Source: Candidatus Eiseniibacteriota bacterium (GTDB lineage: Bacteria; Eisenbacteria; RBG-16-71-46). From it: a stretch of 64,000 nt of DNA. Position numbers and translations under genes: made by a program. Under the pieces are notes generated by a model. The model saw only the letters and a program-made list of their open reading frames with translations. It had not been told where the DNA came from and searched no databases. The DNA is taken from NCBI GenBank assembly GCA_963707915.1, contig OY970178.1:1728001-1792000 (forward strand), read 5' to 3'. Shown here piece by piece: positions 1-64,000 of the stretch; the stretch's first letter is position 1; each line of letters opens with the position of its first letter.

Positions 1-103
1 CAAGTCCTGCCGGAGGGTGGCGGCATCCCCGGCCGGTGCCGCGCCGATGGCGCCTCCCAAGTGACGGCCACCGCGCGGCTCGACGCCCTGTCACGTCTCT
101 TGC
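1..103 (+). promoter_or_regulatory. Putative sigma54-type promoter with tandem upstream activator-like sites (truncated by window start)
   Basis: TGTCACG-TCTC-TTGC at 89-103 resembles the -24/-12 consensus TGGCACG-N4-TTGC but has GT in place of GG. CAAGTCCTGCCG (1-12) and CGGCATCCCCGGCCG (21-35) are conserved in front of the paralog (5405-5515), while the bases between them diverge. Confidence 0.45.
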
Positions 104-131
104 TTGAGTCGGCTGCGGGAGGAACCCTGAC

Positions 132-2870
132 ATGAAGACTACGAGCCTGATCGTCGCGGGGACGCCGTTCTCTGGGGCCGCGCTGCTGGGGCACGTGCTG
201 GGAGCGCATTCGCAGGCGTTCTTCGCCGGCGAGCTGTGGCGGCAGTGGGACGCCGCCGCGGGGCCGGGGGCGCGCGAGTGCCGCAGCTGCGCCGGGGAGT
301 GCGCGACCTGGAACGCACCGGCGGTCACGGCGGCGGTGGCGGAGGGCCCGGCGGCGGTGGTGGCCGCGCTGGCGGCGACCACCGGGCGGCGGCTGGTGAT
401 CGAGGGTCCGGCCTCGGCGAGCTGGCTGACGGCCCGGCTGGCCTACGGGGCGGCGAGCGGCGAGGACACGCGGGTGGTGGTGTGCGTGTGCGACCCGCTG
501 CTCTACGTGCGCAAGCGCGCGGGGGTGACCGAGGAGTACGCGCGGCGGCGGGTGGCGGAGTGGCGCGAGCAGCAGGAGGCGCTGGTGAACGCCGGGCTGG
601 CGTCGGGCCGTCCGCTGCTGGTGGTGCGCTACGAGGACCTGGTGGCGCAGCCGGAGGCGACGCTGGCACGGGTCTGCGCGTTCAGCGGGCTGGAGCTCGA
701 AGCGGCACTCACCGAGTGGTGGGAGGCGCCGACCCACGCGATCGGGGCGAAGACGGAAGCCTGGGGGGTGGCCGAGCCGCTGCGCGCGAACCGGGGCGCG
801 GCGCCGCCGGGCAACCCGAAGGAGAGCCGGGTGGAGACCATGCCGGCGCAGGACCGCGACCCGGGCGGCTCGCTGGGCCCGGAGATCGCGCGGGCGGTGA
901 TCGTCGAGCTGCGGCCGAGCGGGCTGTACCAGCGGTTCGGCTACGCGCCGACGCTGCCACCCTGGCGCGCGCCGCGCGACGAGGGCGAGCGCGAGAAGAC
1001 GGCGGCCTGGGTGCGGGAGGACCTCCAGGGGGTGCGCGCGGCGGTGCTGGCCGGGCGCGCGGTGGAGGCGATCGACACGCTGCGGTTGCTGGTGGACCAC
1101 TTCGGCCCGGGGTTCGACGAGCTCGGGCTGGAGCTGCGCTACGCGAACCTGGCGAGCGTGCTGGTGGACCTGCTCAACCACCAGCAGCGCGGGGCGGAGG
1201 CGCTGCCCTACGCGCGGGCGCTGGCGGAGCACGTGCCGCAGGACGTCGAGGCGCAGCGGCTGCTGGCGGTGGCGGGGACCGGCGCCGGCGACGTGCCGGC
1301 GGCGCTGCAGGCGTACGGGCGGCTGGTGCGGATGAACGGCGCGGCCGGGGCGGTGGCGGAGACGCTGGCGCAGGACATCGCCGCCCTGCTGGTGAGCGCG
1401 GGGCGCGGCACGGCGGGCGTGCCGGCGTTCCTCGGCGCGCTGGCGGAGCACGCGGAGCTGGCGGCGGCGGTCGACACCACGCTGGCGGCGCGCCTGCAGG
1501 GCGGCGACCGCGCCGAGGGCGTCTACGCCGCCCTCGACGCCGTGCGCGAGGCCCGCGGACTGCCGCTTCCCCCCCACGCGCCCCCGGACTACCTCCTCAT
1601 CGCCCTGACGAACCGCTGCAACTACGGCTGCTTCTTCTGCTGCGCCGAGAACGCGCGGGCGGACCTGTCCCGGACGCACCTGCCCATCGAGCGGCTCCAC
1701 GCCCTGCGCCCCGCCATCGAGAGCGCCGGGGTCGTGGACCTGTCCAGCCCGGGCGAGGTGTTCCTCTACCCCCACGCCCGCGAGGCGATGGCGTTCGTCG
1801 CCGAGCACAACCGGAACCGCGGGTTCCAGATCACGACCAACGGCGCCCTGCTGACCGAGGACATGATCGGCCCGGTCGCCTCGCGGATCGATCAGATCAC
1901 GGTCTCGCTGAACGCGTCGACCCCCGGGACCTACGCGCGCGACATGCGTTCGAGGCACTGGGAGCGGGTCCTTTCGAACATCCGCGCCGCCCGGCGACTG
2001 GTGGCGCGTGAACGCATCACCCTCAGCTGCGTGACGCACGCCGGCAACGTCCACGAGCTTCCCGGCCTGGTGCGCCTGGCCGCGGAGCTCGACGTCTGGC
2101 ACGTCCGGATCGTTCCGATCCGCGTGACCAAGCCGGAGCTGATCCGCAGCAGCCTGTGGTTCTGCAAGGAGAAGTCACAGGACCTCATCGCGGAAGCCCA
2201 GCGGATCGGCAGGGAGCGCGGCGTCACCGTCAACAACCTCTACGAGGCCGTCCGGAACATGTCGTCCTCCACGGGAAGGCGATGCGTCATCCCGACCTGG
2301 GGCGCCTACATCTCGATGGACGGCAACGTGGCCGCCTGCTGCCACAGCAGCCAGGTCATGGGCAACGTCCACGAGGCCGGCGGATTCGAGGCGGTCTGGA
2401 ACGGCGACCGGTACCGGGAACTGAGGAAGCACCTCTACTTCCCCGAATGCCCCGAATGCCCCAACGTCCGCGGGAAGGACATGGAGCGGCTGGACAGCCA
2501 CCTCGATTGCCAGTTCGGCGACCGCGCGCCGCTGCCGCTGATCTCCGTGGCCGTGAAGACCCCGGCCAGCGCCAGGCAGTTGCGCTCCGCGGTCTCGTGC
2601 CTCAAGCACCAGACCTACCCGGTGTGGGAGGCCATCCTGGAGGTGGACGAGGACGGTGACCCGGCGATCCTCCAGGCGGCACGGGAGGAGGCGGAGGCCG
2701 ATCCCAGGATCCGGTGCGGTGTCGCGGGCGGCGGGACCGCTCGCCAACTCGTGGGCGCCCCGTCGGGCGCGATATCGACCTGCCGCATGGACCCGGCGCG
2801 CCAGTTCAAGCCCAACGAGCTGGAGGTGCACCTGCGAAGCTTCGACTGCTTCGCGGAGACCGCGGCCTGA
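132..2870 (+). CDS. Multidomain protein: degenerate sulfotransferase-like and TPR-like N-terminal module, radical SAM/SPASM domain, degenerate GT2-like C-terminal fragment
   Basis: GGAGG RBS. N-terminal GTPFSGAALLGHVLGAH and VVRYEDLVAQPEATLARVCAF are sulfotransferase-fold motifs. CNYGCFFC is the CxxxCxxC motif, followed by ITTNG and SLNA. SPASM-like C..ISMDGNVAACC..GNV..CPECP. C-terminal PLISVAV..QTYPVWEAILEVD resembles the start of a GT2 domain. Confidence 0.8.
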   Translation: MKTTSLIVAGTPFSGAALLGHVLGAHSQAFFAGELWRQWDAAAGPGARECRSCAGECATWNAPAVTAAVAEGPAAVVAALAATTGRRLVIEGPASASWLTARLAYGAASGEDTRVVVCVCDPLLYVRKRAGVTEEYARRRVAEWREQQEALVNAGLASGRPLLVVRYEDLVAQPEATLARVCAFSGLELEAALTEWWEAPTHAIGAKTEAWGVAEPLRANRGAAPPGNPKESRVETMPAQDRDPGGSLGPEIARAVIVELRPSGLYQRFGYAPTLPPWRAPRDEGEREKTAAWVREDLQGVRAAVLAGRAVEAIDTLRLLVDHFGPGFDELGLELRYANLASVLVDLLNHQQRGAEALPYARALAEHVPQDVEAQRLLAVAGTGAGDVPAALQAYGRLVRMNGAAGAVAETLAQDIAALLVSAGRGTAGVPAFLGALAEHAELAAAVDTTLAARLQGGDRAEGVYAALDAVREARGLPLPPHAPPDYLLIALTNRCNYGCFFCCAENARADLSRTHLPIERLHALRPAIESAGVVDLSSPGEVFLYPHAREAMAFVAEHNRNRGFQITTNGALLTEDMIGPVASRIDQITVSLNASTPGTYARDMRSRHWERVLSNIRAARRLVARERITLSCVTHAGNVHELPGLVRLAAELDVWHVRIVPIRVTKPELIRSSLWFCKEKSQDLIAEAQRIGRERGVTVNNLYEAVRNMSSSTGRRCVIPTWGAYISMDGNVAACCHSSQVMGNVHEAGGFEAVWNGDRYRELRKHLYFPECPECPNVRGKDMERLDSHLDCQFGDRAPLPLISVAVKTPASARQLRSAVSCLKHQTYPVWEAILEVDEDGDPAILQAAREEAEADPRIRCGVAGGGTARQLVGAPSGAISTCRMDPARQFKPNELEVHLRSFDCFAETAA
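141..1596 (+). repeat. Left arm of ~1.45 kb near-identical inverted repeat (partner 3903-5358)
   Basis: The two proteins are identical from residue 4 to about 478 except V76A. By eye the DNA differs at only a handful of mostly synonymous positions. Confidence 0.95.
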
Positions 2871-2969
2871 CGCAGGGGCCGCGCCCCGGGGAACACCCCG
2901 CGTCGTCAGCCGGCCGAAGGCGGTGATCCGGTTCGCGCAGACTGCGGCCCGACGCAGGGGCCGCGCCCC
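2850..2969 (+). repeat. 38-bp imperfect direct repeat (2850-2887 and 2932-2969)
   Basis: TTCGCGGAGACCGCGGCCTGACGCAGGGGCCGCGCCCC versus TTCGCGCAGACTGCGGCCCGACGCAGGGGCCGCGCCCC (3 mismatches). The first copy spans the stop codon of the radical SAM gene. Confidence 0.8.
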
Positions 2970-3015
2970 ATGGGCGGGCCAGGGGCGTCGTCTCCTGATC
3001 CTCGAAAGCCGGTGA

Positions 3016-5367
3016 CTACGCCCTGGCGGAGAAGACGAAGAGGGGCATCCCGCCGTGACCTTGCCAGGGGCCCCAGTAGAGGTGCGCCGCGGCCTGCGAG
3101 AAACCCGCGGCCCTCAGCTCGTCGAGGACGTCCCAGCCCAGGTGGTGGAAGCACAGGCAGCCGTCGCCCACGGGATTGCCGTGGTACTCGGGCGCCCGCA
3201 CGTGCTCGAGCGTCCCATCCGGCCGCACGCGGGCGATGGTCTCGGTCGCGGGCTGCCAGGAGAAGAACGGGATCGAGAACGCCATGCAGCCGCCCGGCGC
3301 CAGGACGCGCCGGCTCTCGCGGAAGGCCTTGCGGAAGTCCGGAATGTGCTCGAAGACGTCCTGCGTGATCACGACGTCGAGGCTCTCCGAGGCGAACGAC
3401 AGGTCGGTGTGGTCCTCGTGCCGGATCCGCAGGTTGTTGCGCAGGCACTCCTGGCCCGGGGCCAGGCCCCGACCCAGGTACTCGCTGCCGACCAGGTTCG
3501 GGAAGCGCGACCGGTAGATCCGGTAACCGTGCGTGACCTGCTCGGCCAGGTAGATGCGCGCGGTGGGCGGAACCTGCAGCTCCTCGGTGAGGAGGGCGTA
3601 GAGGGCCCGCATCCGGCTGTTGAACCCGCAGGACGGGCAGATGAAGGTCTCCGTCCACGAGGGGTTGAAGGACCCCGCCTCGGTGACCTCGCCGTACTTC
3701 CAGCTCACGTTCATCATCTGCGGGGCGCCGCACACCGCGCACCAGGCCTTCACGGCGTGTGCGTGACGTGAGCGCATCAGCTGGTCGTCGAGGGTGTCCC
3801 CCACGGCCATCAGCGCGTCGGCGTCATGGGAACGCGCCTGCCAGGCCGCGTGGCTCTCGAACCGCCCCAGCCAGATGGAAGGGAAGAGACTCGTGCGCGC
3901 TCGCAGGTAGTCGGGAGGCGAGTGAGGGCAGAACGGCAGTCCCCGGGCCTCGCGCACGGCGTCGAGGGCGGCGTAGACGCCCTCGGCGCGGTCGCCGCCC
4001 TGCAGGCGCGCCGCCAGCGTGGTGTCGACCGCCGCCGCCAGCTCGGCGTGCTCCGCCAGCGCGCCGAGGAACGCCGGCACGCCCGCCGTGCCGCGCCCCG
4101 CGCTCACCAGCAGGGCGGCGATGTCCTGCGCCAGCGTCTCCGCCACCGCCCCGGCCGCGCCGTTCATCCGCACCAGTCGCCCGTACGCCTGCAGCGCCGC
4201 CGGCACATCGCCGGCGCCCGTCCCCGCCACCGCCAGCAACCGCTGCGCCTCGACGTCCTGCGGCACGTGCTCCGCCAGCGCCCGCGCGTAGGGCAGCGCC
4301 TCCGCCCCGCGCTGCTGGTGGTTGAGCAGGTCCACCAGCACGCTCGCCAGGTTCGCGTAGCGCAGCTCCAGCCCGAGCTCGTCGAACCCCGGGCCGAAGT
4401 GGTCCACCAGCAACCGCAGCGTGTCGATCGCCTCCACCGCGCGCCCGGCCAGCACCGCCGCGCGCACCCCCTGGAGGTCCTCCCGCACCCAGGCCGCCGT
4501 CTTCTCGCGCTCGCCCTCGTCGCGCGGCGCGCGCCAGGGTGGCAGCGTCGGCGCGTAGCCGAACCGCTGGTACAGCCCGCTCGGCCGCAGCTCGACGATC
4601 ACCGCCCGCGCGATCTCCGGGCCCAGCGAGCCGCCCGGGTCGCGGTCCTGCGCCGGCATGGTCTCCACCCGGCTCTCCTTCGGGTTGCCCGGCGGCGCCG
4701 CGCCCCGGTTCGCGCGCAGCGGCTCGGCCACCCCCCAGGCTTCCGTCTTCGCCCCGATCGCGTGGGTCGGCGCCTCCCACCACTCGGTGAGTGCCGCTTC
4801 GAGCTCCAGCCCGCTGAACGCGCAGACCCGTGCCAGCGTCGCCTCCGGCTGCGCCACCAGGTCCTCGTAGCGCACCACCAGCAGCGGACGGCCCGACGCC
4901 AGCCCGGCGTTCACCAGCGCCTCCTGCTGCTCGCGCCACTCCGCCACCCGCCGCCGCGCGTACTCCTCGGTCACCCCCGCGCGCTTGCGCACGTAGAGCA
5001 GCGGGTCGCACACGCACACCACCACCCGCGTGTCCTCGCCGCTCGCCGCCCCGTAGGCCAGCCGGGCCGTCAGCCAGCTCGCCGAGGCCGGACCCTCGAT
5101 CACCAGCCGCCGCCCGGTGGTCGCCGCCAGCGCGGCCGCCACCGCCGCCGGGCCCTCCGCCACCGCCGCCGTGACCGCCGGTGCGTTCCAGGTCGCGCAC
5201 TCCCCGGCGCAGCTGCGGCACTCGCGCGCCCCCGGCCCCGCGGCGGCGTCCCACTGCCGCCACAGCTCGCCGGCGAAGAACGCCTGCGAATGCGCGCCCA
5301 GCACGTGCCCCAGCAGCGCGGCCCCCGAGAACGGCGTCCCCGCGACGATCAGGCTCGTGTCTTCCAT
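3016..5367 (-). CDS. Multidomain protein: same sulfotransferase-like/TPR-like N-terminal module plus a zinc-ribbon class I SAM-dependent methyltransferase
   Basis: GGAGGGG RBS. N-terminal ~480 aa match 132..2870. C-terminal CAVCG...CPSCG, HEDHTDLSFASESLDVVITQDVFEHIP and RVLAPGG are typical of Methyltransf_11-like proteins. Confidence 0.82.
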   Translation of the reverse strand: MEDTSLIVAGTPFSGAALLGHVLGAHSQAFFAGELWRQWDAAAGPGARECRSCAGECATWNAPAVTAAVAEGPAAVAAALAATTGRRLVIEGPASASWLTARLAYGAASGEDTRVVVCVCDPLLYVRKRAGVTEEYARRRVAEWREQQEALVNAGLASGRPLLVVRYEDLVAQPEATLARVCAFSGLELEAALTEWWEAPTHAIGAKTEAWGVAEPLRANRGAAPPGNPKESRVETMPAQDRDPGGSLGPEIARAVIVELRPSGLYQRFGYAPTLPPWRAPRDEGEREKTAAWVREDLQGVRAAVLAGRAVEAIDTLRLLVDHFGPGFDELGLELRYANLASVLVDLLNHQQRGAEALPYARALAEHVPQDVEAQRLLAVAGTGAGDVPAALQAYGRLVRMNGAAGAVAETLAQDIAALLVSAGRGTAGVPAFLGALAEHAELAAAVDTTLAARLQGGDRAEGVYAALDAVREARGLPFCPHSPPDYLRARTSLFPSIWLGRFESHAAWQARSHDADALMAVGDTLDDQLMRSRHAHAVKAWCAVCGAPQMMNVSWKYGEVTEAGSFNPSWTETFICPSCGFNSRMRALYALLTEELQVPPTARIYLAEQVTHGYRIYRSRFPNLVGSEYLGRGLAPGQECLRNNLRIRHEDHTDLSFASESLDVVITQDVFEHIPDFRKAFRESRRVLAPGGCMAFSIPFFSWQPATETIARVRPDGTLEHVRAPEYHGNPVGDGCLCFHHLGWDVLDELRAAGFSQAAAHLYWGPWQGHGGMPLFVFSARA
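3903..5358 (-). repeat. Right arm of ~1.45 kb near-identical inverted repeat (partner 141-1596)
   Basis: Reverse complement matches 141-1596. The ORF track also shows the same shadow ORFs mirrored on both arms. Confidence 0.95.
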
Positions 5368-5404
5368 GGCGGATCCCCCTCCGGCTTCCGGTCACTTCGT
5401 GTAC

Positions 5405-5515
5405 GCAAGAGGCGTGACAGGAACCGAACCGGCGCGGGGGCCGTCACTTGGGAGGCTTCATGGACGCACCACCGGCCGGGGATGCCGCTTCGCCCCGGCA
5501 GGACTTGCCGGGGCG
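5405..5515 (-). promoter_or_regulatory. Putative sigma54-type promoter with tandem CGGCA-N5-(T/G)GCCG palindromic sites
   Basis: Minus strand reads CGGCAAGTCCTGCCG...CGGCATCCCCGGCCG...GCCTCCCAAGTGACGGC...TGTCACG-CCTC-TTGC. The same blocks occur at 1-103. Confidence 0.45.
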
Positions 5516-5606
5516 GTCGTGGAGGCGTGACGGGGAGGCCGGGCTCATGGGGATCATCACGGGCTCCCGGCCTGCCGCGGGCCGGTGCTCGTCCCGCCCT
5601 CGGCGA

Positions 5607-10880
<5,274 letters not shown>

Positions 10881-10934
10881 CCGACGAGCCCTCGGGGTCG
10901 ATCGGCCCGGTTCGAGAAACCGGTCATGACGACC

Positions 10935-13497
10935 TCACCGCGCCCAGAGGATCAAGCCGGTCGATTGCGGATGGGCGAGATCCTCGTGGCGGGGGATCAC
11001 GCGGACCGTGAGCCCGTGCGTGCCGCTCGTGCGGCACGGCATGCAGATCCTGAACGGCGTCCCGTCGCTCCCGGCCTCGCCCTCGGGCACCATCGGGACG
11101 GTGGTGGCCCCCACGATCTGCCGTCCCTCGTCCACCCTCCCGATGTAGACCTGCACCGCGAGATCGGCGGGATCCAGCCGCCCGGTCCGGACCCAGGCGC
11201 GGATCTCGAGCTCGGCGCCCACGCGGGTCGCGGGCGGCAGGTCGGTCTCGACCCGCACGATCTGGACGCCGTTCCAGGCCTGCCGGACACGCTCGCGCCA
11301 GCGCGCCAGGTCCCGCGCCCGGCGGTAGCCGCCGGCCTCCAGCCGCGCGCTGCGCTCCTGGGCCGAGCGGTAGGCCGTGATGGTGTAGTCATGCACCATG
11401 CGGTTCGTGTTGAAGACCGGGCACAGTTCGCCCATGGCGCTCTTCATGAGCGAGATCCAGCCCCGCGGCAGGCTGTCCGCGGTGCGGTCGTAGAAGAGCG
11501 GCACCACGTCCCGCTCCAGCAGTTCGTAGAGGGCCCCGGCCTCGAGGCGGTCCTGGTACTCGAGGTCCTGGTAGTCCTCGCCCCGGCCGATGCACCAGCC
11601 GGTGCGCGGGGAGCCCGCCTCGTCCCACCAGCCGTCCATGATGCTGAGGTTCAGCGCCCCGTTGAACGCCGCCTTCATGCCGCTCGTCCCGCAGGCCTCG
11701 AGCGGGCGCCGCGGCGTGTTGAGCCACACGTCCACGCCCTGGACCAGGTAGCGGCCCACCACCGTGTCGTAGTCCTCGAGGAAGACCACGCGCCGGCGGA
11801 ACTCCGGGCGGCGGGCGAGCTGGACGACCTTGCGGATGAAGGCCTTGCCCTCGTCGTCGCGCGGGTGCGCCTTGCCCGCGTAGATGATCTGCACCGGCCG
11901 CCCCGCGGCGTTGAGGATGCGCGCGAGCCGGTCGGGGTCGCGTCCACAACAGGGTGGCGCGCTTGTAGGTGGCGAAGCGGCGGGCGAAGCCGATCGTCAG
12001 GGCCTCCGGGTCGAGCACCTCCTCGACCTGCGCGACCTCGGCGCGACCGGCGCCGCGCTGCCGCAGCTGGTCGGCCAGGCGGCGGCGCGCGAAGCCCACG
12101 AGCCGCTCCCGCCGGCGCTCGTGCGTGCGCCACAGCTCCTCGCCGGGGATCTGCTGCCCGCGCGACCACACGCTCGAGTCGCCCGGCTCCTCGGCCCAGC
12201 GCGGCCCCAGGTAGCGGTCGTACAGCTCGCGCATCTCGCTCGAGATCCAGGACTGCGGGTGCACGCCGTTGGTGACGTGGGTGATCGGGATCTCGTCCAG
12301 CGGCACCCCGGCCCACAGGTCCTGCCACATCGTGCGCGAGACCTCGCCGTGCAGCCGGCTGACCCCGTTCGCGGAACTGGAGGTGCGGATCGCCAGCACC
12401 GCCTGGTTGAAGGGCTCGGTGGTCACGCCCGGGTGGAAGCGACCGAGGTCGAGGAACGCCTCGCGCGACAGGCCCAGTTCGGTGCGGTACGCGGCGAAGT
12501 AGCGCTCCATCTGCTCGGGCGTGAAGACGTCGATCCCCGCCGGCACGGGCGTGTGCGTGGTGAACACGCCGCTCGCGGCGACCATCTCGAGGGCCTCCGC
12601 GAACGAGAGCCCCTGCTCGGGCATCAGCGAACGGATCCGCTCCAGTCCCAGGAAGGCGCAGTGTCCCTCGTTCATGTGGAAGACGCGGGGCCGCAGCCCG
12701 ACGGCATCGAGGACGCGCACGCCGCCGATCCCCAGCACGATCTCCTGGAGGATGCGCCGGTCGTCGCCGCCCCGGTAGAGCTCGTCGGTGATGTCCCGGT
12801 ACTGGGCCGGGTTCTCGGGGAGGTTCGTGTCCAGCAGCAGCAGCCGCACGCGGCCCACCTGCGCCCGCCACGGCCGGATCTGCACCGGCGTGCCCGCCAG
12901 TTCGACGGTGACGCGCACCGGCCGGCCGTGGTTGTCGTAGCAGGGCCTCACGGGCATGGTCGAGAAGTCGTTGACCGGGTAGCTCTCCTGCTGCCAGCCC
13001 TCGGCGTTCAGGTACTGGTGGAAGTATCCCTTCTGGTAGAGCAGGCCGACGCCCACCAGCGGCACGCCCAGGTCGCTGGCCGACTTCAGGTGGTCGCCCG
13101 CCAGCATGCCGAGACCGCCGGAGTAGATCGGCAGGCACTCGGTGATCCCGAACTCCATCGAGAAGTACGCCACGTCGGGCGTGGTCGCGGCCCCGAAGGT
13201 CTTGCGGTGCCAGACCCCGGTGCCGCCCACGTAGTCCCGCAGGTCGGCGGCGACGCGGTCGAGGTGCGCGAGGAAGGCCTCGTCCTGCGCCAGCTCCAGC
13301 AGACGCTCCTGCGAGATGCTGCCCAGCATCAGCACCGGGTTGTGGCGGGCGGTCTCCCAGAGGTCGCGGTCCAGCCGCCGGAACAGGCTGATGGTCTCGT
13401 GGTCCCACGACCAGCGAAGGTTGTAGGCGAGGTCCTCGAGGACACCCAGGCGTTCGGGGAGAAGCGGGCTGACGTGGAACGTCTTGACCGGGTGCAT
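10935..13497 (-). CDS. glgP: Alpha-glucan (glycogen/starch) phosphorylase with a +1 frameshift near 11943 (probable sequencing error)
   Basis: [34 protein letters not shown] and [11 protein letters not shown] in one frame; AGKAHP and [14 protein letters not shown] (PLP lysine) in another. Removing one base at about 11943 gives [23 protein letters not shown] before the ATG at 13497. Confidence 0.92.
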
Positions 13498-13649
13498 CGG
13501 AACTCCTCGCGTACTGGGCCTGCCGCCACGACCGCGACAACGGACGCCGAAGACCGCGCGCCACCGCGAGGCCACCCACCGCGGCCCGCTCCCGCGCACG
13601 TTCGGGACGCCGCACCGCGGCGCCAGCCGGGGCACGGAACCACCCTTGA

Positions 13650-13676
13650 TGATCGGCACCCCCGGCAGGGCCTTGA
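13650..13676 (-). promoter_or_regulatory. Sigma28 (FliA)-like promoter for glgP and the downstream hybrid kinase
   Basis: Minus strand TCAAG-N14-GCCGATCA. Confidence 0.6.
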
Positions 13677-13726
13677 GGAGACTCGCCCGTGGCCACGGGA
13701 GAGCCCCGGCTCAGCCCGGTTCGGGG

Positions 13727-13754
13727 TCAAGCGGCCGGCCCCCGGGGCCGATAA
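13727..13754 (+). promoter_or_regulatory. Sigma28 (FliA)-like promoter for the hybrid kinase at 13823
   Basis: TCAAG-N15-GCCGATAA, with a perfect sigma28 -10 box. Confidence 0.62.
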
Positions 13755-13822
13755 ACGATGGAAACCCCGTGGAGCGCGGCGGCCGCCGCACTCCGCGTCC
13801 GATCCGTTCCGGAAGGGAGTCC

Positions 13823-16567
<2,745 letters not shown>

Positions 16568-16689
16568 GCCGGCACCGCCGGCGCGGACGCGCGCTCCCCG
16601 CGCGCCGGGTCCCGCGCCCCGGCGCGTTGTGTGCCACCAACCGCCCCGCCACGCACCCGCCGCGCCCCGCAGGCGACCCCGCGTGGACC

Positions 16690-16704
16690 GGGCACGCCTG
16701 CTGC
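16690..16704 (+). promoter_or_regulatory. Possible sigma54 -24/-12 promoter of the amr operon
   Basis: GGGCACG-CCTG-CTGC about 30 nt upstream of the amrS ATG. It could be a chance match in GC-rich DNA. Confidence 0.3.
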
Positions 16705-16735
16705 GCTACGCTCGGGACCGAGCGAGGCGCGGCCC

Positions 16736-17989
16736 ATGCATCCTTCTTCCACGACCACCCGCCGTGACTTCCTGCTGAGGACCTGCGCGGCCTGCGGGGC
16801 CCTGATGGCAGGGAGCCCATGGCTCCCCGTGTCCCCGGAACGGTTCCCGCTCTCGCCCCGGCCGGCCTTCGCCGCGGGCGACCCGCTCGCCGGGCTCCTG
16901 CGCACCGCGCCGCGGGCGCGCTACTGGGCGTCGACCGCGCCCGCGGGCGGCAGCGACTGCGCCGCCTGTCACCCGGCGGGCTCGCTCCGCGCCGGCGCGA
17001 AGCCCGCGCACCGGCGCACGCTCGTCCGCTGCCTGCTCTGCGCGCGCGGCTGCACGCTGGCCGAGGGCGAGCGCGGCATGTGCCGCGCGCGCATCCACGT
17101 GAACGGCGAGCTGCGCAGCCTGGTCTACGGGCGGCCCATGGCCATCCACGTGGACCCGATCGAGAAGAAGCCGTTCTTCCACTTCCTGCCGGGCGCCGCG
17201 GCGTACTCGCTGGCGACCAGCGGCTGCCCGCTGCGCTGCAAGTTCTGCCAGAACTGGGAGATCTCGCAGGCCCGCCCCGAGGACTACGCCCAGGCACCGC
17301 TGCCCGCGGCGAACCTCGCGCGCGCCGCGGTCGACCGGGGAGCGCGGGTCATCGCCTTCACCTACAACGAGCCGACGGTCTTCACCGAGTACCTGACCGA
17401 CGTCGCGCGGGCCGGCCGGCCGCTCGGCCGTCGCGCGGTGCTGGTCTCGTGCGGCTACATGAACGAGGCGCCGCTGGCCGAGATGTGCGGGGTGCTCGAT
17501 GCCGTCAAGGTGGATCTCAAGGGGTTCAGCGAGGACTTCTACCGTGACGTGTGCGGGGCGGAGCTGAAGCCGGTGCTGCGCAGCATCCGGCAGGTGGCGA
17601 AGAGCGGCGTTCACCTCGAGATCGTGAACCTCGTGGTGCCCACGCTCAACGACTCGCCGCGGATGCTGAGCGAGCTGGCGAAGTGGGTCGTGGGCGAGGT
17701 CGGGCCCGACGTGCCGGTCCACTTCACGCGCTTCCACCCCGACTACCAGTTGACCCACCTCCCCGACACGCCGGTGGCCACGCTCGAGCGCGCGCGGGAG
17801 ACCGGCCTGCAACAGGGCCTGCGCTTCGCGTACGTCGGCAACGTGCCGGGGCACCCGGGGAACCACACCTACTGTCCGAAGTGCGGCCGGGCGGTGATCG
17901 AGCGCGACGGGCTGTTCGTGACCGGGATGCACTTGAAGGACGGGCACTGCGAGTACTGCGGCCGCGCCATCCCGGGCGTGTGGAGCTGA
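16736..17989 (+). CDS. amrS: AmmeMemoRadiSam system radical SAM enzyme with a Tat-like N-terminus
   Basis: CLLCARGC...GMCRAR, DPIEKKPFFHF, GCPLRCKFCQNWEISQ (CxxxCxxC), FTYNEP, HFTRFHPDY, YVGNVPG, TYCPKC, CEYCG. N-terminal TRRDFL. Confidence 0.92.
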   Translation: MHPSSTTTRRDFLLRTCAACGALMAGSPWLPVSPERFPLSPRPAFAAGDPLAGLLRTAPRARYWASTAPAGGSDCAACHPAGSLRAGAKPAHRRTLVRCLLCARGCTLAEGERGMCRARIHVNGELRSLVYGRPMAIHVDPIEKKPFFHFLPGAAAYSLATSGCPLRCKFCQNWEISQARPEDYAQAPLPAANLARAAVDRGARVIAFTYNEPTVFTEYLTDVARAGRPLGRRAVLVSCGYMNEAPLAEMCGVLDAVKVDLKGFSEDFYRDVCGAELKPVLRSIRQVAKSGVHLEIVNLVVPTLNDSPRMLSELAKWVVGEVGPDVPVHFTRFHPDYQLTHLPDTPVATLERARETGLQQGLRFAYVGNVPGHPGNHTYCPKCGRAVIERDGLFVTGMHLKDGHCEYCGRAIPGVWS

Positions 17990-17993
17990 CGCG

Positions 17994-18920
17994 ATGAGAC
18001 GAGCCGTGCGCCCGCCGGCGGTGGCGGGCGCGTTCTATCCACAGGAGCCGCGGCGCCTCGAAGCCGAGGTGAAGACGCTGCTCGACCAGGCGCGGCCACC
18101 GCGCGGCGGTCGCCCGATCGGGCTCGTGGTCCCGCACGCGGGCTTCGCCTACTCGGGACTGATCGCCGCCGACGCCTGGCGGCAGGCGCAGGGCCACCGC
18201 TACGACCTCGTGGTCCTGCTCGGGACCAACCACACCGCCGGCTTCTTCACCGGGATCTCGGTGTTCCTCGGCAGCGGCTGCCGCACGCCGCTGGACGTCG
18301 TGCAGGTGGACAGGCAGGCGGCGTCCAGCCTGCTCGCCGCCGACCACGACTGCTCCTCCGACCCGGCGCCGCACGAACGCGAGCACTCGATCGAGGTGCA
18401 GTTGCCGTTCGTGCAAACCGTGCTGCCCGGGGTGCCCATCCTGCCGGTGATCGTCAGCGACGAGGACCCTCACGTGTGCGCCCGCCTGGGCGTGGCGCTG
18501 GCGAACGTGCTCGCCGGACGCCGCGCCCTGATCGCCGCGAGCAGCGACCTCTCGCACTACCCGTCCTACGAGGATGCCGCCGCCGCGGATCGCGCGGTGC
18601 TGGCCGCGATGGCCCGGATGGACCCGGACGGCCTGCGCGCCACCATCGCCCGCGAGGAGGGCGCCGGGCGGCGCGGGCTCGACACCTGCGCCTGCGGGCT
18701 GGCGCCCGTGCTCGCGCTGCTGGCCGCCGCGCGGACGCTCGGCGCCACGCGCGGCACCGTGCTCTCGCACGCCAGCAGCGGCGACGCGCCGCCGGGCGAC
18801 CGCGCGCGCGTCGTGGGGTACGGTGCCGTGCTGTTCACCGCGGGCGAGCCCGGCGCCGACCTGGCGGAACTCGACGAGCCCGCCCACGTGCCGCGTCCCG
18901 CACCCCGGAGCCGACGATGA
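17994..18920 (+). CDS. amrB: AmmeMemoRadiSam system protein B (MEMO1 family)
   Basis: RPPAVAGAFYP, VPHAGFAYSG, GTNH, EHSIEVQLPF, SSDLSHY, CACG, VVGYGA. Confidence 0.9.
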   Translation: MRRAVRPPAVAGAFYPQEPRRLEAEVKTLLDQARPPRGGRPIGLVVPHAGFAYSGLIAADAWRQAQGHRYDLVVLLGTNHTAGFFTGISVFLGSGCRTPLDVVQVDRQAASSLLAADHDCSSDPAPHEREHSIEVQLPFVQTVLPGVPILPVIVSDEDPHVCARLGVALANVLAGRRALIAASSDLSHYPSYEDAAAADRAVLAAMARMDPDGLRATIAREEGAGRRGLDTCACGLAPVLALLAAARTLGATRGTVLSHASSGDAPPGDRARVVGYGAVLFTAGEPGADLAELDEPAHVPRPAPRSRR

Positions 18921-20494
18921 GCCCTTCGCCCTCCTGGCCCGCGCAGCGCCCTGGCGCGTGGTTCGCGCCGGCCGCCCTGTCCGCCGCGGCGCTCCTCTTC
19001 GGCAGCGCCACCTGCTCCTCCCCGGCGGTCACGACCGCGCCCGCGGCGGTCCGCCCGCCCGCCGTCGCCGGGCAGTTCTACCCGCGCGAGCCCGCCCGGC
19101 TCGAAGCCGCGGTGAAGGCGTTCCTCGCCGACGCAGTCCCGGCGCGGGGCGTACGACCCATCGCGCTGGTCCTGCCGCACGCGGGCTACGTCTACTCGGG
19201 ACAGATCGCGGCCGACGGCTGGCGCCAGGCGGCGGGCCAGGCCTACGACCTCGTGGTCATCCTCGGCACCAACCACACCACGCCGGGCTTCTCGGGCGTC
19301 TCGGTCTTCCCCGGCACGGGCTTCCGCACGCCGCTGGGGGTGGCCGCGGTGGACACGGCGGCCGCCGCTGCGCTGCTGGCCGCGGGCGGGGTCATCCGCC
19401 CCGACCTGCGCGTCCACGAGCGCGAACATTCGATCGAGGTGCAGGTGCCGTTCGCGCAGGTCGTGCTGCCGGGCGTGAGGATCCTGCCGGTGATCGTCGC
19501 GACCGAGGACCCGCTGGCCCTGGCGCGCTTCGTCCAGGCGCTGGCGCGGGTGCTCGCCGGGCGCCGGGCGCTGGTGGTGGCGAGCAGCGACCTTTCGCAC
19601 TACCCGGACTACGATGGCGGTGTCGCCGCGGACCGCGCCGTGCTCGCCGCCATCGCGCGGATGGACGCGGCCGGGCTGCAGCAGGTCGCGGCGGCCCAGT
19701 TGCGGGCCGGTCACCGCGGCCTCGAGACCTGTGCCTGCGGAGAGGGGGCGATCATGTCGGCGATGGAGACGGCCCGGGCGCTGGGCGCCCGGCGCGGCAT
19801 CGTGTTGTCGCGGGCGAACAGCGGCGACGTGCCGCTCGGCGATCCCGCGCGCGTCGTGGGCTACGGGGCGGTGATGTTCTGCGCGGACCGGGGCGAGGGC
19901 GACACCGCGGCGCTCGGCGGGCCGGCCGCGGCGCCGGACGACACGATACTCGGGCCCGCGGACCGGAAGGCGCTGCTCGGGCTGGCGCGCGCCACGCTGG
20001 AGCGCTGGTTCGCGACCGGCACGGTGCCGCTGCCCCGCGGCTTCTCCCCCGCCGCGCAGCGCCGGCTGGGCGTGTTCGTGACCCTCTACCAGCGCGGCGA
20101 GCTGCGCGGCTGCATCGGCCACATGGCCGAGGACCGGCCGCTGCCGCAGAACGTCGGGGCCATGGCGCTGGCGGCCGCGACCGAGGACCCGCGCTTCCCG
20201 CCGCTCGCTCCCGGCGAGCTCGCCGGCCTCGAGATCGAGATCTCGGTGCTCACCCCGCTGGAGCGCGTCGCCGGGCCCGGCGCGGTCGTCGTGGGCCGCG
20301 ATGGCGTGCAGATCCGCAAGGACGGCCGCACCGCGGTGTTCCTGCCCCAGGTGGCGACCGAGCAGGGCTGGGACCGGGACGCGCTGCTGGAGAACCTCTG
20401 CCTCAAGGCGGGGCTCCCGGGCGACGCGTGGAAGGACGGCGCCGAGCTCTGGACCTTCCGCAGCGTCCACTTCCGCGAGTCGCAGTCCCGGTGA
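18917..20494 (+). CDS. AmrB (MEMO1)-AmrA (AMMECR1) fusion with a possible lipoprotein-type signal
   Basis: ATGA overlap with the upstream gene. MEMO motifs followed by GVFVTL..GELRGCIG, DPRFPP, IEISVLTP, FLPQVA, LCLKAG. N-terminal hydrophobic stretch ending in SATC. Confidence 0.88.
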   Translation: MSPSPSWPAQRPGAWFAPAALSAAALLFGSATCSSPAVTTAPAAVRPPAVAGQFYPREPARLEAAVKAFLADAVPARGVRPIALVLPHAGYVYSGQIAADGWRQAAGQAYDLVVILGTNHTTPGFSGVSVFPGTGFRTPLGVAAVDTAAAAALLAAGGVIRPDLRVHEREHSIEVQVPFAQVVLPGVRILPVIVATEDPLALARFVQALARVLAGRRALVVASSDLSHYPDYDGGVAADRAVLAAIARMDAAGLQQVAAAQLRAGHRGLETCACGEGAIMSAMETARALGARRGIVLSRANSGDVPLGDPARVVGYGAVMFCADRGEGDTAALGGPAAAPDDTILGPADRKALLGLARATLERWFATGTVPLPRGFSPAAQRRLGVFVTLYQRGELRGCIGHMAEDRPLPQNVGAMALAAATEDPRFPPLAPGELAGLEIEISVLTPLERVAGPGAVVVGRDGVQIRKDGRTAVFLPQVATEQGWDRDALLENLCLKAGLPGDAWKDGAELWTFRSVHFRESQSR

Positions 20495-20534
20495 GGCGCG
20501 GTCGCGCGCCGCGACCGCGCGGTCCGGGACGCGG

Positions 20535-22712
20535 GTGCGCCGCTTGAGGCGCCAGCTCTTCGCCGTCGGCGCGATCGCGCTGCTCGCGCAGGTCGTGCTG
20601 CTGCGCGAGTGCGAGGTCGCGTTCTACGGCAGCGAGCTGGTGCTCGTGCTGGGGCTGGGCGCCTGGCTGCTGGGCGGCGCCGCCGGCGCGGCCGCGGGCC
20701 GGGGCGCGCGACCGCCCGGGGAGCGGGCGGTCCGGCGGCTCTTCGTCGCGCTCGGACTCCTGCTGCCGCTCGCGGTCGCGCTCGCGCGCGGCGTGCGCAT
20801 CCTCTTCGGCGGCGTACCCGGCGCCGACCTGCCGTTCGGCCGGCAGCTTCCCGCCCTCGCGCTCTGCCTGCTGCCGGTCTCGCTCCTGCTCGGCCTGATG
20901 TTCCAGTGGACCGCCCGGCGGTTCATCGCGACCGGCCGTTCGCCCGCGTCCGCCTATGCCATCGAGAGCGCGGGCGGACTGCTCGGCGGGCTGCTCGCCA
21001 CCCTGCTGCCCGCCGCGGGCCTGCAGAACTGGGACGTCGCGTTGCTGTGCGCGGTCGCCGCCCCGGTCGTGTCCTGGCCCCGTTCGAGCGCGGGCCGGGC
21101 ACCCGCCGGGCACCCTCCGATCGCGCGTCGCGCGGCGGCGGCGGCCGGCGCCGTTCTCGCGCTCGCCCTGCTCGGCACCGCGCCGGCTCTCGACCGGGCC
21201 ATGACGCGCTGGAACCACCCGGACCTGCTCGCCACGCGGGACACGCCCTACGGCCGTGTCACCGTGACCGGCGCCCTCGGCCAGGTCGCGGTGTTCGAGG
21301 ACGACGCGCTCGCCGGCGAGAGCCAGGGCACCGCGGCCGAGGAGTTCGTCCAGCTCGCCGCCATCCAGCGCGACTCGGTGGGCCGGGTGCTGGTCCTGGG
21401 CGGGGCCGTGCAGGGGCTGCTGCCCGAACTGTTGCGCCGCCACCCGGTGCGCGTGGACGACGTCGAACTGGACGCGAGGCTGCTGGCGCTGGTCGCCCCG
21501 CGGCTGCCGGAACCGCAGCGCCGCGCGCTCGCGGACCCGCGCGTCCACGTCACCATCGCCGACCCGCGCCGCTTCCTCGAGCGCGCGCGGACCTACGACC
21601 TCATCCTGTCCGGCCTGCCCGAGCCCGAGTCGGGGCGCGCGAACCGGGCCTACACGCGCGAGTTCTTCGCCGCCTGCGCCGCCCGCCTCGCCCCCGGCGG
21701 CGTGCTCGCCCTGCGCCTGCGGAGCGCCGAGAACCTCTGGACGCCGGCCCTCGCCCGGCGCACGGCCGGGGTGCATCGCGCGCTGCGCGAGGTCTTCCCC
21801 GCGACGATCGTGCTGCCCGGTTCCACGAACCTGCTGCTCGCCTCGCGCGCGCCGCTCGAGCGCGACCCCGCGGTGCTGGGCGGGCGCCTGCGCGCGAACG
21901 ACCCGGCCACCCGCCTCGTCACCCCGGCCTACGTGCGCTACCTCTACACCAACGACCGCTTCGCGGAGATCGCCCGCCGGCTGGCCGCGACGCCCGCGCC
22001 CGCCAACCGCGACGCGCGGCCCGCCTGCTACCAGGCCACGATGATGCTGTGGCTCGCGCGCTTCTACCCCGCGCTGGCGCGTTTCGAGCCGCCGGAGGCG
22101 GGCGTCCCGGCGCTCCTGCGCGCGCCGTGGTCGTGGACCGCGGCCGGCGTGCTCGGCCTGGCCTTCCTGCTGGCCCGCCGCCGCTCCGGACCGCGCCGCC
22201 TGCTGCTGGCCGCGGCCGCCGGCTGCGCCGGGATGCTGCTCGAATCGGCGCTCCTGCTCGACTACCAGACGCGCGCGGGAGTGCTCTACCAGGACCTCGG
22301 CGTGTTGCTCACGGCGTTCATGGGCGGGTTGGCACTGGGCGCCGGGGCGCTCGAACGCCTCGCGCGCAGGGCCGGGAACGGACGCCTCGCCGGCGCGCTC
22401 GGCGTCACGGCGCTCGCCGCGCTCGGCCTCGCGTGCGCGGCGGTCCTCCGTGCGGGCGGCGGAGGCGGACTCGCGGGCAGCGCGGCGCTGCTCGGCGCCT
22501 GCGGCTTCCTGGTCGCCGCCGCGGTCGCGTTCGCCCTGCTCCGCGGCGACGCGGACGGCGGTACGGTCATCGGGCCGGTCTATGCCGCGGACCTGCTCGG
22601 CGGTTGCGTCGGCTCGCTGGTCGCGGGCCTGCTCGCGATCCCGATGCTGGGCCTGCCGGCGACCGCGGCGCTGGCTGCCGGGCTCGCGCTGGCCGCGCTG
22701 CTCCTGGTCTGA
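20535..22712 (+). CDS. Polytopic membrane protein with a spermidine-synthase-like (SAM-fold) domain
   Basis: LLAQVVLLRE..FYGSEL, AYAIESAGGLLGG, DTPYGRV, VLVLGG, VELD, DPRRFL, YDLIL, YTREFF, LAPGG, YAADLLGG. The GTG start at 20535 is estimated. Confidence 0.8.
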   Translation: MRRLRRQLFAVGAIALLAQVVLLRECEVAFYGSELVLVLGLGAWLLGGAAGAAAGRGARPPGERAVRRLFVALGLLLPLAVALARGVRILFGGVPGADLPFGRQLPALALCLLPVSLLLGLMFQWTARRFIATGRSPASAYAIESAGGLLGGLLATLLPAAGLQNWDVALLCAVAAPVVSWPRSSAGRAPAGHPPIARRAAAAAGAVLALALLGTAPALDRAMTRWNHPDLLATRDTPYGRVTVTGALGQVAVFEDDALAGESQGTAAEEFVQLAAIQRDSVGRVLVLGGAVQGLLPELLRRHPVRVDDVELDARLLALVAPRLPEPQRRALADPRVHVTIADPRRFLERARTYDLILSGLPEPESGRANRAYTREFFAACAARLAPGGVLALRLRSAENLWTPALARRTAGVHRALREVFPATIVLPGSTNLLLASRAPLERDPAVLGGRLRANDPATRLVTPAYVRYLYTNDRFAEIARRLAATPAPANRDARPACYQATMMLWLARFYPALARFEPPEAGVPALLRAPWSWTAAGVLGLAFLLARRRSGPRRLLLAAAAGCAGMLLESALLLDYQTRAGVLYQDLGVLLTAFMGGLALGAGALERLARRAGNGRLAGALGVTALAALGLACAAVLRAGGGGGLAGSAALLGACGFLVAAAVAFALLRGDADGGTVIGPVYAADLLGGCVGSLVAGLLAIPMLGLPATAALAAGLALAALLLV

Positions 22713-22896
22713 GCCGCGCTCCGCCGCCCCCTCCCGACACGGCGACTCCTGCGGACCCGGCGACGGCGCCGCGCCCCCGCGGGTTGCCGGCCGACGGCGG
22801 GCGGATGCTATGCTGCGCGCGCCGGCGCGACGCCGCCGGCGCATCGTCACCGCGCACCCGTTCCCGGGATCCGACCCACGCTGCCTGGAGACCCTG

Positions 22897-24486
22897 ATGG
22901 CCGACGACGCCGCGAAGTTCCCCAACGTGTTCTGGAGCGCCAACGTCACCGAGTTGTTCGAGCGCGCCGCCTACTACTCGATGGCCAGCTTCCTGGTCAT
23001 CTACATGGGCCAGCTCGGGCTCGGGGCCTACTGGCCCTCCAACCTGAACAGCGTGCTGTGGACCATCGTCTACTTCCTGCCGATCCTCTCGGGCACCATC
23101 GCCGACCAGGTCGGCTTCCGCCGCTCGCTGCTGGTGGCCTTCGTGCTGCTCGCCGCCGGCTACCTGCTGATGGGCGCCCCGGTGTGGTTCGGCGGATTCC
23201 AGCTCTCGCCGGTGGTCCACAAGGAGTTCACCGCCTCGCCCGTCCTGGTCGCCACCCTGCTGGCCGCCATCGTGCTGATCGGCGTGGGCGGCTCGGTGAT
23301 CAAGCCGTGCATCTCGGGCACCATGCAGAAGACCGCCGGCGCGCGCGTCACCCTCGGCTTCGCCATCTTCTACATGATCATCAACATCGGCTCGCTGGTC
23401 GGGCGCGGCGTGGCGTTCGTGGTGCGCACCGGGTCGAGCCTGCCGACCATCCTGACCGTGGTCGCCATCTGCGCCGCGGCCGCCGGACTGATCATCTGGC
23501 TGGTCTACCGCTCGGTGGAGTCGCTGAAGTCGCAGGCGGCCCGGGCCGCCATGGCGTTGCCCTACGCCGCCCTGATCGTCGGTGGCGGGTTCGCCATCGC
23601 GTGGCTGCTGAAGCGCTCCGCGCCCGCGGTCCAGACCGGGGCCGGGCTCTCGTACATCTTCGCGGTCGCCGCCGCGGCGTCGGTCGTGGCCTTCCTGGTC
23701 GTGCTCCTCTTCTACCGCGAGCCCGCGGTCGCCGCCGGCACGCCCGCGAAGCCGCGCCGCTCGATGGGACGCATCCTGCTCGACATGGTGCTGGTGCTCC
23801 GCAACCCGCGCTTCGCCCTCTTCCTGGCGGTGATGAGCGGCTTCTGGTTCCTCTACAACCAGGTCTACAACGTGCTCCCGCTCTACGCGAAGCGCGTGGT
23901 CGAGGCCAGCCCGGCGATGGACCTCTACACCGCGGCGAACCCGTTCGTCATCGTCGCCTTCCAGCTGCTGATCACCGCGATGTTCGGGAAGATGCGCGCC
24001 GTGCGCTCGATGGTCATCGGCACGGTGATCATCGGCCTGTCGATGGCCATCAACCTGTTCCCGGTGTACTCGACCGGCGGCGTGCGCGCGCTGGCGGCCA
24101 TCGGCCTGCCGATCGGCTCGGTGTTCCTGATCCTGACGGTCGCGCTCATCGCCTTCGGCGAGCTGTTCACCTCGGCGCGCATGTACGAGTACATCGGCGC
24201 GCTCGCACCCAAGGGCCAGGAGGGCCTCTTCCTCGGCTACGCCAGCCTGCCGGTGGCGGTCGGCTCGCTGACCGGCGGCCCGGTGGGCGCCTTCATCTTC
24301 AACGAGGTGATGGCCAAGGACGCGGTCACGCGCCCCGACGGCCTGCTGGAGCTGAACCCCAACAGCAATGCGCTCGGCTGGATCATCCTGATGGCGATCG
24401 GGCTGCTGTCGGCGCTGGCGCTGTGGCTGTTCAACCGCTGGCTGGAGCGGCACCCCGAGCCCGCCGCATCCACGGCGCAGGCCTAG
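22897..24486 (+). CDS. MFS transporter, POT/peptide-transporter-like
   Basis: ELFERAAYY (POT ExxERF-like), GTIADQVGFRR, IKPCISG, FYMIINIGS, more than 12 hydrophobic segments. GGAG RBS. Confidence 0.85.
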   Translation: MADDAAKFPNVFWSANVTELFERAAYYSMASFLVIYMGQLGLGAYWPSNLNSVLWTIVYFLPILSGTIADQVGFRRSLLVAFVLLAAGYLLMGAPVWFGGFQLSPVVHKEFTASPVLVATLLAAIVLIGVGGSVIKPCISGTMQKTAGARVTLGFAIFYMIINIGSLVGRGVAFVVRTGSSLPTILTVVAICAAAAGLIIWLVYRSVESLKSQAARAAMALPYAALIVGGGFAIAWLLKRSAPAVQTGAGLSYIFAVAAAASVVAFLVVLLFYREPAVAAGTPAKPRRSMGRILLDMVLVLRNPRFALFLAVMSGFWFLYNQVYNVLPLYAKRVVEASPAMDLYTAANPFVIVAFQLLITAMFGKMRAVRSMVIGTVIIGLSMAINLFPVYSTGGVRALAAIGLPIGSVFLILTVALIAFGELFTSARMYEYIGALAPKGQEGLFLGYASLPVAVGSLTGGPVGAFIFNEVMAKDAVTRPDGLLELNPNSNALGWIILMAIGLLSALALWLFNRWLERHPEPAASTAQA

Positions 24487-24546
24487 GGACTTCAGCGGGG
24501 CGCCGCGGCACGCACGCCGCGGCGCCCCTAGACGTGGAGGCCGGGC

Positions 24547-25347
24547 CTACAGCTCGCCGCGGGCTCCCAGTCGCTCCGCCTTGCGCGAGGCGATGGCTTC
24601 CTTCGCCAGCGCCCTCAACTCCTGCTCGGCGCGCCGGGAGAGCCGCTCCATCCGGTCCCCGAGTTCCTCCATCCGCTCGCCGAGGTCTTCCATCCGCCCG
24701 GCCGCGGAGGACTCCAGCCGGCGGCCGGCCTCGTCCTGCCGGCGGGAGAGCTCGTCCATCTCGCGTTCGATCTCGGCGGCCCGGCGCTCGTGGTCCGCAT
24801 CCTCGTCGTGGATCTGCAGCAGGGCGAGCCGGGCCGCGAGCGCGCCCTGGCGGGCGCCGAGCCGACCCATCTCCCCACCGATGCGGCCCTGCCGGGCGCC
24901 GAGCTGCCCCATCTCCCCGCCGAGCCGCCCCATCTCCGTCCCGAGCCGACGCATCGGTTCGATGCACGCCCGCGCGCGGGCGAGCATCGAGCGGTCCCGG
25001 ACGACCCACTGCTCCCCATCCTGCGAGAACCAGAAGAAGCTGGCGTGGTCGCCCAGCAGCCCGATCAGGCCCGGGGTCTCCGGCCCGGAGGCTCCGACGG
25101 TGGAATGCGACGCCCCGTCATGGAGGCTCCAGCGGAAACCGTCGACGCTGCCGGAGCGATCGTGGGCGGTGACGACATCGTGCGCGTGGGCGGTGGGGCC
25201 GTGAGCGGCAGGCGCGACCACCCATGGCGCGCGCGCCGCCGGACCGGCGTGGGCGACCATGGGGACGGCGAGCAGCGTCAGTACCGCCAGGGCGGCCCGG
25301 GCGGCCGGCCGGCGGGGGTGGGCGCGGGGTTCGCGGGAAGTGCGCAT
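24547..25347 (-). CDS. Secreted coiled-coil protein with (M/Q)GxLGxx heptad repeats
   Basis: GGAGG RBS, signal peptide (..VPMVAHA), FFWFSQDGEQWVVRD, then heptads MGRLGGE/MGQLGAR/QGRIGGE/MGRLGAR. Resembles extracellular domains of BlaR1/M56-type proteins. Confidence 0.65.
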   Translation of the reverse strand: MRTSREPRAHPRRPAARAALAVLTLLAVPMVAHAGPAARAPWVVAPAAHGPTAHAHDVVTAHDRSGSVDGFRWSLHDGASHSTVGASGPETPGLIGLLGDHASFFWFSQDGEQWVVRDRSMLARARACIEPMRRLGTEMGRLGGEMGQLGARQGRIGGEMGRLGARQGALAARLALLQIHDEDADHERRAAEIEREMDELSRRQDEAGRRLESSAAGRMEDLGERMEELGDRMERLSRRAEQELRALAKEAIASRKAERLGARGEL

Positions 25348-25522
25348 GAGGTTCCTCCGGTGAAGCGCGTGCACGTGCGGACGCGACGGCCACCGACACG
25401 GGCTCGTCGGCCTGGGAGCTTCACCGGCTTGGACCGGCGAAAGGCCGGAAGGGTTGGAGGACGACGCGGGCCCCGGAGATCCCGCCTCCGGGGCCCGCGC
25501 CCATGATCGTCCGGTCGCCGCG

Positions 25523-28015
25523 CTACTTCCCCCCCGCGTGCGCCGCCAGCTCCTCGGCGGTCCGGTCGCGCATCGCCAGCGCGCCGGTGAAGCACTTCTG
25601 CGCGCACAGGCTGCAGCCGATGCACCGGGAGGCGTCGAAGCGCGGCAGCCGGTCCTGGCCCAGGCCCACGGCGAGGTAGCCGCAGCGCGTGCAGTTGCCG
25701 CACGAGACGCAGAGTTCCTTCGTGAGCGCGGGGATGCGAAGCGTGGGCGACAGCGCCATGAAGTCGACGACCGGGTTCGGCAGCGCGCGGCCGATCAGCT
25801 CTTCGACCGAGCGGATGCCGCGCGCCTGCATCAGGTGCGAGAGCCCCGAGTGCAGCTCGCCGACGATGCCGACGCCGTACTTCATCGCCACCGTGCAGAA
25901 CTGGACCGTCCGCGCGCCCAGCGCGAGGAAGTGCGCGGCCGAGCGGTAGTCCATCGGCCCGCCGTTGCCCGAGACGGTCACGCCCAGGTGCCCGACCGAG
26001 GCCAGCGACAGGTTCGAGATGGGTGCGACGCCGGCGCCGCTCATGCCGACCACGATGCCCTCGTCCCACTCCTGCTTCTTCCCCGGCCGGAAGAACAGCG
26101 TCGGGAAGGAGTTCGCGAGCGTGACCCCGGCCTGCTTCTGCGGGTACTTCTCCAGCACCTGCTTCACCGCCCGCACGATGACCTCGACCGAGGTCACCGC
26201 GCCGGTGAGCTTGAAGAGCTTGGGCACCCGCGGGTCGCCGGTCTCCATGATCCAGTCGACGACCTTGGCGGTGACCGCGGCCGACTGCGAGACGATGGCG
26301 CCCTCGGTGCCGTCGCCGCCCTGCGGGCACGAGAGGCTGAATTCCACCAACTGGGCGCCGGCGCGTTCGAGCTTGCGGCTGTTGGCCTGCCAGACGAGCC
26401 GGTCCTCGGCGTCGTGGCCCGAGACCGGGCCGCCGGTGGAGGCACCGATCAGGCGGTCCGGGTACTCCTTCACCAGCTGCGCCACCTCGTGGCAGACCCG
26501 GTCGAGCGGGTGGTCCGAGACGTTGTCGGAATTGCCGTAGGTCTCGCTGTCGAAGGCGTGCATGTAGTCGGCCGGGATGTGGACGGGCAGGCCGTCGAAG
26601 GCGGTCTTCATGATGCCGCCGGCCCACCCCGCGTCGAGCGCCTTCTTCATCTGTTCGTAGCCGTCAGTCGGCGGGGCGGCCGAGAGCAGGAACGGCGAGA
26701 GGATGCGGCGCCCGAAGAAGTCGGTCTCCAGCGACACCGGTACGTCGTCGTAGCCGGGCACCCGCACGCGGCCCTTGGTCGGCTTGTCGATCCCCGGCGC
26801 CGGCTGCCGGCGGATCCACGCGTCGATCTGGAGCGCGGCGTTCTTGCCCGAGGCCGAGGCCTCGACCACGGTCGAGGGGCCCCAGGCGCCGTCGCCCGCC
26901 GTGAACACGCCCTCGCGGCCGTCGCTCCTGAGCCCGGCGCGGTTGCCGATGGCGACGATCACCTGCGTGATCCCCGGCAGCGTCTGCTCGGTGCCGGCGA
27001 CCGGGGTCATCTTCGACGGGTGGAACGCCTCGCCCGCGGCGAGGGCCACGCGCTGGAGGCGCACGCCGCTCACCGCACCGCCCGCGGCCAGCACGGCCGT
27101 GACGCGCGTGCGGCCCACCAGGTTCACCGGGTGCTCCCGCAGCTCCCGGCGCTCCTTGGGCGTCAGCGGCAGCTCGCTCCACTGCTCGAGCGTGATCATC
27201 TCCACGCCGGTCGCACCGCGCGCGAGCGCCGTGGTGGCGCAGTCGCAGGCGATCGCGCCGCCGCCGACCACGACGACCCGCCCGGTCGACGGCCAGCGCG
27301 CGGGGTCGGCCAGGTAGGCGTTGCCCGGCACCGCGAGCGCTTCGCCCTCGATGCCGAGCGCGATGGGCTGGTGGAGCCCGCCGGCCAGCAGCACGGCGGC
27401 GTAGCCCTGCGCGAGCAGCGCGCCGAAGTCGTCCACCGGGCGGCCGGGGTGCAGTCGGACGCGCGGGTGCTGGAGCAGCCAGGCGATGTCGGTGTCGAGC
27501 ACGGCCGGGTCCATGCGGTGCGCGGGGATGGTCCGGACCGCGCCTCCGGGCTTCGCCTGCCGGTCGAGGACGTCCACCGCGTAGCCCATCTGCGCCAGCA
27601 CCAGCGCGGCCGCGAGGCCCGCGGCGCCCGAGCCGACGATGGCGACCTGCTTCCCGTTGGCGGGCGTCAGGTCGAGCTTCGGCATCACGCCCAGCGCCTT
27701 CGCGCGCGCCACGATCGCCGCCTGCACGTAGGGGATCTCGATGGCGTGGTCGAAGAGCTTGCGCGAGCACGCCGCCTGGCAGTGCGTGTCCGGGCAGACC
27801 GCGCCGCAGACCCCGCCGAGCGGGTTCTTGGTCATGATGAGCGCCGCCGAGCGCGCGAAGTCCGCCGGGGTGCCGCCCTTCGCGGCCATGATGAAGTCGG
27901 CCGGCGAACAGTCGGCCGGGCACGCCTCGGTGCACGGCTTCTCCTCGCAGTAGACGCAGCGCGCGATCTCGGAGGCCAGCTGGGCGTCGGTCAGGAACAG
28001 GTCCAGGTGCTTCAC
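25523..28015 (-). CDS. Fused dihydropyrimidine dehydrogenase-like enzyme (PreT/GltD-like plus PreA/DHODH-like plus 2x[4Fe-4S])
   Basis: CVYCEEKPCTEACP, NPLGGVCGAVCP, GSGAAG, GGGAIACD, then SPFLLSAAPPTD, SLSCPQ, VSGNGG, VQFCT, CVSCGNC, CIGCSLCAQKC. Confidence 0.85.
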   Translation of the reverse strand: MKHLDLFLTDAQLASEIARCVYCEEKPCTEACPADCSPADFIMAAKGGTPADFARSAALIMTKNPLGGVCGAVCPDTHCQAACSRKLFDHAIEIPYVQAAIVARAKALGVMPKLDLTPANGKQVAIVGSGAAGLAAALVLAQMGYAVDVLDRQAKPGGAVRTIPAHRMDPAVLDTDIAWLLQHPRVRLHPGRPVDDFGALLAQGYAAVLLAGGLHQPIALGIEGEALAVPGNAYLADPARWPSTGRVVVVGGGAIACDCATTALARGATGVEMITLEQWSELPLTPKERRELREHPVNLVGRTRVTAVLAAGGAVSGVRLQRVALAAGEAFHPSKMTPVAGTEQTLPGITQVIVAIGNRAGLRSDGREGVFTAGDGAWGPSTVVEASASGKNAALQIDAWIRRQPAPGIDKPTKGRVRVPGYDDVPVSLETDFFGRRILSPFLLSAAPPTDGYEQMKKALDAGWAGGIMKTAFDGLPVHIPADYMHAFDSETYGNSDNVSDHPLDRVCHEVAQLVKEYPDRLIGASTGGPVSGHDAEDRLVWQANSRKLERAGAQLVEFSLSCPQGGDGTEGAIVSQSAAVTAKVVDWIMETGDPRVPKLFKLTGAVTSVEVIVRAVKQVLEKYPQKQAGVTLANSFPTLFFRPGKKQEWDEGIVVGMSGAGVAPISNLSLASVGHLGVTVSGNGGPMDYRSAAHFLALGARTVQFCTVAMKYGVGIVGELHSGLSHLMQARGIRSVEELIGRALPNPVVDFMALSPTLRIPALTKELCVSCGNCTRCGYLAVGLGQDRLPRFDASRCIGCSLCAQKCFTGALAMRDRTAEELAAHAGGK

Positions 28016-28346
28016 GGCGGGTTCTCCCTGTGGGGGTCAGCCCGGCGGACCGCGGGCACCCAGGCAAGGCGTGGGGCGGGCGGACGCGGGGCGCGGATCA
28101 TTCGGTACGATGCGCCGGCGGTTCGAGCGCGACGCGCCCACGAGCGGGGGACGTCGTCGCGGGGAGTCTACGCGATTCCCGGGCCGCGGGGCGAGCCGGC
28201 CCCGCGCGGTCGCGCCCGCCTGGACCGGCCGGCATGGTCCGATGGTCGCATCGTCGCGGGCACGGCCGAGTCGGGTTCGTCCATCGCGGGGCGCGCCGGC
28301 AGCGGGCGAAGACCGTGCTCGCGCCGCCGCGGTCCAGGAAACCACC

Positions 28347-28376
28347 TTGACACGGGAGCGAACCAGCCCTCACAAT
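28347..28376 (+). promoter_or_regulatory. Sigma70-type promoter of the trp operon
   Basis: TTGACA (28347-28352), 18-nt spacer, CACAAT (28371-28376), then 6 nt to the leader ATG. Confidence 0.7.
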
Positions 28377-28382
28377 CCTTGC

Positions 28383-28469
28383 ATGCGAAACGACGCTCCC
28401 GTCACTTCCACCCGTTCCTGGGTCTGGTGGTGGCCGACCTCCCTGGAGGTGCGGCGGCGGGATCGTTAG
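28383..28469 (+). CDS. trpL: trp operon leader peptide MRNDAPVTSTRSWVWWWPTSLEVRRRDR
   Basis: 28-aa ORF with 4 Trp codons (W-V-W-W-W) directly upstream of a terminator and trpE. Confidence 0.88.
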   Translation: MRNDAPVTSTRSWVWWWPTSLEVRRRDR

Positions 28470-28493
28470 CGCAGGCTGACTGAACCGACCCAA

Positions 28494-28524
28494 CCCACTT
28501 CCGGGCGACCGGGGGTGGGCTTTT
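28494..28524 (+). terminator. trp attenuator (intrinsic terminator)
   Basis: CCCACTTCCGG-GCGA-CCGGGGGTGGG hairpin followed by CTTTT. Its 5' arm CACTTCC can instead pair with GGAGGTG in the leader ORF (antiterminator). Confidence 0.82.
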
Positions 28525-28570
28525 CGCTTCCATCCGCCCTCGGTCGCGCTTCCAGCGAACCGAGGAACCG

Positions 28571-29957
28571 ATGAAGCCTCCCTTCGACATCGCGGCCGAT
28601 CTCGACACGCCGGTCTCGGCGTTCCTCAAGCTGAGCCCCTTCGGGCCGCGCCTGCTGCTGGAGAGCGTCGAGCGCGGCGAGACCCTCGGCCGCTACTCCT
28701 TCATCGGATTCGGCGGCGGCAGCGACCTCGTGATCGACGAGCACACGCTGCGCGCGGACGGCGTCACCGGGCCCGCCCCGCGCGGGCGCGCGGAGCTGCT
28801 GGCGGCGCTGCGGGCCGCGCTCGCGCGCGCGCCGCGCCCGGGACCGGCGGTGCCGTGGCTGCCGTTCCAGGGCGGGCTGGTCGGGGTCGCGGCCTACGAC
28901 CTGGTGCGCCAGTTCGAGCGGCTGGCGCCGCGCACCCCGGCACGCGACGGCGAGCCGCTGGCCGCCTTCGTCGCCCCGCGCTCGCTGCTGGTGTTCGACC
29001 ACGCCACCCGGCGCGTCGCGCTGCTGCACGCCGGCGACGAGGCCGAGCGCCGCTCCCTGCGCGGCGAGGTGATCGAGGCGTTGCGCGGGCCGCTGCCCGC
29101 GCTGCCGCGCGGCGGCACCCACGGGCCCGCCACGCCGAGCCTCGCGGCGGACGAGTTCCGCGCCGCGGTCGTCAGGGGGAAGGACCACATCCGCGCCGGC
29201 GACGTCTTCCAGCTGGTGCTGGCGACGCGCTTCGAGGGCGAGACCGACCTCGATCCGTTCGCCGTCTACCGCGCGCTGCGCCTGACCAACCCCTCCCCCT
29301 ACATGTACTACCTCGACCTGGGCGGCGTGCGGCTGGTCGGCTCTTCGCCCGAGGCGCTGGTGCGGCTCGAGGGCCGCACCGCCGCGCTGCGCCCCATCGC
29401 CGGCACACGCCCGCGCGGCGGCGACGACGCACAGGACCAGCGGCTCGCGGCCGAGCTGGAGGCCGACCCCAAGGAGGCCGCCGAGCACGTGATGCTCGTC
29501 GACCTGGCGCGCAACGACCTCGGCCGTGTCGCCACGCCGGGATCGATCCGGGTCGAGCCGTTCCGCGCGGTCGAGCGCTACAGCCACGTGATGCACCTGG
29601 TGAGCGGCGTGACCGGGATGCTCGCGCCGGAGTTCGACGCCTTCGACCTGTTCGCCGCCTCCTTCCCCGCCGGCACGGTGACCGGCGCGCCCAAGGTACG
29701 CGCCATGGAACTGATCGACGAGCTGGAGCCGGTGCGCCGCGGGCTCTACGCCGGCACGGTCGGCTACTTCGGCCTGGGCGGGTCGATGGACCAGGCGATC
29801 GCCATCCGCACGCTGGTGTTCGGCGGCGGCCGCTACGCGTTCCAGGCCGGGGCGGGCATCGTCGCCGACAGCGTGCCCGAGCGCGAGCACGCCGAGGTGA
29901 TGGCCAAGGGCGCGGCGCTCGACCGCCGCGCTGCGCCTGGCCGAGGAGGGACTGTGA
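28571..29957 (+). CDS. trpE: Anthranilate synthase component I (extra base near 29921 hides the true stop)
   Basis: DLDTPVS, LLESVE, GRYSFIG, NPSPYMYY, PIAGTRPRG, EHVMLVDLARNDLG, FPAGTVTGAPK. Removing one base gives ..AALRLAEEGL* overlapping the trpG GTG. Confidence 0.92.
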
Positions 29958-30545
29958 ACCGCCACGTGCTGCTGGTCGACAACTACGACTCCTTCAGCTT
30001 CAACCTGGTCCAGGCCCTGCGCGTCCTCGGCGCACAGGTGACGGTGCGGCGCAACGACGAGATCGACCTGGCCGCGGCCCGCGCGCTGGCGCCGACCCAC
30101 CTCGTGGTGTCGCCCGGCCCCGGCCGCCCGGAGGACGCGGGCCGGTCGATGGCGCTGATCGAGGACGCGCTCGGGCGCATGCCGGTGCTGGGCGTGTGCC
30201 TCGGGCACCAGGCGCTGGCCGCGGTGCTGGGCGGCACCGTGGGCCCGGCGCGGCATGCTGTGCCACGGCAAGGCCTCGGCGGTCTACCACGACTCGCGCA
30301 CCATCTACCAGGGGCTGCCGAGCCCGTTCCCCGCCGGGCGCTACCATTCGCTCGCGGTGGCCGAGGAGGGGCTGCCGGCCGACCTGGCCATCAGCGCCTA
30401 CACCTCCGACGGCGAGATCATGGGCCTCCGGCACCGGCGCTGCGCGGCCGAGGGCGTGCAGTTCCACCCGGAGAGCGTGCTCACGCCGCACGGCGCGCAA
30501 TTGCTCGCCAACTTCCTCGAGACCGCGGAAGGAGACCCGTCGTGA
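29954..30545 (+). CDS. trpG: Anthranilate synthase component II (glutamine amidotransferase), +1 frameshift near 30257
   Basis: VDNYDSF, SPGPG and GVCLGHQ in the first frame; HGKAS, RYHSL and GVQFHPES in the second. Confidence 0.9.
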
Positions 30546-31552
30546 AGGCGTCGCTGGAGCGGCTGGTCGGCGGCCACGACCTGGCCGAGTCGGAAGCGGC
30601 GGACCTGCTCGCCGCGCTCGCCGCGGACGACTGCCCGCCGGCGATGGCCGGGGCGGTGCTGGCCGCGCTGCGCGCCAAGGGCGAGACCGCCGACGAGCTG
30701 CGCGGCTTCGCGCGCGCGATGCGGCGGCTGGCGCTGCGGCCGGGGCTGCCCGCGGGCAGCCCGCTGGTGGACACCTGCGGGACCGGCGGCGACGACTCCG
30801 GCAGCCTCAACCTCTCGACCGGCGCGGCCCTGCTGGTGAGCGCGTGCGGACTGCGCGTCGCCAAGCACGGCAACCGGTCGGTCTCGAGCCGCACCGGCAG
30901 CGCCGACGTGCTCGAGGCGCTCGGGCTCGGGTTGCCGGCGGCCGGCGGGGCGGCCGGCGAGCTGCTGGCGCGCACCGGGTTCACCTTCCTGTTCGCGCCG
31001 CATTTCCACCCGGCCATGAAGGTGCTGGCGCCGGTGCGCCGCTCGCTCGGCATCCGCACGGTCTTCAACATGCTCGGTCCGCTCACCAACCCCGCCGAAC
31101 CCCCGTACCAGCTGGTGGGCGCCTTCTCGCCGCACGCCGCCGGGCTGATCGCGGAGTCGCTCGCCGGGCTCGTCACCGGGCGGGCATTCGTGGTGCACGG
31201 CAGCCACGGCTGGGACGAGGCCACCCCGGTCGGGCCGTTCCAGCTCTTCGACGTGCGCCCCGGCGGGGTCACGCGCGAGGAGCGCGACCCGGCCGACTAC
31301 GGCGTACCGCGCTGCCGCCCCGCGGACCTGGCCGGCGACGGCGCGGCCTCGAACGCGGCCGCGCTCACCGCGGCGCTCTCGGGCCAGCGCGGCGCCCACC
31401 GCGACGCGCTGGTGCTGGGCGCCGCGCTGGTGCTCGAGCTCACCGGCACGGAGCGCGTGCCGCGCGCGGCCGCCGCCCGCGCCGCCGCCGCCATCGACGA
31501 GGGCCACGCCGCCGCCCTGCTCGCCCGGCTGCGCGGAGCCCCCGATGCGTGA
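30542..31552 (+). CDS. trpD: Anthranilate phosphoribosyltransferase
   Basis: KGET, DTCGTGGD, NLST, KHGNRSVSSRTGSAD, RTVFNMLGPLTNP, HGWDE. GTGA overlap with trpG. Confidence 0.93.
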   Translation: MKASLERLVGGHDLAESEAADLLAALAADDCPPAMAGAVLAALRAKGETADELRGFARAMRRLALRPGLPAGSPLVDTCGTGGDDSGSLNLSTGAALLVSACGLRVAKHGNRSVSSRTGSADVLEALGLGLPAAGGAAGELLARTGFTFLFAPHFHPAMKVLAPVRRSLGIRTVFNMLGPLTNPAEPPYQLVGAFSPHAAGLIAESLAGLVTGRAFVVHGSHGWDEATPVGPFQLFDVRPGGVTREERDPADYGVPRCRPADLAGDGAASNAAALTAALSGQRGAHRDALVLGAALVLELTGTERVPRAAAARAAAAIDEGHAAALLARLRGAPDA

Positions 31553-33044
31553 CTTCCTCCAGGCGATGGCGCGCTCGAGCGCCGGCCGCGCGGCCGCCGC
31601 GCGGGCCCGGGAGCCCGAGGCGGCGCTGCGTCGTCGCGCCCTCGCAGCGCCGCCGGCGCCGGCGCTGCGCCTCCACCCGTCGGGCTTCGACCTCGTCGCC
31701 GAGATCAAGCACCGCTCGCCGTCCGCGGGGCGGCTCGCGCCCGCGGGCGCCGAGGACCGCATCGAGGCGCGCGCGCTGGCCTGCGCCCGCGGCGGCGCGG
31801 CCGCCGTGTCGGTGCTCACCGAGCCGGACGCGTTCGACGGCGCGCTCGAGCACCTCGCCCGGGCGGCGCGAGTGCTCCCCGTGCCGGCGCTGCGCAAGGA
31901 CTTCCTGGTCGATCCCTACCAGGTGCTCGAGGCGCGCGCCGCGGGCGCGGGCGGCGTGCTGCTGGTCCTGCGCATCGTGGACGACGCGCAGGCGCACGCG
32001 CTGCTCGACGCCGCCGGCGAGACCGGGATGTTCGTGCTGCTGGAGACGTTCGACGCCGCGGACCTCGACCGCGCCGGCGCGCTGCTGGCGGCCCGCGCGC
32101 GGACCGGCGCGGGCCCCGCTCCCGACCTGCTGCTGGGCGTGAACAGCCGGGACCTGCGGGACCTCTCCAGCGACCGCGAGCGTCACGCGCGGCTCGCCGG
32201 ACGCATCCCCGCGGGGCCGCCGCGCGTGGCCGAGAGCGGCATCGCCGACGCCGACGCCGTGCGGCGCGCGGTGCGCCACGGCTACCGGCTGGCGCTGGTC
32301 GGCGAGGCGCTGATGCGCGCGGCCGACCCGGGCGCGGAGACCGCGCGGCTGCTCGAAGCGGGCCGGGCCGAGGCGGCGGCCGTCGCGGCCGCGCCGCGGC
32401 TCGGCGTCAAGATCTGCGGCGTACGGGACACCGACACCCTCGCGGCCGCGGCCGCGGCCGGGGCCGACGCCGTCGGCTTCGTGTTCGCGCCCTCGCCGCG
32501 GCGCCTCACTCCCGCCGCCGCGGAGCGGCTGGCGGACCGGGCGCCCGCCGCGCTCGAGCGGGTCGGCGTGTTCGCCGACGAGTTGCCGCCGTTCGCGGCC
32601 GGCCTGCTGCGCGACGGCGTGATCCACGCGGTGCAGGCGGACGCCGCGGCGCTCGACCGGCTCGGCGACGACGTGCCCGCGGCGCGGCGCCTGCCGGTGT
32701 TCCACGACGGCGACGGCGCGGAGGCCGCGGTCACCGCGCTGCTGGCGCGCGGGCCGCTGCCCTCGCGCCTGCTGTTCGAAGGGCGCGCCAGCGGCCGCGG
32801 CCTGTCGCCCGACTGGGACCGCGCGGCGCGGCTCGCCGCCCGCGTGCGGCTGGTGCTGGCGGGCGGTCTCTCGCCGGACAACGTCGCCGCGGCGGTGCGT
32901 CGCGTGCGCCCCGCCATGGTGGACGTCTCGAGCGGCGTCGAGTCCGCGCCGGGAGTGAAGGATCCCGCCCGCATCCGCGCCTTCGTGGCGGCCGCGCGGG
33001 CCGCACACGCGACCCCAGCCGAAGCCGGCGAGGAGCGCTCATGA
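31545..33044 (+). CDS. trpCF: Bifunctional indole-3-glycerol-phosphate synthase / phosphoribosylanthranilate isomerase
   Basis: AEIKHRSPS, SVLTE, LRKDF, GVNSRDL, ESGI; then VKICG, GFVFAPSPR, LAGGLSPDNV, DVSSGVE. Confidence 0.9.
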   Translation: MRDFLQAMARSSAGRAAAARAREPEAALRRRALAAPPAPALRLHPSGFDLVAEIKHRSPSAGRLAPAGAEDRIEARALACARGGAAAVSVLTEPDAFDGALEHLARAARVLPVPALRKDFLVDPYQVLEARAAGAGGVLLVLRIVDDAQAHALLDAAGETGMFVLLETFDAADLDRAGALLAARARTGAGPAPDLLLGVNSRDLRDLSSDRERHARLAGRIPAGPPRVAESGIADADAVRRAVRHGYRLALVGEALMRAADPGAETARLLEAGRAEAAAVAAAPRLGVKICGVRDTDTLAAAAAAGADAVGFVFAPSPRRLTPAAAERLADRAPAALERVGVFADELPPFAAGLLRDGVIHAVQADAAALDRLGDDVPAARRLPVFHDGDGAEAAVTALLARGPLPSRLLFEGRASGRGLSPDWDRAARLAARVRLVLAGGLSPDNVAAAVRRVRPAMVDVSSGVESAPGVKDPARIRAFVAAARAAHATPAEAGEERS

Positions 33045-34324
33045 ACCCGCTCATGCGGATCGACGACGCCGACCGGCCCGCCCTGCTCGGCGCCCTGGTG
33101 CGCGGGGAGTTGCCCGACGAACGCGGCCGTTACGGTCCCTTCGGCGGCCGCTTCGTACCCGAGACGCTGATCCCCGCCCTGGCGCGGCTCGAGGCGGGGA
33201 TGGCGGAGGCGTTCGCGGACCCCGCGTTCACCGGGGCTCTCGAGGCCGAGCTGCGCGACTGGGTCGGGCGCCCGACCCCGCTCACGCGGGCGCGCGGGTT
33301 GTCGCGCCGCTGGGGCGCGGACGTCTGGCTCAAGCGCGAGGACCTCGCCCACACCGGGGCGCACAAGATCAACAACGCCATCGGGCAGGCCCTGCTCGCG
33401 CGACGTCTGGGGGTCGGACAGGTGGTCGCCGAGACCGGCGCCGGCCAGCACGGCGTGGCGGCCGCGGCCGCGTGCGCGCGCGTCGGGCTCCCCTGCCGCG
33501 TCTACATGGGCGCGGTGGACGTCGCGCGACAGGCGCCGAACGTGGACCGCATGCGCCGCCTCGGGGCCGAGGTCGTGCCGGTCGCGTCCGGCGACGCGAC
33601 GCTGCGCGCCGCCATCGACGAGGCGCTGCGCGACTGGGTCGCGCACCCGGAGGACACCTACTACATGCTCGGCTCCGCGGTCGGCCCGCACCCCTACCCG
33701 CGGCTGGTGCAGCGGCTCCAGTCGGTGATCGGCGAGGAGGCGCGCGCGCAGGTGCGGTCGCGCTGCGGGCGGCTGCCCGAGGCGGTCTTCGCCTGCGTGG
33801 GCGGCGGGTCGAACGCCATCGGGCTCTTCCATCCGCTGCTCGGCGACGACGCCGTGCGCCTGGTCGGCATCGAAGCCGGCGGGCGCGGCGCGGCGCTCGG
33901 CGAGCACGCGGCCACGCTCGCCCACGGCACCCCCGGCGTGCTGCACGGCAGCCACTCGCTGCTGCTGCAGGACGCGGACGGCCAGGTGATCGAGACCCAC
34001 TCGATCTCGGCGGGGCTCGACTACCCCGGCGTCGGGCCGGAGCTCGCGCTGCTGCAGGCCGTGGGGCGCATCACGTGCGAGGTCGCGACCGACGACGAGG
34101 CGCTGGCGGCGCTGGACGAGTGCTGCGCCGCCGAGGGCATCCTGCCGGCGCTCGAGTCCTCGCACGCCCTCGCCGGGGCGAAACGCTACGCCGCCGCGCA
34201 CCCGGGCGCGATGCTGCTCGTCGGGCTGTCGGGCCGCGGCGACAAGGACCTGCCGGCGCTGGACGCGCTGCGGGCGCGCGGCGCGGCCGGCGGGCGTGAC
34301 GCGACCGGGGGGGGGCCGTCATGA
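33041..34324 (+). CDS. trpB: Tryptophan synthase beta chain
   Basis: [63 protein letters not shown]. Confidence 0.96.
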
Positions 34325-35154
34325 GCGCGCGCGGCCGCGCGATGCCCGCCGGCGGCACGCGGCTGGAGCAGGCCATCCGCGGCGACCGGCGCACGCCGCG
34401 CCCGGCCCTCGCGGCGTTCCTGACCGCCGGCTTCCCCGACCGCGAGCGCTTCCTCGGCCTGCTCCCCACCGTCGCCGCGGCCGCGGACGTGGTCGAGGTC
34501 GGCGTGCCGTTCAGCGACCCGATGGCGGACGGGACCACGATCCAGCGGGCCAGCCGCGAGGCGCTCGCCGCGGGGACCACGCTGCGCTGGATCCTCGAGG
34601 CGCTCGCCGCGCTGGCGCCGCGCCCGCGCGCCCCGCTCGTGCTGATGAGCTACCTGAACCCGCTGCTCGCCTTCGGCCTCGAGCGGCTCCCGCGCGCGGC
34701 CGCCGCCGCGGGGATCTCGGGCGTCATCGTCCCCGACCTGCCGCTCGAGGAGAGCGCGGCGGTGCGCTCCGCCCTCGGCCCGGCCGGGATCGCGTCGATC
34801 GGGATGGTCACGCCGGTCACGCCGCCCGAGCGCCTGGAGCGGATCGGCGCGGCCAGCCAGGGCTTCACCTACGCGGTCACCATGACCGGGACGACCGGCG
34901 GCGCGGTCCCGGCGCGCGACGGGCTCTCGCACTACCTGGACCGGGCGCGCGCGGCCTCGATCGTGCCGTTGCTGGCCGGGTTCGGCATCCGCGACGCGCG
35001 GCAGGTCGCCGCACTCGCCGGCCACGTGGACGGCTTCATCGTGGGCAGCGCGCTGATCGAGGCGATCGAGGCCGGCCGCGACCCGGCAGCATTCCTCGCC
35101 GGCCTGCGTGCCGGAGCCACGCCGCACCCCGGAGACCCCGAGGAGGACGCATGA
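34321..35154 (+). CDS. trpA: Tryptophan synthase alpha chain
   Basis: [41 protein letters not shown]. Confidence 0.95.
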
Positions 35155-36191
35155 TCGCAGTGCTCGAACGCGGCTGCCCGATGCACCAGAAGGCCGAGGT
35201 CGTGCGGCTGATCGAGAGCGAGGGCCTGCGGGCGCAGGTCAGCGAGCTGGAGCACGAGACGCTGGTGGGCGTGGTCGGGCAGGCCGCCGCCTCGCTGGCG
35301 GCCCGGCTCGAGGTCCTGCCCGGCGTGCGCGAGGTGCGCATGACCGCGCCTCCGTACCCGCTCACCGCGCGCGCCTACCACCCGGCCGACAGCCGCATCC
35401 GCGTCGCGGGCGTGACCGTCGGCGGGCCCGAGATCGTCGTGGCCGCCGGCCCGTGCGCGGTCGAGGACGAGGCGCAGTTGCTGGCGACGGCGCGCTGCGT
35501 GGCCGCCGCCGGGGCGCGGCTGCTGCGCGGGGGCGCGTTCAAGCCGCGCTCCTCGCCGTACAGCTTCCAGGGCCTCGGCGAAGCCGGGCTCCGGCTGCTC
35601 GCCGCCGCCCGCGAGGAGACCGGGCTGGCGGTGGTCACCGAGGTCCTCGCCCCCGAGGACGTGGAGCTGGTGGCGCGCTACGCCGACCTGCTGCAGATCG
35701 GGGCCCGCAACATGCAGAACTTCCGGCTGCTCTCGGCGGTCGGCTCACAGCCCCGGCCGGTCCTGCTGAAGCGCGGATTGATGGCCACACTGGACGAACT
35801 GCTGCTCGCGGCGGAGTACGTCGCCGCGGCGGGCAACCCGCGCGTGATCCTGTGCGAGCGCGGGATCCGCACGTTCGAGCCGGCGACCCGCGGCACCCTC
35901 GACCTCTCGGCCGTGCCGGTGCTCAAGGAGCTGACCCACCTGCCGGTGATCGTGGACCCGAGCCACGCCGCGGGACGGCGCGAGTGGGTCCCCGCCCTCG
36001 CCCGGGCCGCGCTCGCCGCCGGCGCGGACGGCGTGATCGTGGAGGTCCACCCGGAGCCGGACCGCGCGGTCAGCGACGGCCGGCAGAGCCTGACGTTCGC
36101 GGGCTTCGAGGCGATGATGGCCGGGCTGCGTCGGGTCGCGGGGGCGCTCGACCGCACCCTCGCCGGCCCCCCGCCGCCGGCAGGCGGCTGA
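35151..36191 (+). CDS. aroF: 3-deoxy-7-phosphoheptulonate (DAHP) synthase, class I-beta with N-terminal regulatory domain
   Basis: [60 protein letters not shown]. Confidence 0.93.
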
Positions 36192-36404
36192 CCCGTCGGA
36201 CCGCGGGCCCCGGCCGGGGCGGCCGCGGCTGAAGGACGGCCCGCGAACGCGCTATAGTCCGGGGCCCGCGGCCGGGCGTCCCCGCGGCCGTCTCTGGTAT
36301 CCTCCGCCGGTGCCGCGGCTGCGTCGGATCGTCGGGGCCATGGACGCCACGGCGCGGCGGCCGCCGAAGCCGCGCGGTGAATCGAACACGAGGGAGGGTC
36401 TGCG

Positions 36405-37517
36405 ATGACCACGCCGAGCCGGACGGTCCCGGGCTTCGTCAACGCCCACACGCACATCTACAGCGCGCTGGCCCCCTACGGCATGCCGCCCGCGGCCCCT
36501 CCCCCCGAGAACTTCGTGCAGATCCTCGAGCGCGTCTGGTGGCGACTCGACCGCGCCCTCGACGAGCGCTCGCTGCGCGCCTCGGCCCGGCTCTATGCCG
36601 CCGAGTCCCTGCTCTACGGCACCACCACGCTCATCGACCACCAGGAGTCGCCCGCCTTCATCGAGGGCTCGCTCGACGTGCTGGCCGAGGCCTGCCAGGA
36701 GTTCGGCATCCGCGCGGTGTTGTGCTACGGCGCGACCGACCGCAACGGCGGCCGCGAGGAGGGCCGCCGCGGGCTGGCCGAGTGCCGCCGGTTCCTCGGC
36801 GCGAACCACCGGCCGCTGGTGCGCGGAGTGGTCGGCCTGCACGCTTCGTTCACCTGTTCGGACGAGACGCTGCACGAGGCCGGCGAGGTGGCGCGCGAGC
36901 TCGACACCGTGGTGCACGTGCACATGGCCGAGGACCGGGCCGACCTCGAGGACGCGCGCAAGCGCGGCTACGAAGGCCCGCTCGAGCGGCTGCTCGCGAC
37001 CGAGGCGCTGCCCCCGGGCTCGATCCTGGCGCACGGCGTGCACCTCGAGCCCTCGCAGGTGCGCATGGCCGAGTCGCAGGGCCTGTGGCTGGTGCAGAAC
37101 CCGCGCTCCAACGAGGGCAACCGCGTGGGCTACGCCTCGTCGTTGTGGGTGAGCGGCAAGGTGGCGCTCGGCACCGACGGCTGGGAGGCCGACATGCCGA
37201 AGGAGTTCGCCGCGCTCGAGCGGCTCAGCGCGGGCAGCGTGCACGAGGAGGTGGATGCCGCCGCGCGCCGGCTGGTGACCGGGCGCGTGCTGGCGGCCGA
37301 GCGCTTCGCCGGGGCGCCGGGCGAGCCCGGGCTCGAGGGCGACCAGGTGGTCTACGCGGCGGGCGACGGCGCGGCGGCCGCGCGGGTGAGCCGCGTGACG
37401 GTGGCCGGGCAGGTGGTGGTGGACCAGGGCCGGCTGGTGCGCGGCGACATCGAGCAGCTGCGCGCCGAGGCCCGCGAAGAGGCGCAGAAGCTCTGGCCGC
37501 GCATGGCGGCGCTGTAG
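36405..37517 (+). CDS. Metal-dependent amidohydrolase (SsnA/TRZ-ATZ-like)
   Basis: PGFVNAHTHIYS, LERVWWRLDRALD, GTTTLIDH, GLHASFT, HVHMAE, AHGVH, NPRSN, LGTDG. Confidence 0.85.
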   Translation: MTTPSRTVPGFVNAHTHIYSALAPYGMPPAAPPPENFVQILERVWWRLDRALDERSLRASARLYAAESLLYGTTTLIDHQESPAFIEGSLDVLAEACQEFGIRAVLCYGATDRNGGREEGRRGLAECRRFLGANHRPLVRGVVGLHASFTCSDETLHEAGEVARELDTVVHVHMAEDRADLEDARKRGYEGPLERLLATEALPPGSILAHGVHLEPSQVRMAESQGLWLVQNPRSNEGNRVGYASSLWVSGKVALGTDGWEADMPKEFAALERLSAGSVHEEVDAAARRLVTGRVLAAERFAGAPGEPGLEGDQVVYAAGDGAAAARVSRVTVAGQVVVDQGRLVRGDIEQLRAEAREEAQKLWPRMAAL

Positions 37518-37629
37518 CGGGTCGCGCCCGGGCGCGGGCCCGGTTCGCAGGCGGGCCCCCGGGCCGTGCGGCCCGGGGGCCCTCGTCTCGCCGGGGCGCC
37601 CGCACGCGGGCGCACGCCGTCCGCGCCGG

Positions 37630-38340
37630 CTACGGGGCGATCAGCTTCACCAGCTTCACCTGGTCGACCCCGACCGCCGTGCCCCGGATCACGAGGCCCA
37701 CGCCGGGCGCGTAGACGTTCCGCTCCCGCGGTCCGCGCTCGAGCGCGGACCAGTCCTCGGTCTCGAGGCAGGCGGTGAACGTCTCGTGCAGCACCATCGC
37801 CCTGGCGTCCAGGTTCCGCACCTCCGCCAGGTCCTCCACCTTGCCGCGGCGGTACCCCTTCCGGTACACCATCCCGACCTCGGGGATCGCCGGCATGACG
37901 ATCCCGGCGGACGCGCTGTCCACGCCCGCCTCCCAGGCCCCCGCGGTGCTCACCACCACGCCGTCGCGCAGGTCCCTGGTGTCCTCGCCCAGGGTCCAGA
38001 CGTTGCCCTTGCGGTCCTGCGTGAACCAGTCGAAGGACTCCTCGACCAGCTTCCCGCCGCGATACGTGCGGTCGCGCACCACCACCGCCGCGACCCCGAG
38101 GACCGTCCGCGTGTCGCGCGTCACGACGACCGTGTCCACCTCGGCCGTCTTGCCGGCGCCGCTCTCGTACACCAGGACCGTGCCCGGCCGCAGCGGGAAG
38201 TACGGGTTGTCCACCACCGAGGTGCAGCCCGCCGGATCGAACGCCGCGACCGGGGGCCCGGGACGGGCGGCCCTGCGCCCGGACGGGGCGGTCGCGGCCA
38301 GGGCGGAGACGATCGCCAGCGACACCAGGAACACGTTCAT
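37630..38340 (-). CDS. Secreted hypothetical protein
   Basis: Signal peptide MNVFLVSLAIVSALAA. Motif-like DNPYFPL.PG, DWFTQD..GNVW..GE, WEAG, YAPGVG. Confidence 0.7.
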   Translation of the reverse strand: MNVFLVSLAIVSALAATAPSGRRAARPGPPVAAFDPAGCTSVVDNPYFPLRPGTVLVYESGAGKTAEVDTVVVTRDTRTVLGVAAVVVRDRTYRGGKLVEESFDWFTQDRKGNVWTLGEDTRDLRDGVVVSTAGAWEAGVDSASAGIVMPAIPEVGMVYRKGYRRGKVEDLAEVRNLDARAMVLHETFTACLETEDWSALERGPRERNVYAPGVGLVIRGTAVGVDQVKLVKLIAP

Positions 38341-38397
38341 GCGTGGCCTCTTTCGTGGCAAGGGAGGAAGTCACCCGGAGCCGCGCGCGGCGGCCGC

Positions 38398-39264
38398 TCA
38401 GACCACCAGCACCGCGTCCAGCCAGCCGAGCAGGTCGCGAACGGCCTGGCCGCGGTCGGGATCGTTGAAGACCTCGTGATAGACACCGGCGTAGGTGATG
38501 AGCCGCACCATGCCGTGCGGCGCGGCGGCATTGAACTCGAGCGCGCCCTTCGGGTCCGCGATGCGGTCCGCCATCCCCTGCAGCATCAGCGTGGGCGCCT
38601 GCAGCCGCCGCGCCTCGCGTTGCACGCGCTGGCGGGCCTCGTTGAACGAGAAGTAGAGCCGCGGGCTGATCCGGTCGTGCACCCGGTGGTCCTGCCGGCG
38701 CAGCGCCAGCACCTCGGGATCGCGCGCCATGCCGCTCTCGTCGAGCCCGTGCGCGAAACCGGCGCCCGGTGCGGTGAAGCGCGCCGCGTGTCCCAGCGCG
38801 AGCTTCCACCACGGCGGCATCCCGATGCGCAGGCCGGGCGACGACGCCACCGCGGCCACGATCGTGCGAGGGTGGGCGATCGCGTAGTCCAGCGCCAGCA
38901 CGCCGCCCAGGCTGTGCCCGAACAGCACGTGCGGGAGGTCCATGGGCTGGCCGGGCAGCCCGCGCAGGGCGGTGAACATGGCCGGCACGACCTGCTCGCG
39001 CAACTGCGTCCACGAGGTCACGTCGCCCCGCCGGCCGGGCGCCTCGCCGTGCCCCGGCAGGTCGAGCGCGGCGACGCTGAAGCGCGCCTGCACCAGGTCG
39101 GCGGCGAGCGCGGCGTAGCGCCCGCAGTGCTCGCCCAGCCCGTGGGCGATGGCGACCAGGGCGCGCGGCCGCTCGGCGCACCAGACGCGTCCGGGCAGCA
39201 TCAACCCGTGCTCGAGACGCACCTCGATCAGGTTCGCGGGAACACCGCCGGCGCCGGGGTTCAC
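38398..39264 (-). CDS. Alpha/beta hydrolase (lysophospholipase/monoacylglycerol lipase-like)
   Basis: HGLGEH, DLPGHG, GHSLGG nucleophile elbow, D and YHE catalytic residues. Start uncertain. Confidence 0.85.
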   Translation of the reverse strand: MNPGAGGVPANLIEVRLEHGLMLPGRVWCAERPRALVAIAHGLGEHCGRYAALAADLVQARFSVAALDLPGHGEAPGRRGDVTSWTQLREQVVPAMFTALRGLPGQPMDLPHVLFGHSLGGVLALDYAIAHPRTIVAAVASSPGLRIGMPPWWKLALGHAARFTAPGAGFAHGLDESGMARDPEVLALRRQDHRVHDRISPRLYFSFNEARQRVQREARRLQAPTLMLQGMADRIADPKGALEFNAAAPHGMVRLITYAGVYHEVFNDPDRGQAVRDLLGWLDAVLVV

Positions 39265-39426
39265 GGTCGCGGCGCTCCGGCACGACGGTCCATGCCGATC
39301 TCGTCCATGTCGCCGGTATCCTAGTCGCATGGCGGCCGCGCCGCCAGCTTTCCAAGCCGGTCCGGGCGCGCTAGGCTGGGTGCTCGATTATCGCGTGCGC
39401 CGACCCTCCTCCCACTCGGGATCCCC

Positions 39427-40791
39427 ATGTCGCCTGACGATCCGAAGGACCCACCCCGCCCCGGGCGCATCATCCTGCCCGGCTCCGAGTCCGTCCCGCC
39501 CGCCGAGGCGCCGCGCCTGGTGATCCCGCCGGGCGTCTCGATCGACGAACCCGACGACCTGCCCGAGTTCCCACGCCTGCGCCCGCTGATGTTGATGCCG
39601 GTCAAGGACCAGGGCCGCGAGCTGCTGATCGTGAGCGACCCGCTCGGCGTGATCCCCGGCCAGCCGGTGCTGGGCATCGAGGCCCTCGGCATCCTGCAGC
39701 TGCTCGACGGCAGCGTCTCGGTGAACGACATCACCGCCGCGCTGATGCGTGAGAGCAAGGACATCCGCATTGGCCAGATGGTGCGCGGGTTCATCCGCCA
39801 GCTCGACGACCTGCTGATGCTCGACTCGCCGAAGTTCCACGCGGCGTGGCGCGAGCTGCGCGAGGCCTACCACCCGCTCGAGGTCCGCCCCGCCGCGCTC
39901 GAGGGCCACTCCTATCCCGCCGAGCGCGAGGCGCTCGAGGCCTTCCTCGACTCGAACTTCGCCCAGGCGGAGAAGCTGCGCGCCGCGGCCGGTGAGCCGG
40001 TGGCGTCGGCCGGCGCGCGACCGCGCGCCCTGCTCGCCCCGCATCTGGACCCGCGCCGCGCCGGGGCGACCATCGCGCGCGCCTACCTCGAGCTCGGACC
40101 CGAACAGGACGGCCCGCTGCGCGTCGTGGTCCTCGGCACCGGGCACTCGCTCCAGGGCGACCTGTTCGGCCTGACGCGCAAGCACTACCAGACCCCGCTC
40201 GGGAAGCTGGAGTGCGACACCGCGTTCGTGGACACCGTGGCGGCGGCGCTGGGCGAGGACCCGTACCACGCCGAGCTGGCCCACCGCGACGAACACTCGA
40301 TCGAATTCCAGGCGCTCTACCTGCAGCGCCGCCTCGGCTCGCGGCCCGTGAAGATCGTGCCCATCCTGTGCGGCGGCTTCGGTGCGCTGCTCGACCAGGG
40401 GATCGCGGCGCGCGAGGACGAGCAGGTCGAGCGCCTGGTCGCCGCGCTGCGGGACGCCGAGCGCAGGCACGGTGGGGCGACCGTCTACGTGGGCGCCATC
40501 GACCTGTCGCACGTCGGCCCGCGCTTCGGCGAACCGAAGCTCGACGAGCGCACCCGGGCGGAGGTCGAGGAGAAGGACCGCGCCGCGCTCGCCGCGGCCG
40601 GGCAGGGCGACGCCGAGGGCTGGTTCCAGGCCATCGCCGCACACGACGATTCCACGCACATCTGCGGCTTCGCGCCCACCTACCTGGTGCTGCGCGCCTG
40701 CGGGCCCGGCCCGGGCCGGCTGCTGCGCTACCAGCAGTCGGACGAGCCCGACGGTTCGATGGTCAGCACCGCCGCGATGGTGTGGCCGTAG
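39427..40791 (+). CDS. MEMO1/AmrB-family protein with a long N-terminal extension
   Basis: RPAALEGHSYP, APHLD, GTGH, EHSIEFQ, DLSHVG, ICG. The N-terminus has an LDGSVSVNDI-type helical domain. Confidence 0.82.
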   Translation: MSPDDPKDPPRPGRIILPGSESVPPAEAPRLVIPPGVSIDEPDDLPEFPRLRPLMLMPVKDQGRELLIVSDPLGVIPGQPVLGIEALGILQLLDGSVSVNDITAALMRESKDIRIGQMVRGFIRQLDDLLMLDSPKFHAAWRELREAYHPLEVRPAALEGHSYPAEREALEAFLDSNFAQAEKLRAAAGEPVASAGARPRALLAPHLDPRRAGATIARAYLELGPEQDGPLRVVVLGTGHSLQGDLFGLTRKHYQTPLGKLECDTAFVDTVAAALGEDPYHAELAHRDEHSIEFQALYLQRRLGSRPVKIVPILCGGFGALLDQGIAAREDEQVERLVAALRDAERRHGGATVYVGAIDLSHVGPRFGEPKLDERTRAEVEEKDRAALAAAGQGDAEGWFQAIAAHDDSTHICGFAPTYLVLRACGPGPGRLLRYQQSDEPDGSMVSTAAMVWP

Positions 40792-40801
40792 GCGCCGCCC
40801 G

Positions 40802-44517
<3,716 letters not shown>

Positions 44518-44575
44518 TGCCCGCCCCGATCCACCCGCTTCCGTGCCGGCGACGCCGACCGGCCAGGACCTGACC

Positions 44576-46423
44576 ATGCCCGCCCTCACCAATCCGGACG
44601 TCGCGCACCTGCTCGGCACGCTCGCCACGATGCTGGAGATCGACGGCGCGAACCCGTTCCGCACCCGGGCCTACCGGGAGGCGGCGCGCATCGTCGAGGC
44701 GCTGCCCGAGCCGGTGGCGCGGCTGGCCGGCGAGGCGGGCGCGCTCGAGGCGCTGCCCGGCATCGGCAAGGACCTGGCGCAGAAGATCCGCGACCTGCTC
44801 GCCACCGGCACGACCGCGCTCTACGACGAGCTGCTGCGGAAGTACCCGCTCGAACTGGTGCGCCTGACCGAGCTGCAGGGGCTGGGCGCGAAGCGCGTGC
44901 GCGCGCTCCACGACGCGCTCCACATCCGCGACCGCGCGGGGCTCGAGGCCGCGGCCAAGGCCGGGCAACTGCGCGGGCTGCCGGGCTTCGGCGAGAAGCT
45001 CGAGCAGAAGGTGCTGCACTCGCTCGCGATCGCCGAGCAGGTCTCCGGCCGCCTGCTGCTGGCGAACGCCTGGGCCGTGGCGCATGGGCTCGCCGAACGG
45101 CTGCGCGCGGTGCCGCGCGTGACGCGCGTCGAGCTGGCGGGCTCCTTCCGCCGGCGACGCGACACCGTCGGCGATCTCGACCTGCTGGTCTGCGGCGGCG
45201 AGGTCGAGCCGGTGATGGACGCCTTCACGACGCACGACCAGGTCGCCGAGGTGCTGGCCCGCGGCGCGACGCGCTCCGCGGTGCGGCTCGCCAGCGGCCT
45301 GCAGGTGGACCTGCGGCTGGTGCCCGCCGAGTCGTTCGGCGCCGCGCTGCTCTACTTCACCGGCAGCAAGGAGCACAACATCGAGCTGCGGCGCGTGGCC
45401 AACGGCCAGGGACTGACGCTGAACGAGTACGGGCTGGCGCGCGAGCGGGACGGCAAGGCGGTCGCGGGTCGCACCGAGGAGGAGATCTACCGCGCGCTGG
45501 GCATGGACTGGATCCCGCCCGAGCTGCGCGAGGCGCGCGGCGAGATCTCGCTGGCGCGGGAAGGGCGGCTCCCGCGGCTGGTCGAGCAGGACGACCTGCG
45601 CGGCGACCTGCACATGCACACCACCCGCAGCGACGGGCGCCACACGCTGGCGGAGATGGTGCGGGCGGCGCAGGACCGCGGCTACGCCTATGTCGCCATC
45701 ACCGAGCACTCGAAGTCGCTGGCCATGGCGGGCGGCTTCGACGAGGCGCGGGTGCGCCGGTCGGTGGCCGAGATCGCGGCGGTGCGGCGCGAGGTGCCGG
45801 GCATCGAGGTGCTGCACGGGCTCGAGGTGGACATCCTCGCCGACGGCGCGCTGGACCTCGACGACGACGCGCTCGACCTGCTCGACTGGGTCGTCGTCTC
45901 GCTGCACTCGCGGCTCGACCAGCCGGCCGAGGCCGCGACCGCGCGCGTGCTCCGGGCGCTCGAGCACCCGGCGGTGTGCGCGATGGGACACCCGACCGGG
46001 CGCATGATCGGCACGCGGCCGGCGTCGGCCTTCGACATGGAGCGCGTGCTCGAGCGCGCGGCCGCGCTGGGCGTGGCGATGGAGATCAACTGCCAGCCCG
46101 ACCGCATGGACCTCTCCGACGTGGACGCGCGGCTCGCGCGCGAGAAGGGCGTCACGCTGGTGATCGACACCGACGCCCACAGCGTCGCGAACCTCGACCT
46201 GATGCGCTACGGCGTGTTCGTGGCGCGGCGCGCGGGGCTCACCCGGGACGACGTGCTGAACGCCTGGCCGGTCGAGCGCATGCGCAGGGCGCTGCGCAAG
46301 GGCCGCGGCGGCGCGGCCCGGGCCACGACGCCGGCGAAGGCGGCGGCCCCGGAGCGCGCGAAGCCGCCGGCCAGGACGCCCGCGAAGCGCGCGGCAAGAC
46401 CGAAACCCGCGAAGCCGCGATGA
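44576..46423 (+). CDS. polX: DNA polymerase X with PHP 3'-5' exonuclease domain
   Basis: [39 protein letters not shown] motifs DLHMHT, TEHS, GHPTGR, DAH. Basic C-terminal tail. Confidence 0.95.
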
Positions 46424-46584
46424 GCGCCGCCGGCGCCCGGGCGTTCACCCGCCCCGCGCGCCGCGGGTCGCGCTGAGTCGGCCGCGTCCGCCTCGGCCGC
46501 TGCGCTCCGCGCGCCAGGCGACAGGGCCGGCCCGGGCCCGCGGGGCCCGGCCCACGGGGTCCCGCCGGCCGTCCGACACGCGGG

Positions 46585-46611
46585 TCAAGTCGAACCGATG
46601 CTTGCCGATAC
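46585..46611 (+). promoter_or_regulatory. Sigma28 (FliA)-like promoter for the hybrid kinase and GspE-REC genes
   Basis: TCAAG-N14-GCCGATAC. Confidence 0.65.
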
Positions 46612-46685
46612 CCCTTCCAGAGGTGCTGTCCCCGGGCCTGGCAGGCCGCCTTTCTCGTTTCCATCGATTCCCGACACAGGACGGT

Positions 46686-49406
46686 ATGACCCTTCGCGGT
46701 CCGTTCGCTCGCGTGCGCGCCTGGCGTCCCAGCCTGCGGCTCGTCGACCCTCCGTGGGTCGCGGGGCCGGCCAGCATGGATCCGTCCGTGGGAGTGTCCG
46801 CCGCGTGGCGGAGCCTCGCCCGGCGCGGCCGGATCGGCGCTCCGCTCTACGCCCCGCTCTGCCTGGTCACCGCCGCCACGACCGGGATGCTCGCGACCCA
46901 CCTGACCCTCGTGGTCGGCTTCACGGCCGCGCTGGCCCTGGCCGGCGCCTGGAAGGTCCGGCTCGGCCGGATGGTCGAGCACCCGCACGACGCGATTCCG
47001 GCCGCGTGGCGCTGGGCGTTCACCGGTGCCACGATGGCGCAGGCCCTGCTCTGGGGCGGCTTCGCCGCGTTCGTCCTCGGGTACGACCGGTCGGGCGGTC
47101 ACGGGCTGATCGCCTGGCTCCCCACCATCGGGTTGTGCGCGAGCGCGATGACCTCGATGGCCGCCAGCCCGGTGATCTTCCGGCTGTTCCTGGCGTGCGC
47201 GCTGGGCCCGCCGCTGGTAACCGTGCTGGCCCCGGGCACGCAGCTGGGCCTCGGCTTCGGCGCGATGATCGTGCTCTTCATCGGCTTCATCGTGCTCGAG
47301 GGGAACCACCAGGGCCGGTCGTTCCGGCGGGCGATGATCAAGAACTTCCTGCTCGAGCAGCACGCCGCCGACCTCAAGGAGGCGCACCGCAGCGCCGAGC
47401 AGGCGCGCCGCGACGCCGAGGACGCGAACCGCCTCAAGTCCGAGTTCATCGCCAACGTGAGCCACGAGATCCGCACGCCGATGAACGGCGTGATCGGGAT
47501 GACCAGCCTGCTGCTCGACACCGCGCTGAACCCCGAGCAGCGCTCGCACGCCCTCGTCATCCGCAGCAGCGCCGACTCCCTGCTGGGCATCATCAACGAG
47601 ATCCTCGACTACTCGAAGCTCGGGGCCGGGCACGTGAACATCGAGGTCACGGACTTCGACGTGCGCGAGACGATGGACGAGGCCGCCGACCTGCTCGCGG
47701 CCCAGGCCCACGTCAAGGGCCTCGGCTTCGCGTGCCGCGTCCCGCCCGGCAGCCCGACGCAGCTGCGCGGCGACCCGAGCCGCATCCGCCAGGTCCTGGT
47801 GAACCTGATCGGCAACGCCATCAAGTTCACCGACACGGGCGAGGTGGTCATCGCGGTGCAGCCGGTGGCGCAGGAGACCGGCGCGGTCACGCTCCGGTTC
47901 ACCGTGCGCGACACCGGCATCGGGATCCCGCCGGAGCGCCAGGCCGCCGTCTTCGAGAGCTTCATCCAGGCCGACGGGAGTACGACGCGCCGGTACGGCG
48001 GCACCGGTCTCGGGCTCACCATCTCGCGCCAGCTCGTCGAGCTGATGGGCGGACGCATCGGGGTCGAGAGCGAGCCCGGGCGGGGCAGCACGTTCTGGTT
48101 CGAGCTGACGCTCGAGCGGACGGCCGCCTCCAGCCAGCCGGCCGCGGCGGACCACGACGGCCTGGCGGGACTGCCGGTCCTGGTGGTCTGCGCGCGCGCG
48201 ACCCAGCGGGAGATCATGGCGGAGACGCTCGCGTCCTGGGGCTGCCGGCCGATCGAGGCCTCGTCCTGCGAGGCGGGGTTGAGCATCCTGCGCGACAGCC
48301 GGGACGGGGACTCCGTCCGCCTCGTCCTGCTCGACCCGGGCGCGCGCGGGCTCGAGGGCGGGCACGCCCTCTCCGCGATCCGCTCCGACCGGCGGTTCAC
48401 CGCGCTCCCGATCGTCCTGCTGCTTCCCATCGGGACGTCGGGCGGCGACGAGGTCGCGCGGAGCCGCCAGTTCGCCGCCGTGCTTCCCGCGCCGGTGCGG
48501 CAGTCGCGGCTGCTCGAGGCGGTGCGGGCCGCGGTCGGCGTGGGCGCGCCCGCCACCGGCCCTCGCGCGGGGTCCGCGGGCGAGAATCCGCGGTCCCGGT
48601 TCCTCGGCTGCCGCGCGCTGCTGGCGGAGGACAACCAGGTCAACCAGCGCGTCGCGCTCGGCATGCTGGAGCGGCTGGGCGTGCGGGCGGACGCGGTCGC
48701 CAACGGCACCGAGGCGCTCGCCGCCCTCGACCTGGTGAACTACGACCTGGTGCTGATGGACGTGCAGATGCCGGAGATGGACGGCTTCGAGGCCACCGCC
48801 GTCATCCGCGAACGCGAGCGCGGCGGCGACCGGCGGCTCCCGATCATCGCCCTGACCGCCCACGTCATGCAGGACTACCGCGAGCGCTGCCTCGCCGCCG
48901 GGATGGACGACCACCTGCCGAAGCCGATCGAGCCGCGGCGGCTCGAGGAGGTCCTGCTGCGCTGGGCCCCCGAGCGGTCGGCGCGCGCGACTCCGCGGCC
49001 CGCGACCGCCGCGCCCGCCGAGGCGCCCGCCCCGTCGGAGGACACGGCGGAGGGCGAGTTCCCGGATCTCGACCTGGAGCGTCTCCAGTCCCTGACCGAT
49101 GGCGAGCCCGCACTGGAGCAGGAGCTGCTGACCCTGTTCGTCGAGAGCGCCCGCGAGACGCTGGCGGAACTGCGGGCCGCCCTCGAGGCCGGCGACGCCC
49201 GGCTCCTGAGCGCGAGCGCCCACGCCCTCAAGGGCAGCAGCCGCACCGTCGGGGCCGTCGAGCTCGGCGAGGTGGCCTGCGAGCTGGAACGACTGGGTGA
49301 CACCTCCGATTTCGCATCCGCATACGGAGCGCTCCTGAGCGCGGACGCAGCGTTCGAGCGAGTGGCGGCGACCATCAACGCGCGGCACCTCAAGCAGGCC
49401 GCCTGA
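46686..49406 (+). CDS. Membrane hybrid histidine kinase, paralog of 13823..16567
   Basis: [10 protein letters not shown] shared with the paralog; [32 protein letters not shown]. Start chosen at ATG 46686 downstream of the promoter. Confidence 0.9.
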
Positions 49407-49419
49407 AAGCGAGCACCCG

Positions 49420-51660
49420 ATGAACCCGACCCGCAACGACCTGGCGAGCACGAACGCGGCCCCGAATGGACACTGGCTGTCCGACGTCGTGACCCGGCAG
49501 CGGCTGGCCCCGCCCGGCGCCCTGCAGCTCCTGCCCGGAGACGACCTCGAGGCCTGCTGGGCCGCGGCGGCGCGCGCGTCCGGGATCAGCCAGGACGAGC
49601 TCGCGATCCACGTCGCGACGCACTTCGGCCTCGCCGCGGCGTCGCTCGCGTCCGCGGACCCGCGGACCGTGCGCCTGCTGCCGGAGCCGCTGATGCGGCG
49701 CCACCACGTGTTTCCGCTGCGGGAGGACGATCGCGAGCTGGTGGTCGCGGTCGCGGACCCCACGAACATGTCGGTCGAGGACGACGTGGCCTTCTCGTCG
49801 GACCGCAGGCCGGTGCTCGAGATCGCGCCCCCCCTGGCGATCCTCGAGGCCATCCGCAGCCTGATGGCGCCGGCCGATGGCATGGCGATGGACGTCGGCA
49901 ACGGGGCCGAGGCGGCGGTCGAGCTCCTGGAAGAGGCCTCCGTCGAGGTCGTGGACGCGCAGGAGGCCGAGTTCGCGCCGGTCATCAAGCTCACCAACCT
50001 GATGCTGCGGTCGGCGGTGGATCGGCGCGCGAGCGACGTGCACGTCGAGATCGTCGGGCGCGAGGGCCTGGTGCGCTTCCGCGTGGACGGCGTGCTGCAC
50101 AACTACATGCGGATGCCCCTCCCGGCGCTCAACCGCGTGCTCTCGCGCATCAAGATCATGGGCAAGCTCGACATCGCGGACCGCCTCCACCCGCAGGACG
50201 GGCGCGCCAGCATCAGCGTCAACGGCTCGGTCTGCGACCTGCGCATCTCGACCGTGCCCACGCGTCTCACCGAGAAAGCCGTGATCCGGCTCCTGCCGCA
50301 GGGCACCGCACCGAGACTTCCCGACCTCGGCCTGCCGGAGGACCAACTGCTCGCGATCCGCGCGCTGGTCTCCAACCGCAACGGCATCGTGCTGGTCACG
50401 GGCCCGACCGGCTCCGGCAAGACCACCACGCTCTACGCGGCGATCCGGGAGCTCTCGACCGGCCAGCAGAACATCATGACGGTCGAGGACCCGATCGAGT
50501 ACGACCTGCCGGGGATCACCCAGGTCCAGGTGGAGCCCAGGCAGGGCTTGACCTTCGCCTCCGCCCTGCGCAGCCTGCTTCGGCAGGACCCCGACGTCAT
50601 CCTGGTCGGCGAGATCCGCGACCTCGAGACCGCCGAGGTGGCGGTGCAGGCGAGCATGACCGGGCACCTGGTGCTGGCCACGCTGCACACCAACGACGCC
50701 CCGGCGGCGATCCAGCGGCTGCTCGACCTCGGGCTGGACCGCTCGAGCGTCGCCGCGACGCTGCGCGGTGTCATCTCCCAGCGGCTGGTGCGGCGCGTCT
50801 GCCCGGCCTGCGCCCAGCCGGTGGACGGCGCCCTGAACGCCGGCGAGCGACGCCTGGCGGAGCTGAGCGGCGCGGAACCGGTGGTGCGGGCCGTCGGGTG
50901 CCAGAGCTGCACGAAGTCCGGCTACCGTGGACGGATGCCGGTCGTGGAAGTGCTCACGATGACGTCCCCGCTGACCGCGCTGGTCTCCCACGGGGCCACC
51001 CTCGACGAGCTGCAACTCGGCGCCCGCAAGGCCGGCCTGGTCACCCTGTGCGAGGCGGCCCTGGTCCGCGCACGCGCGGGCGAGACCACGCTCGAGGAGA
51101 TCGACCGGGTCATCGGGTTCCCGCCGGCGCCGGAGCGGCCCGCCGCGGGGCCGGCACCGGCCGCGGCGCCCGCCCCCGCCGCGCTCGCGGCGGTGCCGCC
51201 CCCGCCTGCCGTTCCGGCCGTCCGCGGGGCCGTGGCGACGCCGGCGGTGGCCGCCACGGCCGCCGCGATGCCGGTCGTCGCGGTGCGGCCGCTGATCCTG
51301 ATGGTGGACGACGACCTCGTGAACCGGCGGGTCGCGCGCGTGTCCATGGAGAAGAGCGGCTTCCGCGTGGAGGAGAGCGTGGACGGCGTGGAGGCGGTCG
51401 AGCGCCTGAAGCGGGAGCCGCCGCCCGAACTCGTCGTCCTCGACCTGCAGATGCCGAGGATGGGCGGAGCCGATGTCCTGGACTGGATGCGGAAGACCCC
51501 CGCCACGGCCTCGATCCCGGTGATCGTCTTCACCGCGATGGGGGCCGACAACGAGGCCCAGCTGATGGACGCCGGCGCCGACGACTACGTGCGCAAACCG
51601 CTCGACCCGCCGCGCTTCATCTCGCGGATCAAGGCCGCGCTCAGGCGCCGGACCTACTAG
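49420..51660 (+). CDS. GspE/PilB-family secretion ATPase with a C-terminal receiver domain
   Basis: ASDVH, PQDGR, GPTGSGKTTT, TVEDPIE, RQDPDVILVGEIRD, TLHTN, CPAC/CQSC, Pro/Ala linker, REC (VDDD, LDLQMP, KP). Confidence 0.92.
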   Translation: MNPTRNDLASTNAAPNGHWLSDVVTRQRLAPPGALQLLPGDDLEACWAAAARASGISQDELAIHVATHFGLAAASLASADPRTVRLLPEPLMRRHHVFPLREDDRELVVAVADPTNMSVEDDVAFSSDRRPVLEIAPPLAILEAIRSLMAPADGMAMDVGNGAEAAVELLEEASVEVVDAQEAEFAPVIKLTNLMLRSAVDRRASDVHVEIVGREGLVRFRVDGVLHNYMRMPLPALNRVLSRIKIMGKLDIADRLHPQDGRASISVNGSVCDLRISTVPTRLTEKAVIRLLPQGTAPRLPDLGLPEDQLLAIRALVSNRNGIVLVTGPTGSGKTTTLYAAIRELSTGQQNIMTVEDPIEYDLPGITQVQVEPRQGLTFASALRSLLRQDPDVILVGEIRDLETAEVAVQASMTGHLVLATLHTNDAPAAIQRLLDLGLDRSSVAATLRGVISQRLVRRVCPACAQPVDGALNAGERRLAELSGAEPVVRAVGCQSCTKSGYRGRMPVVEVLTMTSPLTALVSHGATLDELQLGARKAGLVTLCEAALVRARAGETTLEEIDRVIGFPPAPERPAAGPAPAAAPAPAALAAVPPPPAVPAVRGAVATPAVAATAAAMPVVAVRPLILMVDDDLVNRRVARVSMEKSGFRVEESVDGVEAVERLKREPPPELVVLDLQMPRMGGADVLDWMRKTPATASIPVIVFTAMGADNEAQLMDAGADDYVRKPLDPPRFISRIKAALRRRTY

Positions 51661-51946
51661 GTCGCGCGCGACCGGAAGCGCCGATGGCCGCCCGGCTCAC
51701 GGGCGGCCATCGTGCGTGACGCGGGCGCTCCGCCGGGCCCGACGACTGGCGCGTCTCGCACCGGCGGTCGGCGTCATGGGTGGGCCCCTCCCTTCGACGG
51801 ACCCAGACTAGGAACGGGCGCGGCGGGAGCCAATCCCGGATGCCGGCGCCGGCCGCCGGACGTGCGGCCTCCCGCGTGCGGGGCTATGATGCGCCCTGAT
51901 CGACCGCCGCGACTTCACCCGCATCCCTCTGCACAGGAGGTTCGTC

Positions 51947-53986
51947 ATGGGTCACCAACGCCTCGCCGCGGCTCTCGCCGCGCCCCTCGTGATGCTCCTG
52001 TTCGCGCACTCGGTGTCCGCGGCGCCGCCCGCGACGCACGGCCTGGACCCTGCCGACCTGGACACCACGGTCGCGCCCTGCCGGGACTTCTACCGCTACG
52101 CGGACGGCGGCTGGATCGCCCACGCGAAGATGCCCGCGGCCTACTCGCGTTACGGCGGCTTCGAGGAGCTCTCGGACCGCAACATCGACCAGGTGCACCG
52201 CCTGCTCGAGGACGTGGTGCGGAAGGCCGGTGGCTCGACCCGCGGCAATCCCGGCCTGCTCGCGACCTTCTACGGCACGGCGATGGATTCGGCGCGGGCC
52301 GAGCGCGAGGGCAGGCGTCCGATCGATCCGCTGCTGGCCCGCATCGGCGCGCTCGAGAGCAAGGCCGGGCTGGCCGCCGAGGCCGCGCGACTCCACGCCG
52401 ACGGTGTCGCCGCGCTCTTCTCGCTGGCCGGCATGGCCGACCCCGGGAACAGCTCGAGGGTGATCGCGACCGCGGGCCAGGGCGGCCTCTCGCTGCCCGA
52501 CCGCGACTACTACTTCCGGTCCGACTCGGCCTCGCAGCACGTGCGCACGGAGTTCGTCGCCCACGTCGCGCGCACCTTCGGCCTGCTGGGCGAGCCCGGC
52601 GAGACAGCGGCCGTCCAGGCGCAGGCCGTGATGGGGATCGAGACCGCGCTGGCCCGGGCCTCGATGACGCGCGTGCAGCAGCGCGATCCCCGGGCCACCT
52701 ACCACAAGCTGCCGCTGGACGAACTGCGCAAGCTGTGCCCGTCGCTCGACTGGAGCGCGTACCTCGCCGCCGCGGGCGTCCCGGGGGTGACCGAGTTGAA
52801 CGTGCGCCAGCCGGGCTTCTTCGCCGCGCTCGACAGCACGCTGCAGGCCGTGCCGCTCGCCGACTGGAAGACGTACCTGCGCTGGCAGGTCGTGCGCGCG
52901 GCCTCTCCCCTCCTGTCCACCCCGTTCGTGAACGAGGACTTCCGCTTCCAGCGCGTGCTCTCGGGCGCGACCGAGATGCTGCCCCGCTGGCGCCGCGCCA
53001 TCGAGGCCACCGACCGCTCGCTGGGCGAGGCGCTCGGCGCGGTCTACGTGCAGACCTACTTCACCCCGGAAACCAAGACCCGCGCGCTCGAGCTGGTGAA
53101 GAACCTCAAGGCCGCCTTCCGCGACCACATCCAGAACCTGCCCTGGATGAGCGACACCACCAAGGCGCAGGCGCTGCGCAAGCTCGACGCGATGGGCGTG
53201 AAGATCGGCTGGCCCGACCGGTGGCGGGACTACGCGAAGCTCGAGCTCGAGCACGACTCGTTCGCGGCGAACTGGATGCGGGCGAATCGCTTCGAGCGCG
53301 CCTGGCGGCTCGGGAAGATCGGCGGGCCGGTGGACCGGACCGAGTTCAGCATGACGCCGCCGACCGTGAACGCGCGCTACAGCCCCTCGCTCAACGACAT
53401 CCTGTTCCCGGCCGGCATCCTGCAGTTCCCCTTCTTCGACCCGAAGGCCGACGACGCGCTCAACTACGGCGGCATCGGCGCGGTCATCGGGCACGAGATG
53501 ACGCACGGGTTCGACGACAGCGGCCGCCAGTACGACGCCGAGGGGAACCTCAAGGACTGGTGGAAGGCCGAGGACGCGAAGAAGTACCAGGTGCAGGTGG
53601 ACCGGATCGTCGCCCAGTACGACGCCTACACCGTGCTCGACACCGTGCACGTGAACGGCCGGCTGACCACCGGCGAGAACGTCTCGGACCTGGGCGGGCT
53701 CACCATGTCCTACGCCGCGCTGCAGAAGGCGCTCGACGGCAAGCCGCGGCCCGCCATCGACGGATTCACGCCCGAGCAGCGCTTCTTCCTCTCCTACGCC
53801 CGCGTCTGGCGCCAGCTCGTCCGGCCCGCCGAGGCGGTGCGCCGCATCAACACCGACCCGCACTCGCCCGGCATCTGGCGCGTGATGGGACCGCTCTCCA
53901 ACATGCCCGAGTTCGAGCGGGCGTTCGGCTGCACCGGCGAGGGCACCATGATGCGGACGGAGGCGGAGCGCGTGAAGATCTGGTAG
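51947..53986 (+). CDS. Secreted M13 family metalloendopeptidase (PepO/neprilysin-like)
   Basis: AGGAGG RBS, signal peptide, PCRDFY, VNARY, HEMTH, GENVSDLGG, DPHSP. Confidence 0.95.
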   Translation: MGHQRLAAALAAPLVMLLFAHSVSAAPPATHGLDPADLDTTVAPCRDFYRYADGGWIAHAKMPAAYSRYGGFEELSDRNIDQVHRLLEDVVRKAGGSTRGNPGLLATFYGTAMDSARAEREGRRPIDPLLARIGALESKAGLAAEAARLHADGVAALFSLAGMADPGNSSRVIATAGQGGLSLPDRDYYFRSDSASQHVRTEFVAHVARTFGLLGEPGETAAVQAQAVMGIETALARASMTRVQQRDPRATYHKLPLDELRKLCPSLDWSAYLAAAGVPGVTELNVRQPGFFAALDSTLQAVPLADWKTYLRWQVVRAASPLLSTPFVNEDFRFQRVLSGATEMLPRWRRAIEATDRSLGEALGAVYVQTYFTPETKTRALELVKNLKAAFRDHIQNLPWMSDTTKAQALRKLDAMGVKIGWPDRWRDYAKLELEHDSFAANWMRANRFERAWRLGKIGGPVDRTEFSMTPPTVNARYSPSLNDILFPAGILQFPFFDPKADDALNYGGIGAVIGHEMTHGFDDSGRQYDAEGNLKDWWKAEDAKKYQVQVDRIVAQYDAYTVLDTVHVNGRLTTGENVSDLGGLTMSYAALQKALDGKPRPAIDGFTPEQRFFLSYARVWRQLVRPAEAVRRINTDPHSPGIWRVMGPLSNMPEFERAFGCTGEGTMMRTEAERVKIW

Positions 53987-54021
53987 ACGAAGACGCCCGA
54001 CGAGGGCCATACCAACGCGCG

Positions 54022-54045
54022 GGGCCGGCTCCCACGAGCCGGCCC
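54022..54045. repeat. GC hairpin GGGCCGGCTC-N4-GAGCCGGCCC (terminator or REP-like), copy 1
   Basis: Perfect 10-bp stem. The same stem occurs at 54929-54954. Confidence 0.6.
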
Positions 54046-54245
54046 GGCGTGTCTGCCACGACCGCCGGAGGGACCCCGATGGCGGCGTGGTTCACCGGAC
54101 CCGCGGAAGGTCGTTGCATCCTCCGGTGGCCGGTGGGACACTCATGCAGGTCATCCCCCCTGCGGCTGCACCGGAGGGTTCCGACGCGGCCCACGAGGCC
54201 CCTCGCGGAAGCGCCATCCGCTCCCGCGGATCATGGGAGGGTCGC

Positions 54246-54899
54246 ATGCGGATCCGCTGCTTCGTCCTCGTTCTCCTGCTGGGTGCCGGCTGGCCTGCCG
54301 CGGCAGCCGCCGCGCCATCGCTTCCGGTTGCCGATCCCACCCACTGCACCACGACCGTCCGCTTCGTCGTCTGCCCCGCCGGGGACGTCCCGTTCGAGGT
54401 CGTCGTGCTCGACCAGTACTGGATGCCGATGGCCGGCAGCGGGGTCTGGATCGACTTCAGCCGATGCGCCGGCCTGCGGCTCTGCCCGGACTGCTGCGCG
54501 GGCGCGGTCGTCGATCCGGCGGCCCGCACGATCCGCGCGACGACCGACGCGTCGGGCAGAGCCCGCTTCTGGCCCGCGATGGGCGGCGTCTGCAACGGTT
54601 CCACGGTCAGCGTCTCGGTCGCCGCCATGCCCGGAGACACCCGGCCCACCGTCTTCCTCAAGGTGTCCGCCGTGAGCTCGTCCGACCAGGACGGCGACCT
54701 GGACGTGGACGCCGACGACGTCGGGATCGTGACCGCAGCGCTCTACACGATCAACTGGGGCGCCGACTTCAACGGCGACGGAGAGGTGTCGCCGGCGGAC
54801 CTGGCCTGGCTCACGAACGGCCACGTCGGGCACGCCTGTGCGGGCGTCGTGCCCGCCCGGGCGTCCACCTGGGGAGCGCTCAAGCTGCACTACCGGTGA
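54246..54899 (+). CDS. Secreted Cys-rich protein with dockerin/EF-hand-like Ca-binding repeats and a C-terminal STWGALKLHYR motif
   Basis: GGAGG RBS, signal peptide, DQDGDLDVDADD and DFNGDGEVSPAD. Confidence 0.75.
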   Translation: MRIRCFVLVLLLGAGWPAAAAAAPSLPVADPTHCTTTVRFVVCPAGDVPFEVVVLDQYWMPMAGSGVWIDFSRCAGLRLCPDCCAGAVVDPAARTIRATTDASGRARFWPAMGGVCNGSTVSVSVAAMPGDTRPTVFLKVSAVSSSDQDGDLDVDADDVGIVTAALYTINWGADFNGDGEVSPADLAWLTNGHVGHACAGVVPARASTWGALKLHYR

Positions 54900-54928
54900 T
54901 CGTGCCGCGCGTCGCGCGGAGCCCCGCC

Positions 54929-54954
54929 GGGGCCGGCTCGCTCGAGCCGGCCCC
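54929..54954. repeat. GC hairpin GGGGCCGGCTC-GCTC-GAGCCGGCCCC (terminator or REP-like), copy 2
   Basis: Perfect stem between convergent genes, with the same arms as 54022-54045. Confidence 0.6.
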
Positions 54955-54979
54955 GTCATATTCGGGCGTTCGCGCGGAG

Positions 54980-56027
54980 CTACGCCCCGAACCAGCGCGC
55001 CACCAGGCTACGGGCGAGCGACAGGTCGTCCGTGCCCTTCACGATCGCGCGGCCGTCGGCGAAGAGCGTGAGCTCGTAGGGTGGCACGCGCAGCCGCACG
55101 ACGAACCCGTTCGCCAGCACCTCGCCGGCCCCACCCGCGGCCCGCGTGCCACGCAGGCGCGCGGCGACCGCGGCGAGGTCGGGCACCGCGCCGCCCGCCG
55201 GCCTCACCAGCACCGCGTCGCGGCCGCACAGGACCTCGGCCGGCTCCGCGCCGCGCTCCAGGAACTCGAAGCGCCGCTCGCCGCAGCAGGGGCAGCGCGG
55301 GTCCCGCGGCGGCAGCTCGACGTGCTGGAAGCGCAGGTCCCAGACGTCCGCGCTCACCATCACCGCAGGCTCGGGGGCCTCGCGGGTGACGAGCCAGCGC
55401 AGCGCCTGTGCCACCTCGAGCGCGGCGATCAGGTGCGCGACGGGGCCGAGGACGCCGACGGTGTCGCAGGTCGGAGTCGAGCCCGGCGGGGGCAACTCGG
55501 GCTGGATGCAGCGGAAGCACGGGGTGCTGCCCGGCACGATCAGCGTGCTCACCCCGTAGCTGCCGACGCAGGCCCCGTGCACCCAGGGCAGGCCCGCGTG
55601 CACGCAGGCGTCGTTGAGCAGGTAGCGGCCCTCGAAGTTGTCGAAGCCGTCCACCACCAGGTCCACGCCCTCGATCAGCCCGGCGAGATTGCCGGCGTGC
55701 AGGTCGGTCGACCACGGGCTCGACCGCGACTTCGGAGTTGATCGCGGCGAGGTGGCGCGCGGCGGCCACGGCCTTGGGGATGCAGTCGCGCGTGTCGGCC
55801 TCGTCGAAGAGCGCCTGCCGCTGGAGGTTCGTGAGGTCGACGACGTCGCGGTCCACGATCCGCAGGAAGCCGACGCCCCCGCGCGCCAGCAGGTTCGCGG
55901 CCTCGGCGCCGAGCCCGCCGCAGCCCAGCAGCAGCACGCGCGCGGCGCGCAGCCGCGCCTGCCCCGCCACCCCGATCGGCGCGTGGAGGATCTGCCGCGA
56001 GTAGCGGTCGTCGGCCGGCGGGCGCAT
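54980..56027 (-). CDS. moeB: ThiF/MoeB family sulfur-carrier adenylyltransferase, +1 frameshift near 55709
   Basis: RYSRQI, GCGGLG, DRDVVDLTNLQRQ in one frame; DGFDNF, PCFRC, TCDTVGVLG, CPCC in another. Removing one base gives EPVV-TDLHAGNL. Confidence 0.88.
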
Positions 56028-56142
56028 CGGACGCTCCTCTCCTGTCATGCCGACATGTTGTCCGGGTCGTCGCCGAGAATCAAGCCGCCCCGGGAGTCCG
56101 GGGCGGCCAGGGCGTTGCCGGGAACACCCCCCGAGCCGGGGA

Positions 56143-57921
56143 CTACGGACACCCGGCCGGTCTCGTGAAGTGCACCGTGATCACGTTCTGGGGGTTCACG
56201 GCCAGCCGGGTGGCGGGGTCGATGCCCTGCACGCAGCGCCCCCGACCCGGGATGGCCTCGCAGTCCACGCAATCGCAGATCTCGATGCTGACCCGGATGT
56301 CGCCCGAGGCGAAGGGGTTCCCAGCCTCTCCACCCGGCTTGAAGGTGACCTCGCGAGAAGCCACGCCGTATGCCCCGACCGGGTACGGATCGCTGCCCGG
56401 CACGAGGTAGGTCCACGAGGTGTCGCGGCCGGCCAGGTTCTTCCCGTAGAGCGTGATGGTGAAGCGCAGCGTCGTCTTCGACACCGGGCCGCCGGCCGTC
56501 GTGTTCGCCGCGTTGGGATCGCAGGGATCGGCGTCCATTCCCAGCAGACGGAAGGTCCAGGTGCAGCTGCCCGACGGATCCGGGAACTCCTGCCCCGCCA
56601 CGGGCACGAAGCTGGCGTTGCTCCGGACCAGCGCCGGCGCCTTGTCCACGTAGAAGGTGATGACCTTGCGCCGCGCGAGCCGTTCGGCTTCCGTGCCGCC
56701 GCCGGCGTCCACGAGGTCGGCGAGGGTGATGGCGTCCCTGATCCGGACGTCCAGGCCGCCGTCGGCGTCCTGCGCGCGCGCCAGGGCGTAGGCCTTCCCC
56801 GCCGCGTACATGCGCCAGTACCCCGCGAGACGCGGCGCACGGAACACCGACGTGGGCTCGAAGACCGGGTAGAGACCGGTCTGGGCCGGGATCATCTTGA
56901 GGCCACCGGGCGTGAGGCGCTCGGCGACGAGCGACCGGAAGCCGACGGGCGAGCCCATGAGGCCCAGCGTCTGGAGTGCGGCGTAGCGCTCCGGGTCCGC
57001 GGCGAAACCGGCCGGCAGCGCCGGGTCCGTGGGATCCACCCGGGGCACGTACTTCGAGTCCTTGTCATAGCCGCCGTTCACGAGCACGACCCACGAGTTC
57101 TGGTGGACCGTGTCCCCTTCCGAGCGGGCGAAGATGCGGTCGCCGTAGATCTCGTAGAACGTCCCGCGGCGGTCGTCTCCGCGAAGCGGCTGCCGCATCG
57201 AGGGCAGGTAGCGGAACGAGTCCGGTCCGAAGTACGCGCGCCCGTCCGGCGGCCAGGCCGTGGCGGTGGTGAAGCGCCCCCAGTCCTTCACGTCCACCGC
57301 GCGAGCCCGCTCGCCGTCGCTCGAGAGCGGCCACAGCCCGGGGATCGGGCCCGCCCACCAGGTGTCGGGGGCGAAGTTCGCGAGGCAGATCAGGGTTTTC
57401 GTGCCTCCGCCCGCCTGCTCCGGCACGGTCACGTGGATGAGGTTGAACCCGGGGACGAGCGTCTGGGTGTCCGGCGGGGCCGGGCGGTCACCTCCCGACT
57501 CCGCGAGCGTGGACACGTCCACGGCTCGAGTCGGGTCGAGATCGGCCTCGAAGGTCGAATCGGCGACCCCGTGCCGCGCACGGAGGGACCGCCACGACCA
57601 GTAGGCAAGGCTGAAGGCCGGCACCGTGTCCCGGGGAGCCACCCCCGGCACGAACTCCTGGGTCAGCCGGAAGACCCGGCGGGGATGGGCGACGGGACGG
57701 GAGTCACGGCCCAGAGTGACGATGGTGCCGACCGCCCGGGCATCGAGGACCCACTTGCGCCCCGACGAGTCGGTACACGAGACACCGGCACCGCCGGTCT
57801 CCGATGCAGGCGGCTGGCTGACGGCCCGGATGGCGGTGGGACGGAGGGGCTTGGTGCACCCCGCGCACCAGGCGGCGACCACGGTCAACAGAACGAGGGG
57901 GATCGTGGGACTCGTACGCAT
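56143..57921 (-). CDS. Hypothetical lipoprotein
   Basis: GGAGG RBS, MRTSPTIPLVLLTVVAAWCAGC lipobox-like N-terminus, long open frame, C-terminal CDCVDC...C. No family recognised. Confidence 0.7.
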   Translation of the reverse strand: MRTSPTIPLVLLTVVAAWCAGCTKPLRPTAIRAVSQPPASETGGAGVSCTDSSGRKWVLDARAVGTIVTLGRDSRPVAHPRRVFRLTQEFVPGVAPRDTVPAFSLAYWSWRSLRARHGVADSTFEADLDPTRAVDVSTLAESGGDRPAPPDTQTLVPGFNLIHVTVPEQAGGGTKTLICLANFAPDTWWAGPIPGLWPLSSDGERARAVDVKDWGRFTTATAWPPDGRAYFGPDSFRYLPSMRQPLRGDDRRGTFYEIYGDRIFARSEGDTVHQNSWVVLVNGGYDKDSKYVPRVDPTDPALPAGFAADPERYAALQTLGLMGSPVGFRSLVAERLTPGGLKMIPAQTGLYPVFEPTSVFRAPRLAGYWRMYAAGKAYALARAQDADGGLDVRIRDAITLADLVDAGGGTEAERLARRKVITFYVDKAPALVRSNASFVPVAGQEFPDPSGSCTWTFRLLGMDADPCDPNAANTTAGGPVSKTTLRFTITLYGKNLAGRDTSWTYLVPGSDPYPVGAYGVASREVTFKPGGEAGNPFASGDIRVSIEICDCVDCEAIPGRGRCVQGIDPATRLAVNPQNVITVHFTRPAGCP

Positions 57922-58021
57922 GACCACCTCCAAGCCCCCGGTCGCTGCGTCATTGGTACGGCTCGACGCTAGCACTCGACATCCGGATGTCAATCGGGAA
58001 GTGGCCCGCGGAACGAGGTAT

Positions 58022-58222
58022 CTACCCCCCGCCGATCAGGTGGATGACCTCCACGACGTCGCCGTCGTGGAGCACGGTGGTGGGGACCTGCTCGCGCTTC
58101 ACCACCCGCTGGTTCACCAGGATGACCCGCAGCGGGAACGTGTAGGTCTTCTCCCGCAGCAGGGCCTCGACGGTGAGGCCCTCGCGGTGGGGATGCGGGT
58201 CGCCGTTGACGGTGAGCGCCAT
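58022..58222 (-). CDS. thiS: ThiS/MoaD ubiquitin-like sulfur carrier
   Basis: 66 aa, TVNG..., DGDVVEVIHLIGGG with C-terminal GG. Confidence 0.88.
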   Translation of the reverse strand: MALTVNGDPHPHREGLTVEALLREKTYTFPLRVILVNQRVVKREQVPTTVLHDGDVVEVIHLIGGG

Positions 58223-58224
58223 CG

Positions 58225-60210
58225 TCACTCCGTGACGCCGTGCGCCTTCAGCAGCTCCACGACCCCTTCGACCCGGTCGATGCCGAGGGCGCGGACCTTG
58301 GCGAGCGTCGGGATCCCGTCGGGGGTCCAGCCGCGCCGCTTGTAGACCGCGTCGAGCAGCTTCTGGTAGCGGTCCTCGCGGTACGCGCGCAGCGCCGCGC
58401 GGCGCTGATCGAGCGAGAGCGGCGCGGGGTCCACGCCGGCCTCCTCCTTCAACTGCTTGTCGTAGCGCTCCTGGCGCGACTCGTACTCGGCGGCGGTGAC
58501 CGGGCCCTGCGCGCGATACGGGATCGCGTCGTGCGCGCGGCGGCCGAAGCCCATCTTGAGGTTGAAGATGCGCTGGAAGTTGTAGACCCGCTCGCTCTGC
58601 AGGATGAGGTCCTCGGGCCGGACCTCCTTGCCCGTCATCCCGGCCACGAACTCGCAGTAGCCCTGCACGTGGCGCGGCACCTTGGCCGGCGCGCCGGACT
58701 CGGCGTTGTCCTCGGGCTCGACGTCGTTCCACAGCAGCTTGCACAGCCCGTTCAGGCCGAACCACGTGCGCCACATCGGGAAGTAGTGCAGCGCCTCGGC
58801 CTTGTCCTCGAAGCTCGGGATCTGCTTGTTCACCATGTCCATGAAGATGAGCCAGGCCTCGTCGTGCTGCGGGCCCTTCAGCGCGATGCCGTAGCCGCCC
58901 TGCTGGGCGAGCGACTCCTTGCAGATGTAGCCGGAGTACTCGAGCCCCTTGGCCTCCATGCCGACGTCCTGCAGGAACGCGGGGTCGGCGCCGAAGCGCT
59001 CGGCGAAGATCCGCTTCATCCGCCGCACGCCCTGGCCGGCGAGCAGGCCGAAGCCCTCGCCTCGCGCCATCTGGTGCAGCACCTCGAGCGTGCCGTCGAT
59101 GCTGCCCGGCGAGAGGTCGAGGCCGCCGGTGTGCTCGCGCTGCAGCACGCCGGCCTCGAAGCACTCCATCACGAACGCCATCAGCGTGCCGAAGGAGATG
59201 GTGTCCAGCCCGTAGTGGTCGCAGTAGTAGTTGATCTCGATGATGGCCCAGGGCTCGAAGATGCCGAGGTTGCTGCCGGCGCACGAGACCGTCTCGTACT
59301 CGGGCCCGTCCACCAGCACGGACTTGCCCCGGTCCGGCCCGGTGCGCAGCACGTGACCGTCCACCGCCTTGGCGCAGGCCATGTCGCAGCCCAGGGCGCA
59401 GCCGTCGGCCACGCCCTGCGTGAACAGCGCCTTGAACTTGTCCGAGGCGATGCGCGGCGTGTCGACGTGCTTCCCGTAGCGGTAGTTGTGGACCGGCAGG
59501 AGGTCGTAGTCGTCCATGATCTCGGTCAGGTGCGCGGTGCCGATCTCGCGCATGTGGCACTGGTGCTTGTCCAGCACCAGCACCTCGCGGGTGAGCTCGG
59601 CGCCGGCGCGGCGGATGCGGTCGGCGTCCACCGGGTGGTTCGGGTCCTCGGTGAAGCGGATCGCCCCGGTCGGGCACACGCTGGCGCAGGCCATGCAGCC
59701 CACGCAGGCCGACGACGCCTCGCCGTAGGGCATCGCCACCCGGCGCGACTCGCCGCGCCCCTCGAAGGCCAGCACGTGGTGCCAGACGCCCTCGTCGCAG
59801 AGGCGCACGCACAGGCCGCACAGGATGCAGGCGTTCGGGCTCTCGTTGCGCTGCGGGTGCGCGAAGCGGGGCGCGGCGACGCCGGCCTCGCGCGCCATCT
59901 CCTGCACCACCTTCACCTGGGGCCAGCGCGCCAGCATCATCTCGAGCACCAGCCGGCGGGTGCGCAGGGCGCGCTCGCTGCGGGTGAAGACCTCGACCGG
60001 CTTCTGCAGCGGGTAGTTGCAGGCGGTGACGATGCGCTTGCGGCGCCCCTCGTCCACCTCGACGCTGCAGACGCGGCAGACCCCGTAGGCTTCGACCAGC
60101 GGGCTGTGGCACAGCGCCGGGATCTCCACGCCGGCCTGCTTCGCGGCCGCGAGGATGGTGGTGCCCGGCGCCACCTCGGTCTTCCTGCCGTCGATCGTGA
60201 CCTGGATCAT
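58225..60210 (-). CDS. Fusion of a NuoG/HydA-N-like Fe-S module with the C-terminal domains of an aldehyde:ferredoxin oxidoreductase
   Basis: IPALC..GVCRVCSVE..TAC ([2Fe-2S]), CILCGLCVRLC and CVGCMACASVCP (2x[4Fe-4S]); then AOR motifs GTAHL, LPVHN, CALGCDMAC, GPEYET, CDHYGLDTIS, GPQH, RGWTPDGIPT. Alternative start at 60234. Confidence 0.88.
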   Translation of the reverse strand: MIQVTIDGRKTEVAPGTTILAAAKQAGVEIPALCHSPLVEAYGVCRVCSVEVDEGRRKRIVTACNYPLQKPVEVFTRSERALRTRRLVLEMMLARWPQVKVVQEMAREAGVAAPRFAHPQRNESPNACILCGLCVRLCDEGVWHHVLAFEGRGESRRVAMPYGEASSACVGCMACASVCPTGAIRFTEDPNHPVDADRIRRAGAELTREVLVLDKHQCHMREIGTAHLTEIMDDYDLLPVHNYRYGKHVDTPRIASDKFKALFTQGVADGCALGCDMACAKAVDGHVLRTGPDRGKSVLVDGPEYETVSCAGSNLGIFEPWAIIEINYYCDHYGLDTISFGTLMAFVMECFEAGVLQREHTGGLDLSPGSIDGTLEVLHQMARGEGFGLLAGQGVRRMKRIFAERFGADPAFLQDVGMEAKGLEYSGYICKESLAQQGGYGIALKGPQHDEAWLIFMDMVNKQIPSFEDKAEALHYFPMWRTWFGLNGLCKLLWNDVEPEDNAESGAPAKVPRHVQGYCEFVAGMTGKEVRPEDLILQSERVYNFQRIFNLKMGFGRRAHDAIPYRAQGPVTAAEYESRQERYDKQLKEEAGVDPAPLSLDQRRAALRAYREDRYQKLLDAVYKRRGWTPDGIPTLAKVRALGIDRVEGVVELLKAHGVTE

Positions 60211-60230
60211 GGCGGGGTTCCTTTCGCCGC

Positions 60231-62114
60231 TCATCGGACCAGCACCGCGCCGTCCTTGCAGACGTCCATGCAGGTGCCGCACTGGATGCACTTGTCCTGC
60301 GCGATGGTGTGGAGCTCGCGGCGCACGCCGGTGATCGCGTCGGTCGGACAGACCTTCACGCACGCGGTGCAACCGGTGCAGTCCTCGGTGATGGTGTAGC
60401 GGATGAGCGCCTTGCAGACCCCCGCCGGGCAGCGCCGCTCGCGGATGTGGGCCTCGTACTCGGCGCGGAAGTAGCGCAGGGTCGAGAGCACCGGGTTCGC
60501 CGCGGTCTGCCCCAGGCCGCAGAGCGAGCCGTCGGCCAGCACCGCGCCGAGGTCCTCGAGCAGCGCCAGGTCCTGCTCGCGGCCCTCCCCCGCCGTGATG
60601 CGCGTGAGCACCCCGCGCAGGTTCACCAGGCCCTCGCGGCACGGCGTGCACTTGCCGCACGACTCGTCGCACAGGAAGTCCACGAAGTAGCGCGCCACGT
60701 CCACCATGCAGGTGCGGTCGTCCATCACGATCATGCCGCCCGAGCCCATCATCGAGCCGGCCTCGACCAGCGTGTCGAAGTCCACCGCCAGGTCGAGCTT
60801 CGACTCGGGCAGGCAGCCGCCCGAGGGACCGCCGGTCTGCACCGCCTTGAACGCCCGACCGTCCGGGATGCCGCCGCCGATGTCGAAGACGATCTCGCGC
60901 AGCGTGATGCCCATCGGCACCTCGACCAGCCCCGAGTTGCGGATGTTCCCGACCAGCGAGAACACCTTGGTGCCGCTGCTGCCGCCCCAGGGCGACTTCG
61001 AGACGTCGCCGGTGCCGATCGCGGCGAACCACTCCGGCCCGTTCAGGACGATCTGCGGGACGTTGGCCCAGGTCTCGACGTTGTTGAGCACCGTCGGCAG
61101 GTCGCGGAAGCCGTGCTCCACGGTGTGCACGTACTTCGCCCGCGGCTCGCCTGCGCGGCCCGCCATCGAGGCCATCAGCGCGGTGGACTCGCCGCAGACG
61201 AACGCGCCGGCGCCGCGGTGGACGGTGATGTCGAACGCCATCCCCGCGCCGAGCACGTCCGCGCCCAGCAGCCCCCAATCGCGCGCCTGCGCCAGCGCCC
61301 GGGTCAGGCGCTTCAGCGCCAGCGGGTACTCGTGGCGGATGTAGACGAAGCCCTCGACCGCGCCGATCGCCCGCGCCCCGATCAGCATGCCCTCGATCAC
61401 CGCGTGCGGGTCGGCCTCGACGATGCTGCGGTCCATGAAGGCGCCCGGGTCGCCCTCGTCCCCGTTGCAGACCACGAAGGGGCGCACGCCCTGCGCGCGC
61501 GCCGCGGCGAGGCAGCTCTGCCACTTCACGCCGGCCGGGAACCCGCCGCCGCCGCGCCCGCGCAGCCCCGAGCGGACCAGCCGCTGCACCAGCGCGTCGC
61601 CGTCGAGCCCTTCGCGCAGCACCTTCGCCAGCGCCTGGTAGGCGCCGGTGCGGATCGCGTCGGCGATGTCCTCGGGGTCGATCTTGCCGCGGTTGCGCAG
61701 CGCGATGCACTGCTGCTTGGCGAAGAACTCGATGTCCTTCTCGAGCGGGACCGGCTTGCCGCCGTCCGCCGCGTGGAAGAGGAAGGCCTCGAGCGGCTGC
61801 TGCTTCACGAAGTGCGACTCGATCAGCTCGGGCACGGCCTCGGGCTTGAGGCGCTCGTAGAACACGCCCTCGGGCTGGACCACGCAGATCGGCCCGTGGG
61901 CGCAGAAGCCGTTGCACCCGGTGGCCACCACCTGGATCTCGTCCTGCAGGCCGCGGCGCTCCAGCTCCCGGCGGAAGGCGTCGCGCAGCGGCAGCGACTT
62001 GGCCGAGACGCAGCCGGTGCCGGCGCAGACCATGAGCATGGACTTCCAGCCCGCGTGCCGGCGCTGCGCCTCGTGCGCCAGCGCGCCGAGGTTCTCGAGG
62101 GTCGCCCTAGGCAT
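60231..62114 (-). CDS. NuoF/HydB (BfuB)-like FMN/NAD-binding subunit
   Basis: CAGTGC..GCNGFC, LRGRGGGGFP, NGDEGDPGAFMDR, GAGAFVCGE, NNVET, GGPSGGC, ESCGKCTPCREG, SLCGLG, H..CPAGVC, two C-terminal [4Fe-4S] motifs. Confidence 0.93.
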   Translation of the reverse strand: MPRATLENLGALAHEAQRRHAGWKSMLMVCAGTGCVSAKSLPLRDAFRRELERRGLQDEIQVVATGCNGFCAHGPICVVQPEGVFYERLKPEAVPELIESHFVKQQPLEAFLFHAADGGKPVPLEKDIEFFAKQQCIALRNRGKIDPEDIADAIRTGAYQALAKVLREGLDGDALVQRLVRSGLRGRGGGGFPAGVKWQSCLAAARAQGVRPFVVCNGDEGDPGAFMDRSIVEADPHAVIEGMLIGARAIGAVEGFVYIRHEYPLALKRLTRALAQARDWGLLGADVLGAGMAFDITVHRGAGAFVCGESTALMASMAGRAGEPRAKYVHTVEHGFRDLPTVLNNVETWANVPQIVLNGPEWFAAIGTGDVSKSPWGGSSGTKVFSLVGNIRNSGLVEVPMGITLREIVFDIGGGIPDGRAFKAVQTGGPSGGCLPESKLDLAVDFDTLVEAGSMMGSGGMIVMDDRTCMVDVARYFVDFLCDESCGKCTPCREGLVNLRGVLTRITAGEGREQDLALLEDLGAVLADGSLCGLGQTAANPVLSTLRYFRAEYEAHIRERRCPAGVCKALIRYTITEDCTGCTACVKVCPTDAITGVRRELHTIAQDKCIQCGTCMDVCKDGAVLVR

Positions 62115-62658
62115 CGGCGTCCTCCGCCGGGCCCTTCGCCCCCTGCGCGGCCACCGAGCCGGTGTTGCGGTGCCGGCGCATCAGCTTGCCGACCTTGGAG
62201 GAGTCCACCCCGCCGACCAGCTCGGCCCCGAAGGTCACCACCGGCGCCAGCCCGCAGCAGCCCAGGCAGCGCACGCCCTCGAGGCTGTACTTCTGGTCCG
62301 CGGTGGTCTCGCCCGGCTTCACCCCCAGCTCGCGGCCGAAGGCGTCGAGCACCCGCGCCGCGCCCTGCACGTGGCAGGCGGTGCCGGTGCAGACCTGGAT
62401 CGTGGTCTCGCCGCGCGGCACCAGCGAGAACGCCTTGAAGAACGTGGCGATGTGGTAGAGCCGCGCCAGGTCCGCCTGGGTGCGCTCGGCGATGCGCTCG
62501 AGCGCGGCCTTCGGCAGGTGGCGGTAGTGCTTCTGGACGTCCTGCAGCATCTCGACCGCGAACTCGGGGTCCGCGCCCCAGCGGTCCACGATCGAGTCCA
62601 CCGCGAGCACGTCCGGGACGAGCACGGACCGCCCGGCGCCGTTCCCTCCCGCGCTCAT
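62107..62658 (-). CDS. NuoE/HydC (BfuC)-like [2Fe-2S] subunit
   Basis: LQDVQ, ATFFKAFSL, VCTGTACHV, CLGCCGLAP. ATG overlaps the stop of the upstream gene. Confidence 0.92.
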   Translation of the reverse strand: MSAGGNGAGRSVLVPDVLAVDSIVDRWGADPEFAVEMLQDVQKHYRHLPKAALERIAERTQADLARLYHIATFFKAFSLVPRGETTIQVCTGTACHVQGAARVLDAFGRELGVKPGETTADQKYSLEGVRCLGCCGLAPVVTFGAELVGGVDSSKVGKLMRRHRNTGSVAAQGAKGPAEDADA

Positions 62659-63437
62659 GGCGCCTCCACCGACATCGCCCAGCGCGGGCGGTTCTTCGCG
62701 CTGCGCGCCACGATCGCCTTGAGGTTCTTGTTCATCATCACGCTGCCCAGCCCGCCGCGGCCGGCCTGCTTGAGGCGCGGTTCGTTGCGCTTCCAGTCGA
62801 AGAACGAGACGTTGATGCAGCCGATCAGCGTGTGGAGCGCGCCGCGGCCCGCCGAGACCACCGAGATGTCCTGCAGCTCGGCCGGCGTGCGCGCGTACAT
62901 GGCGTGCAACTGGCCGGCGACGTCGTAGGAGTCGAGCGCCTCGTGCGGGGCGGTCTCGAGCGTGACGCGGTGCGCGTCGCCGTCGATGACCAGCAGCACG
63001 AACTCCGCGGCCTTGCCGCGCACCTCGAGGGCGTCGAAGCCGGCGAACTTGAGCAGCGGTCCGAAGTGCCCGCCGACGTTGCAGTCCATCACCGAGCTGG
63101 TGAGCGGTGAGATGCCGGTGACCAGGCACTTGCCCGAGCCCGAGAAGTAGGGCGTGCCGGCCAGCGGGCCCGCCGAGAAGTACAGCCCGTTGCGCGGGTC
63201 GTCCCAGGCGATCGGGCCGGGGACCGACTTCCACATCAGGTAGAGGTCGAAGCCCTTGCCGCCCGTGAAGGTGTCCTTCATGTAGGGCGTCACCGGGCGG
63301 ACCTCGATGGTGTTGGCCCCGAGGTCCACGTGCAACGTGCGGTTCGCGTAGCCGCGCTCGACCTCGCCGGGCGGGTAGTCGAGCGCGGCCAGGACACGAT
63401 GGGCCGCCTTCATCTCGTTCAGCGCGATGGGATTCAT
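62655..63437 (-). CDS. Stand-alone N-terminal domain of an aldehyde:ferredoxin oxidoreductase (tungstopterin family)
   Basis: GYANRTLHVDL, FTGGKG, GPLAG, GSGK, SPLT, NVGGHFG, KFAGFD, AGRGGLGSVM, KNLKAIV. GGAG RBS; clean stop in an ATGA overlap. Confidence 0.9.
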   Translation of the reverse strand: MNPIALNEMKAAHRVLAALDYPPGEVERGYANRTLHVDLGANTIEVRPVTPYMKDTFTGGKGFDLYLMWKSVPGPIAWDDPRNGLYFSAGPLAGTPYFSGSGKCLVTGISPLTSSVMDCNVGGHFGPLLKFAGFDALEVRGKAAEFVLLVIDGDAHRVTLETAPHEALDSYDVAGQLHAMYARTPAELQDISVVSAGRGALHTLIGCINVSFFDWKRNEPRLKQAGRGGLGSVMMNKNLKAIVARSAKNRPRWAMSVEAP

Positions 63438-63676
63438 GAGGTCTCCGGGCCGTCCGGGGTGGGACCGGCGCAAGCGGCCCGAGTATGCCACAACGTCGAC
63501 GGAGCTTCACGGGGCGGGGCGGATCGGACCGGCGGCGCCGCCGAACGATATTCGGCGGTCCCTCCCCGCACGCGCCGGATCGGCCGAGCCCGCTCCCGGC
63601 GCGGCCCGGCCGCGGGATGCCCGGGTGCGGCCGGGTGCGATAAGATGCCGCGCAGCCAACCACGGGAGGGACCCGG

Positions 63677-64000
63677 ATGTTCTGCACGCGCTTCAAGAAC
63701 GAGCCCATCTGCGACTACTCCGTCGAGGCCAACGTCCGGGCGGCCGAGCGGGCCATCGCCGCGCTGGAGAAGTCGCTCGGCGGCTACCACCCCGCCGTCA
63801 TCGGCGGCCGCGAGGTCGAGACCGAGAAGAGCATCGTCTCGCTCTGCCCGGCGCAGCCCGACCGCGTGGTCGGCCGGGCGGCCAGCTGCACGCGCACCCA
63901 CGTGGACGAGGCCGTCGCCGGGGCGCGGAAGGCGTTCGCCTCCTGGGCGCGCACCGACCCCGAGACCCGCGCCGAGACGCTGATGAGGCTCGCGGCGCTC
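63677..64000 (+). CDS. pruA: 1-pyrroline-5-carboxylate (glutamate semialdehyde) dehydrogenase, 5' part (runs off window)
   Basis: Not in the ORF track. GGAGG RBS, MFCTRFKNEPICDYS..VIGG..SLCPAQPDRVVG..AVAGARKAFASWA..RAETL matches the PruA/RocA N-terminus. Confidence 0.8.
   Translation, partial: MFCTRFKNEPICDYSVEANVRAAERAIAALEKSLGGYHPAVIGGREVETEKSIVSLCPAQPDRVVGRAASCTRTHVDEAVAGARKAFASWARTDPETRAETLMRLAAL

Follow-up and report, generated by a model that had tools for sequence, protein, structure and literature searches.

A split aldehyde oxidoreductase catalytic chain joined to a Bfu-type module: a predicted four-subunit enzyme from an Eisenbacteria genome

A minus-strand operon in the analysed window, a stretch of 64,000 nucleotides from a Candidatus Eiseniibacteriota genome, probably encodes an aldehyde oxidoreductase of four subunits that lacks WorS and is coupled to NAD+ and ferredoxin; by its predicted proteins it would be a variant of WorABCSL. 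Five abutting genes occupy positions 58022-63437, and open reading frames as well as Pfam and TIGR profile matches place them on the strand and at the coordinates given in an earlier note on this DNA. The AFOR_N-only subunit (62655..63437; 260 aa; PF02730 at 7e-48; ending in KNLKAIVARSAKNRPRWAMSVEAP) represents domain 1 of a catalytic subunit of the aldehyde oxidoreductase (AOR) family. It is followed by a BfuC/NuoE-like [2Fe-2S] subunit (62107..62658; 183 aa; PF01257 at 9e-42), a 2Fe-2S thioredoxin-like homologue of NuoE/HoxE, and by a BfuB/HydB-like FMN, NAD(H) and Fe-S subunit (60231..62114; 627 aa), a homologue of NuoF/HydB. The fourth gene (58225..60234; 669 aa) encodes a fusion protein. 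Its residues 1-198 form a WorA-like Fe-S arm (59641..60234; PF13510 and Fer4 families), and residues 199-669 correspond to AOR domains 2 and 3 (AFOR_C part, 58225..59640; PF01314 at 1e-90), with Fer2_4 and two Fer4 matches at residues 8-197 and the AFOR_C match at residues 222-652. A ThiS-like small protein of the 'WorX' type (58022..58222; PF02597 at 1e-10, TIGR01683 at 8e-14) completes the unit. From the AFOR_N gene onwards, neighbouring genes overlap by 4 nt (BfuC-like gene start with AFOR_N gene stop), 8 nt and 4 nt, and 2 nt separate the fusion gene from the ThiS gene. All five genes are open, and neither AFOR-domain match contains a stop. A promoter and terminator consensus scan of positions 57500-64000 returned 0 sites of either kind. 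The operon holds the sole AFOR_N and the sole AFOR_C of the genome, which consists of one contig and is 94.8% complete.

The AFOR_N and AFOR_C genes lie 2.4 kb apart, and the common ancestry of the two AOR halves and their separation at a single point are evident. Placed on the intact homologue of the related locus L015, the halves tile it without gap or overlap (residues 14-261 and 263-728), which bears out the claim that the catalytic chain is broken at the N-domain boundary. The AFOR_N-only protein carries the conserved motifs GGKGF, NVGGHFGP and KQAGRGG, and in the PDB it matches BamB, WorL and PfAOR through their N domains (about 1e-20). A search with AFOR_N returned 567 proteins of 143-455 aa at E<=1e-10; it is the sole domain in 118 of the 120 listed among them, and forms of about 257-260 aa are common. 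Seven split C parts constitute one clade (SH-aLRT 96), nested among intact AORs. In the free tree of the N parts, the split rows fall into two groups instead of one. We do not read this as two origins, because the tree constrained to one clade has the higher likelihood (by 37 lnL units); a single clade is not rejected (p-AU 0.94), and the suspicion that the halves might stem from different clades is thus not borne out.

The halves also dock in the predicted model (ipSAE 0.94, 0.94 and 0.95; best control 0.00), so that the failure to dock, named earlier as a possible refutation, did not occur. The runs agree in at least 86% of the contacts, with a partner pLDDT of 89 or more. Of the solved complexes, 116 of 157 attained the docking mark, against 2 of 215 mismatched pairs; these counts are rough since analysis-specific alignments were used. 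We take the score as a sign of likeness rather than of binding, because the model may remember solved intact AORs. A literal insertion of a Bfu cassette into an aor gene stays an inferred origin, because variants with other gene orders and fusions exist.

The statement that the break is not a frameshift is in good agreement with its clean junctions and with independent genomes in which the split gene order is kept. The earlier note had asked for the same arrangement elsewhere; the five-gene order recurs in 5 of 80 related loci, and the fusion of Fer2_4 with AFOR_C in 116 of the 120 best protein clusters, none of which (0/120) contains AFOR_N. Among the congeners, four of seven have the fusion in full length and a fifth in part. 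Misassembly was checked at every operon junction, and each is bridged by contigs from other sequencing runs; those from RNA libraries are relatives (about 89-94% identity in four long listed pieces) and no proof of transcription. Labelled records of the fusion family belong to Myxococcota/'Deltaproteobacteria', Fermentibacteria/Aegiribacteria and Cloacimonetes, and metagenomes from sediment and wetland contain close relatives. Three loci flagged as split by our ORF script (L014, L042, L048) have both parts in one frame and were counted as intact. L015 and L037, considered as intermediates with an intact AOR beside C-B-A genes, were rejected as another system, because BfuC is fused to BfuB in an ORF of about 790 aa and the A-type protein differs: its ORF is long (at least 725 aa in L037), and in L015, the only one of the two with Pfam assignments, it has MvhD and Pyr_redox_2 domains.

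The Fe-S arm has its best solved relative in WorA (9mqx_A, 1e-36 over residues 10-199), of which residues 5-190 are aligned. Twelve cysteines (C42, C53, C56, C72, C136, C139, C142, C146, C177, C180, C183, C187) are invariant in 17 of 17 proteins. The arm has one [2Fe-2S] and two [4Fe-4S] sites and lacks an A3 site; no Cys occurs in the sequence between C72 and C136. For the BfuC-like subunit the best solved relative is WorC (9mqx_C, 9e-38), and the PF01257 match together with the twelve Cys supplies the Bfu set of a BfuC with [2Fe-2S] and a BfuA with A1 and A2 clusters. Along this line, the flavoprotein shows the domain set of BfuB, namely an N-terminal [2Fe-2S] domain, the FMN/NADH site (Complex1_51K), B1 (NADH_4Fe-4S) and two C-terminal [4Fe-4S] domains (Fer4). 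It matches HydB, NiFe-BfuB and WorB over the full length at about 1e-210, extra domains included; the alignment with HydB spans residues 24-624.

The HydB-type motifs reported before for this subunit (GAFMDR, GGPSG and C-terminal Cys motifs) were all found in the translation, with DEGDPGAFMDR at residues 219-229, GAGAFVCGES at 301-310 and the B2/Zn-site residues C469, H556, C562 and C567. According to the figure text of PMC9304861 Supplementary Figs 9-10, with which we compared the signatures by eye, the B2 ligands (three Cys and one His) are conserved in all 1,558 Bfu sequences; DPGAFMDR, GAGAF and the B2 ligands occur in Bfu enzymes and are absent from the four non-bifurcating homologues aligned there. 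The window flavoprotein has all of these, which supports its earlier assignment to the bifurcating type by signature, and the GES[ST]ALM form matches six of six clade-45 rows in the same figure text. Across five split loci, all four strict signature patterns are present only in L001 and L003, while L013, L004 and L007 each lack one or two.

In the catalytic part, the four Cys and the two DxxGL(C/D) motifs of the AOR family are present; going by the PfAOR structure, we take them to be [4Fe-4S] ligands and pterin-binding motifs, respectively. All 17 of 17 fused proteins share C279, C283, C287, C498, D339, G342, D344 and G496-L497-C498, which align with PfAOR, and equally T233, E314, Y436 and H457. 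The latter four align with PfAOR T243, E313, Y427 and H448, given in the accessible text of PMC13328260 as conserved in aldehyde-oxidising WORs. The same text defines AOR/WOR by AFOR_N (IPR013983) and AFOR_C (IPR001203) in one WorL chain. Here the two domains sit on two polypeptides, and the one-chain definition therefore leaves split forms out by construction. MoeA genes are present in the genome. A genome search for tungstate/molybdate uptake did not find ModA (TIGR01256) and identified no TupA; it yielded only two binding proteins of the PstS family. The metal of the putative pterin site may be W or Mo, and the transporter search decides for neither.

A ThiS-like WorX gene is described for WOR operons in the accessible part of PMC13328260. 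In our set, a ThiS gene lies 3' of the fusion gene in L001-L004, L007 and L013, and thiF comes directly after thiS in L001, L086, L088 and L089. The moeB gene announced 2 kb downstream does exist as a ThiF/MoeB-family adenylyltransferase gene (54980..56048, minus strand); the earlier note did not mention that it is frameshifted in the assembly near 55708, where the ThiF profile match changes frame between positions 1-99 and positions 111-238. Relative to congener G004, whose thiF lies in one frame, the window carries one additional base. A gene of no known family stands between thiS and thiF in the window and is absent there in G004. The frameshift may have arisen in assembly, or cofactor maturation may truly be impaired. 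A neighbouring aldehyde dehydrogenase gene was dropped as a substrate clue: it encodes an L-glutamate gamma-semialdehyde dehydrogenase and is not beside the operon in 11 related loci checked.

We infer the assembly, electron path, substrate class, metal and bifurcation of the predicted complex as follows. The operon would encode a cytoplasmic four-subunit enzyme, in which the pyranopterin catalytic unit of an AOR/WOR is rebuilt from two chains, the free N domain and domains 2-3, the latter joined covalently to the WorA-type arm. Aldehyde oxidation at a W (or Mo) bis-pterin site would deliver electrons to the AOR [4Fe-4S] cluster, and from there via the two [4Fe-4S] clusters and the [2Fe-2S] cluster of the arm to the BfuB/BfuC flavin core. 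This core would reduce NAD+ and ferredoxin together, or work in reverse, with ThiS and ThiF serving cofactor maturation. No WorS polyferredoxin is encoded, and the fusion would therefore stand in for the WorS 'nanowire' of WorABCSL.

The same complex might work without bifurcation, as a plain NAD+-linked aldehyde oxidoreductase functionally resembling AorABC; the flavoprotein would then retain its B2 site and its ferredoxin-type C-terminal domain only as structural remnants. The accessible sources lend this some weight: the aldehyde/acid couple is low enough for direct reduction of NAD+ and ferredoxin (PMC9304861), NAD-linked AORs are known as Class III AorABC (PMC13328260), and a review doubts true bifurcation by WOR1, which was shown only to distribute electrons to ferredoxin and NAD+ without an endergonic step (PMC12096430). 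We nevertheless consider it unlikely, as the flavoprotein matches bifurcating HydB and WorB over its full length, extra domains included, and retains every Bfu-specific feature that is missing from the non-bifurcating homologues in the figure text of PMC9304861 Supplementary Figs 9-10.

Somewhat less probable still is a pterin site that does not serve free aldehydes, be it for another substrate or for a reductive reaction, as in BamB (benzoyl-CoA) or a carboxylate reductase driven by NADH and reduced ferredoxin. BamB counts among the Class IV WORs in the accessible text of PMC13328260. The AFOR_C part is only remotely related to any characterised AOR (best PDB match 4e-23), NCBIfam profiles searched against this part alone matched no family, and its sequence is unusually well kept between phyla (58-70% identity with intact homologues), a hint of a single, specific substrate. 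Against this, all four residues of aldehyde-oxidising WORs are invariant, and BamB ranks near the bottom of the PDB matches found with the fusion protein (9e-8). That this genome holds a system in decay or already inactive, with broken cofactor maturation, appears very improbable: the frameshift in thiF relative to the congener and the intervening gene would fit, but the operon genes are open with all key residues kept, and the single extra base may be an assembly error. The WorS-less enzyme coupled to NAD+ and ferredoxin thus remains our preferred reading.

Our literature search found no published description of a split, Bfu-wired AOR; the supplementary tables of PMC13328260 may list such sequences. 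Tungsten AORs and Bfu enzymes are both actively studied, and their sole known combination, WorABCSL, uses a polyferredoxin nanowire; the layout reported here appears to achieve the same type of wiring by gene fusion, and would imply that two polypeptides can together form a bis-pterin active site. More tentatively, and with somewhat less than even confidence, we suggest a further class of tungsten oxidoreductases that would also be the first Wor-Bfu of 'Type 1': a 1:1 enzyme without nanowire, in which the cut between domains 1 and 2 lets the BfuA arm fuse beside the AOR [4Fe-4S] cluster, and the freed N domain is a separately assembled base under the bis-pterin cofactor. If this is true, cofactor insertion or active-site closure could be a distinct, controllable step, and one-chain WOR censuses miss a lineage present in several bacterial phyla; a classification with both WorL domains in one chain, as in the accessible text of PMC13328260, has its blind spot here. 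An active complex would be a simpler system of fixed stoichiometry in which to examine how electrons pass from a low-potential pterin site to a bifurcating flavin core.

Among known systems, the intact AORs that share a clade with the split forms (Chloroflexota, Bacteroidota, Cloacimonadota, Bipolaricaulota) and account for 70 of the 80 loci are the closest relatives of the catalytic part. They share 41-57% identity with the N part and 58-68% with the C part, as well as the same linker sequence at the break point, and the split forms nest among them; they differ in being one polypeptide of about 715-740 aa. Bfu-type genes are absent beside 68 of the 70 within the locus DNA examined, and the clade has no characterised member in PDB or NCBIfam. 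AorABC of Aromatoleum aromaticum (Class III WOR, PDB 8c0z) also belongs to the AOR family and is coupled to NAD+ by way of additional subunits. As far as it is described in the accessible sources, however, it uses a FAD subunit, a polyferredoxin nanowire and an intact catalytic subunit, without a module of the NuoE/NuoF type.

The Type 1 Bfu enzymes (FeFe-HydABC, Nfn-Bfu, Fdh-Bfu, F420-Bfu) resemble the window system in carrying the catalytic domain for the third substrate at the BfuA C-terminus, so that no extra electron-transfer subunit is needed; in contrast, none of the members listed in the accessible part of PMC9304861 needs a separately encoded piece of that domain. In the same part, Wor appears as a Type 2 enzyme with 37 members (clade 45, from Synergistetes and Firmicutes), and no Type 1 Wor is listed.

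WorABCSL, also termed AmWOR1, is the Class IV WOR and Type 2 Wor-Bfu of Acetomicrobium mobile (PDB 9mqx; accessible text of PMC12318220). Like the window system, it couples a pterin catalytic unit of the AOR family to a module of the BfuABC type; WorA and WorC are the best solved matches to the arm and the small subunit, and WorB is in the top three for the flavoprotein. Both arms lack an A3 cluster site, and a ThiS-like WorX gene belongs to both operons, going by the accessible parts of the sources (PMC13328260 for WorX). Class IV (WorLSABC) is outlined in that text as a five-subunit complex with a WorS polyferredoxin and an intact WorL, whereas the abutting five-gene unit of the window contains no polyferredoxin gene and its catalytic chain is broken between domains 1 and 2. 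The AOR moiety is distant, 9mqx_D matching at 1e-18 over partial length. In agreement with what had been noted before, PMC12318220, in its accessible text, describes WorL as one intact chain, separate from the HydABC-like module and linked to it via WorS in a 3:1 nanowire. WorA of that complex has a zinc finger and a docking helix at its C-terminus; in the window, AOR domains 2-3 take the place of this part.

The operon region has a G+C content of about 70-74% and therefore contains many spurious open frames. We retained the gene calls on the minus strand with family support, which are five in number. The first encodes a 260-aa protein (62655-63437) that matches AFOR_N (PF02730, 7e-48) and no other domain. 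It is followed by a NuoE/HoxE-type, thioredoxin-like [2Fe-2S] protein (62107-62658, 183 aa) and by a NuoF/HydB-type protein (60231-62114, 627 aa), which carries an N-terminal [2Fe-2S] domain, FMN/NADH and NADH_4Fe-4S domains and two C-terminal Fer4 domains. The fourth gene (58225-60234) encodes a 669-aa fusion protein, with Fer2_4 and two Fer4 domains on residues 8-197 and AFOR_C on residues 222-652 (1e-90); the fifth encodes ThiS (58022-58222, 66 aa). In gene order, neighbouring genes share 4, 8 and 4 nt at the first three junctions; the fusion and ThiS genes lie 2 nt apart.

Gene calls and family matches thus bear out the five-gene split-AOR/Bfu operon described by the earlier note in all details but the state of its downstream "moeB". 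This ThiF/MoeB-family gene (54980-56048, minus strand) lies in two frames in the window assembly because of one extra base near 55708 compared to the congener G004, where it occupies a single frame. The frameshift may be an assembly error or mark a real pseudogene. In the close relatives L001, L086, L088 and L089, thiF is located directly 3' of thiS. In the window, a 616-aa ORF with a lipoprotein-like N-terminus (56143-57993, minus strand) lies between the two genes; it has no match in Pfam or NCBIfam and is absent from the corresponding place in G004.

Misassembly, which the earlier note had named as a danger to its reading, is not the explanation, as each junction is bridged by contigs of other public runs. 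Two contigs of the RNA library X17 (record 12, 58843-60659; record 15, 61428-62756) and three short DNA contigs of X1 (59582-59770, 60099-60255 and 62435-62780) do so; they derive from relatives, and hence are evidence of the joined layout elsewhere, not of transcription as a single RNA. The window's genome itself consists of a single 3.62-Mb contig. Of the 120 protein clusters that best match the fusion (60-94% identity), 116 combine Fer2_4 and AFOR_C, the remaining four are shorter pieces, and none contains AFOR_N. With the N-domain protein as query, 567 proteins 143-455 aa in length match at E<=1e-10; AFOR_N stands alone in 118 of the 120 listed, most of which measure 257-260 aa. The full-length fusion occurs in four of seven congeners, and a fifth has part of it at a contig end.

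Gene order was surveyed in contigs of one genome per species, where 581 stretches encode a relative. In the best 80 of these, the order N-domain gene, BfuC-like, BfuB-like, A::AFOR_C fusion and ThiS was found in five (L001, L003, L004, L007, L013). In a sixth, L002, the contig begins with the end of the N-domain gene, immediately followed by the fusion gene; four show the C part alone at a contig edge, and 70 encode both AOR parts in the same frame. Misassembly and gene breakage both fail to explain the split layout, and the conserved parts of the split AOR-Bfu system are a matter of observation.

The family includes other arrangements. L002 (1-2362, a Myxococcota MAG) falls inside the split clade and has no BfuC/BfuB between the N-domain gene end and A::AFOR_C; it is a variant gene order within that clade. 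Among the 120 N-domain matches listed, P0240 (424 aa) is an AFOR_N fusion with a NuoE-type [2Fe-2S] domain and P0215 (418 aa) joins TPR repeats to AFOR_N. In a further protein, P0245 (862 aa), the C part is matched in two stretches. These three proteins are further layouts of the split-AOR family.

The sole AFOR_N and the sole AFOR_C match in the window's genome, estimated to be 94.8% complete, are those of the operon itself. There is no intact AOR to supply the missing domain. The genome has two MoeA genes, one of them about 1.8 kb past the window end. Upstream of the operon, three divergent genes (63677-64000, plus strand, and 278-5034 of L082) encode an L-glutamate gamma-semialdehyde dehydrogenase, which scores 699 bits and passes the cut-off, together with MoeA and a sodium:dicarboxylate symporter. 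A check of 11 related loci turned up neither this dehydrogenase nor MoeA next to the split operon. Elsewhere in the window (46602-51660, plus strand), a hybrid histidine kinase with receiver and Hpt domains precedes a type II/IV secretion ATPase (T2SSE) bearing a C-terminal response-regulator receiver domain.

A full-length fusion was not found in the 17 genomes searched from other genera of the window's taxonomic family. G033, which belongs to a different family within the order, holds a copy with 87% identity, surpassing two of the four full-length copies in the congeners. This patchy spread suggests horizontal transfer.

The two halves tile intact homologues end to end: in L015, residues 5-252 of the N-domain protein match 14-261, and fusion residues 199-665 match 263-728. 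This puts the break at one point of the linker that joins AOR domains 1 and 2. In the tree of the C part (83 rows), the seven split forms cluster together (SH-aLRT 96) within a background of intact AORs from Chloroflexota and Bipolaricaulota. The shorter N-domain tree (77 rows) places the split rows in two groups; since the tree that holds them together is 37 log-likelihood units higher (p-AU 0.94), a single origin of the N halves is not rejected. When sequences are clustered at 50%, the full-length fused representatives above the intact forms are just two (P0241, P0242), which fits a compact family. Two Bacillota MAGs (L015, 5245-13396; L037, 1147-8063) carry an intact AOR gene from this clade, and after it come a 790-aa BfuC::BfuB fusion and a long BfuA-like ORF. 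The latter comprises at least 725 aa in L037 and at least 1080 aa in L015, where a Pfam scan reveals MvhD, a second Fer2_4 and Pyr_redox_2. This arrangement is a different AOR-Bfu/Hdr-like pairing.

The closest solved AOR to the C part is 1aor (4e-23), none being close, and no NCBIfam model matches this part. Aligned to PfAOR, the fusion keeps the cluster cysteines C279, C283, C287 and C498 and the pterin motifs DxxGLD and GLC, with roles assigned by analogy to the PfAOR structure. Its residues T233, E314, Y436 and H457 align with PfAOR Thr243, Glu313, Tyr427 and His448, given for aldehyde-oxidising members in PMC13328260. Catalytic residues, four cysteines and both motifs are invariant in all 17 fused proteins.

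When the N-domain protein was modelled with fusion residues 199-669, ipSAE reached 0.94, 0.94 and 0.95; the highest value among three controls was 0.00. The runs had at least 86% of their contacts in common, and partner pLDDT was at least 89. The modelled interface takes in the Fe-S cysteine stretch, both pterin motifs, and GGKGF and KQAGRGG of the N domain. In calibration, 116 of 157 solved complexes and 2 of 215 mismatched pairs reached the mark, counts that hold only roughly because our own alignments were used. As intact AOR structures are already solved, the pass may stem from the predictor having learned them; the score is a sign of likeness, not of binding.

The electron module resembles that of WorABCSL. 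The best solved relative of the Fe-S arm is WorA (9mqx_A, 1e-36, residues 10-199), that of the small subunit is WorC (9e-38), and for the flavoprotein HydB, NiFe-BfuB and WorB give full-length matches (about 1e-210). The five-gene operon has no gene for a polyferredoxin (WorS). The arm offers binding sites for one [2Fe-2S] and two [4Fe-4S] clusters, and its sequence has no cysteine between C72 and C136; judged by its cysteines, it shares the lack of cluster A3 with WorA as described in PMC12318220. In every motif that sets Bfu flavoproteins apart from four non-bifurcating homologues (PMC9304861, supplementary file), the window's flavoprotein follows the Bfu pattern: DEGDPGAFMDR, GAGAF and, as B2-site ligands, C469, H556, C562 and C567 (Cys, His, Cys, Cys). 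Its GESTALM resembles all six clade-45 rows in the supplementary figure of PMC9304861; Wor falls in clade 45 according to the supplementary file. The strict Bfu patterns are likewise all present in L001 and L003, but only in part in L013, L004 and L007.

We infer the assembly, electron path, metal, substrate and bifurcation of the complex. Together, the free N domain and domains 2-3 of the fusion would restore the AOR fold that surrounds the bis-pterin cofactor. Electrons would exit via the AOR [4Fe-4S] cluster into the covalently attached Fe-S arm and pass on to the BfuBC flavin core, which would reduce NAD+ and ferredoxin together. Strict-sense bifurcation is described as unproven even for WOR1 in a review (PMC12096430).

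As to known systems, PMC12318220 describes WorABCSL as a complex in which WorL is intact, WorS forms a nanowire in 3:1 stoichiometry and WorA terminates in a zinc finger and docking helix. PMC9304861 names only FeFe, Nfn, Fdh and F420 as Type 1 Bfu enzymes, in which BfuA carries the catalytic domain as a fusion, and assigns Wor to Type 2, in Synergistetes and Firmicutes. In the main text of PMC13328260, WorL is defined as holding both domains, Class IV is WorLSABC, and the word "split" is absent. In the full-text literature searched, a split AOR is nowhere described. The split AOR-Bfu is a real and conserved layout of a known enzyme type, apparently undescribed so far, and it belongs to the Wor-Bfu kind rather than constituting a separate one.
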